DNA of 63,244 nucleotides, filler included, from Bigelowiella natans CCMP2755 (Eukaryota > Protista > Cercozoa): NCBI GenBank assembly GCA_000320545.1. It is 4 parts of 4 records of this genome, joined end to end, with 100 filler letters (N's around TTAATTAATTAA, not from the genome) between each part and the next. Parts side by side here need not be neighbours in the genome. Positions count along the whole stretch, not along the records: positions 24,437 to 40,695 come from ADNK01000031.1; 3 more parts are not named here. The stretch is one strand, 5' to 3'. Position numbers and translations under genes: made by a program. Shown in pieces: positions 1 through 63,244 of this stretch. The notes under the pieces are model-generated. The model had not been told where the DNA came from. It worked only from the letters and a program-made list of their open reading frames with translations, and did not search any database. Position 1 is the stretch's first letter. The number at the start of each line of letters is the position of its first letter.

Positions 1-42
<42 letters not shown>

Positions 43-539
43 TGGACATGTATATTTAGTATAAATATTATGATTACTATTATTTTAATTCAGCAAAGAA
101 ATTCTGTGCGATCGATCTTGCACTGATAGTTATTAATACACTAAAATCGTAATTTTTCATCGCTCAAATTACCCATGATAAACAAGGGAATCTTTGTAAC
201 TGGTTGACCATCCATCGCATGCCGTTGTTAATACCGATATTGTGCTGCATAGAATCATCCGGTACGCACGTACACATATAGCTAAAATAACTTTCAATGT
301 GACTGCGTGTGTACCGTAGACGAACAAAATTGCGAAACTCAAAATTTTATTACACGTTGTGTGTGTGTGTGTGTGTGTGTGTGAAAAGAGGCATTATTTG
401 GAAGATCTGAAAGCAAAAATAGCAAATACACACACACACATACACACACACACTCACACTCACACACGCACACACGCACGCACAGCAACATATACATACA
501 GACAGACACAAGCAAGAACGCAAACATCAGCACTCACAT

Positions 540-682
540 TTTATCCTTCTTGAGCTCCTCCAGCGTGATGGTGTGCAGATCCCACTCGATCACTGATGTC
601 GCTTCCCCCATGAGCTGGAAAATGGCAGGGAGGCAGGGAGGGGGGAGAGGAGCATATCCATCACTATCAACACCTTCATCGT

Positions 683-720
<38 letters not shown>

Positions 721-1332
721 TTGTATCATCCCACAGCTGATAGCATAGCCAGAGCACCTGTTCTGGATGGAGATTGACGCACATGGCCGTATTGTAGTAG
801 TAGTCCGCTAGTTCCTTGTGATATCTGCGAGTGAGTGGTGTTGTCGATGTTAGATCCGTTGTTAATATTGCGACGATTGTGGTGATTAGTGCACGATGAT
901 GACGCGGTGCCGCCAACAAATACTCTTCATAGCTCATAACAACAACGAATCACGCGGATGTAGTCGCAACGCCACGAAGATGCGGAAGAAAGAAACCAAC
1001 ACAGAGAAAGGATGTTACGAGTCGTTTTTGGAGACAACATGCTGTTATGGAAAGACATAATGGCTGAGGGGTGGGGGAGGCAGCTTTACGATGGCGTGAG
1101 CACGTTCATGTCCACCATATACTTGTTGCGTGCAAGCTGTAGGAATGTTGACCATTCCTGCCTGATCATCGGTGTATCATGAATTATGTGTGAGTGAGAA
1201 AGTCTCATCTACCATCATCGTATCGTTTTCAACGTCTCATCACCACCACCACCACCACCATGGTCTTCATTCCAATCGACCCCCCCCCCCCTGTACCGAT
1301 GACACTGGTATCCTCATCATTAGCGTCGTCGC

Positions 1333-1367
<35 letters not shown>

Positions 1368-1569
1368 CACGTATTACCGATCAGACTTGTCCATCTGCCT
1401 CTTTTGCTCCATGCGCTCTTTCATACCGCCAATGGCTCCGATGGCTATTCTAGCGTGCGAAGGATATAAGGCTCCTCCCTGCACCAAGCACCACCAGCAA
1501 CAAGAATTACAGGCTTAGCTTGAGAAACACTCACGTTTAATTGATTGAGGTCGAAGTCGTCACCATCAT

Positions 1570-1610
<41 letters not shown>

Positions 1611-1795
1611 GCGCTTCGTTTAATAGTGTTGTTGTTCGAATGGGTGTCAGTACCGGTTTCATAAGGTTGTCGCGTGCCCAGATCACAGTATCAAGCATGG
1701 ACTCCCTCAGTAGGAAGCATCTTCAAGAGGAGGAGAAGGAGGAGAAAGGAGACAAGGAAGGAAAATTCAATATGATTACATACACAGGCACTCAC

Positions 1796-1840
<45 letters not shown>

Positions 1841-3002
1841 CACACACACACACACACACACACATACACATACACATACACATACACATACACGCGCGCG
1901 CGCGCGCGCGTACGCACACATTCACTCACACGAGCACAAGCGAACTAATTTCCCAAAAATCATCGAAGTCTTTCACAGTTCCCACCACCAATGGAGAAAA
2001 TAACACGCAATCTCCACTACTACCCCATCCACTCCGAAATGATGATGTCAGCTTTAACGTCGAGCTTGACTTCTTCGGCCTTCCCTTGAATCACCCTGAC
2101 AATTTATAATGTGGTCATTGCAGCACATCGACGCGCATTTGACGGTGATAATGACTCTGAAAATTGGTGGGCGAGGAGGACCGATATTCGAACCGTCATA
2201 TCATATGTGTGCGTCAATAAAACTGTGTTGCGCTGTTGCTGGGTGGTGGCTTCATGCTGTCCAATTGGTGCTCGTACGTGATCGCTTTCGCGAGGCCGTT
2301 CGCCTTAACTAATCGCCGTGCGTACAGAGCCATTTCCGTAGCCTGGGTTGTTGCCATGTATACCCACATAAGCTACTCAGCAATAACACTGACGATGGGC
2401 TTTGAATGTGTGTAAAATTGACACGTGTTTCTGAAGCGAACCTCTACTGCGTAGACGTGGCTCGCACCCGCTTTCGCAGCCCAGATAGAAAGGATTCCGG
2501 TACCTGTGTGCATGGAGCACATGCTTTTTCAGGAGGCACAAAATCTGCCTTTTGGGACTGCCTACGTACTACAAGATGCTCGATTACTACCCGCGCCAAT
2601 GTCGATAACGACTTTGTCTCTGAACGAGTCCTTATTCGCCATGATGGCCTCCATGTATTTCTCCATCCGAATGGTGTCAACCAGCATCTGCAAAACCATT
2701 AACATTTTGAAATCATCGTATTACGGGTCCGAGAAACTTGCAAAATATAAACACATCATTTCCTCTCATGATCTTTAATGTAGTTAAATCCAGGTACATC
2801 TCAACAGGTACGTCTCCCAATACGGGTTGCTGATATTTATCTGTTGCATTGAATTAGCAATTGCCTGCTTCTGGTGATAAAGTTCCGCATAAGCGCAGAA
2901 ATAGTTGGCGTAATCAACTCCATCGGGGGCGGTAGCCTTGACGACGTCGGCCGCGTCGGCGTCGCCATTTTTCATCCCAGCGTCAGCTTTCCGGTCTTCC
3001 AT
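540..3002 (-). CDS. PRMT10: Protein arginine methyltransferase, PRMT10-like; multi-exon, probably continues past the left edge
   Basis: Spliced translation VDYANYFCAYAELYHQKQ|MLVDTIRMEKY...VIDIGAG|TGILSIWAAKAGASHVYAVE|ATEMALYARRLVKAN...DIIISEWMG|CFLLRESMLDTVIWARD shows SAM motif I, post-I and the double-E loop. The N-terminal YFCxYxxLYHQKxML resembles plant PRMT10. ATG at 3002; first intron is GC-AG. Confidence 0.9.
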
Positions 3003-3549
3003 TCGATGTGCAGAACAAGAACTAAGAGGATCAGCGAGCAAGTGATCTGAAATTCATCTACAATTTTGGCGAAAGTAATGCTCAAATGAATGTCTCTACC
3101 AATATATTCAGGGTATTCTAAAGTTTTCTCAACGTCCGCAGCTAATCTTCCGATCTAGGCAACTACCACTTTATATGTCCGAGGTCGTCGATCACGAACG
3201 CCATGGATTTTGTCCTGTATTCGCAACCATTCATTTTCCAGATTAAAATTTGAGACAGTGAAAGCTAAACTATGTAAACTTTATCTCTTTAAAAATATTT
3301 TATCGAGACGTATGTATATTTTTATATCGCTTTTATGAAAGAATGCCAATGAAGATGAGAGACTCTAACGTGATAACTCTGACGACCAAAATTTTCAGAA
3401 TATACTTCCAATAAAAATGCTACGAGGAAGTGCTAGATCTCAAGTATTTCGGCTAAATACGACCTTACACGATGACGTAAATTAAAATTACAGGATATTG
3501 AATTAGTCAAGTAAATAGTTTGACGCACATTGAGGTTGAGAATCTAACA

Positions 3550-5650
3550 ATGGGAGTCGAGAAGAAGCCCGCCGCGAAGGCTGAGGACCCCAAAAAGAAA
3601 GCAGAGGAGGAGAAGAAAGAAAAGAAGGAGGAGGTTAAAGAGAAACCTATCCCCAGAACTCCAGAATCTGGTACATTATTTGAATGACTGTTCCCTAGCT
3701 AAGATGTCTACTGGTGGAGATACCTTCCTATCATTTTGCGTGAGGAGTCGCGTTAAAATTTCAATACGAAATGAGCATTTTTCCCTTCTCTGCTACATCA
3801 CATGTAAACCCACGCTTTCTAATTGATTATAAAAGCTAAATGGTGTCTTAAGTGTTCTCATATGTTATTTCTCGTACTCGGAAGCAAAAGTCGAGTGGCC
3901 TGAGTCGAGCTACTCCTGTTTTTTGCGTATATATTTTGCACAAATCATAGCCTAGAAAATTGACTGATAGTCTGATCATACACATCGAAATATTTACATG
4001 GACTTCAATCTCAATCTGTTACTTAACATCCTCAGAGCTGAAGCTTTCGCTGGTGTTAGTCGCTAAGGGCGTAAAGACGTTGCAAGGCGTCCACATCTCC
4101 CGCGCGCTTCGCAAGACGTTCTGGTTGCGAAAGAAGATGACCAAAGCGCTACTTTTGAACATCTTAAATACATACGTGCCTAAGACTGATAACCGCCAAT
4201 TCCTTGTGGATTACGTCAATGCGGTGGTAGAGAAAAAAACGGATAATGAAATGGAGGTGGAGGGTAGCGAAACAACTCCTGCGCCTGCTGCCGCTGCAGC
4301 TGCATCCCCAGGAATGGAAGTTGAAGGGGCGACAACGGTAGATGACTTCGAGCTGCTGCCTGAAGCTCTCGTCTTTCTAAACCTTCTAGTCGTTATTTTC
4401 CTCATGGACAACGGCAAGACGAAAGAGGTAGGATTAGCAATAGCAGACACACTGATATCCCTCACATGCACAAAAGAGGTAAGGGGGGGGCATGTACGTG
4501 TTAGCAGCAGCAGAGCTGTTGTCGTAGAAGAGATATGATGGCATTAGTAAAAGGTCTGATTGTCGGGAATAAGAGAAAAACTGCTGTGCGGAGGGGTCGT
4601 GTTAAGACTCACACACGCGCCGCTCCCGCGAAACTTTCTTACAGCTTCGATCGTCGTTCATTATTGGCATCGCACCTTAAGGACCCCTGTGTGGTGTATA
4701 AGGCCGACGAGAAAAATGTCTCAGTCCGTATAATTTTTCCAATCTTGCCCCCGTGGGCGTGATGAGAAAAAACGGTTGAAGAGCGAATGAGATTCCCTTC
4801 ATATATGATCTCAATAACATAATATTGAACTGATCCGTAGCGACTTGCCTGTTGTCACTGCTGCAGTTGCTGCCCGCCTCCTCGTAGTAAAAAGAAAAGA
4901 ATGGAGAGGAATTTCCCTCCATTTGTCATCCCTATGCCCATCTATACGTGCACAACGCGATTTTTTTATCTGTGCGTGTGTTTGTGTGTGTGTGTGTGTG
5001 TACTCACCGACGTGTAGGCAACCAACGTGGCTGAGCAAAATCTAGAGATGATCAAGAGGCACAACAAGCGCACGATGGACCTGATATCCTCTCGGCTGTA
5101 CTACTACTACTACATCGCACACCACAGGATGGGGAATCCAGGATCCATTCGAAATAGACTCCTTGCCATGTATCGATCCGCATGCTTGCACCACGACGTA
5201 CCTGGCCAGGTACTAATATGACCTGCTACTAACTAGCAGCTATTTAGTAGTAGTAGTAGTAATAGTAGTGGTGGTGGTGGTGATGGTAGTGGTAGTTGTG
5301 GTATTAGTAGTAGCAGACCCAACACGACACGAAAATGGCGGAAAGAAATTTACAGTCGTCCTCCCACAAATATCTTCCCCTTTCCCTTAACCCTCCTACC
5401 CCTCCCCTCCCCCTCCTCCCAGGCTGTGCTGCAGAACGCGATCCTTGCCAACTACCTGCACTATAATATGTATGGCCAGGCGGAGATGTTCATCAACGTA
5501 ACGACGCCAATAGAGAGAGATAACAACCAGTACGCACGCTACTTGTACTACACGGGGAAGATCAATGCCGTTCAATTGCACTATAGCGACGCCGAGGAAA
5601 ACCTGTCGCAGGTATGGAGACAGCATGAGAAATTTGTGCAGATGACAGTT

Positions 5651-5704
<54 letters not shown>

Positions 5705-7002
5705 TGTGTGTGTTTCTTGGTATTGGGTGGTGATGCTACCGTTGATACACACCTCTTCGTGCTCTCTTGAAAGATTATCGTCATACTCTTCATCATCATT
5801 ACCATTCACTTTGCATCTGACCCCCACTCTCCTCCTCCTCCTCCTCCTCCTCCTCTTGCATCCATCTGCAGGCTCTTCGAAAATGCCCAAAAGCAGCTGT
5901 CGGCTTCCGTCAGACGACAACAAAGCTGCTCTGCATCGTGCAGCTGCTTATGGGGGACATTCCGGAACGTTCCATGTTCTTTGAAAAGGATTTGAACAAG
6001 TCTCTCTTTCCTTACTTCAAGCTCACACAGGTAGCTGCTGCTGCTGCTTGCTAATGCGGAAGGAAATGATAATGATGTAAGTAGTGCTATTTAGCCTGCT
6101 ACAGCGTGAAAAGTATCTTAAGAAAATGTTGGATACATATGTGGTTTTAATATCTGAAAGGAGTATGGTGTGGGGTTGGCAGGGGTGGCAGGGGTGGCAA
6201 GCTTCATCGTTCGTCATCTCTCATTATCACCAGCCATTCCTGTAGCTCCTCCTCCTCCTCCTCTTCACATTAAATGTTAAAAAACTACCAACTACAGGCG
6301 GTTCGCGATGGAAGCTTGCAGGTCTTTACCCAGGCCATCAAGGCGCACGACAGCGCATTCAAGAAGGACGGCATGTCGTCGCTGATCACGCGGCTGCGCC
6401 ACAATGTGATCAAGACGGGCCTCCGCAAGATCTGCATTTCATACTCAAAGATCAGTCTGGCCTCCATCTGTGCAAAGCTCAACTACGACTCCGTCGAGGA
6501 TATCGAGTACATTGTGGCCAAAGCCATTCACGATGGCGTGATCCACGCCGTGATCGATAGAAAGGCTGGCTGCTTGATGTCGAAGGAAAACCTTGACGTC
6601 TACTCCTCGGACGAGCCGGCGAAGGTCTTCAACAAGCGGATCAATTTCTGCCTCAAGCTCCGCAACGAGGCTGTGAGGGTCAGCAGCAGCAGCAGCAGCG
6701 GCCATTGTTCAATTTTCTTCCCTCCTCCCCTCCCTCACCCTCCTCCTCCTCCTCCTCCTCTTTGCGCTCCTGGTTCACTCAAACCCACGCACGCTCTCAT
6801 CATTTGTGGATTTTGTCAGAATATAATTCATGTATGTGTTTTGATATATTTTAATGTGAGTCTGATTCAACCATTTCAGGCCATGCAATATCCTCCCGAT
6901 GCACATAAACCGAAGAGGGAGAAGGAGGCCGAGGAAGCTAAAGAGGCAAAGGATTCCAAGGAGGAGGAGGAGGGAAAAAATAAGGGCAAAGAAAAGAAAT
7001 AG
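3550..7002 (+). CDS. RPN3: 26S proteasome lid subunit RPN3/PSMD3; about 7 exons
   Basis: Exons near 3550-3670, 4037-4427, 5018-5208, 5423-5611, 5872-6030, 6298-6678, 6881-7002 give NNQYARYLYYTGKINAVQLHYS, VQLLMGDIPERS, RLRHNVIKTGLRKICISYSKISL, IVAKAIHDGVI and AMQYP. Confidence 0.95.
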
Positions 7003-7313
7003 GCGAGGCAAAGCTCTGCATATTAATTTGAGAAGGGGATTAAGCCGCGAGCAGACATCATAAATGTTAATGCTTGTTCGTATGTACATCCATCTCTAGC
7101 AGGGTAATTTGTAGTAGATGATACATGCAGGTAGTTCTTTTCTGTATGGCTATTGCGATAAGATACTCCCATCAGCCTAGCGAATTAATCACATGTCAAT
7201 GCAATGATCATGAGCAGCCATGCTAGCATGTCTAGATGTAATATGTAGATCCAGAGATCGATAGTCTTGGAAAGCACTAGCGTACATGTATGTAGATCCA
7301 CACTCACACACAT

Positions 7314-7347
<34 letters not shown>

Positions 7348-7474
7348 TCTAGACGATACGCAGCGGCTTAACGGCGCGCCATACATATTGCTACATTGGC
7401 CGGGGCGATAATAAATGTTAACGCGCGTGTATTGCTAGATTGCGCACGGTGACATAGCTCTAAAACCTATATTA

Positions 7475-7520
7475 GATGTAAGACGGATGTAATTAATCAA
7501 TTAAATTTGTTCAATGGTCA
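7475..7520 (+). repeat. Dispersed element core, copy 1
   Basis: GATGTAAGACGGATGTAATTAATCAATTAAATTTGTTCAATGGTCA, matching the copies at 21041-21090, 30921-30972 and 41737-41775. Confidence 0.85.
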
Positions 7521-8048
7521 TCCTTATATGCTAGTATGTGTAGCTATGCAACATGCAACGCTAGGACGTAGCTATCATCACCGTATACCCATCTAGCTAG
7601 CTAGCTATAGCTGTCCTGTCATCCTGACACATCTAGACATAACGATAACACACGTACGCACTAGTCATATCTAGCATGTGCTGCTCAGATGCTGTAGTGT
7701 TGCTAGGTTGCTAGCTAGCTGCTAGGTTGTCGCAGATATAATGTAGCACATGTGACACTGCATGACTGCAGTACGTGCGATACATTCTAGTTTTCAGACA
7801 GCGTAGCAACATCTCTCCTACTAGCCTAGCTAGCTAGCTGTGATGCGTCTAGATCTAGTAGATATGCTAGCTAGCTAGTGGTGGTAGTAGCATTTTGTTA
7901 TCCAAATTATATGCCTCGCATATCACAGTAACAAGAATGGCCCAGCTAGCCGGCATGGCATGATATACGTAGCAAACGTAATGAACATAGCAAGTGTAAT
8001 GAACACATCTGACGTATACACACATACACAATTACGTACACACAACAC

Positions 8049-8083
<35 letters not shown>

Positions 8084-8405
8084 TAAGATATGCTACTATG
8101 TCTGTAATCAGATGACGCGCAACATACAAGCCTAGATATACTGGGATGTCTAGATGTTTATTTATTGAAACTGTAAATCTAGTGCGAAGCATCGACACCG
8201 CACTCACATCAGTAGCTGCAATTAGATCCATGCAGAAAGAACAAAAAACAGTATATGGACGCTGCACTCTCAGGGTGGATTCTCATCTAAGAAACTCCAT
8301 TTAAACGGGGTGCGAGTGTAGCCATCCGTGCATCAATTTCTAGCACTAGTAGCAGCAGTACATATCCCCACACGCTGGGATCGTTCTCCCTGGCACCGCG
8401 CTCAC

Positions 8406-9070
8406 TTATCGCGCAAGGGCGAGCTTCGGTCTCAAGCGGGTACGGAAGGTCCTCTTATCATTTTTCTTGCGTTTGGCGCGGCGCACGTCGCTGTTACGAT
8501 GCTTCTTTTTCTTCCGCGCCTCGATCTCCTGCTGGCGCCGAACCTCATTTTGGGTGCGGAGGTAGTCCTGTGTAAACTGGTTCCAAATTCCGAAGAACTC
8601 CTTCCAGCTGTTGCCGCAGCCGGCGTTGCTACCACCTCCGCCTGCGCTGTGACGATGCTGGCCGAAGTAGCCGCAAGTGTCTCTGAAGCTTTGCAGTGCC
8701 GACTTAAACTCCAGCTGGAGCGCATTGAACCCCTTCTCGGCGTCCCGGTGGAAGCACTGCACGCGCTCTAGCGCCTCGCCCCCCGCCTCGAAGGTCTTGA
8801 TGCAGCCCTTGAGGAAAGTCAGCTTGGAGGCCATCATCTGCATGCTGGACTCGAGTGCGTCTACGTCGATGCGCACTGCGTGAGGAACCTCCGCCAGATC
8901 GCGAAGCATCTGCATCAGTGAGTGTGTGGTGATTGCAAGCAGCGGCGGCAAAGGAGATGTCAGTTAGGCCCTCCGGGGATTGTTGAGCATCATGGCGGAA
9001 AGCATTTGGGGGGGGGAAAGTGGAAGTGTTGAAAATGATTTGTGATACGATGTGTGTGTGTGTGTGAGAG

Positions 9071-9109
<39 letters not shown>

Positions 9110-9781
9110 GTGAATAAGCTGGCGCGCGGCTCAAGCTATCAACACACATCCCGTACCCGTCCAAGTAGTTAATCAAAGAACAAATTTACCTCCTCTGCCA
9201 GCCCAGGTTTCTCCTTCTGCAGATGCGTAACAATGTACCCTAGTAGTGAGAGCTTCTTATCGTATGCCGACCGAATCGACACCAGCATCGGCAGCGTGCT
9301 CAGCTTGAACCCATACACATAGCCGCTCTTTCCCGTATTCATGAAATTGCCTAAGTTTGGATGTCAGAACTAGTGGGTGCTAGCGGATGATGCACGGGTC
9401 GATGCTTGGGTGCCGATTGTGAGGTTTGGTCAATATGATGAATCTCTTATTATTGTCAGTACTTGCGATGGTAAATGTAATGATGTAGATCTAAACAGCT
9501 CACAGAAGAATTAGATTACAACAACAACTACTACTATTCCTACTACTACTACTACTAGTAGTAGTACTATTACTACTAATACCGAGTTTCAGAACTGCCT
9601 TCAACACGGTCCTCAGAGGGCGTGACTCCCTTATCGCTAAACATCCGCGCTGCATTCGCTTAACGCTCTCACGCACCGACTCCAGTTTTTGAGAGAACTC
9701 GGTGATCATCAAGGCCGCCTGCAGTCTGAATTTTTATTCATACACGGGAAGAAAATAAGCATGCAAAGATAAACTAACATC

Positions 9782-9817
<36 letters not shown>

Positions 9818-11284
9818 AATATAATATATATATATATATATATATATTCAACGTAGCTCCTCCCGGCAGCAGCAACAATAGCCGCATCATCACTCTTTAG
9901 GACGGGGAGGAGAGATGTATGCATCGCAAGGATCCTCCTCCTCCTCCTCCTCCTCCTCCTCCTCCTCCTGACCTTGCATTAGGCGTGGGAAGCTGGGTAG
10001 CAATGAGATTGAAGAAGCGCTCAGCTGGGTCGAGGTCCTCAGGGTTTCCTCGGTACTTGGAGGAGAGTTGGATCTCTTGCTGGCTAGGGAAGATAGCGAC
10101 GAGACGAGTCACCGTATCAGGACTGAGCACCTTCATATCCAGTCGCCGAAGAGCCCCAACAATCTGTGTATGCATATGAATTATGCTTCATATATGGGTA
10201 ATGATCTACGTTGAGGGGTAATTCATCGCACTCAAAAGGGCAGAGAGTTTGTTTTCCTGCCCCCCTTTTTCACCCCCCGCTCCTCCTCCTCCTCCTCCTC
10301 CTCCTCCTCTCATCATTGTTGGCCCACTTCACCATATGTGCAAGCACAATCACTGATAGCGTCTTTGTCGACTACTACTACTACTACTCCTCCTCCTCCT
10401 CCTACTACTACTACTCTACTCGTTATTTAGTTGGTTGGGTGCCAGAAATTATGCTGAAATATCGAAAGCAGCCTCATGCCCCCACCATCAGCAGCAGCAT
10501 CACACACACAAACACACACATACACACACTCACCTGATTCGGTTTCAGCTTGATTCCGGACAGACCGATGCCGACGTTGCACGCCTTTTTCTCGTTCATT
10601 GTGTGCAGCAGGCTACCTCGTCGTTTCTGACCGCCTGCAACGGAGGACGGTCGTCGTCGAGCGGATGAGCCACCCGAACTCCTCTTGCTCCGCCTCTGCT
10701 GGGGGGGGGTGCGCTGCTTGAACCTGCTCTCGAAGTCCTTGAAGAGGCGCCCGTGGAGGCCTTCTGAGTCGGCTTTGATCTCAGAGTGTTGCTCCTCGAC
10801 AAGCTCTTCCCATACCGAGCCTGGAGATGGAGGGGGGGGGGGGAGGAGGAGGAGCAGAAGGAAGCATGAGGGATCACAGGACATCGAGACTGCTAGTTTG
10901 CATGAATTATGATAACAGAAACATACCCAAAATCGAGCTTGGCGACAAGGCCTTCCAATGAAGTCGCTTCATCATTTTTGATGGGGGTGGGGTGGGAGGG
11001 GGGAGGGGCAAGTTGTGGACGGCTCCTCCTCCTCCTCCTCCTCTTCCTAAAAGAGGGGGAGGTGGGACCCCTGGCGGTGGAAGGATTCCCATAGGTGGAG
11101 GGGGGATCCCCATTGTGGGTGGTGGAGGGAGTCCCATGGGTGGGGGAGGAGGAATGCCTCCTGCTGCATTTTGAACGCAATGTGAGCACAGCATGCTTGT
11201 GTGTGCGTACTTCTACGCTCTTATATATGGTGTAAGCTATGCGCAACAAACATCAGTCGAGATGCTAGTGTCTGTCTTCCATTC

Positions 11285-11330
<46 letters not shown>

Positions 11331-12140
11331 ACACACACACCTTGGCTTTGATTCTCCTCTTCCTTCTTGGGAACGCTACTGTCTTTGAGATGTGCTACTT
11401 CTGGATTTAGGTTTTCTACGTCGCCGTCGCCGTCTACCACGTTCGATACGGCTCTGGGTGGCGATGGTACTTCGCCTTCCGTAAGCTTTGCGAGGAAGTT
11501 CGTCGGGGTGAGAGGAGGAGTCCCCTGGAGCCTCTTCCTGCAACAGCAACCAGAGAAGCAACAAAGATTAAACAACATCAGAAGAAGTGCCAGTAGGCAA
11601 ATGGATCTCAACCATACAATTCTTTTCCTCCCTCTCATTATCGTCACTCATTCGTTATCGCTGCTGCTGCTGCTGCTGCTGCTGTTGCAAGGAGGCATAA
11701 GAGCAACCTCAATCTTTCATTCTGGTCCTCGGCCGGCTTCTCTCCAACAGGAGTTGGGACGGGAATGAATGATGCCCACAGCTTCTCGAGACGACCTCCT
11801 TCCTGATGAGCCTTCATCAGCCCTCTTTTGTTATCCTTATCTGCTACCGGCATCATGAAGTTGTCCAATTCCGACAGAACAGCGCTGTCAGCCCTGGGGG
11901 AAGAGGGGGGGGTGATGGAATTGATCATGATGATGAGATGAGATGTGAGGCTGCTTAATGATGAGAGAAATGATCCCAAGGATAGACCCGCACACATATA
12001 ATTCGATGCACCTCCATCTACCCATCCACCCACCGACAAGATGATCTGCTACCTCTGATTCTCACGGCGCAGTTCCTCCCACACTTCCCCTTCGTTTGTG
12101 TTGCCAGGGGTTACAGGCTCCAACCTTAGCCGAAGTAGCC

Positions 12141-12218
<78 letters not shown>

Positions 12219-13121
12219 AGCATTAAGTACTTTTGTGTCTTTGGACGCTTCGATGTGGCCTGCTCTATCTCAGACTTATTCCCTCCGAGTCGATTCTGAA
12301 TACCGTTGTTCTCCTTCTCATCCTCGTAATTGCCTTCCTCCACCTCCTGTTGCTTTTGGGTTATGTGGAACGCAGGGGAGCAAGAAAGAGAGCACCCACC
12401 GCGACTATGACCATATTTGTCGTTGTCAACGAGTGCCCCTAACACTTGGGGTGTCTTCTGTGCAAGGTGTACGCGCACTTCATCCCATCTGTTTAGGAAA
12501 TTGCTCACATATATATCTTGTGTGCGTGTGTGTATTTATACGAGTCGGCACGTCTTTGCACTTTTTCTGGGGTCTATCAAAATTCTAAACTTCACTACAA
12601 TTGCTATGTTGTATTCATATCTCATCACCCGCTCTGGAGCATGCGACAGTCTGGCTTTACGATCTGAGAATGTTGTGACGTGCCGTAGGTAACAAGTAAG
12701 ATTAATCATTGCATCTCATACAGTAGAGACGAAACGCATTGTGCTTTGTTGGGCGAGTACCGCTGGGGATCTTCTCAAGTCTTTGAGCTGATGCTTGAGC
12801 TTTCTTGCGGTCGGAGCGCGCGGGGAAAACACAAAACTGCTAGACGTGCAATTGTCATTTTTGCTTGTCTCATGTATCTCCCTGGTGATTACTTCATCGC
12901 TTCCAACCATCACGTCTCTAAATTCTGTCCTCTTCTTTCTTCGTCGTCTCCTTTGCAGCTCTTCCTCCGCCGTTTCTGGAGACTTTCTCGAATATCGTCT
13001 GAGGAGATAAGAGAGGAGAAAGGATACTCAGCAGCGGCTTGACATTCACCCATACATATTTATCACCTGCTGTTTCCTCGTGTGCATGTTCCGCACCATA
13101 TGTGCTCGGGGAAGCCTCCAT
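8406..13121 (-). CDS. Formin (FH1 poly-Pro plus FH2); multi-exon, start uncertain
   Basis: Poly-Pro FH1 at about 10960-11165, then KMMKRLHWKAL...GSVW, NVGIGLSGIK, LDPAERFF, VLKL|GNFMNTGKSGYVYGFKLSTL and EFFGIWNQF, which are FH2 signatures. Confidence 0.9.
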
Positions 13122-13899
13122 CTGGGAAAGCAATCGGCGTCGGTGGTGAGCGGAAACAGGAAAAACTACACATCAATTTCAGGCGTTCAGAGCTGACCGT
13201 TTAACTTGTGGTTGCCAGTTTCCGAGGATTCGTACGAGAGGCTGGAGAACGTTGCGGCTCCCATAGTTAAACTGTGCAGCGAATGAACGTAAGAGAGGAT
13301 TTACAAAAGTAGGAACTGGATGTCCAATATGTGACGTGAAGTAAAATGCGGCGCCAACAGGATGGCACTGCTACTTCCTTGTTTGACAAAAAGGAGGAGA
13401 ATGTCACCTCAAATAATTCCTCAAAAACGTCGAATATTACTCCATCCCCCGCCCCCCCCCCTCTTTCTTATAACTACTTTCGCCTGCAAACGAAGAGACG
13501 TTGATTCGAAGATTGGATTCGTCAGTAAGTCTCTTGTGAAGATTCTCCTCAGTTCCTTGCAGTCCGAACAAAAGGGTTCGGACTAAAGGCTATTTACATC
13601 ATGCGACAACGAAATATTTGCAGTATTTGCTGTATTAGGTCCGTCAGACCTCCAACGGCTAGCACTCAGCTGAAAACTTTGCTGGAAAAGTACGAGCTCG
13701 AAATCCTGGAAATTATCCTTTTTTTGGGTAATATCCGAGATTTTGGCATGCAGAAACATATGCAACACTTTAGACATGCAAAACACACACACGAGCTCGA
13801 ATTATGGGCATGAAACATCGTAGGATTCCTCATATGTCCACTTTCGATCAACTGACATGTTGTTTTGATATTGCGACAATAAGGTGTATCGCTTTTTCA

Positions 13900-15622
13900 A
13901 CAGAGCGGACAGAAAAGCGGAAGAGAAGGAAAAGAAGCAAGCATGGAGGGCGAGGAGACAGCGAAGCCACAGGTCAATGTACCGAAGAGATCGAAGGCGG
14001 TAGTAATTAGGAATAAAACAAAAGATGTTGCCTTTGGAGTTTTGGGTCATTTAGACTACACATACCTCAATGCGAATAATCCTAAATTCCTCCAATGACT
14101 GCGTATCTGAGTAGTATCGATCTCAATTTCTTTACTATGAATAAAGGCAACTCCCTTCAGGACGGAGACGGCGGAACAGATGCTACCAGACCTCACACGG
14201 TAGTTATTCCTTGTATCGTTTCCTCCGCCTTCTTCGACGAAGGCTTCATGCTTGTAATTGTTCGATTCTGGTCAGATCTGTATCCACTGATTACACGGAA
14301 GGAATATGCAAGTGTGGAGCCCATCCGACCTCGTACTCGAAAGACGTTAAAGAAAATAGAAGCGGCGGATTGGACGATGATCTAGAAGCAGATGAGGAGC
14401 CTTATAAACCACAGGGCGAGATGATCGGAGCTTTGCTGGATCGAGCGAAGACGATCGCCCATCAGACGAAGTTCGTTCCTAATATCACTCGAACAGTGCT
14501 CGAGTACGAGGGTTGCAATTTGATGTGGCTGGTGCCAAACGACGCTGCGGAAGAGGATCGAAAAATTTATCCTTTCCCCTCTTCATACGGAATCCGGCAA
14601 TCCAAAGTTTTATTGTTTAAATGGACTCATTCTCAAGGGGTATTGTATGATGATAACAGTAATGATATTAAGAAGAACAGGAAATGAAGAAGAATATGAA
14701 ACCTTGTGCAGTTTTGCTCTAAGATGTCCACATGACAGAAATTCAATAGAAGTCATAGTCCTCGTATTTTTGTGGCTTTTCATAACTGATATGAACGAAT
14801 TCACTGCTAATACGCACATTATGCGAAGTGTCACCGAAGAATAAACATGAATTATTTAAGGCATAATATATGCCCATCCTCCGTGCAACAGGTTGGTATC
14901 AAGGTTAATATATCTGCGAACTCTTTGCCACATCTGGTCCGCTATATAAAGGTAAATGAGCAAGCTGCATCGAACATGCGTGCGATGATGACTGTGCGAA
15001 ACACATCAATTCGTGCAGGCGCATGGACTCAAACAAGTACCTTCCGACAAATGTCCGAAGCCATGTCCAAGTACAAAACTGAGTGACTTTTGGCCGTGCA
15101 GCTGGGATAGCGAATTCGTCGAGCAGCTGGAGCAGAGCACACTGTTTGACTTAATACAAGCAGCCAATTTTCTAGACATGAAGCCCCTTCTAGAACTCTT
15201 GTGTGCCCAGGTGGCTTGCATGATAAAAGGTACCGCACAAAGACGTATAGAGACACACATCCACACACAGCGGGAGGAAACGACCCGATTTAGAAGGATG
15301 CCACATCCTCCACAATTAATAGAGGCTACGTGGATGCACTTTCCAGCCAGATAAATTATGCGAACTGTCGCCCCTACAGCCCTCTAATGATTTGTGGATT
15401 CGAAGAATTATATTAAGGATAATATTTGGTGTTACGTGCAGGCAAAAATCCTGAGGAAATTAGAGCGACTTTCCACATTAGAAACGACCTCACGGAAGGT
15501 GGGGAACTTTCTAGATTCTTTATTTTCTAGCAATACGAGCAATATGCGATGATAGTATTACTTTTTGCGCAGAGGAGAAGGAGGCTATAAGGGCAGAATA
15601 AAAATGGGCAGAGGAGTCATAG
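13900..15622 (+). CDS. SKP1: Divergent SKP1-family protein with N-terminal extension; start uncertain; in-frame TAA six codons before the final TAG
   Basis: [43 protein letters not shown]|[18 protein letters not shown]|[15 protein letters not shown] is the SKP1 dimerisation region. Confidence 0.85.
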
Positions 15623-16356
15623 ACCACTGCTTATCCGATATCGACGGCATGATGATATTGTAACCCGTGGGTGAAGGAAGAAAGTCATCCATATTCATAT
15701 GCATACATGATGTCGCCCCGTGATACACTAGGCCGATTCGCAATACACGTGTGACGTCAGCGATAGCAAATTAAAAACAACTCAAGGACAAACAAACTGG
15801 TTTGCAGAATGACTGTGTCATTTCTTCGATAATTACAAACAACACAGTGCGTCAAAAATATGATGAGGAAATCTTGTTCACGACATCAAGGCACGCTGCT
15901 ACTGTCCTATCTAGCTATGCGATGCTCTAGTGTATATTGTGTTACTTTGCTAGCGCGCTAGTCATAGCGCCTGAAGGCTTGCAATGTGTCAAACTGCTCT
16001 TGTGACCATGCATACAGCCGCCCAGGCTCATGAGTAATTTGCAAATAAATTTTGGAGAGCTTGTAGCATACATGTATCGCATGCTAGCATGGAGCTCTAC
16101 TTAACAATTCATGCACACACAGGTCTAGAAATGTCTGCAGTTTACACACATGACGACGAATAACAACACGCCGTGCAGGTCTCGCGCTGCAGTACGTTTT
16201 CTGGCATATTTGATAGGTATGATTCGTACATGAGAAAGACACATCTAGACATGCAAGCTTGATTACACTGTACCCTCCGGTTGAAGACAAGGTCTATTGT
16301 GTGATCATCACTCCTCACACTACCGGCCTTTGACGAATAAAGGAATGCACGCGGAC

Positions 16357-18114
16357 TTAAAGTAATTTATACTGACGTTTCTGCGAGTTTTGATACCATT
16401 TGTACGCATAGACGCCCCCACCTATGAGAGCTCCTAAAATAACTAAATAAATTAAGTACGTGAACCAGCTTGTTCCACCACCACTACGCAAGCTGCCGCC
16501 GAGCCCCGACGAGGAATATGATCTAGATGATCCAGAAGTACCAGCCATTGTCCTTTCGATCCGCTGGAGCATCATCTTGATCTGAATCTGGTCCTGCTTT
16601 ATCTCGTCGAGCTGTTTCTGCATGTCGCCGCCCCCGGATGCGACAAGCCCAGTGCTCCTGCCGCTCGCCCCAACTCCACGAAGATTCACCACCTCGCCCT
16701 TAATCGCATTCATCTGTCTTGTGATGAAGTCGCGATCTACTGGAGCATGGTTCTTTGTCAGCTCCACGGCCTCGTTGACCTTCCGAAGCACGTTACTGAG
16801 CTCGTTGATCTCGGTGAGGATGCTGTCGGCGTTACCCGTCGTGCTGCGTTTGAGCTTCTTCGTTTCCGCTGTTTTCTCCTCCATTGCGTTCTCGAGGAGG
16901 ACAAGGGAGCCCTGGATTTGGTGAAGGAGTGTCATCGCGTTGTGCTGAAACTCCTTTGTCGTGATAGAGTCGTGGGCCTCCTGCTGCTCGTCAATGAACT
17001 TCTTGTAGTCCTCCCGCAGCGCCTTGAGGTCTGCATCCTTTTGGGAAAGGTCGGTCGTGGAGAGCTGGTAGATGTCGTGGCTGTCCGCAACGTCGCCTGT
17101 GTGCGCAGAAAGACCGAAGTATTTGTCCACACCGAGCTTCACGTTGCCGACGCGGAAGCAGGGCTCAAAGTCGCCGTCATTCTGCACAGCGATGGAGACT
17201 GAAAGCGTTTCATCCTGATACTTGATCTTTGCCCGTGAAGGCTTTTGCAGGTTTCGAAGCTGTTAGGGTTAGAGAGTGGTAGGATCAAATACAGTGTCGT
17301 TCGATGGTTCAAGTTGTTGTTTTGAAAACCATGACACCGACTCCGCTACAGTTTTGGTACTATTACTGCTACTGCAACTATGGATTGAGTGAGTGAGTGT
17401 ACTGTGTGTGTTCCAGAGTCACAAAAAACTCATACTAATTTTTGGCAGGAATATGACGCCTAATGATAATAGCCAAACAGCGAGTACCAACCTGATACGA
17501 GCACTTTCCTGACGCTTGGTCTTCACCATCAGATCCCGCGTCGTACCGCATTGTCCCGTCATTCACAATGGCGGTGATGAGAGGGTTTTGACCGACGGCT
17601 GAGGAAGGAAGTGCGGCAGAAGGGGGCAGAAGGGGGAAGGGGGAGGAAGGCACGATTCAGATTATTTGCATACCCATAATGTAAGTGTTTCGTTCATTTA
17701 TTACGCATAGTCAAGTTCCCGTCTTCATATTCTCAGCACCAACTAACTGCTCAAGGTTTATCCTCGGTTTCGTACCGTTGTTATCGTAAGTATCAAAGAA
17801 GACGCCCAGCCCTTTCCAGTAGTCTGCTGCGCCATACACTGTTCCGAGGACCTCGGGCGTGTCTGTGTACCAGAAGGCAAAACCGTCCCCGCCGAGCATC
17901 TTCTGGCCCTTGATTTGGAAGTCAAACTGGACCTCCCAATCGGTCATTTTCGACTTGATTGAGTTCCAGAAGTAACCCGTTCGGCTCTGGCGTGCTAGGT
18001 AATGTTGATATAAATGAGGAAGAGAGCGAGAGAATGGGGGGGATGATGAGGCAAGGGAAAATAGGAGTCGTGGGACTGCCGACGCTGGTTGGAACGTGAT
18101 GGACCTGAGTTAGA

Positions 18115-18151
<37 letters not shown>

Positions 18152-18577
18152 CCTCTCTTTCTACACAACCACATACACACACACACCGTACATGCACATA
18201 TATTTAAATTTGAGGGATTTTTCTATCACATGGCACACAGAGTTTCTTTCTAAGTGATGATGATGATACCTGGTGTCAATCGCACGAAGGTATTATTGAC
18301 TAGCGCCCCAGCACCTAACACAGCACATTAGTACAGACACGTAAGAGCTTTTGATGAATAGAAGTAATTATTCGGCTACGAAGACTTATTCACAATGTCC
18401 GGTCTGACCATGTCTCCAAAAAGGAACCGTCCCTTGGTGGTATGGAGGTTGAAAAGAGTGCGACATTGCAACCGACTCGACGCCGCATCTGGCCAGCTGC
18501 ACGTAGAAAACGGCAAGTAACAACGCGCAATAGTTGCCTCTTCCAAACACGCTTCGATCAACGTCGAATAATGCCAT
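16357..18577 (-). CDS. L-type lectin cargo receptor, ERGIC-53/Emp47/VIP36 family; 5 exons
   Basis: Hydrophobic leader, HSFQPPY, VRLTP, DWEVQFDF, GDGFAFWY, GLGVFFDTYDN, YFGLSAHTGDVADSHDI, then coiled coil, TM helix and cytosolic tail QKRQYKLL. Confidence 0.9.
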
Positions 18578-19297
18578 TGGCTCTTTGATTCTTGATGGAG
18601 GGAATAAGGAACACGAGTCGCAAAGTCAGTGGGTTTCTGAGTATTGAAAATACTTCGAGCTCTACAATGTACGTATCATGCCGACTAGGTATGCATTGGA
18701 CTTCTATAGGACAGGAATAGCTTATCGAAGTTCCACAATGTATAAGTAAACTTTTCAAGATGACTCGCCTCTAGAATTTGTTTGTCAGATGCTGTAAGCC
18801 GTAGTTGCGCCAACAGATGCACGTATGCGCGGCATGCATGATGGGGAAAACCATAGAAAACATATCAACCAGGCTTTTTCGACAACACGATCTAATCGCC
18901 AGCGTACAGGTCATGCCAGATGAAAACTAGTGTTTTTTTGTGGTGGTGAAAGGGGGGGGCGGGCAGACCGCTGCTTGCGTCAGACAACTGAGTAGTCTGT
19001 CTACTATTCGTACTCAAAAGACGAAACATGTTGTGTCGCAGGAAGTCGACACCATGCATTCGCTCTTTGATAAATACTGGGCTCCGATATTTATGCTTTG
19101 GATCCCGAAATACCATAAGACCCCATTTTGCAGTAACTCTGCCCTTTCTGGCACCCTATCACACTGAAATGAGATTCATTTTCATGCCGACATAGTTTAA
19201 TATATTTATGAGCGACATTGGAAAAATGATGTCGTAGGATCAGTATTAGCTTTGATTCAGTACATTATTCCAAGAGGAGGATAAGCAGGAGGGCAAG

Positions 19298-20240
19298 ATG
19301 CGGTCCCCCATTCCGCTTCTCCTCCTACTCGTAGGAGGAGCTTCTCTCCCCGCCTTCACGCTGGCAGAGACTTGTAAAAGATTCACAAATTTTCACCCGT
19401 TATATGCCCTGGAATGGGAATTGATTCTAGTGCAGTCCTGAGTGCTCTCATTCACCGCAGGTTTGGAGAAGGGCTTTGGCGAAGGCCTGGTGTGTAGTTC
19501 TTGCAAAAAATTCGAGGAGATTGTGAAAGATGAAGGTAGCTGACTCGTATAACGTATTCTGGCAGTTCAGAAGAGAGTACTATTGTTTGATTGGTGCGTA
19601 CTGATTGTCAGAGCTCGCTAAAGAATGCATGGACTGCTGTACAGACGATAAGGCAGTCGTTTCGGTGAGAGAAAGCAATTGTGCGGTCGAATTGTTGAAT
19701 GCATCCTGTAGACAGTTGAAATTATAACCATTCGCACGCCGGTTTCGCTACCATCATGGGCTGGGCTTGTTCAGTAGCATTAAGCCCTATGCGTTCTTCG
19801 CAATGCGTGCAAGAGAGAAGAAAAATTCAGAGATTTATTCCGTTGCCAAAGATCTCATCTTTGTTGTATCGATGCCCATGCTCTGCAACATTTTATTGTT
19901 TGACCTCTTGTTGCTCTGATTCTGATTTCCACTCTAAGAGGCTATTACACTGACTTTTCTGGACTCAGAAGAAACAATATTACGTTTTTATTAAAACCAG
20001 GGAAAATTCGCGAATGCACGATTAGAAGTCTGTCAATGAAAGATCAATCGGTTTCCTGAGGTTAGGGGATTCATCCAGGACAAAGGTCCCTCACACAAAA
20101 ATCTGAAGGTAGACTATGTTCGAGGAGCAAACCCCGTCCTTGTGATGGAAGGCCCTAATATGGACACCGAGACAGTCAGCATTGCAAATTGGAAAATTCA
20201 TGATATTGAAGAATACCTTAATAAACACTTATTGGCTTAA
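19298..20240 (+). CDS. SELENOF: Selenoprotein F (Sep15); 4 exons, in-frame TGA (Sec) at 20037-20039
   Basis: Signal peptide MRSPIPLLLLLVGG..., Cys-rich CLEKGFGEGLVCSSC...ECMDCC, then ARLEVCQ-TGA-KINRFPEVRGFI...LKVDYVRGANPVL...WKIHDIEEYLNKHL. The frame stays open past TGA to TAA at 20238-20240. Confidence 0.93.
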
Positions 20241-20314
20241 TCGTCTTAGTTTAAATAGACTTAGTTATAGTTATAATACCTTGACGAGCGTAACCGACAT
20301 TCAAATACTTGAGA

Positions 20315-20410
20315 GCAAGAATTTCTGGGAATCAGATGAAGCAAGCATCCGTAAACCATTTCGCTGGGTTGTGCGTTGTTGAATGTAAAAATTTCATAGA
20401 GATCTTGTTC
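20315..20410 (+). promoter_or_regulatory. SECIS element (form 2) in the SELENOF 3' UTR
   Basis: ATGAA core at 20336-20340 opposite TGAA at 20380-20383; helix GCAAGCAT/GTGCGTTGT; unpaired AAA followed by a CCA-TTTCGC-TGG mini-stem; lower helix AAGAATTTCTG/TAGAGATCTT. Folded by eye. Confidence 0.8.
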
Positions 20411-20954
20411 GTTAATTGCACCTATTTCACACATTAATGTGTTTACATCAAACCTGCATTACTATGATGATGCGTATACATTGCGTAGTCACGTTCATGT
20501 ACGGTGAGACAGCTTGCACTTTTATGCGAGACAGAAGCATGACATGGTGTGTGACCAAACGAGTCGCTCTAGAACCAAGAACACCATGCACATCGTATTG
20601 TCATATGTGTACACACATGTGTGCTGTGCGCGTTATCATCAAAACATCGGAGGCGACCGATAACGCGATGAATTTTGATGTTCTGCACTTGCTATGGATC
20701 CGAAACTCTTCGATCCTTAGCTAGCTAGCACCGTACATCTGCATGACTAGGTAGATGCTTGCTGGCGTATGTAGAGTGCAAATGATGCATGTGACACACG
20801 CACAGGATCAATGCATGCTGCACGACATTGCTAGATTGCAGCCAATGCACATGTGTGCTTGCATGATTGCGCCATGCGCAATGCACCAGGCGCCTAGCTA
20901 GCGCGTGAATGATCATGAACCGCCGCAGTACACACGTGAAACAACACGCAATTA

Positions 20955-21090
20955 TACAATTGATTGCATGAAATGCATCACAGCGGAGACCAACAGATTC
21001 AACATCAGCGCTATAGCCACTGCTTTGCACAGCTACGTACTGACCGCATTGAACAAATTTTAAATTTAATTCATTACATCCGTCTTACAT
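20955..21090 (-). repeat. Dispersed element, copy 2 (long)
   Basis: Reverse complement aligns over about 135 bp with 30927-31062, including an exact 24-mer ATGTTGAATCTGTTGGTCTCCGCT. Confidence 0.9.
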
Positions 21091-21212
21091 GTGAATGAAA
21101 GCTACACCATACACATACTCGTGTTTACAAAATGAACGTACCTAGCTCCGGACAACATGTGAATGCCAGATAGCACACTATCACATTCATTAGTTCGTAG
21201 TATTTCTGTACA

Positions 21213-23111
21213 TCAGCATGAATGAATAGGCTCAGCGACTTCAGATTTCCTTTCATGAGTGCTTCCAATAGATTCTCTGTCATTCTCTTCCCATACTTCT
21301 CCAGTCTGCTGTACAGCCTCAAAACCTCCAGTGTTTTCAGAATCTGCTTTTTTAACGGAGCTAAATTCGTCCATCGACACTTCCTCGTGTGTTCTCGATT
21401 TTCTAACGCACCGATAATAAGTCACAAATCCTATTGCAAAGCAAAATAGAGTAATAATGGTGACAATTATAGCTGCCACTGCAGGGCTTAACATTGATAT
21501 CTTATCCTGACAAATTGATCCACCCGGACTAGTTTCAGCGTCCAATTTCTCCATGTCAGATAAAGAAATGTTAAAATCGAACACGTCTAGATCTTCTTGT
21601 AGATACTTCTCGTTTGCAGATGCTGTTACAAAAGTGGAATTTTGTTGCAGAATCCATTTGAGAGCTATCTGGGCTGATGACTTCTGGTAATCATTGGCAA
21701 GAGACACAACACGGTCGTTGTGGATAGCTTTTCCAGAGCTTCCACCCAACGGGGAGTAAGCTTCGATAACTATTCCATGGGAAGCAGAATACGATAATAG
21801 TTCATGAGGATCTGATCCCATTCCTACATGATATTCAACCTGATTCACCATTGGAACGACTCTCTGTGTGGCCTTTAAGCAATCAAAGCACTCCTGACAG
21901 TAATTCGAAACACCGATTGCTCGTGTCTTACCAGCGTAATAAAATTCTTCGACAGCCCTCCATTGATCTTGAACAATCTTGCATAGCGGACTACAACCCC
22001 ATGTGGTGGCCGGTGCACAAGCATTAAATCAACGTACTCAACGTCAAGCTCTTGGAGATTTTGCTCCATTAATTTAGTCGATTGTTTGCCACAATGACTC
22101 GTGTCCTTAAGGTCGTTAGATCCACACTCTGGAATTTTTGTTGTGAGGAAATAGGATGTTCTGTTGTAACCTTTCAACCCTAGTCCAATTCCATGCTGAT
22201 TTCCATACTGATAAGCAGTATCAATGTGGGCAACTTTTGCATCTAATATGATTTTGGTGTTGGCGACGAAGTCTGAGCCAGGTACTCCACTGGCAACTAC
22301 TGGCATTTGAATCCCATTTCGTAATTTCACGTAAACTGTGCCCTCTGGATAGAAGTTGTCCCGTTTTTTTTCCACCACAGGTTTAGATGGGAGGTATTCT
22401 GGAACAATACACTTTGATTTCATATTTTGCGTGCATTTATTTGCTGAAAAATCCTCTGTGACATCAAAATTGTGGAGAACAGATGGGCAGTCATCTTCAT
22501 CACCACAGTAGAGGTTGTGAAGGTTGCAATAGTTTGTCGAATAATCTACTACGGAGAACCCTTGGGATTCCGAGCAGGCATACACAACACATCTGCCTTC
22601 GATTTGCTTCAATGTGAATTTTTGCTGATTTTTCATACCGATCAAATTGTCATGAGAATCAAGTTCTCATGATTGTGTATAATTTCAAGCGAGAAAGAAG
22701 AGATTAGAATGTTACCATATCGATGTAATTTGGAGGCCGACCCGTGACGCGCTTTGAAACTATCACATTGATTCCTTCGTTGGAAAAATTCGCAGGGCTT
22801 TGTTGTAAAGTGTATTTTCCTCCCTGCACAGATAATATTTTTCGTACGATATTTCGAGATAAACTTAAGTAGAATTTACACACATTGTGAGGATCTATCC
22901 AGCTTGTACTGGTCGCTCGGGCAACGATCTCGTCGAGCACATCCTTGCATCTCGAATCTGGGAAGTGCACGGTCATATTGCACATCGCATGCGGTCTAGC
23001 CTTGGACCCAGGACATATGTCAGCTATAGTTTGCGCAATCGTCTGATGTGAGTGACCGAAAAGAACAAGAAGCCACGCTGCCAGCCGTGAGCAGGTGGAC
23101 GAAGGAACCAT
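21213..23111 (-). CDS. Signal peptide + Cys-rich domain + aldo/keto reductase + C-terminal TM helix; apparent 1-nt frameshift at 21997-22000
   Basis: AKR motifs HIDTAYQY, FLTTKI, LDVEYVDLMLVH, TRAIGVSNY, PMVNQVEYH, EAYSPLG, AQIALKW. The two ORF-track pieces join if one G is added to a G4 run. Two introns lie in the N-terminal domain. Confidence 0.85.
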
Positions 23112-23636
23112 CAGGAAATGATAAAATTCCGACTGAGGAAGAGTGATCTCTTTCTTGATTGAACACCCTTCATTTATGAACTACGACAACCTTTTTACCT
23201 TGGCGCCAGCTGAAGTTTACAGGCGCTTTGAGCTACTTGGTGCTGCGCTATCGGCCAGCACCCTGCGTGGGATAAAAACATATCGGGGAAACTTCTTGAT
23301 GAGAGCAGAAAATCCTTCAGATTTCCTTACGAGTACAAGCCTCGAAGTGGAGATATTTCTGCAGCGATTCGCCAAGGAATTTTCCGTCTCAGATTGTAAT
23401 TGCCGGATATTTCATCCCTACGATATCACATGAATCTTGAGTTTAGACAAAAATGATCTGTGTTTCCCTCGTTGATGCTGAATATTCTCTTGCTGAATAG
23501 TAGTGTTGGCCAGCACCCACCTCGGAAAAGCATACAACTTCCGGAGAAATTTCAGCCCACCCCCCCCCCCCCCCTCTCCTTGTCAAGATAGTCGTCGTCG
23601 TCTCTCAACTAATTCGCTAGAACGCGAAATAGTTCG

Positions 23637-23942
23637 ATGAACGTCGTGGTCGGCATAGGGCTGGTATCTGCAGGATACTACTGGCTTGCGGTGAGCGGAT
23701 CTTCCTTGATATTCGAGACACTGTGTGATGAGCGGAACTATGCCTTTTTCGTCCTCTTCCTTACTGTGTTCCTCTTTCCCCCTTTTTCTTCTTCTGTTCT
23801 ATCTCTCTTTCCCCCGCTTTCCTTACTTCCGTTTCTCATAGAGCGACAAGAAGAGCAAGGAAGCCGAGATACGGAAGGAGGCTAAGGAGCTAAAACTTAC
23901 TACAAGCCGGCTTAATCGAAATGCTCGCTTGCAGGTGCTTAC

Positions 23943-23975
<33 letters not shown>

Positions 23976-24154
23976 GTAAGCACATCGAAAAGATGCGTCT
24001 TTATCTTTGTACCTAATAGGAACGAACGAGGGATGACCTCAAAGTAAAGCTCTGTGAAACTGAGGTCAGACTTTCACAAGCACTCCACTTCTTGTCCCTA
24101 TTTTTCATTCGCTTCATATGTCCTTATCTGTATTCCATCGCGCCTCCTCTTCTC

Positions 24155-24239
<85 letters not shown>

Positions 24240-24336
24240 CCCGCCCCCAAATAACCCATCATTCATACTTTCCAGGCCTTAGAACGGACCCTTTGGAAGC
24301 TGGTGGAGTACATTATCCGAGACTACATCGAGGTGG
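23637..24336 (+). CDS. 5' fragment of a probable PXA-domain (SNX13/14/Mdm1-like) membrane protein, cut by the contig gap
   Basis: MNVVVGIGLVSAGYYWLA|SDKKSKEAEIRKE...|ERTRDDLK|ALERTLWKLVEYIIRDYIE; LxxYIIRDY resembles the start of the PXA domain. Confidence 0.55.
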
Positions 24337-24436
24337 NNNNNNNNNNNNNNNNNNNNNNNNNNNNNNNNNNNNNNNNNNNNTTAATTAATTAANNNNNNNN
24401 NNNNNNNNNNNNNNNNNNNNNNNNNNNNNNNNNNNN
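24337..24436. other. Artificial contig spacer
   Basis: N-run, TTAATTAATTAA (stops in all six frames), N-run; the same structure occurs at the other two gaps. Confidence 0.97.
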
Positions 24437-24603
24437 GCCAGCGATGAGACAAACAAACCAAGCCACGCATACAGACTATATATATATCTCACACACACGC
24501 GCGCGCGCACACACACACACACACACACGACAACATATTATATATATTAATCTGCACACTACTGCAGGGCCTCCTCATTTTCTTGTTCGGTTCATCAAGA
24601 TAC

Positions 24604-25129
24604 CTGTATTGCCTCGAAATTGATGAATGTTGGAAAGGCCAAGGAGCTCGTGAGAGCACGCTTTCGCAGCATACCTTCGTACGTGGTTAAGAACAAAATA
24701 AATAGAACAATCAACACTGAGACAAAGCCATTCCTTCTTCCAACATCCTTTTCCTTTCATCATTTATTTTGGTCGTTGTCGTAGTCGATGATCGTTCGAA
24801 AGGAAAGCCATCATTGTTGTTGCTAAAGAATTGAATTTATATATGTGTACGTTATATGCATGTGTGTATGTGTGTGCGTGCGCGCGCGCGCGCGCGTGTG
24901 TGTGTGATATTAATATTAAGTCTCTATGCTTGGCTTTTATGTTTTACTCATCGCTGCCAAAGAAACCATGGTGAGAGTCCACAGCAAATTTCCACATTAT
25001 ATTGTGACTTATGAACTTCTGTCCCCCTTTAATTATGATAATAATAATTATAATGATAATACTAAAAAAATCATAGATTCTGAGTACATTTAAGCTCTCG
25101 CTGAAGCATTTACACGTCCACACCCATCA

Positions 25130-25184
<55 letters not shown>

Positions 25185-27072
25185 ACTAGGTGCGCACGCG
25201 AAAAGATACCTGCTTGCCCCCCCATTTTTCTTGGATGTATTGTCTTGAGGGAAAGAGGAAGATGACGCTGAATAAGTAGAAAAACAGCATCTTAGAGAAT
25301 AACAATGAAACTACCATTGAGTGAAGAATAAACGCAATTGGAAATAGCAAAATTGAAATTATTATAAAGTCTTCGTAATGAAGTAAGAGGGGAAAGATCT
25401 TCAAAGTTGCTTTTGTTCAACTCGGTTTCGACTTGTTGTGTTTTGGATTGTTTGAACGACGGTACAAGACACAGTTACTACTTCCTGAATTATTATCTTC
25501 CCTATCGCTGTTGCGGTGTGGACAAAATCCTTCGCCAACTAAGAACAATGCCCATTGCAGGATCATCGTTTACAATTATGGAGTGATGATGGTGAGGTGA
25601 TGATATTTAGTCATGGTGATAGATAATCGTGATCACAAAAAGTAGTAATAGTAGTTGTAGTGGTAGTAGTAGCTAGGTAGTAGTAGTAGTAGTAGTAGTA
25701 GTACCTGAGCCAGTTCCGTGAATTCCCTCTCTTGCTCCAATATGTAGTCGTCCGTCATTGAATCCATCTACATATCACCCATCAAACGACGAGATCATCA
25801 TGGTTAAGGCAGCACGTGGCGATGAAGGTGTTGTTCGAAAAGAAACAGCAGCCAGCAGTAGGAAAGAGTTCTCCTCCTTCTTCTGCCTTCGCTCTATCCC
25901 GTACTACTGCCCCGAGGGGAATGCGTATATCTCCTCTAAATGCGGCGGTGCGGTGAGAAGAAGATGATTCGTGTTGTTGTCTGTCTGTCTGTCTCCTCAA
26001 AGGAGTCACCACCAGGCGCTGGAACTGCTCGTTCCATTCCCTGAGGCTCGCCATCGTCCTCTCCTCGACGTTCGTTCGCTCGACGGCTTGAGAGCAACGG
26101 CAGATTTCTGTTGGCGACAAGATAAAATAGCATGTCGCGCATGGAAAACAGGGCCATTTCTTGGAGATATTATTAGCCATCCGGAGTATTCCGGTGAGCG
26201 TACTCGAAGACTATCACCCTCCCCTCCCACCTCCCCCCCATTGCTTCCATGGGCGTAATTAGAGCTCGATATCGATAGAAGTCTGTCGAGAATGACCAAG
26301 GCATCCAGAAAATGGTGTTTTCTGGGAGACTGGGTAGGACGTGTTGATGTAAAAGAGGACGGCATTAGGAAACCACGTTCCGCCCCATCTCGGTTCCATT
26401 CCGACCGCATCCTTGTCATCCTCCACCTTCTCTCTCTCCTTCTTCCCCTGACCATCACAAAGGCTGAAAGCTACCCTATCGAAGGTACACAAGAGATCTG
26501 TCGAACAACTTGGTCTAGTAACGATTAGAGAACACATTACAATAACTGTATTTTATTCGTTTAAGTAGCCTCCCCCTCTCCGTTTTGACATTAATTTTGT
26601 AATCATAGTTTGTTCTCATTTCTACTATTTAATCAACACATAATAGAGCGACGAATAGACTCTTCCGACGGCAACGCTTACACCCGCCAGGTGATTGTTC
26701 CCTGATATTATTTCTCACCTATCTTCTTAGTAGTACCTAGCTACTCCCCCCTCCTCTGATTGATCAAATGAACCATTAATTCGAAAGGAATTCGTTGAGT
26801 ACTATGGTGGAGAAGATGAGTGGCAACGTAGTAGTAACCAAGTTTATGAGGCAGACAATCTTTTTGATGATGATGAAGATGATATCGATAGCCAGGACGT
26901 TGGTAAGAGCTTACCATATCACGAAGAAGAAGAAGAAGAAGAAGAAGAAGAATATTAGAATACTCGGCTAGCGAAAGCACACATACGTAAGCAGGAAGTT
27001 CGCATAGACGAAGTATGGGAACAGAATTTTATATGAATAAATATTGGTATATGATAACACACACACACACAC

Positions 27073-27115
<43 letters not shown>

Positions 27116-27896
27116 TGAGTTACACATTGTGGACCCACACCCGGATACAATTGACCATCCTGTGTGCATAACATCGTATTATTATTATAGTATCAGGTGG
27201 TGGTGGGAATCCCGGCGATGCAGAGGAGGAGGAGGAGGAGGATCAAATATTACGTCCTCTTTCTTCGTCAGTGTGGTCCTTGAATGATGACTTCGATTTA
27301 GAGCCAGAGAAGGTGCCAAGAAAGACAATCTGGGGTTATTGGGCCGACGGAGAGGCCAAAATGCCTGCATTCTACAAAATCTGCGTTGAAACCTGGAAGG
27401 TAAGATGAGGTTTCTGCTTTAGGACTGATTGTGTGTTTAATGGTTCGGGGATAGCTTGTGGAAAATAATACCATCGTATTGTCTATGTTCATCAACATCA
27501 CAATTGCTGCTAAGTTGGGAAAATAATAATTAGCGCCAAAATCCTTCATGGTATATCCGTATCCTGGACAAATCTTCTATTTCAAAGTAGGGTTGCTGTT
27601 ATATATACGTGGTTAATGCTATATGTACGTCGTTGATTATTAGTGGTGATATCTGCACTTCTTCTTTGGTGACTGATAAAGTGGTGACCTAGTATGACTA
27701 CCGATGTGCTCCTGTTCTTCTTCTTCTTCTTTTTCTTCTTCTTCTTCATTAGATACCTTTCCAGCATCGAATTACCACCTACAATCTACGATCTCCCACC
27801 CCACGGAGCAAGTGACCACGTAAGGTACACGAAACCAATGAGGAGGAGGAGGAGGACGAGGCTATGAAAGACTGCAAAAACAAACATCTAAATGTA

Positions 27897-27943
<47 letters not shown>

Positions 27944-28736
27944 ATGTGTCTATTATTCATGATAGTTGTTTGATGATGTGAAGATGATGGTGAACGTTGT
28001 TGATGGGGAGGTAGGCTGGCTTTGCTCGCGAAATACGGGGGTGTATGGATGGACGTGAGCATCATCCTTAGGTATATTGGTATTGCTGCTGGTGGAACAT
28101 AAGTAGTAGTAGTAGTAGTAGTAGTAGTTGTAGTAGTAGTGGTAGCAGCCGTAGTTTCATTCAAGTGTGTGCAAACGCAATGTTGTGCATCATCGTGACC
28201 TTATCATAACCTTTCTTTTCTGCACCAAGTTTCTCTTCTTTCCTTGTCCCTTCTTCTCCTTCTTCTTCTTCTTCATCATCATCCACACACCCCCCCCCCT
28301 TAAGGGAAAGTCTGGACACACTAGCATGGCAGCACATCGAACGGGGAGAAGTGCCTTTCGTAGGAATATATAATCCAGGTGCTAGCTGTTAATCCGTCAC
28401 TTTATGGTCCGGATGGAGACGGATAGGAGGGGGGGGGGGATTAACGTATCTCGCGGTGACAAATTTTGTTGGTTTTAACTACTGCGTTTCCACGCCGTTT
28501 GGGTGGTAATCAGTTTATGGCAGCAAGCACTTGGAGAACAAGGACTTCGTCGAAAGCTGGTTGTTAGTAGTAAAAGAGGAGTGCAGAAGACACTATGATA
28601 CGTACCGATTGGTCATCATAATATATAGTAGTATGTTGTAGTATTTAGTAGTGTTCCAATGCTTTTCCTATTCGCCTCTGTTAGGTTTCTGGCGACGGCA
28701 CGTCACAATCCATTTGTTTACAGGTAGGAACTTGAT

Positions 28737-28774
<38 letters not shown>

Positions 28775-30003
28775 AATATGTGTGAGTATATCTAGCATCA
28801 GCCTAGTAGCTATATTTGCAAAGGAGTTATCAACATCAGTGAAGTCTCATCGTGCACTGCTCTTTTCCTCACTCCATTAATGATCAATGTTTCGACGATG
28901 CATATGCCAGATGGCGCGACCTATTATCCCGCCTCTTCAAGTCTCGAACGACTTCTGGATTTGCTTCAAATTTGCTCACTGATCCTCTCTATGAAGTACT
29001 TACCACATTACTGCCGTGATGCAGTTGCAGCTGCTTGCTGCTTTGAATAATATATTTATGTATATTATCAATACACATATATTTGTGTGTGTGTGTGTGT
29101 GTGTATCTTGGTGTGCAGCAAATGAATTGGTAGGAGGAGGCAATTATGCGAGAGGCAATTATGCGAGAGTCATCATTTCATTCGTCGAGTAAATGAATGA
29201 TCATGTCACGAAGATGATAATGATTGATGAATTATGCGAATATGTTGCAATTTGATGCTTCGAAACAAGGGGTTGGATCTGTCCAATTTCTTAAGGGAAG
29301 GAGTCGATTTTAGGTACTAGAAAGTGGTGAAGAGAGGAGATCACCATGCATTTCTGTATTTTGATGTTATATATTTATAATTTGCAAAACAAGAAGTGAA
29401 TGATGGCCTTGCTTTTCAGAGAATATCTGGCAATACACGTGATGCTTCGAAGGTTAGCCATTATCTGTGTAAATATTATGGAGGCTTCACGCCTTTGCCG
29501 ATTCTCGTCGTTTGTTTTCATGTAAAAGATATACGCAAAAAACTTTTCAAAATGAATCAAACGAACCATGATGAGACGATGTATATATAATTTGCACATG
29601 CTTTTTCTCTACTGCCACTCATGCTAACTGAAACGGTGTACTGTACAACAACCACAGAATTTTAGAGAACGAATCAGACCTCAGGTCAAATTGAAAGGAA
29701 GAGTAAATGATATGGTGTATCATCATCATCATCAAGAGTGGAGGAGAATAATATGAAAGAGTATAACTAGGGTGACACATCCCTCTTCAAAAACAGCCCA
29801 ATCTGTGCTTCTTTTTTTATGATAATCTCTCAGAAGCATCGATGAGCTCTATCTATCATCACATTTTTTTAAAAAACTTGATAATCTTCCAGAAATAATA
29901 TCGAGCTTCTTCACTGTCACTTACAAACATGATACAGGTCTCAGTGGGAATCATGGAAGTTATACAGCACTGAAGATACAGGTTGAAAACATCGAAACGT
30001 TTG

Positions 30004-30079
<76 letters not shown>

Positions 30080-30420
30080 ACGCGCGCGCAGGACCTACGT
30101 GCGTATGGTAAACTCCGATGACATTAGGTTTTGTCTTGTTTCACAGGGTTACGATTGCAACGTAGGGTGGGAGATTGGGGTACGTACACCATATGGATCT
30201 TTATCGGCTCTGCGTTAAAATTGATGGTTTGCAACTGTTTTGTGACATCAAAATATAGGTATTTCTACGGTAGAGGCCCTTTTTAGGTATCAGTGAATAT
30301 TTATAATTTACCCCTTACAAGATATATTTCTTCACAGTGTGATAATCTTACTTACCAGCTCAGACGATGAAATCTGGAGAGACATCGCTAGTACACCTTT
30401 GATGAAGTTTACAACTCCTG
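24604..30420 (-). CDS. Clu-domain protein with long N-terminal region; 3' part lost at the gap; 5' extent uncertain
   Basis: Small exons in 24604-26090 splice to REWNEQFQRL...|LAKDFVHTATAIGKIIIQE|RHLPLSLKTIHPRKMGGQAG|GQKFISHNIMWKFAVDSHHGFFGSDE|YAAKACSHELLGL, matching Clu-domain motifs. Upstream exons are only tentatively assigned. Confidence 0.75.
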
Positions 30421-30920
30421 CGAACTCAATTTTGCAAAAGTGAGTGTATTCATTACATCCGTAGTTCAGATTTGTTGTTTCAGTTTTATACCTAGCTGGT
30501 GTGTAGACGTGACTGACTAGTTGATGTGGGATTTTGCGCGCAAACCGAACATTTAATTCGTAAAATATGAGTTGACGAACGCTCACAAACAAACAAAAAT
30601 TTTGGATTAAATTTTATTACATCATATAGGCTTCCGAGAGAGATGTTCTTCTCGAAAGGGACTTTGATTCAACGCATACTTAGTGAAATTGGGTTGGAAA
30701 AATGAAGTGTGCAGATTGCTGGATCAAAAGATAAAAAATCAAGCACAGTTACCACTTTATACAGCAGCATGCTAAAACCGAGTATTTCGATTGCCAATGC
30801 TATCGTAACACGTTTGCGGTTGCACGTTACGTATGTGTAAGCAAGCATATTCCGTCGAAGCAGAATACTTCTAGACCTATTTGTTACATGAGGCATCGCT
30901 TACATGTGCATGTCCATATG

Positions 30921-31062
30921 AGACGGATGTAAGACGGATGTACTGAATCAAATCAAATTTGTTCAATGGTCACTCTCATGTAACTGTGCAATGCAGCGGC
31001 TACAGCGCTAATGTTGAATCTGTTGGTCTCCGCTATGATGTGTTTCATGCAATCAAATGGAT
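30921..31062 (+). repeat. Dispersed element, copy 3 (long), with tandem AGACGGATGTA
   Basis: AGACGGATGTA twice, then CTGAATCAAATCAAATTTGTTCAATGGTCA and the tail shared with copy 2. Confidence 0.9.
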
Positions 31063-31435
31063 GTAGCTACGTTTTTTCAGTAGTTATCCTAATGTAGCGC
31101 TATGCAAAGCGGCATAGACAATGAGCGTAAAGGTAACATGAATGTGTGGCACGTAGCTGCAAATTTAAAAAATGGAACAGATCCATCAAGCTGCCATGAT
31201 GAAAGGTAGAATTTTGGTACAAAGCGTATTATATCATCTGCTTCACAATCTCATTATGCATCATTCTAGCATTTGTTTTCTGATTTAGTCTGCATCCCCT
31301 ATCAGAGTGCGGATTTGATTTCATCGATTTTCATTAGTTTATCTCTGATGACATCATACAAATTGAGATTCAGGGGTGAGTGTGTCTCATCCATCCTGAA
31401 CACCGCCTGGATTCTACATGGACAAGTTGCGACCA

Positions 31436-32319
31436 TCATCTACCAGCAAGGGACCTTAATTTTTTAACTTGTTTTTCAAGTTCCATGCAAAGAATATACA
31501 GTTCGTTGTTTGTGTACGCATAGTCCAGATATCTCCTCTCCGCATTGGCAATTTGCGGGGCAACAGCAAGCTGGAAAGTTATAAACATGTAATAAGTTTT
31601 CCTATTCAACAATCAACTTTTCGCGACATCGGATAACATCCACCTGTGAGGCTTTTCGTTTCCTGTTAATATCCTTGATCTCGGTCTTACTTCTTCCAAG
31701 ATTTTTGGACAGTCTGAGAAACCCGTGCAAGTATTAATTCTAATCTCTCATTGCCTCTTGTTTAGATGTTACATTTGCTGGATTTCTTCCATTTGATCCG
31801 CATATCCTTTCCACTTGTTGCTGCCATATCTTTTAAGGAGTTCAAGATTTATTATCCTAAGGAAAACAATATAACCATCAACCCTCAATTCGAAGAGATT
31901 ATAAATATCTTTAGACCGGGCTGTTTGATGCTCAAGCTGGGTTTGTGCCTTCTTTAAGGCCTCTTCCCAATCCGCGATATTAGAGGATTTTGGCGGTGTT
32001 ATTTTGTAACGGGATGCATCGAATGACATTTTAGGGGGAGCAGATTTGCGTTCGAACATATCTTTTACAATCACGCTTTCCTAAACATGAGAGGGGATGG
32101 TTAGTATCAATATTCATAACTTTGCATTTTTGCTGCTAAAACTTCGCTGACCCCTGCAACAGTGGGAATAGGCATGGACTTCAGATAATCTGGTGGTCGG
32201 AACGTCTTCATCTCCTCTTGGATAAGTTTTTCAACTTGTTTTCTTCTCTGTGGATCTTGATATTCATGGTCGATGTAGGGCAGTCCGTCCAGGACAACTT
32301 CATTGTCCGTAGTTTCCAT
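31436..32319 (-). CDS. SPF27: Pre-mRNA splicing factor SPF27/BCAS2
   Basis: LDGLPYIDHEY...VEKLIQEEM, FDASRY, WEEALKKAQTQLEHQTAR|IINLELLKRYGSNKWK, DINRKRKASQ; short introns. Confidence 0.92.
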
Positions 32320-32647
32320 TTTTGTGAGACATCTCTGGGTCTGGGAACAAAGGATGCTTTGTAATTATTTGTGAAGTTACTAGAACATCAAGTCTCTTAT
32401 GGGCAAACACGTTCTATTTGAACATTTTATTTTTTATGATCCTCGATTAAGTGCTGGAAATTAATCTCGTTTGGTTGCGGGAAATGTGAGTTTTCAGATC
32501 AAATCTGAAAAAAGGTTGTATCTAAAGTCAACGTATTTCTCTACCAAATATATAGACGACCTTTACATTACCTTGTCGTACTTGTATTTTGAAGCAAACG
32601 TGCCCAGCTTTCATTTACTCACCACAGGCCTTCCTTCAAACCACGCT

Positions 32648-32773
32648 ATGTCCGGTCTCAGCTACCTGCAGGACCAGGCTACTGCCTTCCCCGACCAGGA
32701 AGAACACTTCACGCAACTCTCCAACTTGTACAAGGATAGGTACAGTTCGACTGCATCCTATCCTCCCCTTTCT

Positions 32774-32816
<43 letters not shown>

Positions 32817-34381
32817 TCTATCCTTCTTCTTTCTCTCTCTCCCTCTCACTCTGTTCCCCCTCAGCATGAGAGCAAATCTAAATACTGAATACGTAAAAGT
32901 AATCTTTTGAATTTTTTCCTTATTGAGGCCGCACTCATCTTCAAATTTCCTTCAGGTTATGGTTCCAATTAACTGAAAAGCTGCTACAGCTTCTTTCCGT
33001 CCCGCATTTTCAAAAAGCTCCCCACCTACTCAACTTGTATCAAGAGTTTGTCAAGGGCTTCGAAAAAGACTTGAGCAAATTGGATCTAGCTCAGTTTGCT
33101 ATCGCGGCATCAAAGCAATGCGATGGTCGTTTTTGACTGCAACATCATACATACCATATATTCTAATTGTTAAAAATACAGATTTCAAAGAGACCATGAG
33201 CTTTCTGGACAAGGTCGCGGAAACTATGAAGGGAAACCCTCAAGCTGATGTTCTTTGCAAGATGGAAAAGGCTGAACTTCAAATAAAAGCATGTGATAAC
33301 CCTGACGAATTGCATTCATCGGTCGAGGCTAACATTGAAGAGGGCAAGAGCGCTATGGATAAGTTTGAGGGCATAATGGATCCTGTGGTGCACTCCTCTT
33401 ACTATCGTGTAAAATTTTTCTTTCATAAGGTAACATCATATGTACGTGTCATTACTGTGTACTGAAGAATTATTTATGCCGGCAGAAAAAGAAACAAGCC
33501 AGCGAAGTCTTTCGACATGCGTTACTATATCTATCCTATACACCAATCGACAAGATTCCGAGCACCGAGAGAGTGGAGTTTGCCTACGATGTTTCAATGG
33601 CTGCTCTGATTGGAAAAGATATATTCAACTTTGGTGAATTGGTAGCTGATACCAGATTATTTTGTTTCCTAAGGAAGAGATTTACTGATATCGTGTGATT
33701 GCAGCTTGAACGGCCACTAGTCAAAGTACTTGACGATAGCAAATACTCCTCAACGCTTAAGCTTCTTGAAGCGTTTCACAATGGAGACATTAAAACATAT
33801 GAAGATATCATGGCAAAGGATGGGAAAGCACAGGTAGGAACAGATTATGCATTGATTTCTTTAATGGTGATGCGATCAGTACCGATTTTTTTGTTCAGCC
33901 CTTACTCCAAGCTAATAAAAAGTTCCTGTCGATGAAAGTACGAATATTGCGTCTAATGGGGACGGTATTCAGTCGATCTTCTCGAGATAGGGCTTTGTCT
34001 TTCAAGGAGATCTCTGATGCTTGTGATACGAAGATCGATGAGGTAATGATTCATTTTGAGAATCTTGGTTGGATGTTACATTCTGAGATGACTTGGCGGT
34101 AGGTGGAATTCCTTGTTATGAAATCATTCTCATTGGGAGTGTTGAAAGGGATCGTTGACCAGGTAATTTCATGTGATTACTGTGTGTCACAATGTTCTGA
34201 TGAAGGGTTTTGCGTTGATTTGTCATAGGTTGCGCAATCCGTAAATATTAAATGGGTTCAACCAAGAGTGCTTACAAAAGGCCAGATAAAAAATATGGGA
34301 GATCGTCTCAAGGTATGGACTGCAGAGTTAAGCAAAGCAACTGCACATGTCGAAGAACACAGCAAAGAGATTTTGCAATAA
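32648..34381 (+). CDS. RPN9: 26S proteasome lid subunit RPN9/PSMD13
   Basis: LYKDR|LWFQLT, LYQEFV, VHSSYY, ALLYLSYT, AALIGKDIFNFGEL, VEFLVMKSFSLGVLKGIVDQ|V, WVQPRVL; TAA at 34379-34381. Confidence 0.95.
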
Positions 34382-35259
34382 TTGTTGCATGCAGTCCGCA
34401 GTTTTCCCTCCACGGATTTCCACGCTCGTACATCATTACCTGTCGTGATGGAATTATTAACGTCATTTGGTAATTACAGTGGGCTTGTTGGTTACAGAGC
34501 GATGATCATTTCATCTTGTTGCAACATGCTAGCATGCTAGCATGGTGTGCACTTGCTAGCTTGCGGCATGCTAACATAGCATGCTCTCTAGCTCTGCTGC
34601 TATGCTAGTGCTGCAAACTCATCGCACCGCGACAGGCTGCTACGCTCTAGTGCTAGCAGGCATCCATCTACTAACTACTAACTATGCTATGTGCACACAT
34701 CTGTAAAACATCAACCGCGCAGATGCGAGCAATTTGATTAGCTCTGGGTAGAGCTAGAGAGCTTGCCAAACATCTAGACATGCTAGCATGCATGCGTGTC
34801 GATCGAAGCGCATGGCTGTGACAACAAGCTCAACTAGTCAACAACGTGCTAGTGTGCGCTGTGTAGATGGTGCGACCTAGCAAATTGAAACATCTAGCTA
34901 GACATCGACATGCCGGCCATGGTGAGATGTGTGCAGTTGCACTTTGTTTGCACGCAATGCAAGCTGTGTGGAGTGCTGCCTGCTGCTGCGGCAGCGAGCT
35001 AGATGATGGATATCTGCGGTAGAGACAGAGAGGGACTCCATTATCTTTGGACAATGGGGATCCTCTCTTTGTTTCTTCCTCACGTACTACAGACATGAAC
35101 TTTGTCATTTGCATTTTTGCTCCCCGGCCACCACCATTCATGCGCGTGTTTCAGTGCGATGTAGAGCTGATGATGCAAACATGCAAACTTGTTTTGTCCT
35201 CACTGCAGACTCAACTTGCGACTTTCCGACTCTACGGTCCATTGTTCAAACTTCATGAA

Positions 35260-36812
35260 CTAGCTATGAATTTGACTTGCCACATTGTGTGCTGCCATCC
35301 TCCAGTCCATTTTCTTTTGTGTGACAGGGAGCTTTCGTCGCATCTTCTTGAATGCAGACTGGGCGAGTTGTATGTACATTTCCTCCATACTCGACTGTGA
35401 CATGATCATTACAAATGAGATCAGATGTTGTAATATTATGAGCGTCTACCAACTAACTACACCTGATATTCAGATTCGATATTTTCGATTGCCTTGAGTA
35501 GTGCTTTGGCCGTGGATACTGCCTCTCCCTAAAATGATTCATTTTTCTAAGTTTAAGTCTCTCATTTCACTACAGGCCATAATGTAAATACCACGTCCAC
35601 ACTTGAGGTCTTTTTTTCTAACTTAGACACTAATTGCACATTGCCGTCCTCGAAACAATGAACACGGGCCTTAACTACGCCCGCTATATTTGTAGATCCT
35701 TTAGAAGCAACATTCAGAGTATACTTTGATGTCCATCCCCCACTCCTGTAAAAATTTAATATTTAATAAGAACTTCATTTCTGCAGCAAAGAGATAAATT
35801 ATCCCTTACCAAAATGAAGCCAAAATTTTGGAGTTGATAGCAGAGATACACACATTTATGTCTCCATCGTCGTTCGCATATACTCCAACAGCATGTTTTT
35901 TCGTTACTCGAGGAGCTTGCCTGAGATTGTATGCTGAATCTAAATATTTCTTCGCCTCTGCGGCAATCGCAGCCCTGTATTCTTCGTATTTGCCCGATGG
36001 AGGCGTGTCGCCAGTAACTTCAAACCCCTGATTGGGAAAAAGAGTTCATAAGGTTCAACTATTTTAACAATCGTGCTAAATGACTAACCGAGTCTTTGAA
36101 GTTCGCTTGCACAACCCTGTTATTGATCGGGTCGAAATATTTACCGTCCCCGAGGTGACCGTGTTCGCAAAACATTGCCTAAAAATTTGAGACGAAAGAT
36201 TCAGAGAGAGGCTAAATGTCTACTAAAATTAATTAACCGGCTTTCCATCAGCATCTCCAATCACAAAGTTGTCTTCATTGTGTTTCTTCATTATCAAGTT
36301 AAGATTCTTCTCGTCTAGAATGGATGGATCCCCGACAAGCTTCTTGACATCTAATTCCATCCGTTTTCCATCAGCGTGGTTAGATTATTTACAACAAGAA
36401 CTGAATCGGTCTACGTAATAACCTGTAACCAGGAAATCCACTTCACCGGGAGGAGCCTGGGTGATAAAATAGCTTGCAATCTGAAACTTTTCCTCAGGGG
36501 AGGCCTGTAAGCGAGAAGGTTTAATTCGTAGGAATCTAAATTACGGCACAATGATTGAACCTCCTCTTCTTCATCTTCCTCATCATCACCGCTCCCGCCT
36601 CTAAGATTGGCAGCCATTGTTACGGTAGCTTCATTTTTGAGGGATTCACCGACAATGTCTTCATTGCTTAAGGGTTTCCCATTTGCTAGGATGCTCATTT
36701 GTCTAGCTCCAGTCATGTCAGTCAATTTGACTTTGAGATCTCCAACTGTTTGATCAGGCAGGATGTCCACCGTGTAAATCTGGCCGCTGGTGTCAGTGAA
36801 GTAAATCTGCAT
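35260..36812 (-). CDS. CAPZA: Ubiquitin-like domain (ending LRGG) fused to F-actin capping protein alpha subunit
   Basis: Exon 36812-36561 encodes MQIYFTDTSGQIYTVDI...TVGDLKVKL...ANLRGG-SGDDEEDEEEE and splices in phase 0 to ASPEEKFQIASYFITQAPPGEV. Later exons give FWSGGW, VHCFEDGNVQL, IESEYQ and FKKMRRKLPVTQKKMDW. Confidence 0.9.
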
Positions 36813-37803
36813 AATAAGGATCGTCCTGGCAAAGAAAGAACGAAGAGAAAAGAAATTGAGCTATGCTCTTCTCCATGTCATATTATACAGTTCGACGAAG
36901 CAATAGACACCCCCACATTGATAGTAAACCATTTATAGGTAATCTTGCAGAAGAAGTCAGTATCCATGCACAGCCACACACCCAAGCTTCCCTCCCTTAC
37001 TCTACCCACGGATCCACACCTGAAAGGAAAGAACTAGCTTTGTCAGCAGAAAAATTGCAATTAATGGTTCATTTTTTCCTATCTAGACGGACAGAATATG
37101 AGAGCGACTACGATTTACATATACAGTACAAGAAAATAGTAATTTCTTCCTCAATAGCCTTTATTTCATACTCTGAAATGTCATTCACTGGCAATTAATC
37201 AGAATTATGAGGGATATTCCCCACATGAACTCTCTGAAATATCAATAATTTTTCAAGAAGCATGATGTCTTTGATGTCATTTTTATTATGAAACTCCGAT
37301 TTCAGGATAAATTCTTGCTACAGTAAAATCTTACTGCCGCAAATCTCAAGATATCAGAATCGAATATTTAGTTCCCTGCAGCCGAGATGAGTTCATGCAT
37401 GAGTACCTTGTCGAAGGCCATAAATGAAAGGGCATTCTGGACGTTACTCTAAACGAAATCTTGCAGTGGCAATACCAGATAACGACATAAAAACTTGCCT
37501 ACTTTTGATTTAAATGCCCACGAGTTGGTACGAGTATAAGCACGCTCCTCGTAACTGAAGCAGCAGCCCGTTGAGTAGTATTCATATCAGATCCACATCA
37601 GTATCCATATCGTCAGTTGTTTAACGTCGAGCACAGTTCCCCGTTGCCTACTCTCTCCGTCTTCGTGGAACACTGCAGAAAGGAGGCTTTTTCGGAACGG
37701 AAGAAATGGCAAAATTTATTGACTAAATGAATGAGGCCCAATCTGTAAAAGGCTTTTCTATACAGCTCGCACGATATACGTATTGAATAAGTGATTTTGG
37801 AAA

Positions 37804-38256
37804 ATGGAAGGCTTTCTCGAAAAGAAACCTAGTTTTGGGTTCGGTTGGCAGCAACGATACTTTCGTTTATGGAGGAAATCTCTCACATATACGAAGAAAC
37901 GAAATGACAAAAACGCAACCGAGCTTCGAATAGAAGATGACAAGGAGATAAAGGTTCGTGACATTGTCTGCACAAAGGTAATGGAAATGAAAATGGAAAT
38001 ATGTTGTATATTAGGTTCGGATAGATAAGCAAGATAACAGAGTCTTCTATGTCACTATCGACAAGGACATGCGCTTACGCGCGCCAAACGGTCTGTCTAA
38101 ATATTATTATCATTATGTTTTTATATCCACCATGTGAACGAATGGTACCCCATAACTCCTCGTAGTCATTTAATTTACAAGTTGATACCTCACAATTGTA
38201 AATATATACACGTATACATGTACTCTATATGCATGCATGTATTACGTGTCCCTCTA

Positions 38257-38304
<48 letters not shown>

Positions 38305-39090
38305 CTGTTGCACGCGTTTGTGTGTGTGTGTGTGTGTGTGTGTTTGTTTCTGAATTTGTGTGTTGTCCTCACCCTTAGAATCCATGAGGAATCTCTGGGT
38401 AGATTTGTTGGAGTCTTTCACACAGATTCCTCGGCGGCTTCCCCCAGCTCTTCGTCTCGCAGCTATGGGGGCCATTTCCCATCTTCGACTGCATGCTCTT
38501 GTTGTGTCGGAGCTCTTTGTGAAGAAAGGTGATGAGGATCGCGTGACCAAGGTGAAGTTGGCACTACTTAATTCAGCACAGAATCTAGAATCGCCAGTAG
38601 GAAGCGGGAAGGTTCTGGTTCCACGTGGTTCAAATCCCTACGATGTAGCTACTGCGTTGGTTTCGCTGCTGAAGGTTATTCCAGGGGGGGGAATCTTAGC
38701 TCCTAAGAAAGTACGCAAGGCGATAACAAAAGCTAAGGATAAGCATTCCCTTCGTGGGGCACTCAAAGAGCTCCCCGAGGACAACCTGCTAATGGTAGAA
38801 GCTCTGGCGAAGCTTTTCACCGAACTCAAAAACAGTCCAGCTTCATCGGCAGCAGTGTCGAATCTAAATCACGCAACTGCTGCCCTAGCACAGGTCTCTG
38901 AGTCCAAGAGACAGAACGGCAGTGTTGACAGGCTAACAGGTTTGTTGTCAACCGAGGCCGATTTTTTGTTTTCGCATCGAAAGGGCGGCGCCTTTGGTGG
39001 AAAAGAAGAGCTCGAACATGAGACGGAAATACACAATCCGAACAAGAACGAAGACTCCATAGATGAGAATCTCGAAGGGTATAGTTGCAT

Positions 39091-39165
<75 letters not shown>

Positions 39166-39446
39166 AGTGATCGTGTGTGGCTTGTTTATTCATATGCTCG
39201 TCGTCAGGTTTGATGCAGAAGACACAGAGGATAACTATGTAAAGAGAAAAAGAGAAGAACGGGAAAGTCGGCAGCTTGAGGACAAGAAAAGGTATCTCCA
39301 GCGATAATACATGTTGTATATCTTTTGTTTTGGGTTATTGTGTGGGTGAGACAACCAACATGTTGTTGTATCTTTTGATGGACATATATGTGTGTAAGCT
39401 ACTCCTCCATTTTGGAGGTTTCCTTCCATCTGTTCACGCTAGATTG

Positions 39447-39482
<36 letters not shown>

Positions 39483-40317
39483 GCGCGCACGCACGCAAAG
39501 GCATAACTATGTATCTTTACAGAGAAATGGAGAAGATCAGGCTGAGAGAGCAGAAAAAAATGGAGAGACGTAAACTTGAAGAAGAAGAGGAGAGAAGGCA
39601 ACTAGAAAGAGAACAGGAAATGGAACAACAGCGACAGAAAAAGGAAGAAGAGGAGAAACGAAAGGAACAGCAGGTATTTTGAATTGCCTTCCAATAAACG
39701 AAGAAATAGCTGCACTTACTTAGTAGCGAGGAGAATATGTCTAAAGTTTTTCCCTGAAAGTTTTGTAATACGTGGGAGCGAAGCAATGATCGACACGAAT
39801 TGAGCAGTTGTGTTCAGCTGTTTGGTTGATCAGAAAAACTAATCATAATAATATGGTTGCTTCTATTCTTATCCTTCTAAGCCCCTTCTCCCTCCTACCA
39901 TCTCAACCTCCCCTCCACCACAATAAAGAGAATATGTGACACACACAACCTTTAGGAGGAGAAGAGTGGTAACAAATACAATCCAGAACCATCAGAGTTT
40001 GGTTTCTCAGAGCTTGACGTAAGGACTCAAGCCTATATATATATGATATATATATATATATATATATATATAAACACATATTATAATGTGTCTATATGTG
40101 TGTGTGTGTGTGTGTGCGTGTGTCTGTTTAATTTCACATTATGATGTAAATGTTCCCCCAGCTGAGTGGCGATATCGACGGTGATGATTTGGCCGACATG
40201 CTCATGGAAGATGATGAGGCACCGGAAAATAAGGTATGATGTATCTTTCTTCTTCTTCATTTGATATAGGATCATTATTTAGTTTTGAAGGGGTAATTGA
40301 ACACATAATATATCTAT

Positions 40318-40374
<57 letters not shown>

Positions 40375-40380
40375 TATATA

Positions 40381-40414
<34 letters not shown>

Positions 40415-40695
40415 AATATTGATTTACATGCAAAACAGTGCTTTCAAGTTGAACCCACCATGCTGCCACGTGGGCGGCGCGTGTAGACTTATATGCTCAT
40501 GACGCTACTCTTCGTTGTACACCATAGATAAAAAAGACGCTATATATTTGTGGAACCAACATACTAACCGGCCATACCCCCTTTGTCCATGTAGGCAACC
40601 AAACAAAAATCTATTACTACTCCCACGTCGGGTGACGGGCGTGGGGAAACTACTACGAAACCGAACACGGAAACTACGTCGTCAGAGGCTAATGG
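37804..40695 (+). CDS. PH domain + RhoGAP-like domain + coiled-coil protein; 3' end cut by the gap
   Basis: MEGFLEKKPSFGFGWQQRYFRL...MRLRAPN|ESMRNLWVDLL (PH), then HLRLHALVVSELFVKKG, PYDVATALVSLLK and LKELPEDNLLMVEAL (RhoGAP-like helices), then an E/K/R-rich coil. Confidence 0.75.
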
Positions 40696-40795
40696 NNNNN
40701 NNNNNNNNNNNNNNNNNNNNNNNNNNNNNNNNNNNNNNNTTAATTAATTAANNNNNNNNNNNNNNNNNNNNNNNNNNNNNNNNNNNNNNNNNNNN
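40696..40795. other. Artificial contig spacer
   Basis: N-run, TTAATTAATTAA, N-run. Confidence 0.97.
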
Positions 40796-40904
40796 CGAAT
40801 TCGCAAGCAAACCTAGCGCTACCACCGACGTAGCGAATCACAAGAATGAGGCAGAGCTGAAAAAGGCCGATGGGAAGGGGGGGGGAGCGAGCGGTGTGCG
40901 CGAG

Positions 40905-40939
<35 letters not shown>

Positions 40940-41235
40940 CAACCACCCCCCTCCCAACTCTTCTCCCCCCCCAATGAGGGCAGCTTTATCGGAAGGTGCC
41001 TCCCCGGCAAATCCAATAGAAGGGTATGATTGGGGGGGGGGGGGGCATTCCTCCCCCGCCAAAGCTGAATCTTCTTAAGAGCTACCCTCCCACCATCGCG
41101 AAAAAAACGGAGGAGGAGGACGCGAAGGAGAAAAAGGAGAAATCTGAGCAAGATCAGCGGCGGGCAGCTCATGCGCTGCGCACACTAAACATGATCTCTC
41201 TCCAGAGGGTGGTCCTTATGGCCCCGTCATCATAG
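40796..41235 (+). CDS. Probable terminal exon(s) of an unidentified gene
   Basis: Open frame SYPPTIAKKTEEEDAKEKKEKSEQDQRRAAHALRTLNMISLQRVVLMAPSS* after an AG acceptor; no family recognised. Confidence 0.35.
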
Positions 41236-41736
41236 TGACGTGATATGCAGCTAGCTAGCCAGGGTACTTAGCTTTATCTATGCTTAATAATATCAGAGCT
41301 TCGTTGCGGAAGAACTGCTGTGAGGCTCTTTGAATGATCGTAAGCCGATGCCCATCCATTGATTTTGTCATTACATTTCGTTTTTTATAAGAATTGAATT
41401 TTTATTCGTCAAAGCTTTGTGGCCGATGCTCAGCTACTCTGGCTAACGCGCTAGCGCGGTACATGCAGCATGTGTGCTAGCGTGCGTATGATCTTAGAAG
41501 TGCAAGCGTGCAGCCCTGCTACAACCATGCACCGCCGTCAGCAGTATTGACACAAGCGAGGCATATAATACCTGGAGGTGTTCCGACAGTAAGCGCCTCC
41601 ATGAAACAGTGCGCTATGTGTATATCTAGTTCTCTATATTTGCCATATGACGTATAGTTATAACCTATCGCTCAAGACAGCAAACTAGCAAAGCATGACC
41701 CTGGCGTATCTAGCTAGCTACGTATATATGCATGTA

Positions 41737-41775
41737 TGAGACGGATGTAATAAATTGATTAAATCTTCAAATGGC
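41737..41775 (+). repeat. Dispersed element core, copy 4 (degenerate)
   Basis: TGAGACGGATGTAATAAATTGATTAAATCTTCAAATGGC. Confidence 0.7.
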
Positions 41776-41939
41776 ATATGATTATTCATCCTAATGTATA
41801 AATGAAGATACTCAAGAACTGCCATTACAGCTCGAATCAACGGTTGCGTTTATACATAATTAAGTTGGATGACATGCAATCAGCAAATCGCGCCTCGCTC
41901 TATACTGCAACCCGCTATCTGTTGGAGTTCTAGGTGAAG

Positions 41940-43576
41940 TCACGATTGATTGGCGGGGTCAGCGAGGTAGCTTTCTATGTCAAACTTCGAGGGATCATGG
42001 TTGAATCTGATTGGCGCGTTTAGAGGAGCACACAGGGGGGAGAAATCGTAAGAGAGCATATCAGTAAGATGGACGAACCGTGAATACGAAAGGGATGTAC
42101 GACGCAAGTATGTGCGCCGTCATCGAGAATATCCTCCACATCAACCCCCCCCTCCCCCCCCCTCCTCCGGAATCAAACTTGCATAATAACTCAGCAGGTT
42201 TCCCGCAGGCCCCACCTATCGACAAGGTCGTATCCATCAGAGGAAACATAGTGTTTGACTACGCTCTCGTTGATGTTCTTCGCCGCTTGAAGGCTGAACG
42301 CCGGGTTGCAGATATCTGGTTTCAAAATGGAGATAAGTCCACAAAAAGGGAGGAGGGAAGGGGAGGCTAAAGCAGGGCGTCGTGGCGGCCGAGAGACGCG
42401 GGGATGGAATGGCGGAGCTCATGTATTTGCAAGAGGTTTTAAATGCCTCGCTGCGAACGCCGCATTTGTTCACGTGTACCGCCACCACGCCACCACACGA
42501 AGACATCGCCGAATATCAACACACCTGTCCTTATCAGAACTAAGTCCTTTTCATTGATGAGCTCATCGTAAAACCTGAAGTGTATCATCATTCGTAGAAC
42601 GCGAATGGAGGTGGTGCTGATGACAATGGTCGATGGTGACAGAGCTCTCTCTTTCTATGTCTCTTGTATTTTCACCCCCCCCCTCCCTCCCCCTCCCCCT
42701 CCCCCTCCCCATTGATCAACATTACGTGATGACAAGGTGTGGCTGGGCGTTCTCCTTCTTTTCGTTGAAGTCCTCCAAACTCGTGAACAGGCAGTGCTTT
42801 CCCTACAGTATAGGTCGATGCATGCATGGATGGAGAGAGGGGAAGGAGAGATGAGAATTCTATGGCCGCACCCTAAACCTAGTCGCCCCTGCATGATCTC
42901 CTACACGGAACTTCCAAGGCGAGAAACTACCTGGAATTGGGAGACTAGGACGAAGTAGTTTCCGCCCCCATCCGGCGAGACGAGCGGGTAGATGAAAAGG
43001 GGAGATTTCTGTGCGCGCTGCATCATAACTTGGAACTTCCGCTTTCCCTTTAACACGCCGGCAAACCTGCAGGATGGGGTTGTTTGCGTTAACGCATAGC
43101 AGGGGACGGTGTTGTCAGGCAGAGATTAGCGGGCTGCATACACTCCGGGTTTTGAAGAATGGTAGTCGGTCCATATTTCTACGATCTTGTCAGCCTGCAT
43201 GTATATAGTGTGGTAAGGGGCATTCAAAGATTGCGAAATTTGACATTGTCGATCCAAACCTCGTTCATCAGCAGCAAAGGGATCTTCACGATCTCCTCGA
43301 GCTTCCGCGGCGTCTAGAAAGGGGAAATAGTCAGAACGTTAGAGCATGCTCTCCTCTCCCTCCGGTGGTGTTGATTGATTGTAACGTCGCCTCAGGCGAC
43401 CTACCCACCGGGTATGTGAAAGAGAACTGCCTCCTCGGGAAGGTGGGGGTGCATTTTGGAGGACTGCGCAATGAGGCGAAGGAGTGAGTTACCAGCCCCC
43501 TCTTCCTCCCTCCGCTGGAAGGAAAAGGCGAAGACCGCGCCAAACTGCGCAAGGACGAGGAGAACAATCGACGCAT
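41940..43576 (-). CDS. ATP11: Mitochondrial F1-ATPase assembly factor ATP11/ATPAF1
   Basis: R/S-rich presequence MRRLFSSSLRSLARSS..., then PRKLEEIVKIPLL, IVEIWTDYH, RAQKSPLFIYPL, HCLFTSLEDF, FYDELINEKDLVLIR and FNHDPSKFD. Confidence 0.9.
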
Positions 43577-43965
43577 TCCAGCTTCCGAATTTGGGAGGGG
43601 GAGAGGATGCGCGTTTCTGTGCGGAGGGAAACTGCGATCTCTATACCTGAATATATCCTAAATATATTTTCTAAATCCGCTATTGGGAACACCTAGAGAG
43701 TGGCGTCGCTGCTTGGCAGATATCAGTTTCCTTTTAGTCCAAAATATAAGCTGTACATATCTACAAAGAAACGATTCTCTCAAAGAAGGATTTTGGTGCA
43801 AATTCCCCAGTGATTATGACCTACGACAAGATAATTTGATATTTTATAAGTGAAAACGCCCTTCCTTCTCTCCGGATTCCCAGCGAAATTCGGATCACCC
43901 GTAAGTCCCCCCCTCTAGCTACCCAGAACGGTCTGTTGCCTCCTCTCATCCGTTGTGCGAAAGTG

Positions 43966-46868
43966 ATGCTGCGGGGAAAGTACGATTCCCAGTACAGGGT
44001 CCTCGGAGACTCGTTGGAGGTATGTGACTTGTGCATTGTAGCGGTCTATCGGCCGGTAGGCGTCGTCCTAGCCCCCCCCACGCAGCTATCTCCTCACGCA
44101 GCCCCCAATCATGTGCGCACAGAAGCGCTCTACTTTCGCGAGATCTCTTCTGCGGCTAGGGCGGTTAGGCGTTCTAGTGGGGGTGGTGTCCCTGGCCGCT
44201 TTGCTGGTAATCTCAAGGAGGCCGGCTTCATCGTCGGGGAGGGGCGGAGCTCAGCCAGACTGCAGCAGCCCTGAAAGCCACACAGCACACAGAACTTTTC
44301 CATCCCCCCCGTCATCGCTGCTCGGATCTCCGGTGGTAATAGATGTAGGGGGGAGGATTAAAAAGAAAAGCTCATGTGGTAGCGATCTTGGCGGAATGTA
44401 AAAGTTAGGGTCTGCTAGCCGTTTGCGTGAAAGCTGTTGTCCTGCCATTTCCCTGCCATTGCCCTCCGCCCCGCACCCCCCTTTTCTCTCAGAATCTCTA
44501 TCTCTTTCCCCACTCATATACATACACAAAAAAAGGACCCAATTTTGTAATCCATGCCCATTCGTAGGCCGGACGACGAGCAGTAGCGAGCACGAGGAGG
44601 TAGAACATCCGCACGTGTAATCGATTGGTCATCGCTACCACACTCGCATGTACAGCCATCATATTTCCAGCTTTGACGATGAATCCTATGCCAGCTATAC
44701 GGGGGCTCCTGGGGGGGGGGCATCAGAAGGCAAATTCATCAGACAAAGAACCGCTCCGCAGCAAGCAGGAACGAGTAAAAGGGAGAGGAAACAGAGTAAC
44801 AGCAACAGTGAGCAGGTCCTTGCACATCCAGCCTTTGCGTGATAGGGAATCAAATGTGCATGATTACATGTAAGACGATGTCAGCTTTATCCTAGTTAAG
44901 CACCAATCATTATTATCATCACCATCGTCTTCTCTCGTTTGTAAAAAGTGTCCTAATTCATTGACGCTGTACTATTACTACTAATTAGGAGCTCACGCCA
45001 GATAGAATAAGGGTAACAAATCACGTATTCTATCCCCCCCCCCCCTTCCCCCTTCCTCCCTCTCCTCCTTCATCTAGTCGCCATCAGCCCTCTCATAAGT
45101 CATTTTCCCACAGGTGTATTACAACGATGAGGAGTTCGGGTTGCTGAGAAGACTTCAGGTAAATGAGTTGGTAAATAGCATCTGATTCGGTGGTTTGCGT
45201 CGTTGTTGTGAGCTTTGCCGTGCTCTCTGCCGTGTTTGCTGCTGGATGGCATCAGGCTGGTGCGAAGAAGATGGGGAAAGTCATACAGCTCACAATGGGA
45301 CCAAGAGGTTGCGATTTGTATCAACCTCCACTCCTTTGCACACACAACACGCACACAACGCACACAAACATAGAGATAGTATACACAGAGTCTTGAATTT
45401 ACATTCCCTACATGTCACATGCGCCATCTTCTTATTATTCTCTATGGTATTCATGATGCACAGGGCGCAACGTCGTCGTAGGAGAGGAGCCTGGGCCGAA
45501 AGACCCCAGAATCATCAATGACGGATTCTCCATCTCATTCAAGGTTGACAGCAGTCAGCGCATCGCTGAATCTGCATATAACCTCTCCCGTCCCCCGCCC
45601 CATCTCCCCCCCCCCCTCTCAGCTGAAACTAGAGGATCCAATAGAAAACCTAGGTGCACGAATTGTTGCGACAGCCGGCGATAAGGTATCTTCCGTGCTC
45701 GCAAGCCCCTCTGATTAGCGCTACTGCGCACAATACACGCACCGGAGAAGTAGCATCGATAGGAAGACACGAGCGCGAAACCGTCTTCCCACTGACTGAC
45801 TCTTTTGCTGCCTCGGCGCACATGTTTTTCAGACGAATCTGGACGCTGGCGACGGGACGTCGACAGCTATGGTAGCTGATGCGCGCAGGGCCGAGCGTTG
45901 CTTTGTCCGCCTCAACCGGGGGATTAATCCTCAGTGCATTTCGTTATTCCTACGTGCGCGAGCGTTATTCAAAGCAACCAAGCTCCTCTCGTGCGTTGCG
46001 GATGATGATTCGGTGTCGACCACTGTTCCCCCCTCCCCACCCCCTTGCGTATACCCCCTGATGAAGGTAATGGCGGCTGCGATCATCAACGAAGGCGTGA
46101 GGGTCATCGTTGGAGGAGCAAATCCCCGCACGGTTGAGAAGCTAAAGATCTCTTAACTTAACAACAACTACGAATGACGTTATCGCGACAAACGATTTGC
46201 TGGAACAGCATTTTGTACTGGTTTGATGTATATAGAGGAATGAGACAAACACAACCACTCATACACACGATACCTGTATTAATGCGGTATTTTTTGCGTG
46301 TTTCTCACCACATCGGTCAGATAACAGCTGGAATATCAAAAGCAGAGCAATATGCCTTAGGTGTGGTGATATTTGTTTGTATACGATCGCTAATATGCAT
46401 CACCTGAGCGTGCGTGTGTGCGTGTGTGCCGTGTATATCGTTGAATCGATTGAAGAAGCCTCCTCCTCCTCCTCCCTCCTAGTCCCACACTTTGAACAAA
46501 TAAGAGTAAAAAGAGATAATGGTGATATATACGGTGACGGTTAAATGGCATTTGTCAGATATCCTCAAAGACGTCGCTAAGGAAAGTACTTATGAGGACT
46601 TGAAAACGGTTGTCTTCATTGACCGAGGCTTGGCTCGAAAATGTGCATTAAAAAAAAATCTTTCCCCCTCCCCCCCCCCCACCTCTATCTCTAGGTCGCC
46701 TTAGTGTCGTCTGGCTACGACTACGAAGCCACTGACGCCATCATCAAAGCCTTTGATGAGGTACGAAAATCCCATTCCTGGTTCCTGGGCACGGATATAG
46801 CACACACACACACAAGAGGGTATTAGGCACCGTGCTGTGCTCTTGTGCGGATTAAAAATACAAAAAAA

Positions 46869-46906
<38 letters not shown>

Positions 46907-46934
46907 GTATATTTACAAATGCGGTGGGCGAATG

Positions 46935-46968
<34 letters not shown>

Positions 46969-47331
46969 GATATAGGTGGATTCGAGAGGAGTTAGTCAAC
47001 GACGTGGAGAACTCGAAATGGGTGGTAAGTACCAGCTGCATTAACAGGACGCCTCTGTGTGCGTGTGAGTGAGTGTGTGAGCGTGGTTTACGTGCTGTAT
47101 GTGCTATGTTCGTGTGTGTGTGTGTGTGTGTTTGTGCTTAAGCGAAGAGATCCTGAGGGCTTCTTGCTTTCATAAACAAATGCAGGCCAAGAATCCTTAC
47201 GTGCTGCTAGTGAATGATCCAATAGAACGCCCGGATGAGCTTATCCCGGTGCTGAAGGTAGTATTGGGTTGTTGTTGTTGTTGTTGTTGTTTTGCTTCTA
47301 TTTCTTCTTTTCCTTCTGGTTCTTATTGCTG

Positions 47332-47370
<39 letters not shown>

Positions 47371-49441
47371 ACGTACGCGCACACGTACGCACGTACACAC
47401 ACACACACACACACAGACAGACAGATACACAAGGCGCATATGCTATAGCGTCTACTTGGTACACTCATTCATATCGGCAATATCAACTACCCTCTACCCT
47501 GCCTGTATTCCTTCTGATGTGACGCATGATGACGACGAGCACAGTGGGCTCAGGAGAATGACAAAGCACTTCTCATCATGGCGGAGGACTACGGAGATAA
47601 AGTAACTACCGATTATAGTACTAGTAGTCGCACTTGTTGTAGATATATTGGGTACAGCGACATTATTGCACACACACACACACACACACACACAGACATT
47701 AATATATAAGTTCTTGTTCTTGTTCTTCTCCCCTGACCTATTCCCCCCCTCCCCCCCCCCCCCGTTCTTCCAGGCCATCCAGGGCATCACCCTCGCAAAG
47801 CTGAAGGGCGGAATGAACGTGTGCGCAATACGAGCTCCTGGGTTCTTAACCTACAACGAGGAAAACCTCCAGGATATTGGTAGTACTACGCGCAACATTC
47901 AAAACCCCTCCCCCCCAATGATATATTTAGCAAAATGGGGGAAGGGAGAGAGAGGGGGGGGAGGAGAGAGAACCGGGTCATCATCTATCCATCGGTGATT
48001 CCCTACTACCTTAGCCTCGCTTTCGAATGGAACTGTCTTTGATAGCATCAAGGGCACTACGATAAAGAAGGTGCTCGATGTTGTTTTTGCAGTAGTAGGA
48101 GCCATAGCAATAGAGGAATGATCTTCCTCTCGCCGACCCAATGTCTACCAAAAAGTGCTGTATCAGCGCCGCGACAACGACGATGATACAATGATGATAC
48201 TTTTCCGTTGAAGTTGTCGCTTGTATGGATGCTCATTCGACCTGTTGCTTCCTGCTTTGTTTCATTCTCCCCCCCCCCCTTCCTCCTTAGAACTTCCATC
48301 CGGACGATCTTGGTAGAATCGAATGAAACAAAAGAAGAATGATACTTTAAAGTTATCCAAGTCTTTTTTATTTTTCACGATGGTGGTGGGGGGGGGGGGG
48401 GGAGGGGGGTTGGAGCAAATCTCTTTGTTTATCGATTCATCGACGTTCTTTGACCGTGTGCGGTGGTGCTGTATGGTGTGTTTGAGTTGAGTTGTGAGTG
48501 TATTCGGTGTCAGGTCAAATATCAGCAGCGGAGATAAGCAGATCGATGACAAAGATGTAATTGTGTGGCTTCGTGTGTGTGTGTGTGTGTGTTGTGTGTG
48601 TGTGCGTGTGCGTGTGAGTATGTGCCTGATAAAGTTCATCCTACGTTGCTTTTCTGTGCTAACACGAAGTTATGGAGACCGATCATCGAAGGAGGAAGTG
48701 GAGAAAAGAGCGCAGATGGTAGTAGTAGTAATAGTAGTGGTAGTAGTAGTAGTAGTTGCAGGAGGTCTTTCAGTTGTCCAAATACGACGAAGATACATTC
48801 GTCGCCATTGCTATTGTTGTGATGCTGCTTCCCTGTTTACGGTGCACCGGCACACGCCTTCGTGCACGTGGTGGATGGTGATGACCGATGTGCATATGAT
48901 GTGTATATGCAGCTCACACAGGAGCTCGATTGGATGAAGGATAAGATCATGTCGGGGGTACTATTATGCGGTTCTTTTTCATCATCATCATTATCATCAT
49001 TATCATCATTGTCATCGTCGTCACCATCTGTGATCGTGCTCGTTGTTATCTTCCCTCTGATGATGATGATGATGTGGGGCTTTTGCGTCGGATGATTTCC
49101 CTATCCCTGCCTCGATGTGATAGCGTTTTCTTCCTTTTGATTATGTCTAAGTACGATGACAAGGATGGCTCTTTAAAAGACGCTATTACGGAGTATACAG
49201 AGAGATTAGGAAGGTCACGCGCACACAACACACACGCACACAGGCTCTCATATGCATGTTCATATATCTTCATCGCGGTTATCAGTTAGTTAGTTATTAC
49301 CATCGCCAGTGCTGCTAGCTCTGACATCGATGCTGTTGTTTCTTGTGCTTATCATCACTCACCCTGTGCGTGTGATTGATTTGCTTCCCTGCTGCTCGGT
49401 TAGGCTGACGAGTGGGATTGCTGTCGTAGAGATCGGTACGT

Positions 49442-49482
<41 letters not shown>

Positions 49483-50306
49483 GTGTGTGTGTGTCTGTGC
49501 GCGCGCGCGTGCGATGTACATATTCTATGCGAGCATTAAAAATACAGAATCACGACTCGTCGCCATGTTCTATCGTCGCCTTGTATCATGCACACGAGGC
49601 TGCTGTGACGTGCTCGCATTGCCCTTCCCCGTCAGGATCTAACACCGATTTGGAGCTGAAGGAAAGGCTTTTAAGGGTCGCATTTGCCGCATTATTGTCA
49701 TTTTTCATCACCACCACCACGCGAGTTCAGGAGAGCTTCACACGTTCAGACAATCACTGCGGGAAATCGTCGGTTGGTTGTTTCAGGTGGAAGATGCGCT
49801 GATGGCCTCCAGAGCGGCGATTAAGGATGGGGTTCTGCCAGGTGGATCATGATAAGAAGCAGGGGAGGGGCAGAAAAGAGAAGGAGCGCAACATGTTTCA
49901 TGAGAACCGGGAAAATCGCATGTCATACGGTGGCGTGGCGGCCGCGTAATCAATATACCGCCGTTATATATTTCTGGGGTGTGTGCTCTAAACCAATATG
50001 AAAACCTCGTTCGTTTGCTAAAGGGGGCGGGTCGGTTCTCATTCATGTGTCAAAGAAGCTGTTGGAGCTTTCGAGGAGCTTGACCGATGAGAGCGATAGG
50101 TACTCGCGCACACCGCCAGATCACGCAACGGTATGGATGTTGTATGTAACACACGGCTGTGTGCGTGTGTGTGTGTGTGTGTGTGTTTGTGCGTGTGCAC
50201 GTTTGTGAATGCGTCTTAGATTGGGAGCTCTTATTCTTTCAAACGCGATGAAGGCCCCTCTCAGGTATGGTTGAAGTGCAAACATTAGTAAATAACTTTT
50301 TTTTTC

Positions 50307-50354
<48 letters not shown>

Positions 50355-51126
50355 TTATTATACTAAAACAAGTATTAATCTAACACACACACTAGACGAC
50401 TACACACACGCGCGCGCGCGCGCTCGGGATTTAGGTTTCTAATCCATCGAAACTATATTTCCATCTGGAATATTATATTATATGTATATAAATATAAATA
50501 TGTGTGTGTGTGTGTGTGTGTGTCATTGGTTTGACTACAACAAATTAAATCAAAGAAACATTGCCAACAACGCTGGGTATTCCGGAGATATGGTAATTCG
50601 GATGGTAGAGGATGCACAGGTAAATACAAACACCACCGCTGATGATGATGAATACTATACAAGCAAACGCATAATTGTGGTGAAGAAAGAGGCGTTGAGA
50701 AAGTGGTGTACACGCGTCGATTAACTCGCTCATTCTGCCTCATTCCCACCTTTCCCGTTAAATACCTTTTCACATGTCTCCCATTTAGGAGGGCAAAGGC
50801 TTGAGCATGGGCTATGATGCAGCAACGGGGGACATTGTGGATATGTTTGAGGCAGGTAGCTCTCAATAGTGCTATTGGTGTCAGTAGTAGTAGTAGTAAT
50901 AGTAGTCACATGAAGGAATCGTACAGCGGTGAAAGCGGCCATTCTCGTCCCATAAGCAAGCATTAACTCTCTGCACTGTATTTGTTCTAACACCTGTGTA
51001 CCAGGCATCATCGATCCTGCGAGAGCTACTCGAGCGGCAATTGAAAATAGCGCCTCAGTTGCTCGCAGCTTCTTCACAGTCGATGGGCTTGTCAGGGACA
51101 AGCTCAGAGCCATAGCGGGGGTGTAG
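43966..51126 (+). CDS. cpn60: Divergent plastid-type chaperonin 60 with N-terminal bipartite-like leader; more than 20 exons, one coding segment missing
   Basis: TMGPRG|RNVV, PRIINDG, LEDPIENLGA, TNLDAGDGTSTA, IRAPGF, ERLGR|LTSGIAVV, VEDALMASRAA, GVLPG|GG, IANNAG, GYDAATG, GIIDPA. Leader MLRGKYDSQYRVL...RLGVLVGVVSLAALL. Confidence 0.9.
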
Positions 51127-52016
51127 CAGCGACAGTTTTTGAATGAAAACTTTTAGTTGTTGCATTTGCTGCATGTATGTGAGTCCGAACACGCAATCGC
51201 CCCGCATCGACATCGAGGCGCAATGAAGCAAGTAACGACGATTCCAAATGGCAATCTGCTTATATTGATTGACTGCATGCGCGCGCAAATGTTGGGACAA
51301 CAGCTAGATATGCATGCCGGCATGGATGCTCGCATGCAGCAGTTCGGTCTAGACATGTCGTTGCGATTACGTTGCACGCGGCAGGATCTAGATGCTCTGC
51401 TTGGGGTTGTCGTCCGTCCTGATTTCGCCGCTTGATGGCATACTAGCTAGCATGGATCATGCAAAGTGGAAATTGCTAGATTGCAGAAGACGAATATGCT
51501 GTAGTAACGCAGGTTAAATTCCTGGAAGCTGATAACGTGGGCCATTTATGTGTGTCATATTAGTAATAAGCGCGTCGATTGTAGCGGGTATCGCAAGCCA
51601 CATGCAATATTTACTAGCTAATCTAGTAACAATAAGTCGTGTGCGTCATGACAATGTGCATGCATATAGAGACGCGCTTATGTGTCATTCATCTCCGCGA
51701 CAGTCGAGCGGCTGTTCCATACGGCACCATCACCGTGCGTATAATTGACTTCATTATATTAGTTTGCTATGCGACGATGACAAATGCCTTCTTTTCTCAC
51801 ATTCATGTCGATCGCCTACAATGCGGATTTACACTCTAAGGACAAAAATCATGCCATATTAGCAATGCTGCCACGCTCACGATGACGTGTCAGCTGCACT
51901 GGGCGCCGCTGCTTCAGAGGGCTTGTAGGTGACAAGTAGAAGCAGCGACGCAGTGTCTACTTCCGCCGGCAAACGTGAGATCTAAACAAAACAGGCACAA
52001 CGTGAGGCGACTCATC

Positions 52017-52168
52017 TCATTGAGGAATGTAGTCTTTTCCGACCTTACAGCCAAGCGCAAATTTGGTGCTAGGGTATGAGATCCCTAGCAAACCCTTGGC
52101 CTCCTTGATGACCTGACGAGTAAATGAAAGAGTCACTGCTGTCATCATCTAGGGGGAGGAAGATGATC

Positions 52169-52199
<31 letters not shown>

Positions 52200-53756
52200 T
52201 GATGATGACGATGCGTCTTGTTCAAACGCCGACCGTTTCAGCCACCAATTTGTTCTCCAAGCTTTTGAAATAGAACATCTTCTCCTTGATTTTCACTCTG
52301 CAAAGAAGGCGAAAAACGGACCGACGACGGCGCGAAATGAGGGATTACAACCAATATCTTCGTTGCATGTGCGCGTGTGTACTCATTATTATCATCTTAG
52401 AAAACACACGCATCATTCATACATACCCCCTCGGCACGGAATAGCAAACGGATTCTTGCCATCTCTTCCTCATCGCTACGATGTCTCTCGCGACATACTC
52501 TTTCGCTTCCTGCAAAACACACACGCACACGCACACGCACACGCACACGCACAGCAAGCGGATAAAAATGGGCTCGCACACTACAATGGCGTCGTGTAGC
52601 TCCTTGCCCAGGGAAGAGAGCTGTGCTTTGATTTTGTGTGTATGTGTGTTATGTGTGTGTGTGTGTGTGTGTGTGTGTCATACCGGGCCGATATCAAACC
52701 ACATAACTTCATCCTAAAATCACCCAAAATCATCAAATCCAAGCAAAAGAGTCATACGGCAGCACGGAGAAGGGTAGATGTCAACTCTATGTATCTCGGT
52801 TTTTGCTAAGACGTGATGCCGATCACGAGATGAGATGTGTTCTCCGGTGTGTAGCATCGTACTTGCTTATTGTCATCGTTTGAGCCCCGAGTATCTGTTT
52901 GAAGAACAAAAAGAAATCGGTTAATAACTACTCTATGTGCGCGAGAATCCTGCGCTTGAGCGCCAAGCTCATATGCAGATCTTCTTCATGTCATCGTTCG
53001 CAGTGTCACTGAAATCCGCAGTTCATGCAGCGCAATGTAACCTTTCTCGAATTTCTTCTGCAGCTGGACCTTCTCTTTGTCCACAAGGGATTTATCTCGC
53101 TGGCCTTTATATTCCGAAGAAAGAATGGATGAATGCTGGCTATGTCATGATGATGATGATGATGCTGATGGTGATGGTGATGCTGGTTTTATCGCGTTGT
53201 ATGAGCGTGAGCTCTATCCATCATGGAAGAGGAAACACACGCGCGCATGCTGTAAATAGGTCGGCAAATCATTCATGTAAGCATACAACGTGCAGAATGC
53301 AGCAGCGGGGACTTCCGCACTCAGTATTATCACCCTAACAACAAGCTCGATTGCTGCTATCATTACCAATTTTGATTTCCTCAGCGAGTCGCACACCAAT
53401 GAACTCCTCGGAGGACCTGTGCAATGGAGAAAGGAGGGCTCGATCTTAGACGTAAAGCTATCGCCGTCTCGTCGTTCTCATCACCGTGTGTATTACTGCG
53501 AAGTGATGATGTGCAGATGGGGTGTGAAACATGATGGGGAAAGTGGCTTTTCGCAGCGCTAAGTGGCTGCTTATAAATGCTCGAAAGATGTGCTGCCTCG
53601 CCAGCATTATTGTTATGGTTGTTTGCACGGGTGGTGTGAGTCTTACAAGTTGGGCCGCTTGGAAAAGTACTTTCGGAATACTGTTTTGAGCTTGAGGGAT
53701 TCCCTAGAATTTCACATTAGTGCCATCATCATCATCATCATCATCATCATTATCAT

Positions 53757-53794
<38 letters not shown>

Positions 53795-54745
53795 CGTTGA
53801 ACGCAACATGCGTGCTATATATTACTCTACAACTATACTAGTACGACGATGACGACTACGGCTACTACTACTACTACTACTACTACTACTAATGCTGCTG
53901 GGACCTGTATGTCTTAATTGCTAACTTCAGCATTTCGAGTATCTGAGGAGGAGGAGGAGGAGGAGGAGGAGGAGGAGGCGCATGAATGCCATCAAACACA
54001 CGCCACAGCAGATATTAGCCATTGCACTTGGAATAAGTAAACAACAGCTACATATAGACCCCCACACATTCACAGACGCACAAAAGCAAGCTCTCTCTCT
54101 CCCCCCCCCCCCCCCCCTCTCCCCTCTAACACACACACACACACACATGCACACAATGAGAGAGATAGATAGATTGATGCTCATCTTGGGAAATTTCCAC
54201 TTCCAGAACGACTACTACGTTTCATCATCATCATCATCATCGTCATCATCATCGCCATCGTCATCGTCATTGATTCTCATCACCCTTTTCTCTGACACTT
54301 GAATTCTATGCTCTGCCGACGGCTTGGCATCGAAGAATCTTCGGACAAAAAAAGACAAGGATTAGCAAGAGAATAGGGAATAGAGAATAGAGAGAGAGAG
54401 AGAGTAAGAAAGAGAGAGAGGAGAGAGACGAGAGGCCATCAAACCCAACACACCAGATTTAATAATAAGGGTACAACAAAGCGTGGTAATGAGATATGGC
54501 TGACAGCACGCAGTGCAGTTTTTAAGATATGTTCTATATTCGGTCGTGATTGTTATTAATTTAGTCATCACTGGAGAGGGTAGAATTCCCGGATAGCCTC
54601 TCTTTCCGCCTTTGCTTTTCGAATTCGAGCCTTACTTGTTCCCTCTCGATGGAAGTAGAACTCTGACAACATGGGACTCCTGTTGATGTTGTACGCACAC
54701 ACGCACACACACACGCACACGCACACGCACACACACACGCACACG

Positions 54746-54809
<64 letters not shown>

Positions 54810-55175
54810 CACACACACGCACACGCACACACACGCACACACACACACACACGCACACGCACACGCACGCGCCAACATAATCACACGTACGGCATTGATT
54901 TACTGATACCAATTACAATGGAATATACACAATATATATATATATATATATATATTATATGCACATTATATGCATATTTATAACATAATGTGCTTTTAAA
55001 CTGCTGCATTGATCATCGATGATGCGTAATGACTGCGCTGATGCTAGCAGTTCCCACGCGAGGAAGACGGTGACAAGCAACAACAAAATTACCAGAGCTC
55101 GCTGCGTTTCAGGTCGTATCCGATAATCTCGGGGTTCGGGGGCTGCATCGATATCACAAACTATTAGCTATATAG

Positions 55176-55210
<35 letters not shown>

Positions 55211-55936
55211 TGTGTGTGTGTGTATATGTATATGTATATATTCTCTTGGGCTGTGCAAAAGATGCATTGCGAGAGGGATAGGGATAAGCGTTCTATGAGA
55301 TGTTTGCTGCGGCCGCCTTTGGTTGATGGTTTGAAAGTAAATACACGTCAAGGGAAAATAGAGACCTGCTGATTTGCCCAGATGTCCTCCTGGTTGAAAA
55401 TGATATCAATGCTAATGTACGGGGTTTGCGAACGCTCTTTGCGTCGCCTCCTATCCTTCTCCTCGTTGTCATCGTCGTCGTCGTCTGAGGAGTCATAGAG
55501 CATTAAGATGTTCATCACAGGGGGGAGGGGGGGGGGGAGGCTTGATGCGCTTTGATGTATGCGATTTTGCTAATGCATTGCAATACTGCTGGTGCTACAA
55601 CATCGACTTATAATACTCATTGCTATTATTATCAATAATAACCATGATAATAGTAAGTAAGACCGTCATCGTTGCTGCTCCTTCCTCGCTGCGTGTCTTT
55701 GCGTCTGATTCTTCTTTGGATCATCTTGAGAGAGCGAAATGAGGAGGAGGAGGAGGAAGGAGAGAGAAAACAACACGGTTTAATTTTTTTAAGAGAACGG
55801 GGGTGGAGGGGGGGGGAGGATGCATTTAGGCTCCGCAACACTCTTTTCCCTTGCGAACGAGACCGAGAAAGAAACAACAACATGAAATCTTGACATCGGA
55901 TTAATGATCTTGTACACTTATCCGTTAAGATCCACA

Positions 55937-55969
<33 letters not shown>

Positions 55970-56353
55970 GGCCCATATTAATCCTGGCAAAATCGCTGTG
56001 TTTTCTCTTTGATTAAAATCTTCGTATATGCTCACTCGTCTCCCACACCTGCTGAAACTTGAGGTTCTCGCGTTGAGATAATGTTTGGACTGCAGCTTGG
56101 ACGCTGCTAGCGCTCCGTTTGCCATGACCTTGAGAAGGAGAGATTTTACGAAGGAATCATCGCTTAACATAACAGAAGTTGCGTGTGATGATTGTTTATC
56201 CAGAGAATAAAAGGCTTGCATGGGTAGTATATCTTGCCGTATCATTGGTTGTTTCATAATCAGCTTTATATTAAATAATTATCATCATCGTCGTCATCAT
56301 CATGAGCATCATCGGCCCCACCTCCCCGTCATCTTCCTCTGGGATGTAATCGG

Positions 56354-56389
<36 letters not shown>

Positions 56390-56762
56390 TATATTATATC
56401 AATATATATCGTCATATATCGTATTTGATTTGCAGGAAAATCAATATTGCGCGTGTGTGAATGTGAGTGTGTTTGGATATTTGGATGTTTAAATGTATGG
56501 TCAGCTGTGGGGGCACAACATCGGTTCCTTGGCGCTGAATTTCCTCCTTCCTCTGGTACAGCAGCAAGTTATCCCTGATAATATCCTGTCCAAATCGATA
56601 AAAACAACATTTAAAATTACAACGATGATGGTGATGATGGTGGTGATGATGATGTTTCTAGTGATACTATGGCACAGAGAGGGTGTGTTTTCGTACTGAA
56701 AGTAAAAGGATTGTGTGCGTGGGAAATTCAATTCATGAGGAGGATGTTCAATCATATTCATA

Positions 56763-56794
<32 letters not shown>

Positions 56795-56843
56795 TACATA
56801 TATATACACATGTATAATTATTCACGTTGCGAGATAGCGAGAG

Positions 56844-56886
<43 letters not shown>

Positions 56887-57700
56887 AAAAGATAAAGGGA
56901 AATGAAATCTCCAGAGCACCTCATCCTCTTTGTCATCGATTCTACTATTATTTCCTTTTGGCTGCTCTCCTCCTCCTCCTCCTCCTCCTCCTCCTCCTCT
57001 CGTATCTTAGTATCCAGACAGTACATTATCAGACGCAAATACCAAAAACCCATTGCTGGTATGGGGTCGGTTTTCTTGCTATTTCACTCTCTCATAAGCA
57101 TAAAAAAAAACACATATTAGCATGAAGGGTGTGCGGAGGGGGGGGAAGGGGTGTGATGGTAAATGGTACTCTTTGTCTTTTTAGAATGAAACTCGATGAT
57201 CTCGTTGTCCCGGAACTGGTATGTTCTCCTGCCAGGATATACGAGGATGATAACGATGCAAGGGAGAGGAGGAAGCGTCTATGGACACCGCAGTTCTTAC
57301 TACAACACATACTCTAGAAGGGCAATTCAATGAAAGCTGTCACAATTACATAAGATAATATACTGCGATGTGATGGTGAGAGGCCTTTGCTACGGCGGCG
57401 ATCCTACCCATTGCTAGTCTCCCAAAAACGAATGATCGAGGCCTTTTCACCACCGGCTGAGAAAAAAGATTGCAGACGATAATGATGACGACGATGATGA
57501 TATAATGATGTTGATGGTGATTAGGATGATGATGGTGATGCTAGAATGCAAATTGTCCCAACATCCACAGTATGGATTCTAAGTCAAATGAAGTCAATGG
57601 GCAAGAGGAAGAGCAGCATCTATGGATTGCAGATCCTAGCGAAACCCCATTGAAGATGACAAAATCTTCATCGAATAGAATTCCCTCTCTCACAGGGCAA
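52017..57700 (-). CDS. Unidentified multi-exon gene; 5' extent uncertain
   Basis: Series of AG/GT-bounded open segments, e.g. ILEMLKLAIKTYR, ESLKLKTVFRKYFSKRPNL, EAKEYVARDIVAMRKRWQES, VKIKEKMFYFKSLENKLVAET, VIKEAKGLLGISYPSTKFALGCKVGKDYIPQ*. No family recognised. Confidence 0.5.
54690..54872. repeat. Compound (CA)n/(CACACG)n microsatellite; the longest of many intronic microsatellites
   Basis: About 180 bp of continuous purine-pyrimidine alternation. Confidence 0.95.
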
Positions 57701-58190
57701 TTTCCCTTATTTGATTCAATATCTGCCTACCATCTTTAGCCATCGCTGCTGCTCCAGCATCTTCCTCCTCAGCCCCCCCCGCCTCCACATCGTCTTCAAT
57801 GGTCATCACCCATTGATGGGGAATTGGACTTTTTTGGATCTGAGCGCCAACGGAGGCAAACACGGGGAGGGGGGGGGGGGGGGGTGGATAATCAAACCAC
57901 CCAGAAGTGCGTTGGATTTGAATTACGAGTGCGACCCGAAACTTATCATCATCATCATCGTCATCATCATCATCATAATGACTGCCACTCTCAACTGCGC
58001 TCCTCGCTTGGGCGGTGTTGGGTTCTATTCCCCGTGGGCTGTTTTCCCCGGGTGTTTACCCCTTGTTTCCCGACCGGAGAACGATCCCAACCATACGAAA
58101 TCCTTTCTCTTTCCAGGTGAAAAATATTTTTTAAAAAACAAACCCAAATGAACCCCTATAATGGATTATATATATATATATATATATATA

Positions 58191-58290
58191 NNNNNNNNNN
58201 NNNNNNNNNNNNNNNNNNNNNNNNNNNNNNNNNNTTAATTAATTAANNNNNNNNNNNNNNNNNNNNNNNNNNNNNNNNNNNNNNNNNNNN
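58191..58290. other. Artificial contig spacer
   Basis: N-run, TTAATTAATTAA, N-run. Confidence 0.97.
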
Positions 58291-58718
58291 ATAGGGGGGA
58301 ATTTTCATTTGCTAAAACGGAGGGAGGATTTCTTCGGTTGCATCGTGCCCGCGCTTTCCCCAATGTGTTTTTTCTTTTTCCACAATAGGCGGGTGCGGGG
58401 CCCCCCGAGGTTAAGGATCCAAACTTAAAGAAGTTGGCCAACCACGCCCTACAACCGCGGTATTATTATTACCCTCCTTACTCCCCCCAATAAAAATATT
58501 TCTTTTATTTTTATTAGCAATATTTTGGGGGAGCAAAAATTTTTTTTGGGGTGGCTTCCTCCCCCCCCCCCCTCTCTCCCCTCTCTCCGCACACCCACAC
58601 ACACACACACACATATAGATAGTCAACTGTATTATTGCTACGTTACTCCCAAGTATTCTCGCAGCTGATGTTTGTTGGACTCGTACACTTGCCCACCCCC
58701 CCCCACCCCATCTCCCAG

Positions 58719-58891
58719 TGAAGATACCAAAGGAGAATGTGGTGCACATCGATGGCGAGCAGTATGGGGATGCTGCAAAGGCAGCTAAGCTCTACGAGGA
58801 GAGCGTGCATAAATTCTTTGAACAATCCACTTGTCCAGGTGGGCGATGAAAGGACGATGATGATGATGATGACGATGATGATGATGATGAC

Positions 58892-58922
<31 letters not shown>

Positions 58923-59695
58923 TGGATATTGATGATACGTGCCATCGATACGATAGTCTTCGATCTCATTCTGCTTGGGATGGGACCTGACGGACACACC
59001 TGCTCGCTCTTTCCGGAGCATAAACTGCTCGATGAAGCGAAATCCACGGTGGCAGCGATCACAGGTACGGCATCAGCAACCAAAAGCAGCTGTCTCCGCC
59101 CCCTCCCCCCTTGAACATCATCTGTTTTCTCATCTTTCATTGTGTTCGGTGGTGGGTGCTGCGTGCTACCAATCGTAATCACTGGTGTCATGAGCCTACC
59201 TGTAACCTTGCTTTCTTTCGTCTGACTTCTGTTTGCCACAACCCTATTCACACGACCACTCCCAATCGCGCAATCCTGCTATATTGCTAGATTCTCCAAA
59301 ACCACCGAGCAGCCGAATAACCTTCACATTCCCGGTCTTAAATGCCGCAAAGGTGCGTTGTAGCACTTTTCCATTCTCGTCATCATCACCACCACCACCA
59401 CCACCACGACGATCATCATCATCATCATTATCATCATCGTCGTCATCATCATCATCATCGTCCCCATCGTCGGTATCTCTTACAGGCCGTCGCTTTCGTG
59501 TGCTGCGGTGGAGGCAAGAGCGGCTCTTTGAAGGCCGTAATCGAGGGCGAAGAAGGAAGTGAAAAGCAGCTACCGGCAGGGATGGTCAAGAATAAACGAG
59601 TAAGCGATGTCAGAACGTTCAGATGCGAAAAGGGGGGTGGGGGGGATAATGATCAATTTTACTTTGCTAAATATACTTACATAATATTATATATA

Positions 59696-59734
<39 letters not shown>

Positions 59735-59815
59735 CTGAACGGTATCTTTGTACTATAGATTTTCTGGTATGTCGATGATGCGGCTGCGGCTGAATTATCG
59801 AAGAAAAAAGCATAG
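58719..59815 (+). CDS. PGLS: 6-phosphogluconolactonase; 5' end not resolved next to the gap
   Basis: IPKENV...[68 protein letters not shown]; TAG at 59813-59815. Confidence 0.93.
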
Positions 59816-60711
59816 CGAAGGAATGCGGTGTGTGTGTGTGTGTGTTTGTGTTTGTGTTTGTGTTTGTGTGCGGCACGGAAAGTCTAGTTGACTAGGCCAC
59901 CCAGCATAGGCTGACGAATTGCTCTACTAGCATCTTCACATTTACCGTTCTTTCTGCGTGAATTGAAGTGGCAAGACAAAGAAGTAGACCTTAAATAGCT
60001 ATAATATACACACCATCTTATCCCGCGGAATTATGAGATTATTGATCATGGGCGTGACTGGGAGCCAAAAAAAAAATGAGATGATTGTCGGAGTTTTTGT
60101 TACGCACCATGTTTTGTTATTAGCAGCATGCATGGCATTGCATGTATACATGACGCGGCTGTAGTAGACCACGCGCAGACATACACACACACACACATGT
60201 ACACTACTGCTCTAGTAAAACATGCACAGATCGCGAGCACACTATATGGTCCCTATAACACAAATGTGTCACATGCACACTGCATTTTTTGTGCGTACGT
60301 ATCTTACTAGCTGGCTACGACATGCATGAATTTCTGCAAAGTTGTGTAGTTTGTTTAACTGTGTGAGCCATCTTCTAATGCTTTAAACATGTTGCGGCCC
60401 GCGCGAATGGCATGCCAGCGCAGCGTACGATACGTAACAGCATATACACACAGCTACATGCTTGCTTCACACACATTGTGCCACATGCCACTCATCACAG
60501 TCTTTTATTGGCATTTGGCATGGCTAGATGGGTCGCTGCTATACCATGTATTGTATACGACGATGCAATGCACAAAGAGCACATGTTGTGTGAGTTTGAC
60601 TACTGTAATTGTATTCTTTACATTTCCTGTAATGAGCGACTCGTGCATCATCCACTGCATTGCAAACTTTGAGTTATCTCAGACGTCGCAGTCGCCCATT
60701 ACTCGTTGATG

Positions 60712-61485
60712 CTATTGTATTGCTTGACGCCCTTCTTCATCATTCACATCTTGTTCATGAGTGTTCGCCTCAGCGAGGTTGTTGTCCGCGGAGCCCTCCC
60801 CCGGCTTGGTATTACTCTTCCCCTCCTCAGGGTTCCTGCTAGCTGATCGTTTTTTCCCAAAGTCATACTTCGTAAATATGCGATCGAGAACGGTGTTCCA
60901 GTGCGAGTGAAAGGAGGAACTGCGAGTGAACGGCTTATTCTGCCTCATACCTGTGTTATAATTTTGTGGAGTGAGGGTAGAGAAAAAATGGGAGGAGGGG
61001 GGAAGCGGTTCGATGGGAACGTGACGATTTTGATGGAGATGATGCGACATCGTACGTTTCAGATTGTCCCGGGCTTTTTCTAGCCAGCGGAGAACCTTAC
61101 GGGGAAATTAAAGGAAGATGTCAATGGAAAAGAGAGAGGGGAGGAGGAAGAGATAACATAGAATCATATGCTGCTGCTTTTTAATATTCGCACGCGCGTG
61201 TTCACGCCCTTTTCAGAAAGTGCTTCCTTATTCTGTTTACATCAATTTTCAATATGGGTTCGTGCATGTGTTGTGCGTATTTTGTTGTGATAGAAAGGTG
61301 ATCCGCATGCTTTGCGGTCGCAGGATGTGCCACTTGATGTCCGTGCTTCTCGTCTGGTGAAAATAGTACTGCAAAATGGGTCGGTACCTTCTCCAGTATG
61401 ATGTTGTTGCTTTGATACTGGGCTTCGTCTGGAAGGACAAAGGCAGGCAATGTTGTGTGCGTTTATGAGTTTATGAGTAACAGAG

Positions 61486-61536
<51 letters not shown>

Positions 61537-62777
61537 ATGTATGTTCCCTCACCCACCTTTCGGCTGAAGCATAAGATTCCATTTCATCTTCATGAAGTCG
61601 TTCAGGTACACATTGCCCATCATCTTCTTCTTTTGCCTCTTCTTCTCTGTTACTGACTTTCCTGCAGGTACGAGGGGGAGGAAGTAGAACGATAATCAAT
61701 AGCCGGAGAAGAATAAAAACACGCAAAATGGCGGCGGGGGGTGGGTGGGTGGGTGGGGAGGAATAAATCGGAAACTATCTAGTTATCATCATTATATCAA
61801 CATAACTAGCGATTGTTATTATTGGGATATTTGAACAGCAGCAGCAGTAGTAATAATACTACTAGGAGAGGAATATAGAATTGGTAAACATCACTACGTG
61901 TAGTACTTTGTTGTCTGGTGGAGACTTCATGGATCTCCATAGGAGCACTGGTGGAGAGACTATTGGAACTTCTTCGTCTACTACAGTAAAAGCAATTAGG
62001 AAGTGACTCAGATCGAGATAGAAAGAGAGGGGGGGGGGGGTGGGGAGAGAGAGAGAAATACACTCCCATTTGGGAATGAAGCATCAATACATCAAAAACA
62101 CGGGTCTGAACACCACCGACCTTTGTACGTTCTGCAGGATTTTGTCCACCGCAGAGGGGAGCGGTGCCGTTTTCCCTATTTTCCCGGTGTGTTCGGTGCG
62201 ATTCATCCGGTCAGAGATTGATGCAGGAAATGCGTGTGAGTGTAAGATGTTGGTTTGATTGTCCGTTCTCAAGGCAAATTCTGTTGTGTTTATGTGTATG
62301 TGTTTGTGTGAGTATCTATTTATTTACCATGCAGTGCTCTGTCGGCGTTGCTGTTGATGCTCGCACCCTGATCCTCGTTGATGCTTTTCGATGGCCTCCG
62401 CCTGGTTAAGGTATTGAAGGAATGGAGATATCAATAGAGTGTAAAGGTACCTCGTGCACTTTCTTTGATAATATGTACACATACAGATATCCTTTTCATA
62501 TATACATATCAACAATTTATAATATGCATATAGTATCAACGCGTATGATGGTTCATTCTCCTTTAGATATGAGTATGCTATCATCATGCTAATGTAGGGT
62601 CGCACCTCCGTCGGAAACGGCTAATTGTGTCCCGTCTTAGAGAGTCTCCTGAGAGTGTATGTATTATACAACCATTTCAATCTACACGGTATAAGTGGTA
62701 CGTTAAACACACTTTTCGCTACCTCACCATCACCCAACAGCTGCACAATGCCTTTCTTTATCATCATCATCATCACC

Positions 62778-62809
<32 letters not shown>

Positions 62810-62990
62810 CGTTGCCGTCATCGTCGTTCATCATCATCATTATCATCACGGGCATTATCGTCGTCATCACGTTGATTTCCCATCGACTTGGAGCGCGAGA
62901 CAAAGCTGCTCTTGCTGTTCTTGCGGTTAGTACGCATCTTCAGCCCTGCCGCAAACTGCGGATCTCGCTCTACAAACTCCGTGAGCTGGC
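60712..62990 (-). CDS. 3' part of an unidentified multi-exon gene
   Basis: AG/GT-bounded open segments (LTEFVERDPQFAAGLK, VLRWLEKARDNLK) and a terminal exon ending EEGRQAIQ*. Confidence 0.4.
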
Positions 62991-63244
62991 GAGGGGATGA
63001 GAGAAGGGGTGGTGGGGACGTGGGGGAAAAACAAATTTCGTTAGACGTACTTTAAACCTCAATAATAACAGGAAATCCACCCACGAAATCTCCATGGCCC
63101 CCCCCCCTTTCCTCCCATTGTTACCCGTTGCCTTCGTAAGCACGCAGGCATTAGAAGACTTAGGGATGTCCGCATAACGCCTATCATTTTGCTCCTATTC
63201 CGAGCTAGTGTACAAGCATAGAATCATTCAATTCATATATAAAA

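What the first reader, a model, noticed from the sequence alone, without database searches (positions are those of the whole stretch)
35260..36812. Ubiquitin-like domain fused N-terminally to actin capping protein alpha
Seen: a 73-aa ubiquitin-like domain (MQIYF...LRGG) runs, within one exon, into SGDDEEDEEEE and then splices in frame into a complete CapZ-alpha. Known: CapZ-alpha normally has no UBL; ubiquitin-actin and ubiquitin-P1 fusions are described in chlorarachniophytes; cercozoan polyubiquitins carry 1-2 extra residues such as S or SG after LRGG. Inference: this is a cleavable fusion. The UBL is far from ubiquitin yet keeps LRGG, like FUBI, so it may be a distinct modifier or folding chaperone made 1:1 with capping protein. 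Cleavage would expose an acidic, actin-like N-terminus. With ubiquitin-actin this hints at a UBL-fusion expression system for the actin cytoskeleton. I do not know of a description of this fusion.
Basis: partly seen in the sequence, partly recalled or inferred. Interest (0 to 1): 0.85.

Follow-up and report, generated by a model that had tools for sequence, protein, structure and literature searches.

The report
Known ubiquitin-like–capping protein alpha fusion
The fused gene is real, expressed and conserved in chlorarachniophyte algae, but it is Bigelowiella natans gene 84922, whose ubiquitin–capping protein alpha fusion was already published in 2019.

Summary
An 8-coding-exon gene on the minus strand runs from the ATG at 36812 to the stop at 35262-35260 and encodes 369 aa. 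The parts are a 73-aa ubiquitin-like domain ending in LRGG, the acidic stretch SGDDEEDEEEE, and a full-length CapZ-alpha.

RNA contigs from three studies carry the whole spliced mRNA. A further 5'UTR intron shows that the UBL exon is an internal exon.

All eight exon peptides are exact substrings of the public protein jgi/Bigna1/84922 of Bigelowiella natans. Sibbald et al. 2019 (BMC Genomics 20:38, Table 1 and text) list exactly this protein as an N-terminal ubiquitin fusion to F-actin capping protein alpha.

New here:
- The fusion is also present in Lotharella oceanica, in Amorphochlora amoebiformis (all seven coding-intron positions identical) and in an intronless metagenome-assembled relative.
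- The UBL is only 28-39% identical to ubiquitin in every lineage.
- It diverges about twice as fast as CapZ-alpha, yet is under purifying selection (dN/dS about 0.06 in one pair).
- Gly-Gly-Ser at the junction is invariant.

Cleavage after GG is the most likely mechanism. It is inferred, not shown.

The parts
37020..37034 (-). 3' end of an upstream non-coding 5'UTR exon; its true start lies further upstream and was not mapped
   Evidence: The loose 5' letters of RNA contigs X2 and X3 match uniquely at 37034-37023, followed by CAG|GT.
36826..37019 (-). 5'UTR intron, 194 nt, GT..AG
   Evidence: The contigs join 37020 to 36825, with the letters CAG shared by both sides.
36594..36812 (-). Ubiquitin-like domain, 73 aa, Met1 to LRGG
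   Evidence: Pfam ubiquitin 24.6 bits. Against PDB ubiquitin 23.9 bits, E 3.5e-4, end-to-end alignment. 28% identity to ubiquitin. Predicted secondary-structure order is that of a beta-grasp.
36561..36593 (-). Acidic stretch SGDDEEDEEEE, corresponding to the acidic N-terminus of CapZ-alpha; the putative cleavage site GG|S is at 36594/36593
   Evidence: pLDDT is below 50 for residues 61-83. Residue 80 aligns with residue 3 of 1izn_A.
36505..36560 (-). Coding intron 1, 56 nt, GT..AG, phase 0, no ATG
   Evidence: RNA contigs leave exactly 30 letters between 36593 and 36506, which fits only the spliced form. The same intron position is found in Amorphochlora.
35260..36504 (-). CapZ-alpha coding part: exons 36504-36423, 36350-36238, 36178-36089, 36027-35810, 35745-35592, 35528-35463 and 35394-35260 (stop TAG 35262-35260), separated by introns of 59-72 nt
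   Evidence: The joints are listed in three RNA contigs. Exon peptides are exact substrings of P0162. P0162 scores 195.4 bits on F-actin_cap_A and E 4e-39 to chicken CapZ alpha-1 1izn_A.
35132..35259 (-). 3'UTR, with a poly(A) site near 35149
   Evidence: 25 raw RNA reads carry a loose poly-T before 35149 on the + strand. Contig ends lie at 35132-35156.

Best explanation
This is the Bigelowiella natans nuclear gene for JGI protein 84922. [quoted passage not shown] Shown: the fusion exists in the genome and in the mRNA, it is conserved across chlorarachniophytes, and the UBL is under purifying selection in one species pair. Inferred: the precursor is cut after the invariant Gly-Gly by a ubiquitin-type C-terminal hydrolase. 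That would release CapZ-alpha starting at Ser-Gly-(Asp/Glu)n together with a free UBL. By analogy with ubiquitin-L40, ubiquitin-S27a and FUBI-S30, the UBL would act as a transient N-terminal pro-domain, aiding yield, folding or assembly, or delaying activity, rather than as bona fide ubiquitin.
For: Identity: P0162 is jgi/Bigna1/84922, also EukProt Bigelowiella_natans P000413. All 8 exon peptides of the window are exact substrings of it, and the lengths agree at 369 aa. It is published as a ubiquitin-F-actin capping protein alpha fusion. Transcript: three RNA contigs from three studies cover the 5'UTR, the UBL, CapZ-alpha and the poly(A) site. The UBL exon is flanked by spliced introns on both sides. 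Conservation: the same architecture occurs in a second Bigelowiella-like transcriptome (P0160), in Lotharella oceanica (P0164, with P0152), in Amorphochlora amoebiformis (P0166) and in a metagenome-assembled relative (P0168), where it is one uninterrupted 1113-nt ORF. All seven coding-intron positions are shared with Amorphochlora. Cleavage inference: between lineages the UBL is 29-43% identical and CapZ-alpha 62-72%, yet G-G-S at the junction is invariant. The region around the junction is predicted to be disordered. dN/dS of the UBL is 0.06 against 0.09 for CapZ-alpha in the Lotharella pair, so the domain is maintained and is not a relic.
Against: There is no protein-level evidence of cleavage; the one proteomics paper checked does not mention capping protein. 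Residues that ubiquitin hydrolases and the E1 enzyme normally read are changed: Leu8 to Thr, Val70 to Ala, His68 to Thr, Arg42 to Ser and Arg72 to Asn. In other lineages LRGG becomes MKGG or VRGG. The domain could therefore stay attached. Contigs cannot exclude a minor transcript that starts inside exon 1 and uses Met65.
Confidence: 0.6

Rival explanations
1. The UBL is not removed. It is a permanent N-terminal domain of CapZ-alpha and serves as an interaction module, for example for ubiquitin-binding or proteasome-linked partners, as in Rad23- or parkin-type integral UBLs.
For: The hydrophobic patch, Arg72 and Arg42 are lost, and Leu73-Arg74 is replaced by Met-Lys in two lineages, so the junction may be a poor hydrolase substrate. 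The UBL is under purifying selection, as expected for a working domain.
Against: Integral UBLs generally lack a C-terminal di-glycine, by established knowledge. Here Gly-Gly-Ser is among the few invariant positions in a domain that is otherwise 29-43% identical between lineages. The junction lies in a stretch predicted to be flexible, directly before the native N-terminus of CapZ-alpha.
Confidence: 0.25
2. The released UBL is a distinct conjugatable modifier of the chlorarachniophyte lineage, made in a 1:1 ratio with capping protein.
For: The C-terminal GG is kept and the domain is under purifying selection.
Against: The sequence changes very fast between lineages. Lys48 is not conserved, being Arg in three lineages. 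Among 1.84 billion representative proteins only two were close to the query, the gene's own mis-model and P0003, which is itself an UBL-CapZ-alpha fusion; no stand-alone copy appeared. No dedicated E1 or E2 enzyme is known.
Confidence: 0.1
3. The fusion is a gene-model or assembly artefact that joins two separate genes.
For: None was found. The only mis-model seen is P0001, a 131-aa database entry that reads through retained intron 1.
Against: The spliced RNA contigs come from three studies. CapZ-alpha has no ATG of its own. Orthologous fusions occur in four other taxa, including an intronless single ORF.
Confidence: 0.02

Closest known systems
Ubiquitin-F-actin capping protein alpha fusion of Bigelowiella natans (JGI 84922; Sibbald, Hopkins, Filloramo & Archibald 2019, BMC Genomics 20:38)
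   Same: It is the same gene: 369 aa, and all exon peptides are identical.
   Different: Nothing differs in the object. The paper calls the N-terminal part a 'ubiquitin domain'. In the text held here it does not comment on its divergence from ubiquitin, on its presence in other chlorarachniophyte genera, or on the junction.
Ubiquitin-actin and ubiquitin-P1 fusions of chlorarachniophytes (Archibald, Teh & Keeling 2003, J Mol Biol 328:771, as cited)
   Same: An N-terminal ubiquitin-type domain sits directly in front of a cytoskeletal or ribosomal protein, in the same lineage, presumably as a cleaved precursor.
   Different: According to Sibbald et al., B. natans ubiquitin fusions mostly carry ubiquitin identical or nearly identical to polyubiquitin, through concerted evolution. 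The CapZ-alpha UBL is only 28% identical to ubiquitin and has escaped that process. I did not retrieve the actin fusion sequences myself.
FUBI-eS30 (FAU) and ubiquitin-eL40/eS31 precursors
   Same: A small N-terminal beta-grasp domain ending in Gly-Gly, translated in frame with a structural protein. FUBI is likewise a diverged, non-ubiquitin UBL that is cleaved off. This rests on established knowledge and was not tested here.
   Different: The partner here is an actin-filament capping subunit, not a ribosomal protein. Processing has not been demonstrated.
Rhizarian polyubiquitin with Ser or two-residue insertions between monomers (Archibald 2003; Bass 2005; PMC12930898)
   Same: The GG here is followed by Ser or Ser-Gly, like the inter-monomer junction of cercozoan polyubiquitin.
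   Different: This gene has a single diverged UBL, not a ubiquitin repeat. Descent of the SG from a polyubiquitin junction is only a conjecture.

Membership tests
[quoted passage not shown] | Score above the Pfam gathering threshold over the whole domain | tested here: met
   P0162 scores 195.4 bits (cutoff 24.2), residues 94-358 against profile positions 1-254 of 263. The window's exons match colinear parts of the profile.
[quoted passage not shown] | Full-length similarity to a solved CapZ-alpha, including the N-terminus | tested here: met
   1izn_A (chicken CapZ alpha-1), E 4e-39; query residues 80-358 align with chain residues 3-273 of 286.
[quoted passage not shown] | Forms a heterodimer with the beta subunit and caps barbed ends | not testable with these tools
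   This needs biochemistry.
Ubiquitin proper (Pfam PF00240, canonical ubiquitin) | Pfam gathering threshold reached | tested here: not met
   The B. natans domain scores 24.6 bits alone and 21.4 bits within the whole protein, against a cutoff of 25.4. The orthologues P0168 and P0166 do pass, at 44.9 and 46.4 bits.
Ubiquitin proper (Pfam PF00240, canonical ubiquitin) | Near-identity to ubiquitin, with the Leu8/Ile44/Val70 patch, Arg72, Lys48 and Lys63 | tested here: not met
   28% identity; Leu8 to Thr, Val70 to Ala, His68 to Thr, Arg72 to Asn, Lys63 to Asn. Lys48 is kept in B. natans but is Arg in other lineages.
Ubiquitin-like beta-grasp superfamily | Beta-grasp order of secondary structure, with end-to-end alignment to ubiquitin | tested here: met
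   Query residues 1-73 align with ubiquitin residues 1-76, E 3.5e-4. The predicted order is strand-strand-helix-strand-strand-short helix-strand, with block-mean pLDDT 63-87 for residues 1-60. No fold search was run.
Cleavable N-terminal ubiquitin/UBL fusion precursors (Ub-eL40, Ub-eS31, FUBI-eS30, chlorarachniophyte Ub-actin) | The UBL starts at Met1 and ends in Gly-Gly directly before the partner's N-terminus, in one mRNA | tested here: met
Cleavable N-terminal ubiquitin/UBL fusion precursors (Ub-eL40, Ub-eS31, FUBI-eS30, chlorarachniophyte Ub-actin) | Proteolytic release of the partner after Gly-Gly | not testable with these tools
   There is only indirect support: G-G-S is invariant in an otherwise fast-evolving domain.

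The most novel reading that the evidence does not exclude
The N-terminal domain is not ubiquitin but a chlorarachniophyte-specific, FUBI-like pro-domain. It was fused to CapZ-alpha before the chlorarachniophyte radiation, is kept under purifying selection with an invariant Gly-Gly-Ser cleavage junction, and is dedicated to the maturation or assembly of capping protein. It would then belong to a lineage-wide habit of making actin-cytoskeleton proteins as UBL precursors. The published account treats it simply as one more ubiquitin fusion in B. natans.
Probability: 0.4. Interest if true: 0.45.

Novelty: already known. Interest (0 to 1): 0.22.

Why it matters
The fusion itself has been in the literature since 2019, so it is not a discovery. 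Three modest points go beyond the paper:
- The fusion is ancestral to several chlorarachniophyte genera, with conserved intron positions.
- Its UBL has left the ubiquitin sequence family far behind while keeping only the di-glycine junction.
- In B. natans automated Pfam annotation misses the UBL, so similar fusions may go unnoticed elsewhere.

If cleavage were shown, it would be a rare non-ribosomal example of a FUBI-like pro-domain. It would also offer a handle on how these amoeboflagellate algae regulate capping of actin filaments.

Tried and rejected
- The intron-1 joint was not listed by read laying because the GAA/GAG-rich stretch 36559-36592 was masked. I used the record coordinates instead: 30 letters lie between the flanking pieces in all three contigs, which fits only the spliced form.
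- The raw RNA run X21 is a 3'-tag library. It says nothing about the 5' end beyond strand and poly(A) site.
- The B. natans proteomics paper (PMC3542566) does not mention capping protein or 84922. The supplement of Sibbald et al. held as text has no hit for 84922.
- Synteny: Amorphochlora and the metagenome relative share a divergently oriented WD40 (CAF1C-like) neighbour. tblastn of that protein and of the GH32 neighbour found nothing in the window.
- Whether CapZ-beta is also fused could not be tested, because I had no referenced CapZ-beta sequence and did not type one from memory. Table 1 of Sibbald et al. lists no beta-subunit fusion.
- I did not build or submit a joined translation of the window's exons. 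The window was searched exon by exon by reference and compared exon by exon. Whole-protein steps used the stored public protein P0162.
- The only joining done in a script was 5'UTR DNA, to look for an upstream in-frame stop.
- No fold search was run, as sequence evidence sufficed.

Full report
**Observation**

The region was read on the minus strand. An ATG at 36812 opens a 252-nt exon. Its first 73 codons encode a ubiquitin-like domain running from MQIYF to LRGG, and the next 11 codons encode SGDDEEDEEEE.

A GT at 36560 and an AG at 36505 bound a 56-nt intron. Exon 2 (36504-36423) continues in phase 0 with ASPEEKFQIASYFITQAPPGE. Six further exons follow, separated by GT..AG introns of 59-72 nt, and end at TAG 35262-35260. 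The coding sequence is 1110 nt, 369 aa.

Intron 1 and exon 2 contain no ATG. An in-frame TAG precedes ATG 36812 whether or not the 5'UTR intron is removed. CapZ-alpha can therefore be made in full only through the UBL reading frame.

Pfam was run exon by exon, by reference:
- Exon 1 matches ubiquitin (PF00240) at 24.6 bits, E 2e-5, just below the 25.4-bit cutoff.
- Exons 4, 5, 6 and 8 match successive parts of F-actin_cap_A (PF01267).

**Transcript evidence**

The gene region is held by runs from six studies of one organism. The share of sampled words held, 0.52-0.61, is what exon-only sequence would give.

Contigs from three studies were laid on 34900-37300. Each gave one contig (1252, 1243 and 1245 nt) running from the 5'UTR (36826/36828) to the 3' end (35132-35156). 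Six intron joints are listed explicitly.

The joint for intron 1 lies in a masked low-complexity stretch. In all three contigs exactly 30 letters lie between the pieces ending at 36593 and 36506. That count fits only removal of 36560-36505, with two letters (AG) shared by both sides. The X1 contig length equals the sum of the modelled exons: 266+82+113+90+218+154+66+263 = 1252.

A raw 3'-tag RNA run places the poly(A) site near 35149 on the minus strand.

The 8-12 loose letters at the 5' end of the X2 and X3 contigs match uniquely at 37034-37023, next to a CAG|GT donor. This reveals a 194-nt 5'UTR intron (37019-36826). The UBL exon is thus an internal exon spliced on both sides, and no joint that skips it was reported. 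Contigs cannot exclude rare alternative starts.

**Identity**

A HMMER scan with the 73-aa UBL against 1.84 billion representative proteins returned two close matches:
- P0001 is a 131-aa mis-model of this gene that reads through intron 1.
- P0003 is a 252-aa partial UBL-CapZ-alpha fusion whose UBL is 79% identical to this one.

All other matches were polyubiquitins at 24-36% identity.

A word-based search with P0003 and a cluster look-up found P0162, which is 369 aa. It is named jgi/Bigna1/84922 and EukProt EP00466_Bigelowiella_natans_P000413. All eight exon peptides of the window are exact substrings of P0162. The window is therefore Bigelowiella natans, and this gene encodes JGI protein 84922.

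**Prior description**

[quoted passage not shown] They discuss it together with the ubiquitin-actin fusions as a hint of cytoskeletal regulation.

A further full-text search found no other paper on it.

**What can be added**

The same architecture is present in several relatives:

| Protein | Source |
|---|---|
| P0160 | a second Bigelowiella-like transcriptome |
| P0164 | Lotharella oceanica (UniRef A0A7S2U4A8) |
| P0152 | a close relative of P0164 |
| P0166 | Amorphochlora amoebiformis (GAB5358867.1) |
| P0168 | a metagenome-assembled relative |

- In Amorphochlora the genomic gene has eight coding exons, with all seven intron positions identical to those of B. natans. This includes the phase-0 intron right after the acidic stretch.
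- In the metagenome relative the fusion is one uninterrupted 1113-nt ORF. That excludes any splicing artefact.
- CapZ-alpha homologues at 40% identity or less (271-295 aa) are unfused. Within the reach of these searches, the fusion is confined to the chlorarachniophyte clade.

**Nature of the UBL**

Every lineage's UBL is only 28-39% identical to ubiquitin. In B. natans the key substitutions are Leu8 to Thr, Arg42 to Ser, Lys63 to Asn, His68 to Thr, Val70 to Ala and Arg72 to Asn.

| Comparison | UBL | CapZ-alpha |
|---|---|---|
| Identity between lineages | 29-43% | 62-72% |
| Identity, B. natans vs P0160 | 79% | 93% |
| dN/dS, Lotharella pair | 0.06 | 0.09 |

For the dN/dS values, dS is near 1, so they are rough.

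The positions invariant in the UBL are a few structural residues plus Gly-Gly-Ser at the junction. LRGG becomes MKGG or VRGG in other lineages. The domain is therefore maintained, is not ubiquitin, and keeps the di-glycine junction.

AlphaFold2 on the nine-sequence alignment gave these results:
- The UBL has a beta-grasp order of secondary structure, with block-mean pLDDT 63-87 for residues 1-60.
- Residues 61-83 around the junction have low confidence.
- Most of the CapZ-alpha body is confidently predicted, though the C-terminal residues 336-369 have pLDDT below 50.

The acidic stretch aligns with the native CapZ-alpha N-terminus. Residue 80 aligns with residue 3 of 1izn_A, and unfused relatives begin M-SEEEFEQ. 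It is not a new linker.

**Mechanism**

The most likely mechanism, at about 0.6, is a precursor cut after Gly-Gly by a ubiquitin-type hydrolase. This would give CapZ-alpha starting at Ser-Gly-(Asp/Glu)n and a free UBL that acts as a transient pro-domain, as in ubiquitin-eL40, ubiquitin-eS31 and FUBI-eS30. The comparison rests on established knowledge of those families.

The inference rests on the invariant junction and its flexible context. No protein data exist.

The main rival, at about 0.25, is a permanently attached UBL, favoured by the loss of residues that hydrolases usually read. A conjugatable lineage-specific modifier is less likely, at about 0.1. The sequence changes fast between lineages, Lys48 is not conserved, and no stand-alone copy was found. 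An artefact is excluded.

**Limits**

- CapZ-beta was not examined, because no referenced query was available.
Whole-protein analyses used the stored public protein P0162.

**Verdict**

This is a real, expressed and conserved fusion that was already published. The added observations are incremental. Interest is low.

Noticed in passing
window 36826-37080: The gene has a 194-nt 5'UTR intron (37019-36826). A tiny upstream ORF (ATG at 37072, MNH-stop) lies in the presumed 5' exon, which holds only if transcription starts upstream of it. Low-depth contigs (X1 36809-36977, X2 36867-37080) cover the intron and probably come from unspliced pre-mRNA.
   Followed up: partly
L002:3001-4113 and L003:3001-4113: A metagenome-assembled relative (ENA ERZ23491500 scaffold_1553; NCBI GCA_977009605.1) carries the UBL-CapZ-alpha fusion as a single intronless ORF in a compact, seemingly intron-poor neighbourhood. 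It may be an uncultured relative of the chlorarachniophytes.
   Followed up: partly
L001:1529-2855 and L002:1498-2766: A WD40 (CAF1C/RbAp48-like) gene lies divergently upstream of the fusion gene in both Amorphochlora and the metagenome relative. tblastn found no trace of it in the B. natans window.
   Followed up: yes
protein P0001 (131 aa) and precomputed Pfam of P0151: Public collections hold a mis-model of this gene that reads through retained intron 1. The precomputed Pfam annotation of the B. natans protein cluster lists only PF01267, because the UBL scores below the ubiquitin cutoff. Automated annotation therefore misses the fusion.
   Followed up: yes
window 24437-40695: The piece is rich in di- and trinucleotide microsatellites (AG, TC, TG, TA, CT, AGT, GAA; 26 TRF rows). 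Several of them produce spurious long ORFs such as SLSLSL or TTTTT runs.
   Followed up: no
window 31772-32074 (-), 33118-33462 (+), 38360-39304 (+): Neighbouring ORF fragments match BCAS2 (63 bits, a spliceosome Prp19-complex component), PSD13_N (25.1 bits, below the cutoff of 27; proteasome Rpn9-like) and, weakly, RhoGAP (18.8 bits, below the cutoff). They are probably exons of flanking genes and were not modelled.
   Followed up: no
P0162 versus P0151, residue 79: B. natans transcriptomes hold a variant with SGDDDEDEEEE instead of SGDDEEDEEEE in the acidic stretch. This is a single Glu/Asp difference between strains or alleles.
   Followed up: no
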